Below, in pieces: positions 1 through 43,011 of a stretch of 43,011 nt of DNA. The stretch lies in the NCBI GenBank assembly GCA_964495475.1, contig CAZBVY010000002.1, positions 1 through 43,011 on the forward strand. Direction: 5' to 3'. The first letter of the stretch is position 1; the number at the start of each line of letters is the position of its first letter. The stretch is from an uncultured Pseudomonadales bacterium. Its GTDB lineage: Bacteria; Patescibacteriota; Microgenomatia; UBA1400; PJMF01. A model generated the notes under the pieces. That model was not told where the DNA came from. It saw only the letters and a list, made by a program, of their open reading frames with translations, and did no database searches. Made by a program: the position numbers and the translations under genes.

Positions 1-460
1 TTTGACTAAAGGTGATTAATTCATCTCTAATTTGTAGAGCTAATTCACGAGTTGGAGTGACGACGAGTACTCTGGTATTTGAATTTTTCAAAGCCTTATC
101 GATTAAAGGAATTAAAAAAGCAGCAGTTTTACCTGTCCCAGTATTAGCAATGCCCACCACATCTCTGCCCTCTACAATATGAGGAATGATTTGATCTTGA
201 ATTGGAGTAGGGGTTGTATAACCTTTGGTGTCTAAATTGATTTTAATTTGTTCATTAACGGCAAAATCAACAAAAGCATGCAGATTTTGATATTGTTCCA
301 CAGTTGTTTCTGATTGCTCATTAATAGTGGCTTTTTGAATAAACATAGAGGGATCAAAGCTGGCGATTTTTCTTCTACCACCACCTCCACGATTTCTATT
401 GCCACTGTTTCTATTATTGGAAAAATTGGAATTAGAACGACGACGATTATTATGATACAT
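1..460 (-). CDS. DEAD-box ATP-dependent RNA helicase, N-terminal part (rest of gene lies beyond window start)
   Basis: Not in the ORF track because it runs off the edge. My minus-strand translation from ATG at 460-458 reads MYHNNRRRSNSNFSNNRNSGNRNRGGGGRRK...GYTTPTPIQDQIIPHIVEGRDVVGIANTGTGKTAAFLIPLIDKAL...RVLVVTPTRELALQI. It shows the Q-motif, motif I (TGTGKT) and motif Ia (PTRELA). Confidence 0.85.
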   Translation of the reverse strand, partial: MYHNNRRRSNSNFSNNRNSGNRNRGGGGRRKIASFDPSMFIQKATINEQSETTVEQYQNLHAFVDFAVNEQIKINLDTKGYTTPTPIQDQIIPHIVEGRDVVGIANTGTGKTAAFLIPLIDKALKNSNTRVLVVTPTRELALQIRDELITFSQ

Positions 461-669
461 ATTTACTTCTTTCTTTAGTCTTTCAGAGGTCAAAGACAAG
501 AAGCAAATATTTTTTGCGTGCTCAAACCAATTGAATTATTTTAACTACGAACAAGCATTATAACAGTTAATCATTTAAATGCAAACTATAGGATATTGAT
601 ATTCTTATTTACAAATAGTGATTTGTGATAGAATATGCTCTTACGATTCTTAAAAAAGAATCAAAAATT

Positions 670-2073
670 ATGTCAAAAAAAGACGAACCTATACCTGCTG
701 ATAAGAAAAAAGCAGAAAAAACAGTATATATTTGTAACCTTTCCGAAGATGTTTGGCCATTTATTCAGGCCATAAGCGATGATCACGAGCGAGCTCTAGA
801 AATAGACGAAAACGCCAATCTTGCTGATCGTGATTTGTTTACCACATCAGAAGAAAGTGACTTGGTTTTTATCAGTCCTAAGCCCATTCATGAAGGCTTT
901 GTTAAATATTACAAAAACTTATTTGGGATTCGTAAATTAGAATTACTTACGCCAAGAGTGCATTCTGGCGAAACTTGTCGCGATGTTTACGAGGATAAAG
1001 AGTTATTTGAAAAACTTATTGATTTTGCCAACCATGTTAAAAAATTAACTTTGATTAGTTATTCAACCAGCGAACAATTTTTAACTTTAGTTAACAAATT
1101 AAAGAAAAGAGGAATTACTGTTTATACTCCAGAAGCTCCTGAAGAAGAAGATGCTTGGACTGTAAACTTTTTTGGTAGCAAATCTGGAATTCGTCAGCTA
1201 GCTCAGCAAAGCGCCGCTGAAGAGCCAGACTTTATTATGAGTGATGGTTTGATTTGTGTAAATATTATTGATGCTGCCAAGATTGCTGCCAAGAAATATA
1301 TCAAAGAAGGAGGAGTAGTTATCAAGACCAATAAGGGTCATTCTGGTGCTGGAGTGCTCATTTTACGCCCTGGAGAATTATCTACAGAATATAAGATTTG
1401 TGAGAAAGAAATTTATAAAATTCTCAAAAAAGATGCTTATTGGGATAAATTTCCAATTGTTATTGAAAGTTTAGTTAATGTTAACTTTGCCGTTGGTGGA
1501 GGTTTTCCAAATGTTGAATTTAAGATTAGCAAAAGTGGCCGTATTGATTATTTATATTATTGTGGTTTGCGCGTCACTAAAGACGGTGTTTTCCAAGGAG
1601 TAGAAATTAATGAAGATGTGATGAACGATCGTTTAATGACTCGCATTATTGATATGGGTTTCTTTATTGGTGAAAAATATGCTTCTAATGGTTATCGTGG
1701 TTATTACGATGTAGATTTGGTAGCAGCTAAGAACGGGGATTTATATGTTTCTGAATCAAACACCAGGCGCACTGGCGGTTCACATGTTTACAAAACTGCC
1801 TTGAAATTAATTGGTAAAGATTTCTTAGATTACTCTTATATTTTATCCAATAATGCTTGGAAATTACCAAAAGGCATTACTCTTACTTTTGAAGAATTGA
1901 TAGAAAAATTAGGCCCAGTTTTGTTTAATAAAAAAACTAAAGAGGGCGTAGTAATTGCTTCTGCTAATTTACTAAAGCAAGGACAGTTAGCTTATATTGT
2001 TTTTGGTCGTGATGAAAAACATGCTTTAGCAATTGAAGAAAAAGCTCAAAAAATTTTAGCTCAATTAGTTTAA
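670..2073 (+). CDS. ATP-grasp fold ligase-like protein (specific function unknown)
   Basis: Track ORF 625..2073. KTNKGHSGAGVLIL resembles the ATP-grasp phosphate-binding loop and SESNTRRTGG fits the E-x-N Mg-binding motif. I prefer ATG at 670 over GTG at 625, but the start is uncertain. Confidence 0.6.
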   Translation: MSKKDEPIPADKKKAEKTVYICNLSEDVWPFIQAISDDHERALEIDENANLADRDLFTTSEESDLVFISPKPIHEGFVKYYKNLFGIRKLELLTPRVHSGETCRDVYEDKELFEKLIDFANHVKKLTLISYSTSEQFLTLVNKLKKRGITVYTPEAPEEEDAWTVNFFGSKSGIRQLAQQSAAEEPDFIMSDGLICVNIIDAAKIAAKKYIKEGGVVIKTNKGHSGAGVLILRPGELSTEYKICEKEIYKILKKDAYWDKFPIVIESLVNVNFAVGGGFPNVEFKISKSGRIDYLYYCGLRVTKDGVFQGVEINEDVMNDRLMTRIIDMGFFIGEKYASNGYRGYYDVDLVAAKNGDLYVSESNTRRTGGSHVYKTALKLIGKDFLDYSYILSNNAWKLPKGITLTFEELIEKLGPVLFNKKTKEGVVIASANLLKQGQLAYIVFGRDEKHALAIEEKAQKILAQLV

Positions 2074-2092
2074 ATTTAAACATAATTAGCAT

Positions 2093-2602
2093 ATGAGTAA
2101 AATCGTTAAAGTTAATGATTTGATGCAGAATAATTACTCTTATATTTTAACTCAAAAAGAGGGTCAAAATTTTCATCCTGATTTTAAACCAGAATTAAGT
2201 CCCGAAGAAATGCTTAAAATGGGTGTTTTTGGTGGAAAATACATGACGGATTGTAAAGATGAATTTCCGAAAAGTTGGTTTAAGGAAGCTAAGCTTTGTC
2301 ATGAATTTCATAATCCTAAATTAAATTTTTTTAAAGTTAATGCCAGTCAGCCTTTATCAGTTTGGCAGAAAAAAGGATGGATTTATAAAAATGATCCTCG
2401 TGGTTGGTTTCAATGGTATTGTCGTTATTTTATGGGTCGTCGTTTAATTGATGGAGAAGATGAGCGTCAAATAAAAAGATGGAAAATGTTTCGTCGACAT
2501 TTAGTCCAAGTCGAATACAATTGTATGCCTGGAGACTTCTCTTGTCGCAAAGTACAACGCCAAGCCTTACTTCATTGGGCTTATGATAGTCGAGCTATTT
2601 AA
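2093..2602 (+). CDS. Conserved hypothetical protein (W/R-rich core DPRGWFQWYCRYFMGRR)
   Basis: 169-aa ORF with an ATG start, 20 nt after the ATP-grasp gene on the same strand. I cannot assign a family. Confidence 0.6.
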   Translation: MSKIVKVNDLMQNNYSYILTQKEGQNFHPDFKPELSPEEMLKMGVFGGKYMTDCKDEFPKSWFKEAKLCHEFHNPKLNFFKVNASQPLSVWQKKGWIYKNDPRGWFQWYCRYFMGRRLIDGEDERQIKRWKMFRRHLVQVEYNCMPGDFSCRKVQRQALLHWAYDSRAI

Positions 2603-2606
2603 CTTT

Positions 2607-4364
2607 TTATTTAACCGTCACACTTTTAGCTAAATTTCTTGGTTTGTCTGGATCTAATTTTTTAAGCAAAGCAATCTCATAAGTTAGTAATTGAGCGACA
2701 ATAATACTACTCAAATTAACAAACTTTTCTGCTTGTGGAAGCTTAATGAAGAAATCAAAAATCTCTTCATTTTTTGTAGCAATACCAATTATTTTGGCAC
2801 CTCTAGCTTTAACTTCATGAGCACTAGAAAGCATATTTTCTCTGTTTGTTTTATTTAACAAACAGATTACTGGTGTTTCTTTTTCAATTAAGGCAATAAC
2901 ACCATGTTTAAGTTCACCAGCGCTAAAACCTTCGGCGTGAAGATAAGAAACTTCCTTGATTTTAAGCGCAAATTCCAGAGCACTGGCCAAGAGCTGCTCG
3001 CGCCCAAGAATATATAAATCATTTTTTTGACTAAGTAACTTAGCAGTTTTTTTAATGTCATTCATGATTTTTTTGTTGGCAAACCAGTCGGTTAATTGTT
3101 TAGAAAAATTCTCAATCTCTTTTTTAAATGAGAAATTTTTATTTTCCAAATAACTGGATAAGGCCATGCCAAAAAGCATGTGCCCAGTTAAGGCCTTAGT
3201 GCTGGCGACTCCAATTTCTGCCCCCACGTTAAGGGGATAGGCGATATCAGCCATGTTCATTAAAGTTGACGCAGGCATATTAACCACTGAAATAATGAAA
3301 ACACCCTTAGCCTTCATCTGTTCTACAGCCTCAATGGTATCGGCTGTTTCACCACTTTGACTAAGTATAATAGCTAGATCTTGTTTGCTAAAATCTTGCA
3401 CAAAATCGGTGTAGTCATAGGCGGGGACATGATAAATATTTTGTTTATTTGCTCTCAGGTGAGAAACAATACTTAGAGCTGCATAGCTCGCTGAGCCTGC
3501 ACCAACCACATAGATATTTCTTGATATTTCAATTTTCTTTGCAATTTTCTCAAATAATTCTTCACTTTTATCCAATACTTTTATGAAGCTTTCTTTTTGT
3601 TCATAAATTTCTTTTAACATAAAATGAGCATAATGACCTTTATCTATTTCTAAAGCCTGTTGGTTCATCCTATGGAAAGATAGTTTTTTAGTGGTCAAAT
3701 CTTTTACTTGATAAACCTGAATATTTTTCCCATCAAAATGAACGATTTCTTGATTTTCAATGACGTAGTAATTTTTAGCATCATGACTCATTGAAGCTAA
3801 ATCAGAAGAGAAAAAGTAATTATTTCTCTCACCTTGTCCAACTATCAGAGGTGAACCTTGACGATATGCCCACACTTCACCATTTTTAGTTAATAAAAGA
3901 ATGGTGTTGCGACCGGCCATTTTTTTGATTACTTTAGCAAATTGTTTTAGCTCAATTTTTTCTTGACATTCTTTTTCCAACAGAGCGACAATTACTTCAG
4001 TATCGGTTTCTGTTTGAAATTTATAGTCATTTTTCTGCAACCCAGTTTTTAATTCTTGGTAATTTTCCAGAACACCATTTTGTACTAAGGCAAAATTACC
4101 ATTTTGTGCAAGGTGTGGATGAGCATTCTTTTTTGTTACTCCACCGTGAGTAGCCCAGCGGGTATGACCAATGGCATTATTGCTATTGGCAAGTTTTAAT
4201 TTATTAATCAGACTGATTTTACCAACATGTTTTTCAATCTTTATTTTTTTATTGGCAATTGCAATACCCCACGAATCGTAACCACGATATTCAATTCTTT
4301 TAAGTCCTTCTAAAACTTTAGTAGTTGCGTCAAAATTGCCCAAACAGGCATAGATACCACACAT
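2607..4364 (-). CDS. glmS: Glutamine--fructose-6-phosphate aminotransferase (isomerizing)
   Basis: N-terminal MCGI (class II amidotransferase catalytic Cys2), two SIS-domain regions, C-terminal LAKSVTVK, 585 aa. Confidence 0.95.
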   Translation of the reverse strand: MCGIYACLGNFDATTKVLEGLKRIEYRGYDSWGIAIANKKIKIEKHVGKISLINKLKLANSNNAIGHTRWATHGGVTKKNAHPHLAQNGNFALVQNGVLENYQELKTGLQKNDYKFQTETDTEVIVALLEKECQEKIELKQFAKVIKKMAGRNTILLLTKNGEVWAYRQGSPLIVGQGERNNYFFSSDLASMSHDAKNYYVIENQEIVHFDGKNIQVYQVKDLTTKKLSFHRMNQQALEIDKGHYAHFMLKEIYEQKESFIKVLDKSEELFEKIAKKIEISRNIYVVGAGSASYAALSIVSHLRANKQNIYHVPAYDYTDFVQDFSKQDLAIILSQSGETADTIEAVEQMKAKGVFIISVVNMPASTLMNMADIAYPLNVGAEIGVASTKALTGHMLFGMALSSYLENKNFSFKKEIENFSKQLTDWFANKKIMNDIKKTAKLLSQKNDLYILGREQLLASALEFALKIKEVSYLHAEGFSAGELKHGVIALIEKETPVICLLNKTNRENMLSSAHEVKARGAKIIGIATKNEEIFDFFIKLPQAEKFVNLSSIIVAQLLTYEIALLKKLDPDKPRNLAKSVTVK

Positions 4365-4464
4365 ATATATTCCTTTTTTAGATTAATGATAATTTTAAGA
4401 TTTTTAAATTAAGACTTTGCTTTATTGATCTTAATTTTTAATGGATGGATCTTTGTTTTTTTTA

Positions 4465-4600
4465 AACTATTAACCACCCAAAGGGTCTCCGTAGATGCTC
4501 TGCAAATTTGTTTTGCAGGTCCGATCGTTATTTAATTTTTAAGTTTAAATAACATCCCTCTTCCTCGTCTCCTTGTTTTTAGAACAAGGCCACACGCTCG
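4465..4600 (-). ncRNA. Candidate glmS ribozyme/riboswitch (divergent) in the glmS 5' leader
   Basis: Minus-strand RNA read from 4598: A|GCGUGUGG, then hairpin CCUUGUUCUAAAAACAAGG, then AGACGAGGAAGAGGGAUG ... AACGAUCGG. The order (AGCG site, P1 hairpin, GACGAGG core at 4569-4563) matches the glmS ribozyme as I remember it. It sits in the 299-nt leader of glmS. I could not fold the distal pseudoknots by eye. Confidence 0.5.
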
Positions 4601-4627
4601 ATTTAAAATATTGATGTTTTTCCTTTC

Positions 4628-4656
4628 TGTTAATTATTATTAGCTTTCAGTATACT
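4628..4656 (+). promoter_or_regulatory. Putative promoter of the NUDIX gene (leaderless geometry)
   Basis: TATACT at 4651-4656 lies 7 nt before ATG 4664. There is a weak -35-like TGTTAA at 4628-4633 (17-nt spacer) and no SD. Confidence 0.35.
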
Positions 4657-4663
4657 ATCAATA

Positions 4664-5155
4664 ATGATCAAATGCACTTTTGAGGATGGCAATCCAGTTT
4701 CTCTAAGACATGTTTGTGTAGACACTTTATTAATTAAAGATGAAAAACTTTTACTTAATAAAAGAGGAACTTTTGAGGGTAGAAAAATTCTAGAGCATGG
4801 TAAATGGGGTGTGATTGGTGGCTTTGTAGAAAGAAATGAAAATTTAGAACAAGCAGTTAGAAGAGAAGTCAAAGAAGAAACTGCTTGGTTAATTAAAGAT
4901 TTATTTTTACTGCGGATTAATGATAATCCAAATCGTCCGAAAGAAGATCGTCAAAATTTTAGTTTTGTTTTTGTAGCCAATGCTGATGTCAGGAATGGAG
5001 AAAGTCACGATGAAGAGGTTTTGAGTTTACGGTGGTTTGATTTAAATAATTTACCAAGTCAAGAAGAAATGGCTTTTGATCATTACGAAAATATCGAACT
5101 TTATAAAAACTGGCTGAAAGAAAAATTTCCCTTACCAATTTTAGGTAAAATTTGA
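4664..5155 (+). CDS. NUDIX hydrolase
   Basis: Nudix box GGFVERNENLEQAVRREVKEETAW (GX5EX7REUXEEXGU). Confidence 0.9.
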   Translation: MIKCTFEDGNPVSLRHVCVDTLLIKDEKLLLNKRGTFEGRKILEHGKWGVIGGFVERNENLEQAVRREVKEETAWLIKDLFLLRINDNPNRPKEDRQNFSFVFVANADVRNGESHDEEVLSLRWFDLNNLPSQEEMAFDHYENIELYKNWLKEKFPLPILGKI

Positions 5156-5169
5156 TAGACTTTCCTAAC

Positions 5170-5613
5170 ATGAAACAAAAAATTATTACCCTTTTAATTG
5201 TTGTTTTAATAGCCGGACTTTTATCTCTAGTGGTAATCGTCAGTAACAATAAAGAAAAACAAGTTGCAGAACAGAAAATTGAGGCCTTAAAAAATGCTGA
5301 CCCTGTTTTTTATTATGGCAACACTTGTCCTCATTGTGAAATTGTCGAAGAATGGTTTCAGGATAATCAAGTTGAAGAAAAAATGACTTTCCAAAAGAAA
5401 GAAGTTTACGATAATCAAGCAAATGCCAATGAATTAACTAAAGTAGCTGTTTCTTGTGGTTTAGACGCTAATAGCATTGGGGTGCCGTTTTTATATGCCG
5501 AAGGGGAATGTTTAATTGGCTCTCCAGGCATCATTGAATATTTTGCTAATAAATTAAATATAGACTTGACGGAAACTCAAGAATCAAGCACCACTTCTGA
5601 TTTAGATACTTAG
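5170..5613 (+). CDS. Membrane-anchored thioredoxin/glutaredoxin-fold protein (CPHC)
   Basis: N-terminal TM segment (IITLLIVVLIAGLLSLVVIV) followed by YYGNTCPHCEIVEEWF, a CxxC redox motif. The track ORF starts at TTG 5152; I prefer ATG 5170. Confidence 0.7.
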   Translation: MKQKIITLLIVVLIAGLLSLVVIVSNNKEKQVAEQKIEALKNADPVFYYGNTCPHCEIVEEWFQDNQVEEKMTFQKKEVYDNQANANELTKVAVSCGLDANSIGVPFLYAEGECLIGSPGIIEYFANKLNIDLTETQESSTTSDLDT

Positions 5614-6728
5614 ATTTGCTCTCTAATAAAAGTTTGTACTTGTGACCAATTATTCATTCCAGTTTTTGGAACAACTATAAATGCACCTTCACTAGATTTA
5701 CTACTTTGCAAAACATTTTCTGGAGATAAATTAATTGTTTTAACTTCAAACTCATTGGTATTGGCTAATAATGGAGCTAAATATTTGGCGCTTTCTAAAT
5801 CTAAATTTGTCGTAACATGTTTAGAAAATGCCTCATAAAACTTAGGAATTTTTTTAAGGGCCTCTAAAGTAAATAATTTATCACGAATGGCTGTTAATAC
5901 TTCAACTTGACGACGACTGCGATCGTAATCACTGGAACTGTGGCGCGAGCGTACGTACGCGAGCGCGTCATGTCCTTCCATTTTAACTTTACCCTGTTTA
6001 TATAGAAGATGTTCGTAACGACAAGCAAATTTACTTTCTAGCTCAAAACCGCTGTAAGTTGCAGTTAAATTAGCAATTTCTTCTGGACTATATCCACAAG
6101 GATCTAACTGAGCGCCCTCAATAGGATACCAAGCATCTTCTAAAGTTTGACTAACATTAACTTCAATACTATTTAATTCATAGCCAATCACTCGTTTAAA
6201 ACTTACAAAATCAATGCCAATAAAATATTTAATTGGTAAGCCAATAATTTGACCAATGCTTTTTTGCATTAACTCTAATCCGGCTTTAACACCACCGCCA
6301 CCACTCATGCCAGCACTCATCAGCGCATTAACTTTGTAACCTTTTTGATCTTTATTAATTAAATAAAGATCTCTGGGAATAGAAATAAAATGAATTTGTT
6401 TTTTTTCAAAATTAAAATGAACTACTTGAATTACATCACTTAAATAACCACCTTGATGTCCAGCTCCGCCATAACCAGCCAGCAATACATTGAGGGTTTT
6501 CTTATCTTCTTCCTGAACATTGTTCACATCTAAATTAATTTCTTGATCAAAGTCGATTAAATTTTCTGGACTTTGTGTAGAAGAAGTGGTTTTTTGTTTG
6601 GCAAAATAACGATAGCTAGCTACAGCAGAAACACTGAGAAGTAAAATAATAATTGCTGAGAATACAGAATAGATAATTATTTTTTGTTTTTTTTCCAAAT
6701 TCTTATATTTTTGAAAATATTTCAACAT
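5610..6728 (-). CDS. LytR-CpsA-Psr (LCP) family cell-envelope glycopolymer transferase
   Basis: One N-terminal TM, then LLAGYGG..., ISIPRDLY and ALAYVRSRH, which are LCP-type motifs. The track ORF extends to GTG 6779; ATG 6728 is preferred but uncertain. Confidence 0.85.
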   Translation of the reverse strand: MLKYFQKYKNLEKKQKIIIYSVFSAIIILLLSVSAVASYRYFAKQKTTSSTQSPENLIDFDQEINLDVNNVQEEDKKTLNVLLAGYGGAGHQGGYLSDVIQVVHFNFEKKQIHFISIPRDLYLINKDQKGYKVNALMSAGMSGGGGVKAGLELMQKSIGQIIGLPIKYFIGIDFVSFKRVIGYELNSIEVNVSQTLEDAWYPIEGAQLDPCGYSPEEIANLTATYSGFELESKFACRYEHLLYKQGKVKMEGHDALAYVRSRHSSSDYDRSRRQVEVLTAIRDKLFTLEALKKIPKFYEAFSKHVTTNLDLESAKYLAPLLANTNEFEVKTINLSPENVLQSSKSSEGAFIVVPKTGMNNWSQVQTFIREQI

Positions 6729-6800
6729 TAAATTCTTTATTAATTTCTCTTTGTTTGTGAGTATAAACAATAAAATCACTTATCACAACCAGAGTAATAA

Positions 6801-6809
6801 TGTTATAAT
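6801..6809 (+). promoter_or_regulatory. Extended -10 promoter element (TGtTATAAT), leaderless geometry
   Basis: TG at 6801-6802 and TATAAT at 6804-6809, 6 nt before ATG 6816. No SD. Confidence 0.4.
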
Positions 6810-6815
6810 TTTTTT

Positions 6816-7535
6816 ATGACAGAAATTTTTCAAGCCAAAGAATTTGTTTTTCCTTACGACAAACATCGTTTTCCTGGTCAAGCTACTGATGAAAGAATTC
6901 TTTATGTTACCAGAGAACATAAACTTTTTTTATTTATAAGAATGTTTTTTGTGATATTGATAGCCATAGCAATTTCTCTAGCTTTTTATGTTTTTTCTTT
7001 AGCTTTTAAAAGCATTTTTATTACTAGTTCTATGGCATTTTTATTGCCCATGATGTTAATTGTTGTAGGTAGTTTTGCAGCAATTGGTTTTTGGTGGGTT
7101 TATAGTTTGTGGCAAAAAAGTTTGGCCATATTAACTAATAAGCGTTTAACCAAAATTGTCTACACCACTCCTTTTAATCGCTATAATCAAAGCTTGCCAT
7201 TGGAAATGGTAGTTGATACTAGCTGTAATAATCAGGGTTTTTTAGCTGGAATTGCCCACTCAATATTGCAAATAGGGACATTGACGGCTAGGTCCAGCGC
7301 TTCTAGTTCTGGTGTTGCCACAGAAGATATTGGTAGGGTAAATAAAAAGTACTTTTATTTGGAAAATATTAAATATTGTGAAGATTTTCAACAATATTTA
7401 AATAAAATCTTGAGTTTATTTAACCGCTCTGCTGAATCCTTAATGGATTTTAGGCCCTTCATTCCTCACTTGAAAGGTGAGGCTAGAGAAAAATTTCTTA
7501 AAGAAATCGATTCCAAAATGGAGGTAAAGGAATAA
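6816..7535 (+). CDS. Membrane protein, possible bacterial PH-domain (YdbS/YdbT-like) protein
   Basis: Two TM pairs flank soluble segments ([11 protein letters not shown]..., [11 protein letters not shown]). The family assignment is tentative. Confidence 0.5.
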
Positions 7536-8244
7536 TTAGACTGGTTTGCTTTTTATAATTAGTCCATTCTGAACCATATCTTTTTTCATATTTTTTTTCT
7601 AAAGTTGGTACTCCAGTTACAAAAAGTAAGAGCAAAGAGATATATATTGGTCCAATGATTAATATGTGTTGCCAATCATTTAAATCGCCAACTATAAATA
7701 AATAAATGCTCCACCACATTAGCATTTCTCCAAAATAATTTGGATGTCTTGAATATTTCCACAGACCATGTTTAATAAACGAATTTTTCTCATTTTGTTT
7801 ATTTTTAAATTGATATTTTTGCCAATCTGCTATGGTTTCTATAAGCAAACCGACAAAGAACAAAGTTAAAGCTAAAAAATTAATGTTTTTAGGTAAATCA
7901 TTTAAACTGGCAAAAATAAAAGGTAGGCTGATAATAAAAATTGATATGGCTTGTAATAACCAAAATTTAGCAAACGACCAGAATTTTTCTCTGACACCAT
8001 CAAAACGTTGATCTTTTTTTATCTTCAAAATTCTAATAAATAAATATGTTGCCAATCTAATTCCCCAAAGAATTGGCATTATTAGCAAAACAGCGTTACC
8101 ACATTTAATCAATAAATAAATAGCAACAAATACAAAAGTTAAGCCGTAAGATAGATCTGTAAATTTATCAGTTTTAAAAATGCTGGCAAAAATAAAAAAT
8201 AATATTTGTATCAATAAAATCAAAATAATTATTTCTAGCATCAA
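7498..8244 (-). CDS. DUF1295 / steroid 5-alpha-reductase-like polytopic membrane protein
   Basis: [20 protein letters not shown] signature with multiple TM segments. Confidence 0.75.
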
Positions 8245-8288
8245 GCCTTCATTATATATAAAGATTTAAATAATTTCTGTATCATTTG

Positions 8289-8297
8289 TGCTAAACT
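8289..8297 (+). promoter_or_regulatory. Extended -10 element (TGcTAAACT) upstream of queA, leaderless geometry
   Basis: TG at 8289-8290 and TAAACT at 8292-8297, 6 nt before ATG 8304. No SD. Confidence 0.35.
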
Positions 8298-8303
8298 AAG
8301 CCC

Positions 8304-9452
8304 ATGTTTGACGATAATCTTCAAGATATTTTGGATAAATATGACTATCCACTAGATGAAAAAAAAATTGCTAATCAACCAGTCTTTCCTCGCGATTCCT
8401 CCAAACTTTTGGTTTTAAATAGACAGACTGGAATAATTAAAGATCATCATTTTTATGAATTAGCTGACTTTCTGTCAGATCAAGATGTTTTAGTTCTCAA
8501 TGAAACTAAAGTTTTTCCTGCCAGGCTTCTTGGTAAAAAACAAAGCGGAGGTAAAGCAGAACTTTTATTAATCAAACAAATTTCCTTAGACAGCTTTGAA
8601 GCCATTTCCAAGCCGGGTTTAAAGATGGATCAAAGGCTATTTTTTCCTAGAAGAAGTTTTTTGGAGAATGATGGCAGTCTCTCTGCCGACATTGACCTAA
8701 CTGATTTTCTGCAAGCAGAAGTAATTTTTAGAGATGAAAATAGTGCTAAAGTTCGAGTTAAATTTAATCAAAATGGCACCAATTTACTCAGGGAAATTGA
8801 TTTGTGCGGTTTTACTCCTTTGCCACCGTACATTAAGGCAAATCAAAGTGAAGCCAAAATTAAAGAAGAATATCAAACAGTTTACGCTAAGGAAGAAGGT
8901 TCAGCAGCAGCTCCAACTGCAGGATTGCATTTTACCGAAGAACTTTTGGATAAATTAAAACAAAAAGGCGTGCAGATCGAAAAAATTACTTTACACGTGG
9001 GACTGGGAACTTTTGCTAAATTAACTAGTGAAAATTTAGCTTCTAAAACTTTACACAGTGAGTATTTTGAGATTTCTAATAAAGTTGCTGACCGCTTAAA
9101 TCAAGCTAAAAAAAATGGTAAAAGAATTATTTCGGTGGGAACAACTACGACTCGCAGTTTAGAGTCAGCAGTGCTTTTATCTGCTTCTAAAAAAGAAATT
9201 TTAGCCGTGGCTAAAGAAACCAATATTTTTATTGATCCACCTTGTAAATTTAATTTTGTCGATGGCTTAATTACTAATTTTCATTTACCAAAATCAAGTT
9301 TATTGATGTTGGTTTCTGCTTTTTGTTCTTTTCCAAATACTGAAAAAGAATTTACTAATTTTTTAAGTTCAAGTATTGGACAAGCTTATCTTCATGCACT
9401 CGAAAATGATTACCGCTTTTTTAGTTTTGGCGACGCGATGCTAATACAATAA
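8304..9452 (+). CDS. queA: S-adenosylmethionine:tRNA ribosyltransferase-isomerase
   Basis: YDYPLDEKKIANQPVFPRDSSKLLVL, TAGLHFT, GTTTTRSLES and a C-terminal FSFGDAMLI, all typical of QueA. Confidence 0.92.
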   Translation: MFDDNLQDILDKYDYPLDEKKIANQPVFPRDSSKLLVLNRQTGIIKDHHFYELADFLSDQDVLVLNETKVFPARLLGKKQSGGKAELLLIKQISLDSFEAISKPGLKMDQRLFFPRRSFLENDGSLSADIDLTDFLQAEVIFRDENSAKVRVKFNQNGTNLLREIDLCGFTPLPPYIKANQSEAKIKEEYQTVYAKEEGSAAAPTAGLHFTEELLDKLKQKGVQIEKITLHVGLGTFAKLTSENLASKTLHSEYFEISNKVADRLNQAKKNGKRIISVGTTTTRSLESAVLLSASKKEILAVAKETNIFIDPPCKFNFVDGLITNFHLPKSSLLMLVSAFCSFPNTEKEFTNFLSSSIGQAYLHALENDYRFFSFGDAMLIQ

Positions 9453-9453
9453 T

Positions 9454-10623
9454 ATGGATATTTCTAACGATAAAAAACTAGCGCTTAAAAGTATTTTGCA
9501 GTGGTATGCCAAAGAAGTAGATCATAAGCAATTTGTGACACTGGGCGGTTACGCTGGAACTGGTAAGACTACTTTGATTGCTATTTTGCGCAAGCTTTTA
9601 TTTAAACAAGATCCGAAACTCAAAGTAGCCTTTGCAGCTTTCACGGGAAAAGCGACTAGAGTTTTGAAAAATTATCTCAAAGATAATGAGGTTTTATATA
9701 AGGGTGATAGTGTAGGAACCATTCACTCTTTAATTTATAGCGTCATTGAAAATGAACACCATGAAATTGTTGGTTGGAAACGTAAGGAAGAGCTCAAAAC
9801 TGATTTAATTATTATTGATGAAGCTTCTATGGTGGATCAGAAAATTTGGTACGATCTACTTTCTTATAATGTTCCTATTTTAGCTGTGGGCGATCATGGA
9901 CAATTACCTCCGGTCAGTGGGCAATTTAACTTAATGGAAAATCCAGAAATTAAATTAGAAGAAATTCATCGTCAAGTGGCTGACAATCCTATCATCAAGC
10001 TATCCATCGAAGCTCGCAAATATGGTCGTATTAAGATTGGTAATTATGGTAAAGGGGTGCGCAAGTTAGCTAAAGACGATCCAGAATCACAAGAAATTAT
10101 TGAAAACTATCTACAACAATATAATCAAGAAACCTTGATTTTATGTGGTTACAATAATACCCGCATTAAATTAAATAATTATTTGCGTAATATTTTAGGC
10201 TATGATTCTCCCTTACCGATGGCAGGTGACCGAGTAATTTGTTTACGTAATAAACAACAAAAAGCTATTTTTAATGGCATGCTGGGAACATTGCAGAGAA
10301 TTGTCAGTAAAGATGATAATTTTTATGACGTAAAAATTCTTTTCGACGACGAAGAGCAAGTCTTCGAAGGTTTAGCCGTGAAAAAACAATTTGGTTCTAA
10401 CACAGCCCTTAACTTTACTAGAGAGTCTCGAGCTTTAACTTTACAAGCTGAACTTTTTGATTTTGCTTACGCTCTCACAGTTCATAAGGCTCAAGGAAGC
10501 CAAGCAAGTAGAGTAATTCTTTTTGAAGAACGCTTTAAACAAATGTCAGATTTAGATTGGCGTCGTTGGCTTTATACAGCTGTCACTAGAGCAGAAGAAG
10601 AATTAATTATTTTAGGTGATTAG
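9454..10623 (+). CDS. RecD/Dda-like SF1B DNA helicase (compact, 389 aa)
   Basis: Walker A GGYAGTGKTT, IIIDEASMVD, VGDHGQLPPV and TVHKAQGSQ. The ATG follows the queA stop by 1 nt. Confidence 0.85.
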   Translation: MDISNDKKLALKSILQWYAKEVDHKQFVTLGGYAGTGKTTLIAILRKLLFKQDPKLKVAFAAFTGKATRVLKNYLKDNEVLYKGDSVGTIHSLIYSVIENEHHEIVGWKRKEELKTDLIIIDEASMVDQKIWYDLLSYNVPILAVGDHGQLPPVSGQFNLMENPEIKLEEIHRQVADNPIIKLSIEARKYGRIKIGNYGKGVRKLAKDDPESQEIIENYLQQYNQETLILCGYNNTRIKLNNYLRNILGYDSPLPMAGDRVICLRNKQQKAIFNGMLGTLQRIVSKDDNFYDVKILFDDEEQVFEGLAVKKQFGSNTALNFTRESRALTLQAELFDFAYALTVHKAQGSQASRVILFEERFKQMSDLDWRRWLYTAVTRAEEELIILGD

Positions 10624-10656
10624 GTTTTTGCCCCATCAACCGCTATAATACCAAGT

Positions 10657-11403
10657 ATGAAAATTCGTTTGAATAAATTTTTAGCTGATTTAGGCATCGC
10701 TTCTCGTCGCAAAGCCGATGTTCTGATTGAAGAAGGTAAAGTTTTGTTAAATCATAAAAAAGCTAAATTAGGTGACAAAATTGATCCTACTGAAGATGAA
10801 TTAATGGTGGGGGGTAAAAAGTTTAGTCGTGAAAATAAAGAAGAGTTGGAATATTGGTTGCTCAATAAGCCATTTAATGTCATTTCTAGTGTGAGTGATG
10901 AGGCTAATCGTAAAACTGTTTTTGATTATGTGAAAAGTAAAACTAATGCCAGAATTTATCCAGTAGGACGTTTAGATTATCAGTCAGAGGGTTTATTATT
11001 GATGACTAATGACGGTGAATTAGCTCATCGCTTAACTCATCCAAAATATCGAGTAGAAAAAGTTTATAAAGTTTGGGTCAACGGCATTTTTTCAGAAGGG
11101 AAAATGGAACGATTAATGCGAGGAGTGCGTTTATCCGAAGGTAAAATTTCTTTCGATAAAATAGAAATGCTTGAAAAAGAAGGTCGCGATATAGTATTGA
11201 AAATTACTATTCATCAAGGAGTTAAGCGCGAAATTCGTCGTGCTTGTGCCAAAGTGGGTTGGGAAGTAACTAAATTATTGAGGGTTCAATTAGGTAATTT
11301 AGTGATGACTAATTTAACTGTTGGCAATGTTAGAAAATTAGAAGAACAAGAAGTAAAAGGCTTACAAAAATTGGTAGGTTTAAATGAAAACCCTAATCTT
11401 TGA
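10657..11403 (+). CDS. rluB: Pseudouridine synthase, RsuA/RluB family
   Basis: N-terminal S4 domain (RLNKFLADLGIASRRKAD) and catalytic GRLDYQSEGLLLMTNDG. Confidence 0.85.
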   Translation: MKIRLNKFLADLGIASRRKADVLIEEGKVLLNHKKAKLGDKIDPTEDELMVGGKKFSRENKEELEYWLLNKPFNVISSVSDEANRKTVFDYVKSKTNARIYPVGRLDYQSEGLLLMTNDGELAHRLTHPKYRVEKVYKVWVNGIFSEGKMERLMRGVRLSEGKISFDKIEMLEKEGRDIVLKITIHQGVKREIRRACAKVGWEVTKLLRVQLGNLVMTNLTVGNVRKLEEQEVKGLQKLVGLNENPNL

Positions 11404-12004
11404 TTTTGATGGCACTTTAGTAGATAGTATGCAACTTTATGCGCGCAGTTTTAATAAAATTGGCGCAGATTTTGGTTTGCCCAAAATTAATAGCAATAAT
11501 TTGCAGGAGATGAAACAATCTTCAATTCAAGATTTGACGAAAAAATATGGTATTGGTCCCTTAAAATTAGCCAAGCTAATTTCCACAGTTAATAAAAATA
11601 TTAAACAAGAAATAGCCACAGTAGACTTTTTTCCAAAAATAAAACCTTTATTAGTCAAGCTCGCCAAGAAATATCAACTAGGCATTTTAACCTCTAACAA
11701 TGTAGAAAATGTTGAAGATTTTTTGAAAAAACAAGATTTTGAAAATATTTTTGATTTTGTTCATGCCAGTAAAAATTTATTTGGTAAAGATAAAATATTA
11801 AATAGCTTATTAAAGAAACATCATCTCAACAAAGAAGAAGTTTTATATTTTGGTGATGAAATAAGAGATATTGAAGCTTGTCAAAAAATGCAGATTAAAA
11901 TAGTTGCCGTAACCTGGGGCTTTAATGAAAAAAATCTCCTTGCTTCCAAAAATCCAGATTATTTATTTTCCTCTCCAGATGAAATAGCAGATTTATTAAT
12001 CTAA
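11384..12004 (+). CDS. HAD-superfamily phosphatase (phosphoglycolate phosphatase-like)
   Basis: Motif I FDFDGTLVDS, motif II ILTSN and motif IV GDEIRDIEA. It overlaps the rluB-like gene by 20 nt. Confidence 0.85.
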   Translation: MKTLIFDFDGTLVDSMQLYARSFNKIGADFGLPKINSNNLQEMKQSSIQDLTKKYGIGPLKLAKLISTVNKNIKQEIATVDFFPKIKPLLVKLAKKYQLGILTSNNVENVEDFLKKQDFENIFDFVHASKNLFGKDKILNSLLKKHHLNKEEVLYFGDEIRDIEACQKMQIKIVAVTWGFNEKNLLASKNPDYLFSSPDEIADLLI

Positions 12005-12023
12005 TTTATCCATTAGTATTTGG

Positions 12024-12052
12024 TTGTATCCTTAGTAATTTGCGAGTATAAT
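12024..12052 (+). promoter_or_regulatory. Putative promoter of typA (near-leaderless)
   Basis: TTGTAT (12024-12029), 17-nt spacer, TATAAT (12047-12052). ATG 12062 lies 9 nt downstream. Confidence 0.4.
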
Positions 12053-12061
12053 ACCTTCTTT

Positions 12062-13909
12062 ATGCAAATTAGAAACATAGCCATTATCGCCCATGTTGAT
12101 CACGGTAAAACTACCTTGATCGATGGTATGTTGAAACAAACTCACGCTTTTCGTGAGAATCAATCTGAAATGACCCAAAGTACTATTTTAGACAGCAATG
12201 ATCTAGAAAGAGAAAAGGGTATTACTATTTTAGCCAAAAATACCGCTGTTTTTTACAAAAGTGAAGCTGGTGAAGATTATAAAATTAACATCATTGATAC
12301 TCCAGGTCACGCAGATTTTGCTGGTGAAGTAGAACGCGTCATTAGTATGGCTGATGGAGCCGTGCTTTTGGTTGATGCTGCCGAAGGTCCTTTACCTCAA
12401 ACCCGCTTTGTTTTAGAGCAGGCACTTAAGCAAAAATTAAAAATGATTGTGGTGGTTAATAAAATTGATCGTCGTGATGCTGAACCAGATAAAGTTTTAA
12501 CTCAAATCGAAGAACTCTTTTTAAATCTTGTGAATGATGAATCTCAATTAATGTTTCCAATTCTCTACGCTGTCGGTCGTGATGGTAAAGTATGGAATGA
12601 TTTGCCAGAGGAAGAAGTGGGTAATGCAGAATTAATTGCTAAGCATCCTGGTGATTTACGTCCAATTTTTGAAGAAATTATCCGCACTGTGCCAGCTCCC
12701 AAAGTGAATGGCGAATTACCTTTTAAAATGCAAGTTTCCACTTTAGACTTTGACACTTACAAAGGCACTTACGCCATTGGCAAAGTCACTCAAGGTGTAG
12801 TGAAAAAAGGTCAGCGCTTGGTGATTTTAAATGAAAATGAAAAAGTTGGTGAAATGTCCGTCGCTCATCTAATGACCAGTGATGGTTTAGGTAGACAAGA
12901 AACAGAACTCAGTCAAGCTGGAGACATTATTGCCATTACTGGTGTAGAAAATATTTCGATTGGTCAAACATTAGCCGCTCTTGGTCAAACTGAAGGTTTT
13001 TCAAGCATAACTGTCACCGAACCAACTTTAAAAATTCGTGTGGCCGCCAATACTTCACCTTTTGCTGGTAAAGAAGGCGATTTTTGTACTATTCGTCAAA
13101 TTGCCGAAAGACTCAAAAAAGAACAAAAAACTAATATTGGACTTCGCATTGAAGGTTTAGAGGGTGGTTCTTTTAATGTGGCTGGTCGAGGTGAGCTTCA
13201 TTTAGCTATTTTGATTGAAACCATGCGTCGTGAAGGTTATGAAATGGAACTTTCTAAACCTCAGGTTATTATCAAAGAAGTTGATGGTGTCAAAATGGAA
13301 CCTTATGAAGAAATGACTATTGAAATTGCTAAAGAATTTATGGGCATTATCACTGAAGAATTAGGTAAAAGAAAAGCAAACTTAATTGACAGTATCACCA
13401 ATGAAAAAGGTATTACTAGAATGGTTTATGAAGTAAGTAGCAGAAATATCTTGGGTTTTAGAAGTCAAATTTTGACTAAAACTAGAGGTAATGGTTTATT
13501 TAGTTCTCGTTTCTTAGAGTATGCTCCCGTAAGTCCAGAATTACCTCAAATGCGTAATGGTGCTTTAATTGCTACTGAATCTGGAACTGCTACTGCTTAT
13601 GCTTTAGAAACTATTCAAGAACGTGGCAAAACTTTTATTAATCCCGGAGACAGTGTTTATGAGGGTCAAATTATTGGTCTACGTAATCAACAAGAAGATT
13701 TGGAAGTTAATGTTTGTAAGGCCAAAAAATTAACTAACTTCCGTTCTAATGCTGATTTTTTAACCGTTTTAGATACTCGTATTGAGTTGAGTCTTGAACA
13801 ATGCCTAGATTTCATTGAAGACGATGAACTTTTAGAAGTCACTCCAAAGAGTTTAAGAATTCGTAAACGTTATTTAAACAAAATTATTCGCAATAAACAA
13901 ACTCGTTAA
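12062..13909 (+). CDS. typA: Translational GTPase TypA/BipA
   Basis: IRNIAIIAHVDHGKTTL, DTPGHADF, NKIDR and an EF-G-like domain order. The track ORF's TTG 12020 extension is rejected. Confidence 0.95.
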   Translation: MQIRNIAIIAHVDHGKTTLIDGMLKQTHAFRENQSEMTQSTILDSNDLEREKGITILAKNTAVFYKSEAGEDYKINIIDTPGHADFAGEVERVISMADGAVLLVDAAEGPLPQTRFVLEQALKQKLKMIVVVNKIDRRDAEPDKVLTQIEELFLNLVNDESQLMFPILYAVGRDGKVWNDLPEEEVGNAELIAKHPGDLRPIFEEIIRTVPAPKVNGELPFKMQVSTLDFDTYKGTYAIGKVTQGVVKKGQRLVILNENEKVGEMSVAHLMTSDGLGRQETELSQAGDIIAITGVENISIGQTLAALGQTEGFSSITVTEPTLKIRVAANTSPFAGKEGDFCTIRQIAERLKKEQKTNIGLRIEGLEGGSFNVAGRGELHLAILIETMRREGYEMELSKPQVIIKEVDGVKMEPYEEMTIEIAKEFMGIITEELGKRKANLIDSITNEKGITRMVYEVSSRNILGFRSQILTKTRGNGLFSSRFLEYAPVSPELPQMRNGALIATESGTATAYALETIQERGKTFINPGDSVYEGQIIGLRNQQEDLEVNVCKAKKLTNFRSNADFLTVLDTRIELSLEQCLDFIEDDELLEVTPKSLRIRKRYLNKIIRNKQTR

Positions 13910-13916
13910 ACGGCTT

Positions 13917-13945
13917 TTGCAACTCTTTTCATTTTCGGGTAAAAT
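13917..13945 (+). promoter_or_regulatory. Putative promoter of rarA (very short leader)
   Basis: TTGCAA (13917-13922), 17-nt spacer, TAAAAT (13940-13945). ATG 13957 lies 11 nt downstream. Confidence 0.45.
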
Positions 13946-13956
13946 TAGTCTCATTA

Positions 13957-15180
13957 ATGTCTGATTTATCTAAACCTCTTGCCGCTCTTATTCGCCCTGA
14001 GTCTCTTGATGATTTTATTGGTCAAGATCATTTGGTGGGAGTTGGTAAACCCATCAAAGCGGCCATGGATTTGCAGGCAATTTTTTCAATGATTTTTTGG
14101 GGTCCTCCAGGAGTTGGTAAAACCACTTTAGCTCGAATTATTGCCAAAGAAAGTGATCGAGAATTTATTGAAATTTCCGCGGTTTCTGCTGGCAAGGCTG
14201 ATATTCGTAAAATTGTCGAAGATGGTCGTCGTCAAAAAGGTTTGCTAGAAGATTATCGTGTACCAATTTTATTTGTGGATGAAATTCATCGTTTTAACAA
14301 AGCTCAACAGGATTATCTTTTACCTTTTGTCGAAGAGGGAATTTTAATTCTCATTGGGGCCACTACAGAAAATCCTTCTTTTGAAATTATTTCGCCGCTA
14401 TTGTCACGTATGAGAGTTTTTATTTTTAAAGCTTTGAGTGAAGAAGAGATGAAAAAAGTTCTTACGATGGCAGTTAAAAAAATTCATGAAACTGAAAAAT
14501 TAATTAATAAGAAAGCTAAAAAAATTGCTGTACCAACCAAAAGTGAAGAGTTTCTTTTAAACTATAGTTCTGGTGATGCACGCAAACTTTTAACTTTAAT
14601 AGACAACACTTTTACGCTTTATGGCAATTTAGAATTAAAATCACTCAAGAATTCTTTGCAATCTAAGCATCTTAGCTACGATAAAAAAGGTCCAGAACAC
14701 TACGAAACCATCAGCGCTTTTATCAAAAGCATGCGCGCTGGTGATCCTAACGCCGCTTTGTATTATTTAGCAAGAATGGTAGAAGCTGGCGAAGATCCGC
14801 TTTTTATTGCTCGACGAATGGTAGTTTTTGCATCTGAAGATATTGGCTTGGCCGTTCCTACCGCTTTAGTAGTTGCTAATGCTGTTTTTCAAGCCTGTCA
14901 AACTATTGGTTATCCAGAATGTCGAGAAAATCTTGCTCATGGAGTAGCCTACTTAGCCACCTGCAAAAAAGATCGCAGTGCTTACGATGCTTACATAGAA
15001 GCTGTGTCTGATGTGCAAAAATTTGGCAATTTAGAAATTCCGATGATTATTAAAAATCCTGAAACCAATTTACTTAAAGAAATTGGTTATGGTAAAGATT
15101 ATGAAATGCATCCTAAAGCAGGAGTGAGTTTATTGCCTGATAAATTAAAAGGGAAACAATATCTTAAGCTTAAAAAATGA
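13957..15180 (+). CDS. rarA: Replication-associated recombination protein A (MgsA/RarA AAA+ ATPase)
   Basis: GPPGVGKTTLA, VDEIHRFNKAQQD and a C-terminal MgsA domain (DPNAALYYLARM). Confidence 0.92.
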   Translation: MSDLSKPLAALIRPESLDDFIGQDHLVGVGKPIKAAMDLQAIFSMIFWGPPGVGKTTLARIIAKESDREFIEISAVSAGKADIRKIVEDGRRQKGLLEDYRVPILFVDEIHRFNKAQQDYLLPFVEEGILILIGATTENPSFEIISPLLSRMRVFIFKALSEEEMKKVLTMAVKKIHETEKLINKKAKKIAVPTKSEEFLLNYSSGDARKLLTLIDNTFTLYGNLELKSLKNSLQSKHLSYDKKGPEHYETISAFIKSMRAGDPNAALYYLARMVEAGEDPLFIARRMVVFASEDIGLAVPTALVVANAVFQACQTIGYPECRENLAHGVAYLATCKKDRSAYDAYIEAVSDVQKFGNLEIPMIIKNPETNLLKEIGYGKDYEMHPKAGVSLLPDKLKGKQYLKLKK

Positions 15181-15216
15181 ATATTTTAGGCTATAATAGT
15201 CGAGTCCTTTAATTAA

Positions 15217-15291
15217 GCACCCATAGCTCAGTCTGGATAGAGCGTTTGTTTGCGGAACAAAAGATCGTGCGTTCGAATCGCACTGGGTGCA
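15217..15291 (+). tRNA. tRNA-Arg, anticodon GCG
   Basis: Hand-folded cloverleaf. Acceptor gcaccca/tgggtgc; D stem gctc/gagc with A20 in the loop; anticodon stem tttgt/acaaa with loop ttGCGga; T arm gtgcg-ttcgaat-cgcac; discriminator a. No encoded CCA. Confidence 0.85.
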
Positions 15292-15319
15292 CAGTATAAA
15301 TATAAAGTGAAAGGAAGAC

Positions 15320-15505
15320 ATGCCAGTTAATATTGAGCAAAGAGCAGGAGAATTAGATCCAGACTGTTGCAGTGAAGTAGAAAATACTAAAGGTAATCCA
15401 GTAGCTGAAAAAATAGCCAGAATGAATGTTGAAGCAGCTCATAGACAAGTTATGGAGGGGATAGCCAAAGACGCTAAAGAAAACGCAACAGAAGAAAAAA
15501 AATAA
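15320..15505 (+). CDS. Small acidic hypothetical protein (61 aa)
   Basis: SD aaggaag 6 nt upstream of the ATG, and an intrinsic terminator downstream. No recognisable family. Confidence 0.5.
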   Translation: MPVNIEQRAGELDPDCCSEVENTKGNPVAEKIARMNVEAAHRQVMEGIAKDAKENATEEKK

Positions 15506-15531
15506 AATTATTTATTAATAAATTTAACAAG

Positions 15532-15560
15532 AAACTGCCTCTGGGGCAGTTTTTTGTTTT
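15532..15560 (+). terminator. Rho-independent terminator
   Basis: Stem ctgcc/ggcag with a short loop (aaactgcctctggggcagttt), followed by a T-run tttttgttttt. Confidence 0.7.
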
Positions 15561-15600
15561 TCTAGGAGTTTCGAGTTAGAATGGTCCCTAGAAAATAAAA

Positions 15601-15682
15601 GGAAGGGTCGCATAGTGGCTATTGCATCAGCCTCGAAAACTGACGCCTTCGGGCACCGCGGGTTCAAGTCCCGCCCCTTCCG
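15601..15682 (+). tRNA. tRNA-Ser, anticodon CGA
   Basis: Acceptor ggaaggg/cccttcc; anticodon loop ctCGAaa; long variable arm with gcc-ttcg-ggc hairpin (class II tRNA); T arm gcggg-ttcaagt-cccgc; discriminator g. The 31:39 pair is a C-A mismatch. Confidence 0.85.
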
Positions 15683-15749
15683 CCGATTAAATTGCTTTTA
15701 GGAATAAAATCTAAACTCAAATTGTTTGAAATTTTTTAGAATGTTTTTT

Positions 15750-16730
15750 CTATAAAATTGCATTAAATAAATAACCCATGAAGATAATGCCAACAATGGT
15801 GATGCCAAAGAAAGCTATTAATAGTTCTTTCTTCATCAATTTGGCTAGCATCAAGCCAGAAGGGATCGAGAGAGTGGTTGAAGCAGTCATAAAGGCAAGT
15901 GCTGTGCCCATTGGCACACCTTTATTAATTAAGGCTTCTACCACAGGAACAACGCCAATTGAATTAGTGTATAAAGGAGTGCCTAGTAGAACTGATGTTG
16001 GTACTACCCACCAAGCTTTACTAGACAAGTAGTTGGCAACTAGAGATTCTGGTACGAAGCCATGAATTAATGCTCCAATTCCTACGCCGAGCAATACATA
16101 AGGAAAAACTGTTTGAGTAATTGTCCAAATCTGGTCTTTCCACAATTTAATTAAATCTTTGAAAGGAACTTTCGCATTTTTATATTCAGCTTCAATTTGT
16201 TTTCTTGATTTAAACTTCAGAAACTCAGGTTTGATATATTTTTCCATGTTCAATTTTTGAATCAACATGCCTCCCAAAATGGCAATTAAAATTCCTATCA
16301 CGTTATAAAGTAGAGTCACTTGCAGACCAAAAATGCTGGGAAATAAATATAGCGAAGCTTCATTAACTAGTGGAGAACTAATTAAAAATGCAAAAGTTAT
16401 ACCTAAAGGAATTTTAGCTGAAATAAAACCAATGAACAATGGAATTGATGAGCAAGAACAAAAAGGAGTGATTACGCCAAGTAGAGCCGCTATTAGATAA
16501 TCCAAACCATATAATCGTTTTTTAGTTAAAATATTTCTAACTTTTTCCATGGGGAAATAATATTCGGTAATGGTCACAATGGTATTGATCAATAGCATTA
16601 GCAAACCAATTTTAATGACATCATAAATGAAGAAATTAACGGCATCACCAAAATAAGTCTGAGTAGCAACACCCAACCATTGATAAGTAACCAAATCTGC
16701 AAGTTGTTGAATAGGGGTAAAAATATTCAT
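15750..16730 (-). CDS. Permease, UPF0718/ArsP-like family
   Basis: Polytopic protein with the ITPFCSCSSIPLF signature typical of this family. Confidence 0.8.
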   Translation of the reverse strand: MNIFTPIQQLADLVTYQWLGVATQTYFGDAVNFFIYDVIKIGLLMLLINTIVTITEYYFPMEKVRNILTKKRLYGLDYLIAALLGVITPFCSCSSIPLFIGFISAKIPLGITFAFLISSPLVNEASLYLFPSIFGLQVTLLYNVIGILIAILGGMLIQKLNMEKYIKPEFLKFKSRKQIEAEYKNAKVPFKDLIKLWKDQIWTITQTVFPYVLLGVGIGALIHGFVPESLVANYLSSKAWWVVPTSVLLGTPLYTNSIGVVPVVEALINKGVPMGTALAFMTASTTLSIPSGLMLAKLMKKELLIAFFGITIVGIIFMGYLFNAIL

Positions 16731-16731
16731 T

Positions 16732-16980
16732 TTATTGATTGTTTTTGATCAGTGTTTTAATTTTTTCTATATCACCGTTGAAACCGGTCATCACGATTTT
16801 GTTATTTATTGTTAAAACTGGACTACTCATGGCACCTAGCTCCATGATTTTAGTAATACCCTCAGAGCCAGACAGGTACTCAACCTGTTTTTCTAGGTTG
16901 AGTTCTTTTGCTGCCTTAAGAACAACTTCGTGTAATTTTTTACAAGTGGGACAGCCCGAACCTAAAACTTGAATTTTCAT
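16732..16980 (-). CDS. Thioredoxin-fold protein (redox-active disulfide protein 2 type)
   Basis: 82 aa, MKIQVLGSGCPTCKKL CxxC motif. It lies immediately upstream of the permease (1-nt gap), a pairing I remember as recurrent. Confidence 0.8.
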   Translation of the reverse strand: MKIQVLGSGCPTCKKLHEVVLKAAKELNLEKQVEYLSGSEGITKIMELGAMSSPVLTINNKIVMTGFNGDIEKIKTLIKNNQ

Positions 16981-17138
16981 AATTTGATTTTACATCTTTT
17001 TTCAGATTAAAAAACTCCGTGAAAGAAAAATCATTTCTTTTCCGTATTAAAAGTAGATACAAATTTTTATCTTTATAAGTCAAACAATTTTACTTTTTAA
17101 GTAAATTAATTTAATATGAATACAAGGAATAAAAAATT

Positions 17139-17861
17139 ATGAAAAACAAATCTCTATCAATTTTTTTGGCTACTCTAATTTTATTGTCTTTTACTACTTT
17201 TGTTCAGGCAGCGAGAAATGATAGTGCTGGTGGTGGCTCTGTAACTGGCCCTTCAGGTCAAGGTTCTGTTACAGGTCAACAAGCCATAACTACTTCTCCT
17301 TCACAGCCATCGGTTCAGGTTCAAAATCAAGTTAAAACTCAGAATCAGGGTGAAGATTCACAATTAATGGTAGAAACCAAAGAAGAAACTAGTCTTAATA
17401 AAGCAGGAGATGGTGTTAAAAATGAGTCACCACGTAGTGATGTTGCAAAAGAACGAATGAGCAATGTGGCTATTCAAGTTGAAGAATTACTAACCAATAA
17501 GACCATGAAAGGTGGTGTTGGCGAGCAAGTGAGACAAATTGCCTCTGAGCAGAAGCAAGCTCAAGAACAAGTTAAATCTGATTTAGATACGATAGGAAGT
17601 CGTAAAGGTTTAATTAAATCTTTAATTGGACCAGATTATAAATCTTTAAAAAAACTTGAAAATCAAGTTGAAGCAAATCAATTACGCATTGAAAAATTGA
17701 CAGAATTAAAAACTCAACTTACCAATAAAAGTGATATTGCGATGATTGAAGCTACCATCCAAGCTTTAACAGAGCAAAACACACAATTACAAAAAACTGC
17801 TACCGATGAAATGCAAAGTAAGAGTATGTTTGGCTGGTTATTTAAATATTTTATTAAATAA
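17139..17861 (+). CDS. Secreted coiled-coil/low-complexity protein, function unknown
   Basis: Signal peptide MKNKSLSIFLATLILLSFTTFVQA, GSVTG repeats and a Q/E/K-rich heptad-like C-terminal half. SD aaggaa upstream. Confidence 0.6.
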   Translation: MKNKSLSIFLATLILLSFTTFVQAARNDSAGGGSVTGPSGQGSVTGQQAITTSPSQPSVQVQNQVKTQNQGEDSQLMVETKEETSLNKAGDGVKNESPRSDVAKERMSNVAIQVEELLTNKTMKGGVGEQVRQIASEQKQAQEQVKSDLDTIGSRKGLIKSLIGPDYKSLKKLENQVEANQLRIEKLTELKTQLTNKSDIAMIEATIQALTEQNTQLQKTATDEMQSKSMFGWLFKYFIK

Positions 17862-17868
17862 CTTTCAG

Positions 17869-18156
17869 CTAACTCAGTTTTTTTGATTCAATTCTAATTG
17901 CTTTGCCATGAATAATTGCTTCAGCTATCTTCTTGTTAGCGTGATCTAGAATTCTAGCAAAAGTTGGTTGCGAAATATTCATTTTTTTAGCAGCAATTGT
18001 TTGTGCTAAATCATCAACTTCATAAAGCTTGAGAGCCTCCAGCTCGTCAGCTAGAAGCACTACTTCTTCTAAAAAACGCATTGGTACACCTTGTGGTTTA
18101 AAATAGTAAACACTAGGATCAAAGCCCAAATGGCGCTGTATTTTTGGTCTTGGCAT
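17869..18156 (-). CDS. DUF134 (UPF0251) putative DNA-binding protein
   Basis: MPRPKIQRHLGFDPSVYYFKPQGVP start and a C-terminal HTH-like ISQPTFARIL. The track ORF is extended to 18201; ATG 18156 fits the stop of the upstream gene. Confidence 0.75.
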   Translation of the reverse strand: MPRPKIQRHLGFDPSVYYFKPQGVPMRFLEEVVLLADELEALKLYEVDDLAQTIAAKKMNISQPTFARILDHANKKIAEAIIHGKAIRIESKKLS

Positions 18157-18163
18157 AAAAACA

Positions 18164-18433
18164 TTATTGCATTGAAGCAAGTTCTTTTTCAACATCTTCA
18201 AGCTCTTCCTTTAAAGATTGCTGATAAGCTTTGAGATCTTCAGCTTTTTCTTCTTTGGTTTGAGGAGCATTCCAACCGAAATATCTACCCAGTCCACGAC
18301 CGTAACCACGACATCTGCCTCCAAAGCCCATGCCACGACCCATTCCTTTAGCTTGGCCATTGACGCAAGAACCTAAACCTTTGCCGGTCATTTTTCCTTG
18401 TCCTTGTGGACCTGTTTGATCAAAATTTGGCAT
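18164..18433 (-). CDS. DUF5320 family protein
   Basis: MPNFDQTGPQGQGKMTGKGLG start, G/R-rich middle and a C-terminal coiled coil. SD ggagg 5 nt upstream. Confidence 0.75.
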   Translation of the reverse strand: MPNFDQTGPQGQGKMTGKGLGSCVNGQAKGMGRGMGFGGRCRGYGRGLGRYFGWNAPQTKEEKAEDLKAYQQSLKEELEDVEKELASMQ

Positions 18434-18523
18434 ATAGCCTCCTTTCTTGATAATTTATATTGAATACATATTCATTATAATCACAATTTTAGCTATGTCA
18501 AATAAGTGAAAAAAAGGAAAAAA

Positions 18524-19264
18524 TTATCGAGTTTTAATCAAATCATTGATCACAATACCAAAACTAACAGCCACATTCAGTGATTCGGCGTGACCATGCT
18601 TAGGAATGCTTAAAGACTGATCGGCAAGTTGATCAATTTCTTTGGAAGTACCTTTTGATTCGTTACCAAAAACAATAGCAGTTTTGTCTCTAAAATTAAC
18701 GATTTTTCTTGAATCAGCTAATTCTGGTCTGGTAACGACAATTTTGAAACCAGCTTTTTTGAGTTCGATCAAATCAGCCTCGCCATTTTGGCTGGTCACA
18801 ATGAGTAAATGGAAAATGGAGCCCATACTGGAGCGAACGACTTTGGGTTGATAAGGATCGGCGCCGCCAATCAACATAATGGCATCCAATCCAAACCAAT
18901 CGGCAGTTCTGATAATGGTGCCTAAGTTGCCAGGATCACGAATATCTTCTAGCACGGCAATTAATTTAGTTTTTTTGATAGTTTCCAGATTATTATCAGG
19001 CATTCTCACTATTGCCGCAATGCCCGATGGAGTAACAGTTTCTGCCAATTTAGCAAAATCTTTTTCATCGACGATCAATGTTTCTTGATTTTCGCCAAAA
19101 TTCTTTTCTTGGTTAGCAAATTGTCTAGTCATGACTAACTGAATGACTTCTTTTCCGGACGTGATGGCTTCAGACACACCTTTCTTACCTTCAACAATAA
19201 AACAGCCATATTCACTGCGATATTTTTTCTGATTGAGCTTAGAGAGGATTTTTAGACCAAACAT
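18524..19264 (-). CDS. SpoU/TrmH-family RNA 2'-O-methyltransferase
   Basis: EDIRDPGNLGTIIRTA, VFGNESKGTS and IPKHGHAESLNVAVSFGIV motifs. Confidence 0.85.
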   Translation of the reverse strand: MFGLKILSKLNQKKYRSEYGCFIVEGKKGVSEAITSGKEVIQLVMTRQFANQEKNFGENQETLIVDEKDFAKLAETVTPSGIAAIVRMPDNNLETIKKTKLIAVLEDIRDPGNLGTIIRTADWFGLDAIMLIGGADPYQPKVVRSSMGSIFHLLIVTSQNGEADLIELKKAGFKIVVTRPELADSRKIVNFRDKTAIVFGNESKGTSKEIDQLADQSLSIPKHGHAESLNVAVSFGIVINDLIKTR

Positions 19265-19281
19265 GATATATTTTATTATAT

Positions 19282-20181
19282 ATGAAGATTGCTTACATTG
19301 GTCTTGGTAAAATGGGTAAAAACATGGTCTTACGCCTGCTGGAGCAGGGTATAGAAGTGGCGGCTTGGAATCGTTCCAAGGCAGCTGTTGATGAAGTGGT
19401 GTCTGCTGGAGCCACTACTACTGCTAATTTTGCAGGTTTAATCGCAGCTTTGCCAAAGCGTAGAGTTGTGTGGTTAATGTTACCTGCAGGTCAAGTCACC
19501 GATCAAATTATTAATGAACTTTTGCCACATTTAAAAAGTGGTGATCTATTAATTGATGGCGGTAATTCTTTTTATAAAGACACCATACGTCGATCCACCG
19601 AATTAGCTTCAAAAGGCATTAACTATTTAGACATTGGAGTTTCTGGTGGCCCTGGTGGAGCCAGATCTGGAGCTTGCATGATGGTGGGTGGAAATAAAGC
19701 TGACTATGATTATGTTTTGCCAGTTATTAAAGCGGCTTGCGCGCCAGACGCCTATGGTTATGTGGGAAATAGTGGTGCCGGGCATTTTGTCAAAATGATT
19801 CACAATGGAATTGAATACGGCATGATGCAGGCCATTGCTGAAGGGGCGGCAGTTTTAGAAAAAAGCTCTTTCAAGCCAGATCTAGCTGAAGTTTTTCGCA
19901 TTTATAATAACAAAACCGTTATTGAATCTAGATTGGTGAATTGGGCCCAGGAAGCTTTCGCAGAAAATCCTCAATTAGCAAATATTTCTTCAGTTATCTC
20001 TCACACTGGTGAAGGAGAGTGGACGATTCAAGCAGCTAAGGAACTTGGTGTGGAAGTACCAATTATTGAAAAATCTTTTCAAGTTAGAGTTGAGTCTGCC
20101 AATGAACCTGAGAACTTTCGCAATAAAGTAGTCTCGATCTTACGCAATAAATTTGGTCACCATAAAGCCACCAAAGATTAA
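19282..20181 (+). CDS. gnd: 6-phosphogluconate dehydrogenase (decarboxylating), short ~300-aa type
   Basis: IGLGKMGKNM Rossmann start and GNSGAGHFVKMIHNGIEYGMMQ signature. Confidence 0.88.
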   Translation: MKIAYIGLGKMGKNMVLRLLEQGIEVAAWNRSKAAVDEVVSAGATTTANFAGLIAALPKRRVVWLMLPAGQVTDQIINELLPHLKSGDLLIDGGNSFYKDTIRRSTELASKGINYLDIGVSGGPGGARSGACMMVGGNKADYDYVLPVIKAACAPDAYGYVGNSGAGHFVKMIHNGIEYGMMQAIAEGAAVLEKSSFKPDLAEVFRIYNNKTVIESRLVNWAQEAFAENPQLANISSVISHTGEGEWTIQAAKELGVEVPIIEKSFQVRVESANEPENFRNKVVSILRNKFGHHKATKD

Positions 20182-20204
20182 ATTTTTTTAGAGCGACTTA
20201 AAGT

Positions 20205-21644
20205 TTAGAAAGAGCAAAAAGAGACTGATGGTTCAAGCCATTTCCTACCATCTTTTTCAATAATTTCATCAGCTTCAACTGGTCCCCAACTACCTCTCTG
20301 GTAGCTAACAAGATTTTTTCGCTCCGCAATTAAAGGATCAATGAATTTCCATTGCGCCTCAACTTCTTCGGCATCAACGAAAAAGGTTTGATCACCGCGA
20401 AGAGCATCGAATAATAGTCTTAAGTAGGGATCTGGCAGCGTAGCAGCAGTGTGTTTGTAACAGTATTGCATGTATTCACTTTGTAGCTTTAGATCTGTTC
20501 CAGGAAATTTAGAGAGAAATTTTAGAACAATGCCTTCGTTTGGTTGAATACGATAAATCAGTACATTAGCTTCTCCGCCACCGTTGATGTGTGAAAACAA
20601 ATGTTTGACGTCATTCTTAAAAACAATGGCGACTTCAGTGACTGTTTGCTTGAGAAATTTGCCGCCTCTCACATAAATTGGGACACCGTGAAAACGCTTA
20701 TTATTGATGTGAGTTTTGAAGCTAAAAAAAGTTTCTCTGCTAGAATTCGTTACCACATCTTTTTCATCTAGATAACCTTCATATTGGCCAAAAACTACAC
20801 GATCTTTTTCTGGAATAAGTTCTTCAATAATTTTGGTTCTTTTATCAGTAATATCTTGATTAGACAATGATTTTGGGGCTTCCATAGTAGTGAGGGCAAT
20901 CATCTGCAAGATGTGATTTTGTCCGACATCTTTGAGTGCGCCGACACTGTCATAGTAGCCACCGCGCATGCCAATTCCAAAATCTTCAGAAGCAGTTACT
21001 TGGATATGATCGATGTTATCTTTATTGATTAATGATTCAAACAAATTGTTGCCAAATCTAAAAGTTAAAATGTTTTGCAATGTTTCTCTGCCAAGATAGT
21101 GATCTAGACGGAAAATTTGGTCCTCAGCGTAGTAACTAGTCAATAGTTTGTTGAGTTTTTTAGCTGAATCAAGATCGCTGCCGATTGGTTTTTCGACAAT
21201 GACTCTGACGTAGCCACATTCTTGGTTATTTAGACCGCTAGTTTGTAGATGATTAAAAACAGTTGGGTAGAGATCTGGATAGGTAGCCAAATAGAACATG
21301 CGGTTGCTGCATGATTTATCTTTTGCAAGCAGATTCATCAATTTATCGTAAACTTCTTTTTGAGCAATATCGCCAGATACATAGAGCATTCTGGAAAGTA
21401 AATTATCTGCGACTTCTTTTTCAATTGGATGTTGATGATGGCGATTGGGTTGATGCAGCACCATATCTGAATATTTTCTAAATTCTTCATGAGAAAGTTC
21501 TTTTCTGCCGATGCCAATAATATTCATTTTTTCAGGCAAAAGATTGGCTTTGACCAAGTCATAGAGAGCGGGAATAAGTTTTAATTGAGCCAAGTTACCT
21601 GTGGCGCCAAAAATAACTAAAGAGAAGGATTCTTGTGTATTCAT
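20205..21644 (-). CDS. zwf: Glucose-6-phosphate 1-dehydrogenase
   Basis: IFGATGNLA NADP site, EKPIG and the active-site peptide RLDHYLGRE. Confidence 0.93.
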   Translation of the reverse strand: MNTQESFSLVIFGATGNLAQLKLIPALYDLVKANLLPEKMNIIGIGRKELSHEEFRKYSDMVLHQPNRHHQHPIEKEVADNLLSRMLYVSGDIAQKEVYDKLMNLLAKDKSCSNRMFYLATYPDLYPTVFNHLQTSGLNNQECGYVRVIVEKPIGSDLDSAKKLNKLLTSYYAEDQIFRLDHYLGRETLQNILTFRFGNNLFESLINKDNIDHIQVTASEDFGIGMRGGYYDSVGALKDVGQNHILQMIALTTMEAPKSLSNQDITDKRTKIIEELIPEKDRVVFGQYEGYLDEKDVVTNSSRETFFSFKTHINNKRFHGVPIYVRGGKFLKQTVTEVAIVFKNDVKHLFSHINGGGEANVLIYRIQPNEGIVLKFLSKFPGTDLKLQSEYMQYCYKHTAATLPDPYLRLLFDALRGDQTFFVDAEEVEAQWKFIDPLIAERKNLVSYQRGSWGPVEADEIIEKDGRKWLEPSVSFCSF

Positions 21645-22558
21645 TTTTTCTTTCTGCTGGCAATATATACCCCAAAGATAATAATTAAAAGGGAAAAAAT
21701 TTGCAATAAACTAGCTGATTCCTGGAGCAAAAAATATCCCAGTGGAATATAAATTGCTGGTTGAAGATAGGTAAATAAACTGGCTTCTGAAGCTTCGATG
21801 CCGTCTTGACCCTTAATGTAAGTGGTCAAACCAATAATTGAGCCAAAGATCGCTCCATAAATTACCACGCCCCAAACCATAAGAGAGCTCAAATCATTAA
21901 TAATACTGTTGCGCCATAGACTGAAGTTGAATTGTAATTCTATGACTGACAAAACGGCAAAAGTAACAATTCCGACATAAAAACTAATGCTACTGACAAA
22001 TAATTTAGGAATTTTATGATAACGTTTTTTAGCCAATAAAAAATAAATAGCGTTAAAAATATTATGAGCAATAATCAATAAATTACCTCCAAGTGAATTT
22101 GTTAAACTACTATTACCATGCCACAGGGGCTCTAGGGTAATTAAAATTGTTCCAAAAAAAGCAAAAATTAAACCCAACCATTCATGACGATCTTGACGTT
22201 CTTTGAGAAAAATAATACCTCCAAAAATTATAAATAATGGAGCACTGGTAGCGATTACATTTGCTTCCAGGGCACTAATTTGACTTAAGCCAATATACAA
22301 ACAACTTAAAGCTAATGAAGTTTCAATTATTTCTAAAAAAATAATTGTCTTGATGGTCTGCCATTTATGCTTAATTTTTCCCCAATAATAGATGATGATG
22401 GGAAGCGACAAAATTCCTGCTAAGAAAAAACGATAAAATAAAAAACGAAAGGGAGTGATGTTAGAATCATTGAATCCTAGCTTTACAATTGGTAAAAAAG
22501 CTCCCCAGGTAATGGTACTAATGATCATGAAAAAATAGGATTTAAGACGTTTGCTCAT
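21641..22558 (-). CDS. EamA/DMT-superfamily transporter
   Basis: About ten TM segments in two EamA-like halves. Its stop overlaps the zwf start by 4 nt. Confidence 0.85.
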   Translation of the reverse strand: MSKRLKSYFFMIISTITWGAFLPIVKLGFNDSNITPFRFLFYRFFLAGILSLPIIIYYWGKIKHKWQTIKTIIFLEIIETSLALSCLYIGLSQISALEANVIATSAPLFIIFGGIIFLKERQDRHEWLGLIFAFFGTILITLEPLWHGNSSLTNSLGGNLLIIAHNIFNAIYFLLAKKRYHKIPKLFVSSISFYVGIVTFAVLSVIELQFNFSLWRNSIINDLSSLMVWGVVIYGAIFGSIIGLTTYIKGQDGIEASEASLFTYLQPAIYIPLGYFLLQESASLLQIFSLLIIIFGVYIASRKKK

Positions 22559-22579
22559 TGGAACCTTATATATTAGAAT
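22551..22579 (+). promoter_or_regulatory. Putative promoter of the DUF4430 gene (very short leader)
   Basis: TTGCTC (22551-22556), 17-nt spacer, TAGAAT (22574-22579). ATG 22590 lies 10 nt downstream. Confidence 0.4.
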
Positions 22580-22589
22580 AGCACGAGTT

Positions 22590-23024
22590 ATGACTAAAAA
22601 TATTAATAAACTTGTCAGTTTTATATTTTTTTTGTTAATTGTCGGAGTGTTGTTATTACGTCAACCTAAAATTCGTGAATTATTTTTTAATGACGCAATA
22701 CCAGCAACAGAAACTAATCCTAGTATCGCTCCTTCTGCTCAATTAGAGTTTCAAGTTGGCGAGAGTAATTCTCAAAAAGATTATCAATTTGTTGCCACCA
22801 GCTCTGGTCAAAATGCTTTAGAGCTAGTTGAAAGTCGGGTAGAATTAAGCCTTAAAAAATATGATTTTGGAGTGATGATTGAAGGAGTAAATGGTTTAAT
22901 GGCAGATAATAAGAATTATTGGGCAGTTTATCAGAATGGCGAATATGCTCAAACTGGTATTGCTCAAATTGAATTACAAAAAAATGATAAGATCGAGCTT
23001 AAATATGAAGAAATCACTTATTAG
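22590..23024 (+). CDS. Secreted/anchored DUF4430-domain protein (possible corrinoid-binding fold)
   Basis: N-terminal TM/signal anchor and a C-terminal GVMIEGVNGL...YWAVYQNGEYAQTGIAQIELQKNDKIELKYE, typical of DUF4430 as I recall it. Confidence 0.65.
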   Translation: MTKNINKLVSFIFFLLIVGVLLLRQPKIRELFFNDAIPATETNPSIAPSAQLEFQVGESNSQKDYQFVATSSGQNALELVESRVELSLKKYDFGVMIEGVNGLMADNKNYWAVYQNGEYAQTGIAQIELQKNDKIELKYEEITY

Positions 23025-23487
23025 TTTAAGTGGGGCAATCCTAACCTATATCTCTAGGTTTAGTTTTTTGCCAGCTAATATTTCTCCACTAGGAGCTTAT
23101 GGATTTTTTGGTGGAAACTTATTGTTTTATTTTTTATCCATTCTAGCTTTTGATTTTTTCAAAGGTGGTTTTTATCAAGGATTTTTGTGGACTTATCTTG
23201 GTTTTGCTGCTTATCCTTTTTTTGCCTTTTTAGCCCGTAAGTTTTCTAAGAAGCAGTGGATATTTTTACCGATGGCTTCTTTTAGTTTTTTTCTACTTTC
23301 CAATTTTGGAGTCTTTTTAGCCTGGTATGATCATAGTTGGCAAGGATTTCTAACTTGTTATGTGTTGGCTCTGCCGTTTTATAGTCGCACACTGCTTGGC
23401 GATTTATTTTTTGGTTATGGCTTTTTATTGCTTAAAAAATTGCATCAAATTGCTTTTTTACGCTCCTCGCGCTATAATGTCCTATAA
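23005..23487 (+). CDS. Polytopic membrane protein, DUF6580/ECF S-component-like
   Basis: LPANISPLGAYGFFGG motif and 5-6 TM segments. The start ATG 23005 overlaps the end of the DUF4430 gene. The family call is from memory only. Confidence 0.5.
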   Translation: MKKSLISLSGAILTYISRFSFLPANISPLGAYGFFGGNLLFYFLSILAFDFFKGGFYQGFLWTYLGFAAYPFFAFLARKFSKKQWIFLPMASFSFFLLSNFGVFLAWYDHSWQGFLTCYVLALPFYSRTLLGDLFFGYGFLLLKKLHQIAFLRSSRYNVL

Positions 23488-24311
23488 TGTTTAAGAAAAA
23501 GACTGGGATTAAGCTTTACAAAAAAGCTCCCACCAAATTTCTTTTGAAGAAAGCACATAGCCTGCAAAGATTGGCTTTGTTTTCTTTTGTTTTGAGTTTG
23601 CTTTTTATTTTTTTTAGTAATCCTTTTACTGCTTATGAGCAAGTTAAAAACTTGCCAAGTAAAACTAGTGAGATTAAACAAATAGTAACTAGTATTCCTG
23701 CCTTTATTAAAGTTTTTCCAGAGGAAGCTGAAAAAAATAGTTTTGCTTTTTTTGATTGGACTAAAGCACAATTAGATAATTCTTGGCCAATTTTTGCTAA
23801 AGAATCAAACTCAAATGCAGATAAAGAAGCCGGTCAAAGTGCTGTTGCGGAAATTACTCCAGTTAAAGATTATGAATCTTTGCCATTTTTTATTGAAATT
23901 CCCAAATTGAATTTATATGAAAAAGTGCAAGCTAACGTCAATCCCAACGAGGTTAAAGAATATCAAATCGCTTTAGAAGAAGGTGTAGCTCACGCTTTAA
24001 ACTCAGGTTTTCCTGGAGAAAATAAATTAATTTATATTTTTGGTCACTCTACTGATGGAGCCTGGAATGTAGAGGCTTTTAATGCAGTTTTTTATCAAAT
24101 TAAAGATTTAGTTGCTGGCGATCAAATCATTTTGCATTTGGGTGAGGAAAAATTTGTGTATCAGGTAAGTGAACAAAATGTAGTTAAGGGAAACGAAATT
24201 AATTTTGTTAATGATCGTCAGGATCAAAATATATTGCTTTTGCAAACTTGTTGGCCTCCAGGAACTTCTTGGCAAAGACTTTTTATTAGTGCGATTCCAG
24301 TTGCTTTATAA
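23487..24311 (+). CDS. Sortase (transpeptidase)
   Basis: N-terminal TM anchor, catalytic His context YIFGHS, active-site LLLQTCWPPG (TLxTC-type) and a downstream Arg (WQRLF). The start overlaps the previous stop (TAATG). Confidence 0.8.
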   Translation: MFKKKTGIKLYKKAPTKFLLKKAHSLQRLALFSFVLSLLFIFFSNPFTAYEQVKNLPSKTSEIKQIVTSIPAFIKVFPEEAEKNSFAFFDWTKAQLDNSWPIFAKESNSNADKEAGQSAVAEITPVKDYESLPFFIEIPKLNLYEKVQANVNPNEVKEYQIALEEGVAHALNSGFPGENKLIYIFGHSTDGAWNVEAFNAVFYQIKDLVAGDQIILHLGEEKFVYQVSEQNVVKGNEINFVNDRQDQNILLLQTCWPPGTSWQRLFISAIPVAL

Positions 24312-24331
24312 ACTTACAACATCCCATAATA

Positions 24332-24360
24332 TTGACAATTTACAATTATAAATATATAAT
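24332..24360 (+). promoter_or_regulatory. Strong sigma70-type promoter of the sortase-substrate gene
   Basis: TTGACA (24332-24337), 17-nt spacer, TATAAT (24355-24360). ATG 24369 lies 8 nt downstream (leaderless geometry). The upstream 18-mer atcccataatattgacaa is repeated exactly at 25139-25156. Confidence 0.55.
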
Positions 24361-24368
24361 ACTTGTTC

Positions 24369-25061
24369 ATGAGACCTAATATGAAAAAAACAATCTCTTA
24401 CTTACTAATAGTTACTGGCTTCTTTTTGTTCTTTGTGAACTTAGCCAATGCTAAAGAATGCCACACCGTTTATGGTGGAGGTGAAGTTTGCGAAACTGGT
24501 GATTTGAGTTTAGATAAAAAAGTTTTCAATCCAGAAACCAATGAATATTGGGATAATATTGATGCCAAAGATTATACTTTTGCTCCTGGTGAAGAAGTTA
24601 AATTCAAATTACGTGTACAAAATACTTCCGATGTTAAAGTTGACAGCGTCAACATCAACGATGATTTTGATCGTTTAGATGATTACATGATTTATGTTAG
24701 TAGTGACAGAGGTGATTATCGTGCTGAAGTTACCGATCACAAGGTTAAATTTGGTTTAGGTGGACTTAATCCTGATGAAAGTGTAACCGTTTATTTTGTA
24801 GCTCGTTTTAAAAATGCAGGTGAATTGCCAGTAGGTACTACTTGTATTACTAATTCCGCTCATGTTTATTCTCACATCGATTCTATTAGTGATAATGACA
24901 GTGCTAGTTTCTGCGTAGCTACTGAAAGTGGCAAAATTGTTAGCAAAACCACTCCAGCCACTGGTTTTGATTTAAGCACAATTTTAACTTTAGAAGCTTT
25001 AGCTTTTGCTGGTCTTGGTTTTTTAGCTTGGAAAAAAGCTAGAGTTATTGTTAAAAAATAA
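24369..25061 (+). CDS. Cell-surface protein with C-terminal sortase sorting signal
   Basis: Signal peptide ...FFVNLANA and a beta-rich DUF11/CARDB-like body. The C-terminus is TPATG (24951-24965), then a hydrophobic stretch, then KKARVIVKK. The start could be 24369 or 24381; the track gives TTG 24363. Confidence 0.75.
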   Translation: MRPNMKKTISYLLIVTGFFLFFVNLANAKECHTVYGGGEVCETGDLSLDKKVFNPETNEYWDNIDAKDYTFAPGEEVKFKLRVQNTSDVKVDSVNINDDFDRLDDYMIYVSSDRGDYRAEVTDHKVKFGLGGLNPDESVTVYFVARFKNAGELPVGTTCITNSAHVYSHIDSISDNDSASFCVATESGKIVSKTTPATGFDLSTILTLEALAFAGLGFLAWKKARVIVKK

Positions 25062-25083
25062 TTTTTAAATTTTGAAATTTAAA

Positions 25084-25122
25084 CCCCGCTTTACAAGTTT
25101 TGTAGGCGGGGATTTTGTTTTT
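25084..25122 (+). terminator. Rho-independent terminator
   Basis: Long hairpin ccccgcttTACAAgttTTGTAggcgggg (25084-25111) followed by attttgtttttt. Confidence 0.8.
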
Positions 25123-25149
25123 TAAAGAGCTCAAAACTATCCCATAATA

Positions 25150-25178
25150 TTGACAAAAATGACTTATAGTGATATACT
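25150..25178 (+). promoter_or_regulatory. Strong sigma70-type promoter with no ORF behind it
   Basis: TTGACA (25150-25155), 17-nt spacer ending in TGa (extended -10), TATACT (25173-25178). It shares the exact 18-mer with the 24.3-kb promoter. Confidence 0.55.
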
Positions 25179-25184
25179 TTGTAT

Positions 25185-25621
25185 TAGTTATGTGAGGAAT
25201 GGCTTAACTAAAAATTACACAATTTGATTTTTCCTCATTTAACTGACAGCTAAACTGTCTTAACATTTTTGGCAGAAAAAAGGTTTCTGACTACTTGTTT
25301 ATTCACCATTCCGAATAGACGATAAGTCGTCAGAAGCCTCCTTTCTGCTCGAAAGAGTAGAAAAAGGAACTTTTGAAAGAGGAATTGCTTGAGTAGATTT
25401 GCTCTACAATTAGCGATTAAAATCAGACAAAAGTGCACCTTAACAATTGGAGGAAAATGCCTGAAGCATTTAGGTCCAGCTTTTGTGGAAATCATTTTTG
25501 ACTTATTGTGTATTTTATAAATGGTTTCTAAAAAAGCTGGCCCTTCGTGCCGAAAGGCAAAGGACGAGTCGGTGACCACTAACGCTTAGTGGAATTTCGC
25601 GCATATAAGGAGAAGAATCTC
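25185..25621 (+). ncRNA. ORF-free, hairpin-rich transcript or long 5' leader (unclassified)
   Basis: The track has no forward ORF between 25062 and 25588. Hand-found helices are:
- 25187-25199 with 25231-25243 (13 positions: one mismatch, one GU);
- 25282-25291 with 25329-25338 (10 bp), enclosing hairpins tattc/gaata and gac-gataa-gtc;
- 25340-25367 with a GAAA tetraloop;
- 25427-25433 with 25480-25486;
- 25542-25563 with a GAAA tetraloop;
- 25576-25592 (7 bp).
The boundaries are guesses. Confidence 0.4.
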
Positions 25622-26188
25622 ATGCGTAAAAATGTTTTGCTCGTTGTATTCGTATTCGTTTTGGCGAGTTTACTCGCCGCCTGTGGTGCGCAAGCGCCTG
25701 CAGGTACCGCTACTGTAGTTCCGACCCAAACAGCTCGGGTAGAAGTGGTTGTTGTAACTGCTACTCCGGCGGCCACTGAGGCTGTCGTAGTATCTACCCC
25801 CGTACCAACTACCGTGGTAGCACCAGTTGTTACGAATAGCTTGGTTAATCCCGAGCTGTTCGACGCTGGTGAAGATCCGGCGGGAGAGGCCGATCCTGGT
25901 CTCTTTGACATTGGTGTAAATGCCAATCAGTTGGGCATCGTTTTCGGTTGGGACCTTTCTTGGGGTGAAAACTCTATTAAAGGCGAAGGATGCGAAATTG
26001 TAGTACTGTCTGGTGGATGGTACGAAAATTTCAAAATCCTTGACGGCAGATATGAAATTTATGATTTGCCTTCATCCGATATCGATGGTTGGACAAAAGT
26101 CCTCGTCGAACAGCGGGTGGCTGAACAAGCTGCTCACTACGGATGTTCTGCCGACGCTGTCCCCCCAGTTTGGGAGGGCGGCGAATAG
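25622..26188 (+). CDS. Lipoprotein with T/V/P/A-rich linker, compositionally foreign
   Basis: SD aaggaga 8 nt upstream of the ATG. Signal peptide plus lipobox MRKNVLLVVFVFVLASLLAAC, then a low-complexity linker TATVVPTQTARVEVVVVTATPAATEAVVVSTPVPTTVVAPVV and a small globular C-terminal domain. GC-rich codons (GCG, CCG, CGG) are unlike the neighbours. Confidence 0.75.
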   Translation: MRKNVLLVVFVFVLASLLAACGAQAPAGTATVVPTQTARVEVVVVTATPAATEAVVVSTPVPTTVVAPVVTNSLVNPELFDAGEDPAGEADPGLFDIGVNANQLGIVFGWDLSWGENSIKGEGCEIVVLSGGWYENFKILDGRYEIYDLPSSDIDGWTKVLVEQRVAEQAAHYGCSADAVPPVWEGGE

Positions 26189-26208
26189 CCGTCCTCGATC
26201 CTCCAATT

Positions 26209-26290
26209 CCCGCGAGTCTTCAAAAGCTCGCGGGAAACCTTAAGTTCATAATAATATTAAAGATTGTGAGTTTAAGGTTTCTTGTTTTTT
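26209..26290 (+). terminator. Terminator-like region (two hairpins, second followed by a T-run)
   Basis: The first hairpin is cccgcgag-N10-ctcgcggg (26209-26234). The second pairs gaaaccttaa (26234-26243) with ttaaggtttc (26272-26281) and is followed by ttgtttttt. Confidence 0.4.
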
Positions 26291-26295
26291 AAAAT

Positions 26296-27162
26296 ATGAA
26301 AACTGTAAAAGAAAAAACATTAGTTTCAATTCTAATGCCTGTTTATAATGCTGAGGAATATCTCAGCAAGACATTAGAAAGTATTAAATCTCAAACATAT
26401 CAAAATTGGGAATTGTTCGCTATTGACGACTGGTCAACTGATCGATCTTATGAGATTTTATTAAATTTTGCTAAAAAAGACAAAAGAGTTAAGGTCTATA
26501 GAAATGGTAAGCATCGTGGAGTTGCTGGAGCCGCCAATTTGGCCTTATCAATGATTAAGAGTAACTATGTAGCTCGTATGGACGCTGACGATCTAATGCA
26601 TCCTGAGAGAATTAGTAAACAACTAAGATTTTTAAAAGAAAATCCAAGCACCGTAGTTGTTGGTTCACAATGTGTTTTAATTGATAAAGATGGTCAAAAA
26701 ATTGGTGAAAAACAGTTTCCAATGAGTAATGATGAAATCATGAAGATGATTTTTCGCTCAATTCCTATCCAACAGCCTTCCATGATGATTAATCGAGGTT
26801 TATTACCAAAAGATTTTATTGCTTATGATCAAAATAAAAATACTGCTGAAGAGGTGGAGTTATTGTTTAAGCTTTTTAAATATGGAGAAGCTGGTAATTT
26901 ACCTGATTTTTTGCACTTTTATCGTTTACATGATAAAAATACTTCTCTTAAAGATCCAAAAAAAACATTTTATTTAACATTTTTAACACGTTTAAAATAT
27001 GCCCATGAAGCTAGTCTTATTGATTTACTCTTTAATTTTTTACAATTAATAGTTGTTTTTATTTTACCTAAAAAATTAATTTTTCCTTTATATAATTTGT
27101 GGCGTAATAATAAATTGTTAAATCTAAGTGTTCCTTCCCTTGTTCGCCTTTTCAAAATATAA
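26296..27162 (+). CDS. Glycosyltransferase family 2
   Basis: VSILMPVYNAEEYL, WELFAIDDWSTD and ARMDADD (DxD) motifs. Confidence 0.88.
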   Translation: MKTVKEKTLVSILMPVYNAEEYLSKTLESIKSQTYQNWELFAIDDWSTDRSYEILLNFAKKDKRVKVYRNGKHRGVAGAANLALSMIKSNYVARMDADDLMHPERISKQLRFLKENPSTVVVGSQCVLIDKDGQKIGEKQFPMSNDEIMKMIFRSIPIQQPSMMINRGLLPKDFIAYDQNKNTAEEVELLFKLFKYGEAGNLPDFLHFYRLHDKNTSLKDPKKTFYLTFLTRLKYAHEASLIDLLFNFLQLIVVFILPKKLIFPLYNLWRNNKLLNLSVPSLVRLFKI

Positions 27163-27172
27163 TCTAATATAG

Positions 27173-30100
27173 ATGACATCTATAAATAGGTTTATTTTTC
27201 CGTTTTTGTTGATGATTCTTGTTTGCATTCTTTTGTTGTCAAACTTTAATCTTGATACTTTTTTAGTTGGCTGGGATAACCTACAAACAGATTTAAGTGC
27301 AACTCTTAATCTTGAAAGAGCCCTAAATGTTTCTTGGCAAGAATATCAAGGACTTGGATTACTTGGAGGAATGGGACATGGAGCTGATTTAATTCGTCAA
27401 ATAATACTGATTCCTTTTTCTCTAGTTTTAAATCAAAATTTATTACGATATTTTTGGAATTTTATTGCTCTGATTGTTGGAGTTTTGGGTTCTTATTCAC
27501 TTTTTGTTTATTTGACAAAAAATAGACCAGCTTCTTTTTTGGGAGCTTGTTTTTATCTTTTAAATATTGGCACAGTTCAAAATTTTTATGTTACTTTTGA
27601 ACCGTTTTCTTCTTTTTTTGCGTTTTTCCCATGGCTAATTTACTATTTGTTTAAATATTTAAATCAACCCAATAAAAAGACTTTGCTTTTATTTGCCTTG
27701 TTTTCTTTATTGGGCACGAGCTTTGCTTATGTGCAGACTGTTTTTTTAGTTTATTCAATTTTATTGCTAATCATTTTATTATTTTATGTTTTTAAAAAAG
27801 AATTTATTTCTAAAAAAGAAAAGACTATTAATTCTTTAAAAATTTTAATAATAGTTTTTCTCGCAAATGCTTTTTGGCTTTTACCAGTATCGATTTTTAC
27901 TTTAAAAAATAGTGACATAGCCATTAATGCCAAAGGCAACTTAATGACCACTGAGTCTGTGTTTTTGCGTAATAATAAATTTGGCAATATTTATGACCTG
28001 ATTCAACTAAAGGGCTATTGGTTTGATTTTACTGATTTTGACCAATGGGGAAATACAGTTTTTTTACTCGAACCTTGGAAAACTCACTTTCAAAATCCAT
28101 TAATTAATTTTACCTCTTTTGTTTATTTTGCTTTTCTATTATTAGGAATTGTCTATCTTTTCACCTTGAAAAAAACACCAAGCAAATTAATAAAATTTCA
28201 TTGGTTGTTTTTAATCTTATTTTTAACTTGTAGCTTTATTCTTCTTGGTTCTAATCCGCCTCTTGGATTTATTTATGATTTTTTACGTGAAAACATACCG
28301 CTTTTTGGTCAAATTTTTCGCTCAGCTTTTACTAAATGGATTGTTCCTTATAGTTTGTTTTACAGCTTATTACTGACTTTTGGCTTAGCTTTTGTTTTTT
28401 CAAAATTTAAAAACAAGTTTCTTCAATTGTTGTTCTCTTTGCTTTTCTTTATTTCATTAATATTTTATTCATGGCCTTCTTTTCAGGGTCATTTCTTTTA
28501 TGAAAGATTGCGAATAAAGATTCCAGAGGCTTATTTTGAACTTTTTAATTATTTTAAGTATGAAGTGCCAGCAAGCAGTCGTATTGCCAATTTACCTCAA
28601 CATAGTTTTTATGGTTGGCAGTGGAATAATTGGGGTTATAGAGGCTCTGGTTTCTTATGGTATGGCATCAAGCAACCCATTATGGATCGTGCTTTTGATG
28701 TTTGGAGCGAAGCAAATGAACGTTACTATTGGCAATTACAAACAGCTCTAGATAAAAAAGACGTGAAAATGTTAGAAAATATTTTCAGTCAATATGATGT
28801 TGATTATTTGTTATTAGATGCTTCGATTATTAATCGTAACACGATTAAACCGTTTGATTATCAAACACTTAAAGAATTATTGGCTAGCTCTAGCCGTCTA
28901 AATTTGGTTAAAGAGTTTGATTTTATTACTCTTTATAGCTTTGCTGATACGGAAAATAATCGTGAAAAAGATTTTATAAGTTTATATAAAGATTTACCTA
29001 TAATAAATAATTCTTATAAACATAGCTGGAGCGACCAGGCTTTTACTGATTTTCACGACTATTTGAGTGTTAATAAAAATAACGCAAAAAGTGCAGAAAT
29101 TATTTATCCTTTTGCTTCTTTGTTTACCAATCATTTGCAAAGCGAACTAGAATTTATGTTAACTGAAGATAATAATGCTTTTTACCTGAAAAGTTTAAAA
29201 GATCTATCAGATGAAGACCTAAATTTTAAAACAAAAGATTTATTGGTTGCAGAAAATTATTTGCCTTTTCAAGTCACTTGGACAACCAATAATCATCAGA
29301 CAAAATTTATTTTTAAGGCACTTTTACCAGAAATTTATTTAAATAAAGAACATTTTGTTTTTCCTTTAATTAAAGAAATTGTCTTAAATAGCACTGTTTG
29401 TCAAAATAGCGATAATTGTTTTTTAAATATTAATCACCAATTGCTTAACAAATTTACTCAAGATGGGCAATTAAATATTTTATTGTCGACTAAATTACGC
29501 AACACCATTGCACTTAGCAATCAAACTAAAATTGAATATTTTGATTATGCTTTTTTTGATTTACCATTTTTTGATTTACAAACTAAAAATATCGCTCTCG
29601 CAGAAAATTTTGAATTTATGGTTAAAATTCCAAAATTTTTATTACAACAAAATCTTTTAAAAACAGATTCAAATATAAATGAAGCTATAAATTGTCGACC
29701 TTTAAATAATGGAAACTACTCAAAAGAGAAAAAAGAAAATGAAAATTATTATCAAGCAATCAATACGAGTGTTTGTGATTATTTTTATTTAGAACAACTT
29801 AAACATAATTCAGCTTATATGTTTAAGTTAGATGTTCAAAATTTGAGTTCTATTCCTTTTGTTTTTGCCATTCAAACAGAAAGTTTAGGACGTAGTCCTT
29901 TAGAAACTTATTTAAATGACGGTATTAACTATCAAGTTTTGCCTCCTACCGAAAGTTTCAATCAGGGCTATACACTTTATCTATCTACCGACTCTTATGG
30001 TAAAGAAGTTAATCGTAATTTATTAAAATCAGCCGAGGTTTTTTATTGGCCATATAATTTTTTGACGAATATTACTTTGCAAAAAAATATTTCTCCTACT

Positions 30101-30415
30101 GAAATTGCCGAAATACCCACTTGTGACCTTGAGGTTCAGAAAAAAGCCCTGTGGTTCTATCAAATTAAACTATCTGATGATTGTAATGCCAAATACTTGA
30201 AACTTTCTCAAGCATATGATGATGGCTGGCTAGCTTTTAAAGAAGGAAAACTTTTAGATCATCAAAAAATTAATAATTGGACTAACGCCTGGATTTTAAG
30301 TGGTCAAGACAATAATTCCATTATCTATATTTTCTTTTGGCCACAATTATTAGAATACCTAGGAATGGGAGGAATATTTTTTATTGTATTTTTATGTCTC
30401 AAAATAAAGAATTAA
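27173..30415 (+). CDS. Large polytopic membrane protein (1080 aa), putative GT-C-type glycosyltransferase with a big extracytoplasmic C-terminal domain
   Basis: About 12-14 N-terminal TM segments over roughly 450 aa, a ~600-aa soluble region and a terminal TM. The architecture resembles AftD/YfhO-like GT-C enzymes, but I could verify no catalytic motif. Confidence 0.55.
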   Translation: MTSINRFIFPFLLMILVCILLLSNFNLDTFLVGWDNLQTDLSATLNLERALNVSWQEYQGLGLLGGMGHGADLIRQIILIPFSLVLNQNLLRYFWNFIALIVGVLGSYSLFVYLTKNRPASFLGACFYLLNIGTVQNFYVTFEPFSSFFAFFPWLIYYLFKYLNQPNKKTLLLFALFSLLGTSFAYVQTVFLVYSILLLIILLFYVFKKEFISKKEKTINSLKILIIVFLANAFWLLPVSIFTLKNSDIAINAKGNLMTTESVFLRNNKFGNIYDLIQLKGYWFDFTDFDQWGNTVFLLEPWKTHFQNPLINFTSFVYFAFLLLGIVYLFTLKKTPSKLIKFHWLFLILFLTCSFILLGSNPPLGFIYDFLRENIPLFGQIFRSAFTKWIVPYSLFYSLLLTFGLAFVFSKFKNKFLQLLFSLLFFISLIFYSWPSFQGHFFYERLRIKIPEAYFELFNYFKYEVPASSRIANLPQHSFYGWQWNNWGYRGSGFLWYGIKQPIMDRAFDVWSEANERYYWQLQTALDKKDVKMLENIFSQYDVDYLLLDASIINRNTIKPFDYQTLKELLASSSRLNLVKEFDFITLYSFADTENNREKDFISLYKDLPIINNSYKHSWSDQAFTDFHDYLSVNKNNAKSAEIIYPFASLFTNHLQSELEFMLTEDNNAFYLKSLKDLSDEDLNFKTKDLLVAENYLPFQVTWTTNNHQTKFIFKALLPEIYLNKEHFVFPLIKEIVLNSTVCQNSDNCFLNINHQLLNKFTQDGQLNILLSTKLRNTIALSNQTKIEYFDYAFFDLPFFDLQTKNIALAENFEFMVKIPKFLLQQNLLKTDSNINEAINCRPLNNGNYSKEKKENENYYQAINTSVCDYFYLEQLKHNSAYMFKLDVQNLSSIPFVFAIQTESLGRSPLETYLNDGINYQVLPPTESFNQGYTLYLSTDSYGKEVNRNLLKSAEVFYWPYNFLTNITLQKNISPTEIAEIPTCDLEVQKKALWFYQIKLSDDCNAKYLKLSQAYDDGWLAFKEGKLLDHQKINNWTNAWILSGQDNNSIIYIFFWPQLLEYLGMGGIFFIVFLCLKIKN

Positions 30416-30879
30416 ATTCTGATCAAACTGAGAAAAAAGAAATTCCAATTAATCGAGTTTTGTATTATCTGGATTCGCAAATACCATTAAGATTTGATGT
30501 TTTAGAAAAGTTTTTTACAAAAAAACTTTCAACACCAACTATTGCTTTAAATGGTCGCCTTGATCAAAGAAATTTTTTACAACAAATTGAACAGATTGGC
30601 GCCAAAGATTTTTTTGTATTCTTTATTAGAATTGCTAATATTGAACAAATTAACGAGCTTTATGGAAAATGGAAAAGGATATCTGCTCAAAAAGCTAAAT
30701 CCTTGCTCATAATTTTTGATTGTTCATTGCCTAGTTTCAGAAATGGTTCAGACAATTTACCATCTCAAAGATATTTAGAAATGAATCAAGATCAAGCTAC
30801 TAAAATTATTTTAATAGGTAGAGATAAATTAAATGCGGAAACTCTTAATCAAGCAATTGAACAAATAATTAAAAATTAA
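30394..30879 (+). CDS. Hypothetical protein (161 aa)
   Basis: ATG 30394 lies inside the last 22 nt of the upstream gene. No recognisable motif. Confidence 0.5.
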   Translation: MSQNKELNSDQTEKKEIPINRVLYYLDSQIPLRFDVLEKFFTKKLSTPTIALNGRLDQRNFLQQIEQIGAKDFFVFFIRIANIEQINELYGKWKRISAQKAKSLLIIFDCSLPSFRNGSDNLPSQRYLEMNQDQATKIILIGRDKLNAETLNQAIEQIIKN

Positions 30880-30956
30880 TACCAAGATTTTATAACGACC
30901 TCTGCTTGCTTTTTCTCCTGAAAAGTGCGATAAAGCACTTAAATAAACTTTTTTTT

Positions 30957-32774
30957 ATGTCACAAATTAAAGAAATAAAAGATGCGACAAATATAGTCGA
31001 GATTGTAGCCGAAAAAATTAAACTAGAAAATTCTGGTATTAATTTTAAGGCTTGTTGTCCTTTTCACAATGAAAAAACTCCTTCTTTTTTTGTTAATCCT
31101 TCATTACAACGCTATCGTTGTTTTGGCTGTGGAGCTAATGGCGATGCCTTAGATTTTTTACAGAATTTTGAAGGCATTACTTTTTATGAAGCGCTAAAAA
31201 CTTTAGCTGATCGAGCTGGAATAACCTTAAAAGAATTTCAAAAAAGTAAGGATGATGAAGAAAGAGAAAAACTAATTGAAGTATTGAGTTTCGCCAAAGA
31301 ATATTATCATTTTCTTTTAACTAAACATGAAGTTGGTCAAATAGGACGTGATTATTTAAAAAATCGTGGCATTACCAATGAATCTATTAAAATTTTTCAA
31401 TTAGGTTTTGCGACTAATGCTTGGGATTCTTTGCTCAAATACTTGCATCAAAAAAAGAAATACTCGTTAGAATTAATTGAAAAAACTGGCCTCATTATTA
31501 AAGGTAGAAATGGTGGTTATTACGATCGTTTTCGCGAACGTCTTATTTTTCCCTTAAAAAATCATCGTGGTCAAGTAGTTGGTTTTTCTGGTCGCCTTTT
31601 AAGTCAATCTCCTAAGGAAGCTAAATATATTAATTCTCCTGAAACATTGCTTTACCATAAATCACAAATGCTTTATGGATATAGTGAACTTTTTAGAGAG
31701 ATTAAAAAGAAAGAGCAAGTAATTGTGGTTGAGGGTGAATTTGACATGATTTCTTCTACTCAAGCCCATGTTAACAATATTGTTGCTATTAAAGGTTCTG
31801 CTTTAACCGCCGATCAAGTTAATTTATTATCGAGAGTGACAAAAACAATTATTCTTTCTCTTGATGCCGATGATGCCGGAGTAAAAGCCACTGAACGAGC
31901 TATCGAAATAGTAAAAACTAAAGGTATAGATTTAAGAGTTATCGATTTAAAACATTTAGCTTCTTTAAACGAAGAAGATCGAGTTAAGGATCCCGACGAA
32001 CTATCTAGAGAAAAACCAAAAGTCTGGAGAGAAGCGGTAGAGAGTGCAATTTCTGTTTATGAATTTTTATTCAATCACGCTTTAGATTCCTATGATCCAA
32101 AAACAGCCGATGGCAAGAGAAAAATTATTAATCGTTTAGCACCAATTTTAGAAACAATTGATCATGCTGTTGAAAAAGAATTTTATTTACAAAAACTATC
32201 GACTGCATTAAATGTTAAAGAATCTTTATTAAAAGAAGATATTAAAAAATTTGGCCAAAAAAAATCATTGCTTAATCAAGCAAAAAAAGAAGATGAAATA
32301 ACACCTGCTAATACAGTTAAAAGTTATCAGGAACGTAATGAAGAATACATGTTATTTTTGTTATTTAATTTTTCTACAGATTTAGTGAAGGAAAAAGCAA
32401 CTTCTTTAAATGACTTTGAATTTAATAGCAGTGGTTTTAAGCAAATCATAGAGCAACTTTTGTTTTATAAAAATAATTTCGATTTGCAAAAATTTGCTAG
32501 TTATTTAGCTGAAGACTTAAAAAAGATTTTAATGGATGTTTTATTAAATCCAGAATATGAAAAAAACTTACAAGAAAGTGAAATAGAAAAAGAGTGGCAA
32601 GCAGTTTTATCTAAAGTCAAAAAAGAATCATTACGTCGAGAAATTATGGTTATAAACGAAGAAATTAGCCAATTAGATAGTAGTTTGAAAAGAACAGTTG
32701 AAGAAGAAAAAAAACTTGATCAGTTATTATCACTTATTATTCAAAAACAAGCTGCCATTAAAAAACTTGACTAA
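30957..32774 (+). CDS. dnaG: DNA primase
   Basis: CHC2 zinc finger CCPFHNEKTPSFFVNPSLQRYRCFGCGANGD and Toprim motifs EGEFDM and SLDADDAG. The track's TTG 30906 extension is rejected. Confidence 0.93.
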   Translation: MSQIKEIKDATNIVEIVAEKIKLENSGINFKACCPFHNEKTPSFFVNPSLQRYRCFGCGANGDALDFLQNFEGITFYEALKTLADRAGITLKEFQKSKDDEEREKLIEVLSFAKEYYHFLLTKHEVGQIGRDYLKNRGITNESIKIFQLGFATNAWDSLLKYLHQKKKYSLELIEKTGLIIKGRNGGYYDRFRERLIFPLKNHRGQVVGFSGRLLSQSPKEAKYINSPETLLYHKSQMLYGYSELFREIKKKEQVIVVEGEFDMISSTQAHVNNIVAIKGSALTADQVNLLSRVTKTIILSLDADDAGVKATERAIEIVKTKGIDLRVIDLKHLASLNEEDRVKDPDELSREKPKVWREAVESAISVYEFLFNHALDSYDPKTADGKRKIINRLAPILETIDHAVEKEFYLQKLSTALNVKESLLKEDIKKFGQKKSLLNQAKKEDEITPANTVKSYQERNEEYMLFLLFNFSTDLVKEKATSLNDFEFNSSGFKQIIEQLLFYKNNFDLQKFASYLAEDLKKILMDVLLNPEYEKNLQESEIEKEWQAVLSKVKKESLRREIMVINEEISQLDSSLKRTVEEEKKLDQLLSLIIQKQAAIKKLD

Positions 32775-32783
32775 ATTTGCCTC

Positions 32784-32813
32784 TTGTCAATATACCCCCC
32801 ACCGGTATATCAT
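32784..32813 (+). promoter_or_regulatory. Promoter overlapped by a CsoR-type palindromic operator
   Basis: TTGTCA (32784-32789) and TATCAT (32808-32813). The operator ATATACC-ccccacc-GGTATAT (32790-32810) has a perfect 7-bp inverted repeat around a C-rich core. ATG 32820 lies 6 nt after the -10. Confidence 0.55.
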
Positions 32814-32819
32814 AAAAAC

Positions 32820-33065
32820 ATGAATCAAGTAAAAAAAGATTCCATAGCTATTTCTTTAAATCGCATCAGTGGTCAAATTGATGGTGTTGCTAAAATGTAT
32901 GAGGAAAAAAGACCTTGCATTGAAATTGCTCGCCAATTGGCTGCAGCACGCAATTCTATTTCTAGAGTAGCGCGTGATATTTTGACCAGTGAAGCGAGTA
33001 CTTGTTCCAAAGACAATAATTGTCAGCAATTGGATTTAGTACTTAAAGAACTTCTTCGTTATTAA
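32820..33065 (+). CDS. CsoR/RcnR/FrmR-family (DUF156) transcriptional repressor, histidine-free Cys-Cys type
   Basis: LNRISGQIDGVAKMYEE...RPCIEI...STC matches the family helix pattern. The Cys33-Cys62 spacing is 29, as in the family. Confidence 0.8.
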   Translation: MNQVKKDSIAISLNRISGQIDGVAKMYEEKRPCIEIARQLAAARNSISRVARDILTSEASTCSKDNNCQQLDLVLKELLRY

Positions 33066-33084
33066 TTAATTTAGAAAGGTAATT

Positions 33085-33411
33085 ATGAGCGCAGTTCATT
33101 TAGATAATAGTAATTTTCAAAGTACAGCAGAAGACGCCAAAGGGGTCGTGCTTGTAGACTTTTTTGCTACTTGGTGTGGACCATGTCAAATGTCCGCCCC
33201 CATCGTAGATAAAATGGCAGATGATTATGCTGGCAAAGCCACAATCGTTAAAGTCGATGTTGATCAAGCTCGTGAACCTGCTACAAAATATGGTGTGATG
33301 AGTATTCCCACTTTTGTTGTTTTAAAAGATGGACAAGAAGTAGATAGACAAATTGGTTTTCCTGGAGAAGCTGGACTAAAAGCTATGGTAGATAAAGCTT
33401 TGGCAAGTTAA
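33085..33411 (+). CDS. trxA: Thioredoxin
   Basis: FFATWCGPCQM active site, 108 aa. Confidence 0.93.
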   Translation: MSAVHLDNSNFQSTAEDAKGVVLVDFFATWCGPCQMSAPIVDKMADDYAGKATIVKVDVDQAREPATKYGVMSIPTFVVLKDGQEVDRQIGFPGEAGLKAMVDKALAS

Positions 33412-33429
33412 AATAAAAAGGGAATTAAA

Positions 33430-34443
33430 ATGTTGAAATTAAATTTAGCAATTATTGGCTCTGGTCCTGCAGGACTTACTGCTGGAATTTACACTTCAAG
33501 AGCTCGTTTAGAAACAACTTTATTCGCAGGGATGGAAATTGGTGGACAATTGATGTACACCTCCGATATAGAAAATTTTCCTGGTTTTCCTGAAGGTAAA
33601 GCTGGTCCATCATTAATGATGGATTTACAAAAACAAGCTACTCGTTTCGGTACAGATATTAAATACGAATATATTACAGCAGTTGATTTTTCAAAAAAAC
33701 CTTTTCAATTATGGACTAATTTGCCAGAAGGCATGGATTATAAAAAATTTAAATCTTTAAACAATGAAGATTTATTAAAAGCGATGACTCAAATTCGCCA
33801 AAGTGAAGCAAATTATCAAGCCAATACAATTATTATAGCTACCGGAGCGAGTAGCATTATGTTGGGAATTCCCGGAGAACAAGAATATTTTGGCCACGGA
33901 GTGAGTACTTGTGCGGTTTGCGACTCCGCTTTTTACAAAGATAAGAATGTTTATGTAGTGGGTGGTGGTGATAGTGCTATGGAAGACGCCACCGCTTTAG
34001 CAAAATTTACTAATCAAGTAACTATTTTGTATCGAGGTGAGGCTTTTAGAGCCAGCAAAATCATGCAGGAAAGAGTTTTAAACAATCCTAATATTAAAGT
34101 TTTGTGGAATACCAATCTTAAAGAAATTGTCGGAGATGGTAAAGCTGTTAAAAGTATTAAGATTGAAACTAAAGGGAAGTTGCAAGAATTAGAAGCAGAG
34201 GGTGTCTTTTTAGCAATTGGTCATAAACCATGTACTAATTTGTTTATTGATCAACTTGAATTAGATCGTGTTGGATATATAAAATTAGCTGATCATGATG
34301 TTTATTCAACTCAAACTTCTGTGCCAGGTGTATTTGCTGCAGGTGATGTAGCTGATCATCGTTATCGCCAAGCAATTGTTTCTGCAGGCATGGGTACTCA
34401 AGCCGCTTTAGATGTAGAACATTATTTGCTTAATCATGTCTAA
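33430..34443 (+). CDS. trxB: Thioredoxin-disulfide reductase (low-Mr type)
   Basis: IIGSGPAG FAD site, redox-active CAVCD and the GGGDSAMEDA NADPH site. Confidence 0.93.
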   Translation: MLKLNLAIIGSGPAGLTAGIYTSRARLETTLFAGMEIGGQLMYTSDIENFPGFPEGKAGPSLMMDLQKQATRFGTDIKYEYITAVDFSKKPFQLWTNLPEGMDYKKFKSLNNEDLLKAMTQIRQSEANYQANTIIIATGASSIMLGIPGEQEYFGHGVSTCAVCDSAFYKDKNVYVVGGGDSAMEDATALAKFTNQVTILYRGEAFRASKIMQERVLNNPNIKVLWNTNLKEIVGDGKAVKSIKIETKGKLQELEAEGVFLAIGHKPCTNLFIDQLELDRVGYIKLADHDVYSTQTSVPGVFAAGDVADHRYRQAIVSAGMGTQAALDVEHYLLNHV

Positions 34444-35014
34444 AAAAATTATTTTAGCTTCAAAATCTAAACAACGTTTTAAATTATTAAAAGCTTCTTT
34501 ATTTTTACCCATTGAAGTTTTACCTGCTGACATTGATGAACAAGCAGTGCCTTTTATTGATCAATATGATAAAGCAGAACGAATTGCTTTAGCTAAAGCT
34601 CAAAAAATCGCCAAGGATCATCAAAATGCCATAATTATTGCTGCTGATACTTTTTGTTATGTAAAAGGCAAAATTTTGGAAAAACCAAAAAATTTAACCG
34701 AAGCCAGAAAAATGCTTGAATTTCAATCAGATCAACAAATAGAGGTTCTAACTGGTTATGCTTTTCTAGACACCAAACTTAATTTACAAAAAAGTGGTTG
34801 CGAAAAAGTTTTAGTTAAAATGCGTCATTTAAGTAAAGATGAAATTGAGAGATATATAGCTAACGAACCAGTTTTAACTTGGTCTGCAGCTTTTTCTCCG
34901 GCTTATGATAGCGGTATGGCTCTAATAGAGAGTATTAAAGGCAATTTAACAGCTTTTAGTCATGGTTTGCCAATCAATTTATTGATGGATTTCTTAAGCG
35001 TAAATCAAGAATAA
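34436..35014 (+). CDS. maf: Maf-like nucleoside triphosphate pyrophosphatase
   Basis: IILASKSKQRFKLLK start and AADT motif. It overlaps the trxB end by 8 nt. Confidence 0.88.
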   Translation: MSKKIILASKSKQRFKLLKASLFLPIEVLPADIDEQAVPFIDQYDKAERIALAKAQKIAKDHQNAIIIAADTFCYVKGKILEKPKNLTEARKMLEFQSDQQIEVLTGYAFLDTKLNLQKSGCEKVLVKMRHLSKDEIERYIANEPVLTWSAAFSPAYDSGMALIESIKGNLTAFSHGLPINLLMDFLSVNQE

Positions 35015-35947
35015 AACTAAAACTAACCAAATAAAGACCGTGATTAATAATGGTTTATCTTTAAGCAAGATGTCTTCTGGCGCCTCACCTTTATTTTCCT
35101 CATAAATTAGTTGTAGATATCTCATGACTCCAAAAATGACGAAAGGTAGAGTAAGCATTAATAATTTTTGTGACTGCAAGGTTTTGGGTAGAATAAAATA
35201 TAATTCTGGAAACTTTTCGTAGAGTAAGTTAACACCTTGACTAGTATAGCTTTGGAAAGTAAAAATGGCATAAGTCAGCCAAGTAGAAGTAGCAAAAACC
35301 GCAGTGTATTGATCAAGTAATCTTTGACTATATTTTTTTAAACTTAATCGGGCAAATTCAACATGATTATTACTTAATAGAGTGCGTTCACTTTGTCTTT
35401 TGCCTACAGCCATAAACAAGGAAACAGAAATAACTGTTAACAAAAACCAAACGTTCATGTGCAAATTGACCACAACTGCTCCAGCATAGACTCTAATCAG
35501 AAACCCCAGAGCAATGGCGATGATGTCAAAAATTGCGTAATGCTTTAGTTTACTGGAATATAAAGTTTGTAGAGCAAAATAAGCAAAAACTAATATTTTG
35601 AAAAAATTTGGCAGATTAAGCGATAAAAAGAACACCAAAGCTAATCCAACTACAACACTAAAAATTGCAATTGGAATAGGTAATTTACCAGAAGCCAATG
35701 GACGGTTTTTCTTAAAAGGATGTTTTCTATCTGACTGAATGTCAAATAAATCATTAACTAAATAAATACTTGAAGTGAGAACACAAAAAATTATAAAAGC
35801 ATAAGTAACTATAAAAAAATAAGGGGGTTGACCGACCTCTTGATAAAAAAAGAATCCAGAGAAAACCAAAGCCGCATATACGGCAAAGTTTTTAAGCCAT
35901 TGTTTAGGGCGACAAGATTTAATTAAAAGAAAAATTAGATTATCCAT
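34994..35947 (-). CDS. UbiA-family prenyl-phosphate phosphoribosyltransferase-like protein (DPPR-synthase-like)
   Basis: CRPKQWLKNFAVY and VNDLFDIQSDRKHPFKKNRPLASGKL resemble the decaprenyl-phosphate phosphoribosyltransferase subfamily as I remember it. About 8-9 TM segments. I prefer ATG 35947 over the track start 36010. Confidence 0.7.
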   Translation of the reverse strand: MDNLIFLLIKSCRPKQWLKNFAVYAALVFSGFFFYQEVGQPPYFFIVTYAFIIFCVLTSSIYLVNDLFDIQSDRKHPFKKNRPLASGKLPIPIAIFSVVVGLALVFFLSLNLPNFFKILVFAYFALQTLYSSKLKHYAIFDIIAIALGFLIRVYAGAVVVNLHMNVWFLLTVISVSLFMAVGKRQSERTLLSNNHVEFARLSLKKYSQRLLDQYTAVFATSTWLTYAIFTFQSYTSQGVNLLYEKFPELYFILPKTLQSQKLLMLTLPFVIFGVMRYLQLIYEENKGEAPEDILLKDKPLLITVFIWLVLVLFLIYA

Positions 35948-36989
35948 TTTGTTTAATTTTACTATATACCAAAAATGCAAAAACAACGAAAGAAGTTGCA
36001 AGAATGGCAATGATTTTACCAGTGGTTTCTAAATATAAAGATAATAAACCAAGCCCAGCACTAGTTAAAATATAAAAAACTGCCACTCTTCTTCTTCCCC
36101 AACCATAGTAGTCAATTAATTTATGATGTAAGTGCCCTCTATCACCCCAAAAAGGTGATTTTCCTGCCAATACTCGTCTAACTATGGTAAAAACCCCATC
36201 AGCTGTAGGAATGGCAAGCACCATTAAAGTCGTGGCTACTTTTGCGCCAGATAAAATAGCTAGAATACTTAAAAAATAGCCAGCCAAAGATCCGGCTCCA
36301 TAGCCAGGCATGATTTTTTGTGGATAGAAATTCCAGACTAAAAGTCCAGCAAAAGCACCAGAAACAATTAGGGCCAAATTAGCAACGTTAAATTGAGTAG
36401 GATTATCTGCAAAGCGATTGGCCAAAATAGCGATAAATAAACAAGAAACTGATACAAATCCTGGTAATTGTCCATCCACCCCTTTGGCCCAATTAATAAT
36501 ATTCATATTCCACAAGATAAAAAACACAGCAAACAAACTAGAAAGAATCCAAATAGATCTATCTTCGCCAAATAAGTAAAAATTGAGCTGTGGTTGATCA
36601 AGATGAATGACTCCTGCTCCAAAAGGATTACTAACATAAGCAATGCCGATGCCAGCTCCAACTACAATTAAACTAGCAAATAATCCAGTAATTAATCTTG
36701 TATATGGATTAATATCAAAAATATCATCTATGAAACCGACAATTGTTAATAAACTAGCGCCTAAAAATATTGCTATTAAATATTTATCAAAATTTAAAAT
36801 TAAAAAAGCTCCAAAAAGAGTAGCTAGAAAAATTACCAATCCACCACCTCTGGGAACAGCCTGAAGATGAGTTTTTTTGGCATGTTTATTTTTTTCTGGG
36901 TCATCTAACCAATTATGTCGACGATAAAAACTAATCACCAAAGGGGTTATGAGTAGGGCAACTAAAAAACTACTTAAAAAAGACCACAT
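35940..36989 (-). CDS. Glycosyltransferase family 4 polyprenyl-phosphate sugar-1-phosphate transferase (WecA/TagO/MraY-like)
   Basis: HLQAVPRGGGLVIF, the internal FIDDIFDI motif and 10-11 TM segments. Confidence 0.85.
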   Translation of the reverse strand: MWSFLSSFLVALLITPLVISFYRRHNWLDDPEKNKHAKKTHLQAVPRGGGLVIFLATLFGAFLILNFDKYLIAIFLGASLLTIVGFIDDIFDINPYTRLITGLFASLIVVGAGIGIAYVSNPFGAGVIHLDQPQLNFYLFGEDRSIWILSSLFAVFFILWNMNIINWAKGVDGQLPGFVSVSCLFIAILANRFADNPTQFNVANLALIVSGAFAGLLVWNFYPQKIMPGYGAGSLAGYFLSILAILSGAKVATTLMVLAIPTADGVFTIVRRVLAGKSPFWGDRGHLHHKLIDYYGWGRRRVAVFYILTSAGLGLLSLYLETTGKIIAILATSFVVFAFLVYSKIKQNG

Positions 36990-37372
36990 TAATAAACTAT
37001 TATAATGATTCTAAGAAGAATCGCCAAAAGCAAAAACTGTAAGAGTAATGAAATTTCAATAAACATTTTTAAAATATTTGCATTAATTTCTTTTTCAATA
37101 TAAGCAATTAAAAAATGAACGACATTCATGAGGGTGGCAATAATTGGCAAAACTAATATAAATTTTTTATCTGCCAACTGTTGATCACTAGAAAGAGAAT
37201 AAAAAATTGGAATTTCTTTTTGGAGTGAAGTATAAAAAATAACAACTACTAATAAAGAAATGATATTAAGAATAATAGATAACAAGCCAATTGTTCGTAA
37301 ATTTTTTGGCAAAAATCTTAAGTAACGAAGACCTGTTTTCTTTTTTTCTGTTTTAAAGGTTAATTCCATCAT
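36989..37372 (-). CDS. Small membrane protein, unknown function
   Basis: Three or four TM segments. Start and stop overlap both neighbours (4 nt and 1 nt), implying co-translation in the operon. Confidence 0.5.
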   Translation of the reverse strand: MMELTFKTEKKKTGLRYLRFLPKNLRTIGLLSIILNIISLLVVVIFYTSLQKEIPIFYSLSSDQQLADKKFILVLPIIATLMNVVHFLIAYIEKEINANILKMFIEISLLLQFLLLAILLRIIIIVY

Positions 37373-38961
37373 TGTCTTAAATAAAGCGTCATGTGTCGAA
37401 ACTCATTATTAGCTAAGTAATAGTTATTTAAATACTCTTCTAATTTAGGAAAATTTTCTTTTTCATCGTTCATAATAATTATGAGTTTTGGTTTTTCTTT
37501 TTCAATTTGGGCAAAGGTGCGATTCTGATCATCAAAATCTTTAATATGAAAAGCAACAGTAAAACGAGAAGTGGGAATAGTTTTACTTTGAGCATAAAGC
37601 AAAGGATTGGTACCCCAAATAAACATTCTTTGAATACCCATTTCTTTTATTAATTTACTAACTTGACGATTTTCTTCAATTAAAGAATCAAAAGAATTTT
37701 CATATTCTTCTTTGTTAATCTTTAAAGTGGCGTATTTATAAAATTGTTTATAATATTTGACACTGGAATATGGCCTAAAATTTAAACTCAACATGATGTA
37801 GGCAGTAAGAGATAATAATCCACCACTAATAATCAGTGTTTTAGTGGTATGCAATATTTTTTTCTTTTTCATTTCTCCAAGCGTAATCAGTGAATCAACT
37901 ACCAGTAAAGCCAGAGCTGGCACCATTTGAATAAAATAATGAGGATAAGGTCTGCTGGAAAGTAAAACAGAATATAAAGTAAAAATGAAATATAGACTAA
38001 TAAATTGAAATCTCTTTTTTAATTTATCATGATTAAGCGAAACTAAAATAAAAACAGCAAATAAAACAATAGTTTTACCAGGCATACTAAAAGCAAAATT
38101 TATTAAACTATTTCCTAAATCAAGAGGCCAAGACTGGCTGTAACGCAAATTATAAAGAAGACCATAGTCTAAATAATCTTTTCCCTGCCCTTTAACGACA
38201 AAATAAACAACTGAAATCAGAATGGGCAAAAGCAGGCCACTTACAAAGAAAAGACCTCTGTTTAATAGATAGAAAAAAGTTTTACTTAATTGTTTCAAAT
38301 TACTTTTATTATCGAAAAAAACTGTCACCAAAATTAACCAAAAAATTGATAAAAATCCAGCGACATCAAGAATTGCTGGTACTTTAGTTAAAATACCAAG
38401 TCCCATCATAAAACCAGCCATGATTAGTAAAAAACTATCTTTTAGAGTTTTACTTAATATAATTTCTTTCTTAAAAAAATTTAAAAAGATGGAGCTTTGA
38501 CTAAATAAAACAGCTCCTAACATGACAAAACCCATGACAAATAGTTCGCCATTGGGAATATTGCCTTCTAACCAAGGCAATGTTGTCAATAACACTAAAA
38601 TTAAACTTGCTAAGAATGCCCACCTATCTTTTTTAAATAGTTTTTTGGCGAAAACAAAGAAAAAAGTAGTTGTGAACAGCATCCAAATCAAATTTAAGAT
38701 TCTAAAATAAAATTGATTAGGCACCATGGCTAAATAGTAAATTAAGGGGGTTTTATGATCGATAATGGTGGTATATAGTTTTTCACCATTTTTAAGTGCA
38801 TTGCCTAGAGTAAGATAGATGGCTTCATCACCATACCAGTAGGGTTCAAAAAAATTTGGTAAACGCAGAAAAATAATTAATACAAAAAGAATTAATAATG
38901 GGGTTTGGCGATCTAAGAAACGATCAGCTTTTTTTAGAAAAGAAATTAATTTCATACTCAT
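37369..38961 (-). CDS. GT-C fold glycosyltransferase (ArnT/PMT, GT39/83-like)
   Basis: First-loop motif EPYWYGDEAIYLT, multiple TM segments and a C-terminal soluble domain. Confidence 0.7.
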   Translation of the reverse strand: MSMKLISFLKKADRFLDRQTPLLILFVLIIFLRLPNFFEPYWYGDEAIYLTLGNALKNGEKLYTTIIDHKTPLIYYLAMVPNQFYFRILNLIWMLFTTTFFFVFAKKLFKKDRWAFLASLILVLLTTLPWLEGNIPNGELFVMGFVMLGAVLFSQSSIFLNFFKKEIILSKTLKDSFLLIMAGFMMGLGILTKVPAILDVAGFLSIFWLILVTVFFDNKSNLKQLSKTFFYLLNRGLFFVSGLLLPILISVVYFVVKGQGKDYLDYGLLYNLRYSQSWPLDLGNSLINFAFSMPGKTIVLFAVFILVSLNHDKLKKRFQFISLYFIFTLYSVLLSSRPYPHYFIQMVPALALLVVDSLITLGEMKKKKILHTTKTLIISGGLLSLTAYIMLSLNFRPYSSVKYYKQFYKYATLKINKEEYENSFDSLIEENRQVSKLIKEMGIQRMFIWGTNPLLYAQSKTIPTSRFTVAFHIKDFDDQNRTFAQIEKEKPKLIIIMNDEKENFPKLEEYLNNYYLANNEFRHMTLYLRQ

Positions 38962-39003
38962 TCATTTTATCTTGTTTTATTTATGAAAAGCAAGTAACTT
39001 AGT

Positions 39004-40500
39004 TTAAATTTTTTCAGTTACTTTATACTCCATATATTTACCAAGCATTAATCTGGTGTGAGCATCTATGCCTGGTAGAGCAGAGAAAAAGAAGCCAACA
39101 ACAGGAATAAGAATAAATTCTAAAGGTTGGATAATATAAGAAAAAATACTTCTTTTTTCTTGTTTTGCTGGTCTGTTACTACCATCAATTAAGAAAATAG
39201 TAACCATTGAAATCAATGATAGAGTAAGCAAAGTAGAAGTAACTTGAGGCAAGGTTTTACCAATAATAGTACGAGTGAATTCATCATTTAAAATTGGAGG
39301 AAGCATTGCAGAAATAGTTACAGCAAACCAATTAACCGGCCATAAAAAATGATCTTCTATTACTTTAAAAACACGAATGGTTTTATCCCAAAAAGGAACT
39401 CCTTCAGTCAAAATATATTGTCTAATCACGTAGGCATCATCACTCACTCCCCAAGCCCAACGTTTAATTTGTTCATATTGACTATGCATGGTTTTCCAAA
39501 AACTATTTGATTGAACAGCATCGGCATAAATTGGTAGAAAAATTGGGTCAACTTCAAAATCACCTTTTTTAGCAAAATAAGACTTAAAAAACAAACGATA
39601 GTCTTCAGGAATAACGTCTGTGTCCCAATAACCAATTTCTTCAACATGTTTTAAAGTAGTTGAATAAGTAGAAAAATTAATTAAACGATCGCGACGTGAC
39701 AAAATATAGATTTGCGTCACTGATTGAATAGCTGCTAGAACACGAATAGGTGCGGGAACTTTCCAAATATTATTGTAAAAATTAAGTCCTCCCTGCCAAC
39801 TGCGATTGTAAGGTTTTTCACTAGTTAAAAAAAGATAGGTTAAATGAGAAAAATAATGAGGATGAAAAATGGCATCAGCATCTTCACTGGTGATAGTAAT
39901 ATTTTCAATTGGGATTCCTTCTTGATCGACTAAAAGAATTTTAGCTGCTTTGGCTCCGTAACAAGTATTGGAGGATTTGCCTTTAATTTCTCCAACAATG
40001 TCTGGATGTTTACTGATCCATAAATGACCAAATTCTTTGCCGAATTGTTTTTGTAAAGCTGCTGCTTTATGGTCGATGATTTTACCCTCTCTTTCTTCAA
40101 AAGAAAGCATAATGTGAATGTTTTTTCTTGGAAAAGTTTGTTTAGTGAGACCAGTTAGAGTTCTTTCTAAAGTAGAAAGTGGTTCTTGATAAGTAGGAAT
40201 AACAATAATGTGATGAATTTGACTATATTTTTGTGGAAAAAGCTTTTTTAGCTCTGGCAAATAGTCATATTTGCTAAAAGCCTTAATTTTAAAATGAGAA
40301 ATGGTGGCAAAAAAAGTTAAAGCCAGTGATCTATAAAGCCAATAAACAGCAAAAATAATTACATAATAAGCCACTGCTTGAGGAATTACCAAAGATCCCC
40401 AAATTGGAAACAATATTAAAAACCAAGAAAAAAGACCAGGGATAATTTCCAAAGCTCGTTTGGTACGAATGGGATGGCGACGAAAATATCTTTTAACCAT
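39004..40500 (-). CDS. Processive membrane GT2 (cellulose/chitin/hyaluronan-synthase-like)
   Basis: IVIPTYQEP, SEDADA (DxD-like) and QIKRWAWG (QxxRW), with TM segments at both ends. ATG 40500 is preferred over the track start 40539. Confidence 0.75.
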   Translation of the reverse strand: MVKRYFRRHPIRTKRALEIIPGLFSWFLILFPIWGSLVIPQAVAYYVIIFAVYWLYRSLALTFFATISHFKIKAFSKYDYLPELKKLFPQKYSQIHHIIVIPTYQEPLSTLERTLTGLTKQTFPRKNIHIMLSFEEREGKIIDHKAAALQKQFGKEFGHLWISKHPDIVGEIKGKSSNTCYGAKAAKILLVDQEGIPIENITITSEDADAIFHPHYFSHLTYLFLTSEKPYNRSWQGGLNFYNNIWKVPAPIRVLAAIQSVTQIYILSRRDRLINFSTYSTTLKHVEEIGYWDTDVIPEDYRLFFKSYFAKKGDFEVDPIFLPIYADAVQSNSFWKTMHSQYEQIKRWAWGVSDDAYVIRQYILTEGVPFWDKTIRVFKVIEDHFLWPVNWFAVTISAMLPPILNDEFTRTIIGKTLPQVTSTLLTLSLISMVTIFLIDGSNRPAKQEKRSIFSYIIQPLEFILIPVVGFFFSALPGIDAHTRLMLGKYMEYKVTEKI

Positions 40501-40513
40501 TTTTATGTTGTTA

Positions 40514-41383
40514 TTATAGCTTATTGATGTTGAAAGCATTTAAAGAGTTTTGATAAATCTCTTCTAGATCAGCATTTAATTTATTTTCTACATAAAAAGC
40601 AGTGGATTTAATCATATATGGTTCGCAAACTTGTCCACGATATGGTTCAGGAGCTAAATATGGAGCATCAGTTTCTAACAATATTTTTTTAGAATCAGTT
40701 TTTTGTACCAAGGAAAAAATACCTCTAATATCGTCAGCTTTTTTAAAAGTTAAATTGCCATCAAAGCCAAAATAACTATTTTTCATTTTTAAAGCTTTTT
40801 GAATATAGTTAAGCGGTCCCGATACACAATGAAAAATCAAAGAATTGTTAAACTTCCAGTATTGTTCAATAATTTCCAAAGTTTTTAAATAAGTTTCCTC
40901 TGTTTTATCTCTGACGTGTAAAATCAATGGCAAATTTAATTGATTGGCTAATTTTATTTGACCAATAAACAGTTTTTCCTGTTTTTCTTTTGTTTGTTTT
41001 ATATTATTTATATCTTTTGTATCAAGATAAAAACAATCTAATCCTGTTTCTCCAATAGCCACAACTTTTTTATGTTTAGCAAGTTGAGTTAATTGTTCCA
41101 GTGCTTCTTCAATATGATCAATTTTATTGGCTCTTTCTGGATGAATACCAATGCCAGCAAAAAGATTGTCATCTGCTTCTGCTATTTCAATTGCTTTTTG
41201 GCTACTTTTTATTCCTGGTCCAACAACAATGCTTTTAGTGATGCCTTGTTTTTGTGCTTCTTGCCAATGATCTTGCCAATTTTTTTTTAATATTGAATCT
41301 TCATCTTTGATTTTAAAACAGAAAGCTTGGCCACTATAAAGTGGTTCTAAATTATAATGACAGTGAGTATCGATAATTGGCAT
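40514..41383 (-). CDS. tatD: TatD-family metal-dependent hydrolase/DNase
   Basis: MPIIDTHCHYN start, the ILHVRD motif and ETDAPYL. Confidence 0.9.
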   Translation of the reverse strand: MPIIDTHCHYNLEPLYSGQAFCFKIKDEDSILKKNWQDHWQEAQKQGITKSIVVGPGIKSSQKAIEIAEADDNLFAGIGIHPERANKIDHIEEALEQLTQLAKHKKVVAIGETGLDCFYLDTKDINNIKQTKEKQEKLFIGQIKLANQLNLPLILHVRDKTEETYLKTLEIIEQYWKFNNSLIFHCVSGPLNYIQKALKMKNSYFGFDGNLTFKKADDIRGIFSLVQKTDSKKILLETDAPYLAPEPYRGQVCEPYMIKSTAFYVENKLNADLEEIYQNSLNAFNINKL

Positions 41384-42804
41384 TAACTTAATCTAGGAAA
41401 AAGACCCTCATCAAAAGCTTTAACATTTTGATTAAAATGATTTTTAATTTTTATGGCAGTTTCTGGCATAAACGGAGTGAGCATCGAAGCGATATTTTTA
41501 ATTTTTTGACTAGCTTCTTGTAAAACAGTTATTTTTTCTTGACCCTGCAATTTCCACGGAGCATTGCTAGTTAAAAATTTATCAAGAGTGCCGACCATCA
41601 CGTTAATATGTTTAAGAGCATCGTTTAAATCAAAATTATTCATTATTCGTATAAAAGACTCATCTTGAAAATCTTCGTCAATGGAAAGTTCTAAATTAAT
41701 TTGTTCTGCCATTTTTGCTACTCTAGAACAAAGATTTCCCAATCCATTAGCAAGATTGGCGTTATAAAGAGTATCCAGCTTTTCAAAAGTAACGTCACTG
41801 TCTTCTCCAAAAGTACCAAGACTAATTAATAAATAACGAGTAGCATCTACGCCATAGCGAGCCACCATTTCTTCAGGGCTAATTACGTTCCCCAAAGATT
41901 TGCTCATTTTTTGTCCGTTAACTCCAATAAAACCATTGATTAAGATTTGTTTGGAATTTGGTAATTGAGCTGATAAAAGCATGGCTTGCCACATGGCTGT
42001 TTGTTGACGCAAATTGTCTTTACCAGCCAACTGAATTCCTGGCCAAAAATTATTAAATTCTGTTAAGTCTTTTGGCCAACCTATAGTAGAAATATAATTA
42101 ACTAGAGCATCAAACCAAACGTACATAACGTGATTTTCGTCAGATGGCACTGGAATACCCCAAGGCATATTAGTTTTAAGACGAGAAATGCTAAAGTCAT
42201 CTAAACCTGATTTTACAAAAGCTTTAATTTCGTTAAAACGAGTGATTGGTTTAACAAAATCAGGATTAGTTTCATAAAATTTTAACAGTTCCTCGCCATA
42301 TTTACTAAAGCGGAAAAAATAATTTTCTTCTTCTCTTAGTTCTAATTCTTGGTTTGGATGAAGTGGACAATAATTATCAACTAGTTCACTTTCTGTTTTT
42401 GCCATTTCGCAACCAACACAATATTTAACTTTATATTTGGCCTTGTAAATGTCGCCATTTTTTTCACAAATACGCCAAAATTCTTGAGCAGCTTCAATAT
42501 GTTTTTGATCTGTCGTACGGATAAAATTTGTAAAACTTAAATTTAATAGTTCTTTCAATTGTAAAAATTTATTAGCCCATTGGTCGCAGTAAATTTGAGG
42601 ATCAATGTTTAATTCTTTGGCTTTTTCATAAATTTTTTGACCATGCTCATCTGTGCCGGTGTTGAAAACAACTTCTTTTTTTAAAATTTCTTTTTGATAA
42701 CGTGCAATCACATCTGCTTCAATAATTTCCAGGGCAAAACCAATATGAGGGGCAGCGTTAACATAGGGTAAAGTAGTAGTGATATAAAATTTGTTCTCTT
42801 GCAT
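41383..42804 (-). CDS. metG: Methionine--tRNA ligase (short form, no C-terminal tRNA-binding domain)
   Basis: PYVNAAPHIGF (HIGH), a zinc knuckle CVGCEM...CPLH and KMSKS. Confidence 0.95.
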   Translation of the reverse strand: MQENKFYITTTLPYVNAAPHIGFALEIIEADVIARYQKEILKKEVVFNTGTDEHGQKIYEKAKELNIDPQIYCDQWANKFLQLKELLNLSFTNFIRTTDQKHIEAAQEFWRICEKNGDIYKAKYKVKYCVGCEMAKTESELVDNYCPLHPNQELELREEENYFFRFSKYGEELLKFYETNPDFVKPITRFNEIKAFVKSGLDDFSISRLKTNMPWGIPVPSDENHVMYVWFDALVNYISTIGWPKDLTEFNNFWPGIQLAGKDNLRQQTAMWQAMLLSAQLPNSKQILINGFIGVNGQKMSKSLGNVISPEEMVARYGVDATRYLLISLGTFGEDSDVTFEKLDTLYNANLANGLGNLCSRVAKMAEQINLELSIDEDFQDESFIRIMNNFDLNDALKHINVMVGTLDKFLTSNAPWKLQGQEKITVLQEASQKIKNIASMLTPFMPETAIKIKNHFNQNVKAFDEGLFPRLS

Positions 42805-42812
42805 TGGCGTTT

Positions 42813-42841
42813 ATTATAGAAAACTCAAGGCAGAAAAGCCA
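42813..42841 (-). promoter_or_regulatory. Putative metG promoter (near-leaderless)
   Basis: On the minus strand, TATAAT (42818-42813) lies 8 nt upstream of ATG 42804. There is a weak -35 TGGCTT at 42841-42836. Confidence 0.35.
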
Positions 42842-42846
42842 GGACT

Positions 42847-43011
42847 TCATTTTTTAATGATTTTTTTAATTTCTTCAAAAAAAATTAGCGCAACCAAAAT
42901 AATAATAATTAACGTAACAATTAGAATGCTTGTTAAATCAAAATAAAGATTATTAATCTTAAAATATAAAATTAAGTTAATTGAAAAACTACTTATTAAA
43001 CCAATTTTTTT
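42847..43011 (-). CDS. C-terminal fragment of a membrane protein (gene start beyond window end)
   Basis: My minus-strand translation is in frame from the window edge: KKIGLISSFSINLILYFKINNLYFDLTSILIVTLIIIILVALIFFEEIKKIIKK, ending at TGA (42849-42847). Confidence 0.35.
   Translation of the reverse strand, partial: KKIGLISSFSINLILYFKINNLYFDLTSILIVTLIIIILVALIFFEEIKKIIKK

What the first reader, a model, noticed from the sequence alone, without database searches (positions are those of the whole stretch)
25139..25621. Duplicated strong promoter driving about 435 nt of ORF-free, highly structured RNA
Promoter duplication:
- The 18-mer atcccataatattgacaa occurs exactly twice, at 24321-24338 and 25139-25156.
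- Each copy supplies a TTGACA -35 box followed by a 17-nt spacer and TATAAT or TGaTATACT.
- The first copy sits 8 nt in front of the sortase-substrate ORF.

What follows the second copy:
- ATG-TGA comes first, then stop codons in every forward frame for about 435 nt.

Structure in this stretch:
- Long-range helix 25187-25199 with 25231-25243.
- 10-bp helix 25282-25291 with 25329-25338, closing a three-way junction with two hairpins.
- Two hairpins capped by GAAA tetraloops (25340-25367 and 25542-25563).
- Helix 25427-25433 with 25480-25486 enclosing the atgc-ctgaa-gcat hairpin.
- A 7-bp hairpin (25576-25592) just before the SD of the next gene.
- Two mutually exclusive pairings around 25245-25275 (gacag/ctgtc versus ctgtc/ggcag), which look switch-like.

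I could not match it to any RNA class I know. It may be a novel sRNA, a large cis-regulatory leader for the downstream lipoprotein, or a decayed gene.
Basis: seen in the sequence. Interest (0 to 1): 0.72.

Follow-up and report, generated by a model that had tools for sequence, protein, structure and literature searches.

The report
Conserved structured leader RNA, envelope operon
A strong promoter drives a roughly 440-base, elaborately folded, undescribed RNA leader conserved across a group of ultra-small (Patescibacteria) bacteria, and it heads an unusually tightly folded messenger RNA for an exported envelope protein and cell-surface glycosylation enzymes.

Summary
The 18-mer occurs exactly twice. 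Both copies sit in near-consensus sigma-70-type promoters. The second promoter drives about 440 nt without a conserved ORF, which folds far better than shuffles (z -7.2).

About 30 related loci from Microgenomates-type Patescibacteria carry the same promoter and a homologous leader at the same place. It lies upstream of a small exported protein, then a glycosyltransferase, then a ~1080-aa AftD-like membrane glycosyltransferase.

Covariation is strong: 34 of 65 predicted pairs show compensatory changes, and 0 of 500 shuffles reach the observed score. No Rfam 15 family matches. It is not a pseudogene.

The 3' strand of the main stem is complementary to two different partners, each supported by compensatory changes. 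The start codon is usually clamped in a local hairpin. No terminator separates the RNA from the gene.

My best reading is a new cis-acting 5' leader that controls translation or mRNA stability. The signal it responds to is unknown.

Unexpectedly, the first coding sequence is itself hyper-structured in every lineage tested. It is GC-enriched, with z -6 to -14 even against synonymous-codon shuffles. A conserved hairpin block follows the gene. The real unit is therefore about 1.1 kb (25139-26295).

The parts
24321..24360 (+). Promoter of the sortase-substrate (CLIPPER/DUF11) gene. It carries the shared upstream element ATCCCATAATA, then TTGACA-17-TATAAT.
   Evidence: The same module precedes the CLIPPER gene in relatives.
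25081..25123 (+). Terminator-like hairpin CCCCGC/GCGGGG followed by a T-run. It ends the CLIPPER transcription unit.
   Evidence: Read from the sequence.
25139..25178 (+). Leader promoter: ATCCCATAATA element, -35 TTGACA (25150-25155), extended -10 TG-n-TATACT (25170-25178). Predicted transcription start is about 25184-25186.
   Evidence: The pattern ATCCYATAAYATTGACAA...TGATATACT is kept in all leader homologs that retain upstream sequence. The start site is inferred.
25179..25261 (+). Lineage-variable 5' module. It holds stem P0 (25187-25199 with 25231-25243), hairpin 25245-25259, and the 5' element GGAAUGG (25196-25202), which can also pair with the apical loop CCAUUCC (25306-25312).
   Evidence: Lineage-matched complementarity: -15 to -17 kcal/mol within subgroups against -8 to -10 across subgroups. 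The module is absent from the short-form homologs.
25266..25348 (+). Long stem P1/P1a. Strand alpha is GGCAGAAA (25271-25278) and strand beta is UUUCUGC (25342-25348). The inner stem pairs 25282-25291 with 25329-25338.
   Evidence: Helix 1: 23 pairs, 14 with changes on both sides, 94.9% paired. Lineage-specific compensations occur in L017, L036 and L051.
25342..25363 (+). GNRA-capped hairpin P2: UUUCUGCUC-GAAA-GAGUAGAAA. It re-uses strand beta, so it overlaps P1 by up to 5 nt.
   Evidence: Compensatory changes in L037/L048, L043, L015 and the CUGCUUA-GNRA-UAAGCAG subgroup. P1 and P2 conformers lie within about 2 kcal/mol in the window.
25364..25445 (+). Central domain. From beta to UUAACA it measures 104-108 nt in 21 of 23 lineages. 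It holds a closing helix (AAGG 25364-67 with CCUU 25438-41; ACUUUUG 25369-75 with CAAAAGU 25428-34), a two-part hairpin P3 (25384-25417), and the invariant GCACCUUAACA (25435-25445).
   Evidence: the P3 helices are 92-94% paired and 9 of 10 pairs have double changes. The closing helix comes from group-wise folding; its alignment across groups is only 71-88% paired.
25449..25469 (+). Internal SD-like GGAGGA (25449-54) with AUG (25457), and small hairpin P4 AUGCC-UGA-AGCAU (25457-25469).
   Evidence: The short ORF that starts here is not conserved: stop at codon 3 in L006, L013, L016 and L020, and no AUG in L015 and L017.
25472..25544 (+). Long hairpin P5. Its base GGUCCAGCUUUU/AAAAGCUGGNCC is invariant in sequence. 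The upper stem covaries and the tip varies in length.
   Evidence: Helix 5: 22 pairs, 98.2% paired, 6 with double changes.
25542..25592 (+). Hairpin P6 (GCC-GAAA-GGC, 25549-25558), the conserved GACGAGUCGG (25563-25572), and hairpin P7 (25576-25592).
   Evidence: P7 variants are CCACUG/CAGUGG and CCAUUG/CAAUGG. Distant subgroups instead have a GC-rich hairpin abutting the SD.
25599..25627 (+). Translation-initiation clamp. GCGCAU (25599-25604) pairs with AUGCGU (start codon plus Arg codon, 25622-25627). The SD AAGGAG (25607-25612) lies in the loop.
   Evidence: The start codon is paired in the local minimum-energy fold in 20 of 25 leaders. Lineages with other N-termini have other SD or AUG hairpins.
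25622..26188 (+). Exported lipoprotein gene (188 aa, lipobox LAAC). It is GC-enriched and hyper-structured. Hairpins lie at 25663-25678 and 25680-25704.
   Evidence: Composition: GC 0.51 and GC3 0.42, against 0.21 in neighbours. Folding: z -5.9 against dinucleotide shuffles and -6.3 against synonymous-codon shuffles. The same holds in up to 7 other lineages. Hairpins. Homologs.
26174..26295 (+). Conserved structured spacer before the GT2 gene. It holds a hairpin across the stop codon (26174-26196), a CCUCC motif, hairpin UCCCGCGAG/CUCGCGGGA (26208-26235), and a long AU hairpin (26236-26280) followed by a U-run (26285-26290).
   Evidence: One search shows compensatory changes in L007 and L010. 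Identity is 86-99% even where sortase is 72% or unalignable. A role as partial terminator or processing site is inferred.
26296..30415 (+). Downstream operon genes: a GT2 glycosyltransferase (26296-27162) and a 1080-aa polytopic membrane protein related to AftD-like GT-C glycosyltransferases (27173-30415).
   Evidence: Pfam PF00535. Some homologs of the large protein carry PF11847, PF10131 or PF14264. Synteny is shown.

Best explanation
The region is the 5' leader of an operon mRNA. It belongs to a previously undescribed family of large structured RNAs, 350-500 nt long, in Microgenomates-type Patescibacteria.

**Shown**
- The RNA has a conserved multi-helix fold on the + strand.
- It always sits between a conserved strong promoter and the ribosome-binding site of a small exported protein gene.
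- That gene is followed by a glycosyltransferase gene and an AftD-like membrane glycosyltransferase gene.

**Inferred**
- The leader is transcribed with the gene and acts in cis on its expression.
- It can adopt alternative conformations. Strand beta pairs either with alpha (long stem P1) or with gamma (GNRA hairpin P2). In long forms, the 5' element pairs either with its neighbour (P0) or with the apical loop of P1a.
- These states are coupled, through the compact central domain, to a local hairpin that clamps the start codon.
- They are also coupled to ribosome or RNase access, for which internal Shine-Dalgarno-like sites are the candidate contact points.
- The leader would therefore set translation and/or the lifetime of the message.

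**Wider unit**
- The leader is one part of a transcript under unusual RNA-level selection. The first cistron and the spacer after it are also selected for stable structure.
- The likely product is a long-lived, abundant first-cistron mRNA, with lower read-through into the glycosyltransferase genes.
- The signal that sets the conformation (metabolite, protein, ribosome, temperature) is unknown.
For: **Fold**
- Folding z is -7.2 in the window, -7.9 in L009 and -9.1 in L015.

**Homologs**
- 26 distinct homologs came from syntenic loci and pattern scans.
- One further homolog (L050) was found by nhmmer, E 5e-33.

**Covariation**
- 94.7% of cells are paired, against 82.6% in shuffles.
- 34 pairs have double changes, against a shuffled mean of 22.8.
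- The covariation score is 0.439, against 0.216 in shuffles and 0.07-0.12 with slid partners. 0 of 500 shuffles reach it.
- Many conserved G-U pairs fix the strand as +.

**Conservation and context**
- The leader core is 98.5, 97.1 and 89.3% identical in three relatives where the flanking genes are 92-93, 92 and 83-86%.
- The promoter is conserved in all loci.
- No + strand terminator lies in 25180-25621. The SD directly follows the last hairpin.

**Alternative pairings and initiation clamp**
- Both alpha:beta and beta:gamma carry compensatory changes.
- The two conformers are near-isoenergetic, and the minimum-energy fold differs between lineages.
- The 5'-element and loop complementarity is lineage-matched.
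- The start codon is paired in 20 of 25 leaders.

**First cistron**
- z is -6 to -14 in 8 lineages, against +0.8 to -1.9 for neighbouring genes.
- In 5 lineages z is -6.3 to -14.4 against synonymous-codon permutations.
- The 3' spacer hairpins are conserved.
Against: - There are no expression data, so the transcript ends and co-transcription are inferred from sequence only.
- The exact fold of domain 1 is unresolved. The P1/P2 overlap could be a static junction with branch migration rather than a switch. An alternative closing helix (U-run with the A-rich 3' part of gamma) is also possible.
- A proposed pairing of the 5' flank with the SD region did not beat non-cognate controls overall.
- The alignment holds few independent lineages (about 10-12), so the shuffle statistics overstate independence.
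- Simple mRNA stabilisers do not need 330 nt with invariant unpaired motifs. A more specific function is therefore likely but unidentified.
- Homologs were partly collected with a sequence pattern, so the pattern columns are invariant by construction.
Confidence: 0.6

Rival explanations
1. It is a true riboswitch. The conserved core would be an unusually large aptamer for a small molecule linked to envelope glycosylation, such as a nucleotide-sugar, a polyprenyl-phosphate-linked precursor or a second messenger. Ligand binding would select P1 or P2 and open or close the start-codon clamp.
For: - It sits in a 5'-UTR.
- Unpaired motifs are invariant: GCACCUUAACA, AUUGCU, GACGAGUCGG.
- Two GNRA loops are conserved.
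- The central domain has a fixed length of 104-108 nt in 21 of 23 lineages.
- Two conserved mutually exclusive helices share one strand.
- The initiation region is sequestered.
Against: - No ligand can be inferred.
- P1 encloses only a hairpin with a variable tip, not a junction typical of aptamers.
- The first downstream gene changes protein family between lineages, so the regulated function is not obvious.
- No known riboswitch family matches.
Confidence: 0.2
2. It is a stable non-coding RNA in its own right, either processed from the transcript or acting while attached. It would work in trans or as part of an RNA-protein complex at the membrane, like the large structured RNAs embedded in operons (OLE-type). 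Its position upstream of the gene would be secondary.
For: - The consensus promoter is typical of stable-RNA genes.
- Sequence conservation exceeds that of neighbouring proteins.
- The fold is complex, with GNRA loops and a lineage-matched long-range loop contact.
- The leader is kept while the downstream protein is exchanged among at least 4 families.
- There is one copy per locus or contig recovered by the scans.
Against: - No terminator or conserved 3' end lies before the SD.
- The last hairpin and the clamp are tied to the start codon sequence.
- The RNA is never found away from this gene slot in about 30 loci.
Confidence: 0.15
3. It is a decayed gene or a non-functional spacer. On this view the predicted structure is a by-product of composition or chance.
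For: A 109-aa ORF lies on the minus strand in the window.
Against: - The ORF is not kept in relatives: the longest stop-free stretch falls to 52-60 aa in close relatives.
- It has no Pfam hit.
- Substitutions are compensatory and shuffle controls are exceeded.
- The leader core is more conserved than the flanking coding sequence.
Confidence: 0.02

Closest known systems
Riboswitches and other structured cis-regulatory 5' leaders (Rfam 'Cis-reg' families)
   Same: It lies between promoter and start codon. It has covarying stems with invariant unpaired nucleotides. One strand is shared by two alternative helices. The initiation region is sequestered.
   Different: No Rfam 15 family matches. It is about 330-450 nt, larger than nearly all riboswitches. 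No ligand is known. There is no terminator-type expression platform. The element continues as selected structure through the coding sequence.
5' UTR mRNA stabilisers of abundant envelope or secreted protein genes: Lactobacillus slpA long 5' UTR (PMC3666127), cry3A STAB-SD (PMC4113751); from my own knowledge also the ompA 5' UTR and the hairpin-rich, long-lived E. coli lpp mRNA
   Same: It combines a strong promoter, a long structured leader and an exported, probably abundant, envelope protein. SD-like sequences lie inside the leader, far from the start codon (GGAGGA at 25449; AAGGAG after P2 in most relatives). The message is very stably folded.
   Different: Known stabilisers are short, simple elements: a 5' hairpin or one SD-like site. 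They lack deep sequence conservation. This leader has 8 or more conserved helices, invariant loops and alternative pairings. One lineage (L010) lacks the internal GGAGG. Stabilisation has not been tested.
Large structured bacterial ncRNAs embedded in operons (OLE, and ROOL/GOLLD/raiA-type RNAs)
   Same: It is several hundred nucleotides long and has an ornate fold with GNRA loops. It is restricted to particular lineages and, like OLE, is associated with membrane-protein genes.
   Different: There is no sequence or structure match to those Rfam models. This RNA directly abuts a ribosome-binding site and is tied to the start codon by pairing.

Membership tests
Any Rfam 15 family | Covariance-model score at or above the family's gathering threshold | tested here: not met
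   The window gives only two tRNAs. The best sub-threshold hits in 25000-25750 are miRNA-precursor hairpins at about 25 bits, against thresholds of 80-100. Nine homologous loci give 0 hits.
Structured cis-regulatory leader / riboswitch (as a kind) | Conserved secondary structure supported by covariation | tested here: met
Structured cis-regulatory leader / riboswitch (as a kind) | Located in the 5' UTR of the regulated gene, on the same strand, with no terminator between | tested here: met
   The promoter and SD flank the RNA in all loci. Strand is fixed by the G-U pairs. Transcription itself was not observed.
Structured cis-regulatory leader / riboswitch (as a kind) | Expression platform: alternative pairing that changes access to the SD or start codon, or forms a terminator | tested here: inconclusive
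   Two conserved either/or pairings exist, and a start-codon clamp is present in 20 of 25 leaders. The link between them is not demonstrated, and there is no terminator.
Structured cis-regulatory leader / riboswitch (as a kind) | Specific ligand binding | not testable with these tools
   Requires biochemistry.
STAB-SD-type 5' stabiliser | SD-like sequence in the 5' UTR that is not used for initiation | tested here: inconclusive
   GGAGGA or AAGGAGG is present in most lineages, with no conserved ORF. It is absent in L010. Binding of 30S subunits and any effect on stability cannot be tested here.
Independent sRNA gene | Own promoter and own 3' end or terminator | tested here: not met
   A promoter is present. 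No terminator-like site lies on the + strand in 25180-25621. The 3' hairpins are followed directly by the SD.
Protein-coding gene or pseudogene | Conserved reading frame or protein homology | tested here: not met

The most novel reading that the evidence does not exclude
The whole 1.1-kb unit (leader, GC-enriched hyper-structured coding sequence, 3' hairpin block) would be a dual-function RNA. It would be a new class of very large sensor or scaffold RNA, for example a riboswitch for an envelope-glycosylation precursor or the RNA core of a membrane-associated RNP. Its fold would be selected independently of, and superimposed on, whichever exported protein occupies the slot.
Probability: 0.15. 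Interest if true: 0.9.

Novelty: new variant of a known kind. Interest (0 to 1): 0.72.

Why it matters
- **A testable case in an understudied group.** Patescibacteria have tiny genomes with little non-coding DNA, and almost nothing is known about their gene regulation. Here they keep a 350-500-nt leader that is more conserved than the proteins around it. It sits in front of a locus for surface-protein and glycan assembly.
- **A possible new RNA class.** If it is a sensor, it is a new and unusually large riboregulator class for envelope biogenesis in uncultivated bacteria.
- **Selection on mRNA structure in a coding sequence.** The finding that synonymous sites of the first cistron are arranged to maximise RNA structure is a clean natural example of such selection. 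It holds in every lineage tested and for unrelated proteins in the same slot. It could be exploited to study mRNA stability design.

Tried and rejected
1. **Rfam.** The gathering and permissive scans gave nothing relevant.
2. **Phage origin.** blastn of 25139-26295 against phage records found no match.
3. **Pseudogene or minus-strand ORF.** Rejected.
4. **Leader peptide from the internal SD-AUG.** Rejected. The ORF has a stop at codon 3 in several lineages and no AUG in others.
5. **Long-range helix between the 5' flank of alpha and the SD region.** It is attractive in five lineages (-5.7 to -6.9 kcal/mol). Overall, cognate pairs (-3.8) are no better than non-cognate pairs (-3.5), so I did not adopt it.
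Neither is conserved.
7. **Recent promoter duplication.** Rejected. Both copies are conserved at both genes across the family.
8. **CsrA-sponge idea.** By inspection there are about 8 GGA motifs in 446 nt, close to what the base composition would give. No tool test was run, so I dropped it.
9. **Diversity-generating retroelement for the variable linker.** No reverse transcriptase is called in the loci fetched. Not pursued.
10. **Literature searches.** Searches for a described Patescibacteria leader or ncRNA found nothing relevant.
Full report
**1. The observation**

- The 18-mer ATCCCATAATATTGACAA is present exactly twice in the 43-kb window, at 24321 and 25139. There are no further matches with up to three mismatches, and none of 100 shuffles gives two matches.
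- Each copy supplies a TTGACA -35 box. The first is followed by a 17-nt spacer and TATAAT, and the second by a 17-nt spacer and TG-n-TATACT. These are the two best promoter-like sites in 23000-27500.
- Downstream of the second promoter the forward strand has no ORF longer than 43 aa.
- The stretch 25180-25625 folds at -143.7 kcal/mol, against -98.1 +/- 6.3 for dinucleotide shuffles (z -7.2). The minus strand gives z -6.1, as expected for the complement of the same helices.
- Rfam 15 finds only two tRNAs in the window. In the region itself it finds only weak miRNA-precursor-type hairpin hits far below threshold.

**2. Relatives**

- The downstream gene (25622-26188) encodes a 188-aa lipoprotein with no Pfam family. 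It has 30 homolog clusters.
- Contigs encoding those homologs are syntenic: DUF6580, sortase, CLIPPER/DUF11 sortase substrate, a 420-680-nt gene-free gap, lipoprotein, GT2, and a ~1080-aa membrane protein.
- The gaps align.
- A degenerate pattern from the most conserved helix found 9 further true loci among 185,579 species genomes. These are labelled Pacebacteria, Woesebacteria or unclassified MAGs. About 17 more came from metagenomes.
- Chance matches were recognised by the absence of the promoter and of any nhmmer hit.
- An HMM of the core also detects the RNA in L050, a locus fetched through a 46%-identical homolog of the large membrane protein (E 5e-33).
- A locus at 37% identity (L051) carries what looks by eye like a reduced version of about 230 nt. 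A Levybacteria locus at 33% (L053) has a different structured leader in the same position.
- There is one + strand copy in the window.

**3. It is a real structured RNA on the + strand**

- The data are 26 distinct leaders (alignment A3).
- RNAalifold predicts 65 pairs, of which 34 keep pairing through changes on both sides.
- Pair counting gives the following.

| Measure | Observed | Shuffled mean | Slid partners | Shuffles reaching observed |
|---|---|---|---|---|
| Cells paired | 94.7% | 82.6% | 39-51% | 0/500 |
| Pairs with double changes | 34 | 22.8 | 12-17 | 0/500 |
| Cells with double changes | 244 | 86 | 25-48 | 0/500 |
| Covariation score | 0.439 | 0.216 | 0.07-0.12 | 0/500 |

- Several pairs are predominantly G-U in nearly all sequences. 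They would be A-C mismatches on the other strand, so the + strand is the RNA.
- Neither strand keeps an ORF. The 109-aa minus-strand ORF of the window shrinks to 52-60 aa in close relatives.
- The leader core (25262-25600) is 98.5, 97.1 and 89.3% identical to L003, L005 and L004. In the same loci sortase is 92.0, 91.9 and 86.3% identical, and CLIPPER 93.0, 92.3 and 82.7%.
- The leaders of distant members are just as structured: L009 z -7.9 and L015 z -9.1.

**4. Anatomy in window coordinates**

- **(a) Variable 5' module, 25179-25261.** It holds stem P0 and a small hairpin. It is missing from the ~350-nt short forms.
- **(b) Long stem P1/P1a.** Alpha is 25271-78, the inner stem pairs 25282-91 with 25329-38, and beta is 25342-48.
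- **(c) GNRA hairpin P2, 25342-63.** It re-uses beta.
- **(d) Central domain.**
  - Measured from beta to UUAACA it is 104-108 nt in 21 of 23 lineages.
  - It contains a two-part hairpin (25384-25417) with 9 of 10 pairs showing double changes.
  - It is closed by AAGG/CCUU plus ACUUUUG/CAAAAGU according to group-wise folding.
  - It ends in the invariant GCACCUUAACA.
- **(e) SD-like GGAGGA with AUG, and small hairpin P4.**
- **(f) Long hairpin P5, 25472-25544.** Its base is invariant and its upper part covaries.
- **(g) P6 (GAAA loop), the conserved GACGAGUCGG, and P7.**
- **(h) The initiation region.**

**5. Alternative pairings**

- Beta (UCUGC and flanks) is complementary both to alpha upstream and to gamma downstream in every lineage, including the reduced L051 form (GGCAGGGAAG / CUUCUCUGCC / GGCAGAA).
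- *Support for alpha:beta.*
  - Column 186:278 shows CG, UA and UG.
  - Column 190:274 shows GC and AU.
  - L036 has a C-G where the others have A-U.
  - L017 has a completely different but complementary pair of strands, GGGGUAAAGG and CCUUUACUCU.
- *Support for beta:gamma.*
  - C-G changes to U-A in L037 and L048.
  - U-A changes to C-G in L043.
  - G-U changes to G-C in L015, L034 and L043.
  - One subgroup has a re-made stem, CUGCUUA-GNRA-UAAGCAG.
- The two helices overlap by up to 5 nt.
- In the isolated domain the P1 form is the minimum-energy fold in 9 of 11 lineages and the P2 form in one. In the window the two differ by about 2 kcal/mol.
- In full-length folds L009 and the short-form group use P2, while L015 uses P1.
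- A second either/or exists in the long forms.
  - The 5' element is GGAAUGG in the window's group, GAAGUGAAC in L015 and GAAGUGAGC in L017.
  - It matches both the 3' strand of P0 and the apical loop of P1a.
  - Duplex energies are -15 to -17 kcal/mol within subgroups and -8 to -10 across them.
- I read this as a conformational switch. A static junction with branch migration is not excluded.

**6. Link to the gene**

- No terminator-like site lies between the RNA and the gene.
- In most lineages a conserved RCGCAU just upstream of the SD is the exact complement of the start codon plus the next codon (AUGCGY, Met-Arg).
- Lineages whose protein begins MKR or MKK lack it. They have a UUUUCUC/GAGAAAA hairpin over the SD instead.
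- L010 has a hairpin with the AUG in its loop.
- The start codon is paired in the local minimum-energy fold of 20 of 25 leaders.
- This ties the RNA to the coding sequence and suggests control of initiation.
- A pairing of the U-run before alpha with the SD region was tested and is not supported overall.

**7. The unit is larger than the finding**

- *Composition.* The lipoprotein gene has GC 0.51 and GC3 0.42, against 0.20-0.23 in its neighbours. The same contrast is seen in six other lineages.
- *Folding against dinucleotide shuffles.*
  - The gene plus the spacer after it (25622-26290) gives z -10.7. Same-length pieces of GT2 and CLIPPER give about -2.
  - In eight lineages the first coding sequence gives z -5.9 to -13.8, and neighbouring genes +0.8 to -1.9.
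- *Folding against synonymous-codon permutations.*
  - These keep protein, codon usage and GC3.
  - They still fold 34-71 kcal/mol worse than the native sequence. z is -6.3 to -14.4 in five lineages, against -1.0 to -2.1 for controls.
  - The arrangement of synonymous sites is therefore selected for RNA structure.
- *Different proteins in the same slot.* The protein differs between lineages, with at least four unrelated C-terminal domains. All have a lipobox or membrane anchor, so the property belongs to the slot and not to one protein family.
- *Hairpins in the signal-peptide region.* Two recur: GGCGAG/CUCGCC, and CCUGY...RCAGG with variable interiors that encode different peptides.
- *Spacer before GT2 (26189-26295).* It is 86-99% identical even in distant relatives. 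It forms conserved hairpins with compensatory changes, followed by a U-run.

**8. Context**

- Some homologs of the 1080-aa protein carry PF11847 (AftD-like arabinofuranosyltransferase), PF10131 or PF14264. It is therefore probably a GT-C glycosyltransferase. This is an inference from homologs, because the protein itself has no Pfam, NCBIfam or PDB hit.
- With GT2 upstream, the operon probably performs extracytoplasmic glycosylation. The Thr/Val/Pro-rich linker of the exported protein is a plausible substrate (inference).
- The shared element ATCCYATAAY-TTGACA occurs in the fetched loci only at the CLIPPER promoter and the leader promoter, with one unassigned site in L036. This suggests co-regulation of a surface protein and this operon (inference).

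**9. Comparison with known systems**

- In its workings it resembles riboswitch-type leaders and the long 5' UTR stabilisers of abundant envelope-protein mRNAs. Examples are the slpA 5' UTR (PMC3666127) and STAB-SD of cry3A, where a non-initiating SD-like sequence binds 30S and blocks RNase J1 (PMC4113751).
- It is not a member of any curated RNA family.
- I found no description of it in the searchable literature.
- It is larger and far more elaborate than known stabilisers. Unlike known riboswitches, it has no identified ligand, and it continues as selected structure through the coding region.

**10. Verdict**

It is a new family of large structured leader RNA, and part of a hyper-structured first-cistron mRNA in a Patescibacteria envelope-glycosylation operon.
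- The mechanism (a cis-acting conformational control of translation and/or stability) is inferred, with confidence about 0.6.
- The signal is unknown.

Noticed in passing
window 25622-26188 (and first gene after the leader in L006, L007, L010, L015-L018): The first coding sequence after the leader is GC-enriched, with GC3 about twice that of its neighbours. It folds far better than both dinucleotide shuffles and synonymous-codon shuffles in every lineage tested. Neighbouring genes do not.
   Followed up: yes
window 26174-26295: The spacer between the exported-protein gene and GT2 is as conserved as the leader. It forms a hairpin across the stop codon, a GC hairpin and a long AU hairpin followed by a U-run. 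It may be a partial terminator or a processing site.
   Followed up: partly
window 24321-24360 and 25139-25178; same pairs in L001-L049: The element ATCCYATAAY just upstream of the -35 box is shared only by the CLIPPER-gene promoter and the leader promoter across the family. This suggests a common regulator or a special strong-promoter class. The leader promoter spacer also holds a TGAC-N6-TGAC direct repeat in most lineages.
   Followed up: partly
window 25709-25841 vs L001/L003: The Thr/Val/Pro/Ala-rich linker of the lipoprotein cannot be aligned even with L001. L001 is 98.4% identical upstream, and identity drops to 88% downstream of the linker. This indicates a recombination breakpoint or a hypervariable linker.
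   Followed up: no
L016, L018, L025, L029, L034, L037, L043, L048, L015, L017 (gene after the leader): The gene slot behind the leader holds at least four unrelated exported proteins in different lineages. The leader, GT and GT-C genes stay in place. The slot behaves like an exchangeable cassette.
   Followed up: partly
L004 2387-3322: One relative has a YhcG/DUF1016-type gene inserted on the opposite strand between the CLIPPER gene and the leader promoter. The promoter and leader remain intact.
   Followed up: no
L053 2241-2701 and 3329-3645: A Levybacteria locus with the same gene order has different, apparently structured, GC-richer spacers. They lie in front of the small protein gene and in front of the GT1 gene. 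This may be a distant or analogous leader.
   Followed up: no
window 15217-15292 and 15601-15684: tRNA-Arg(GCG) and tRNA-Ser(CGA). These are the only Rfam and ARAGORN hits in the window.
   Followed up: no
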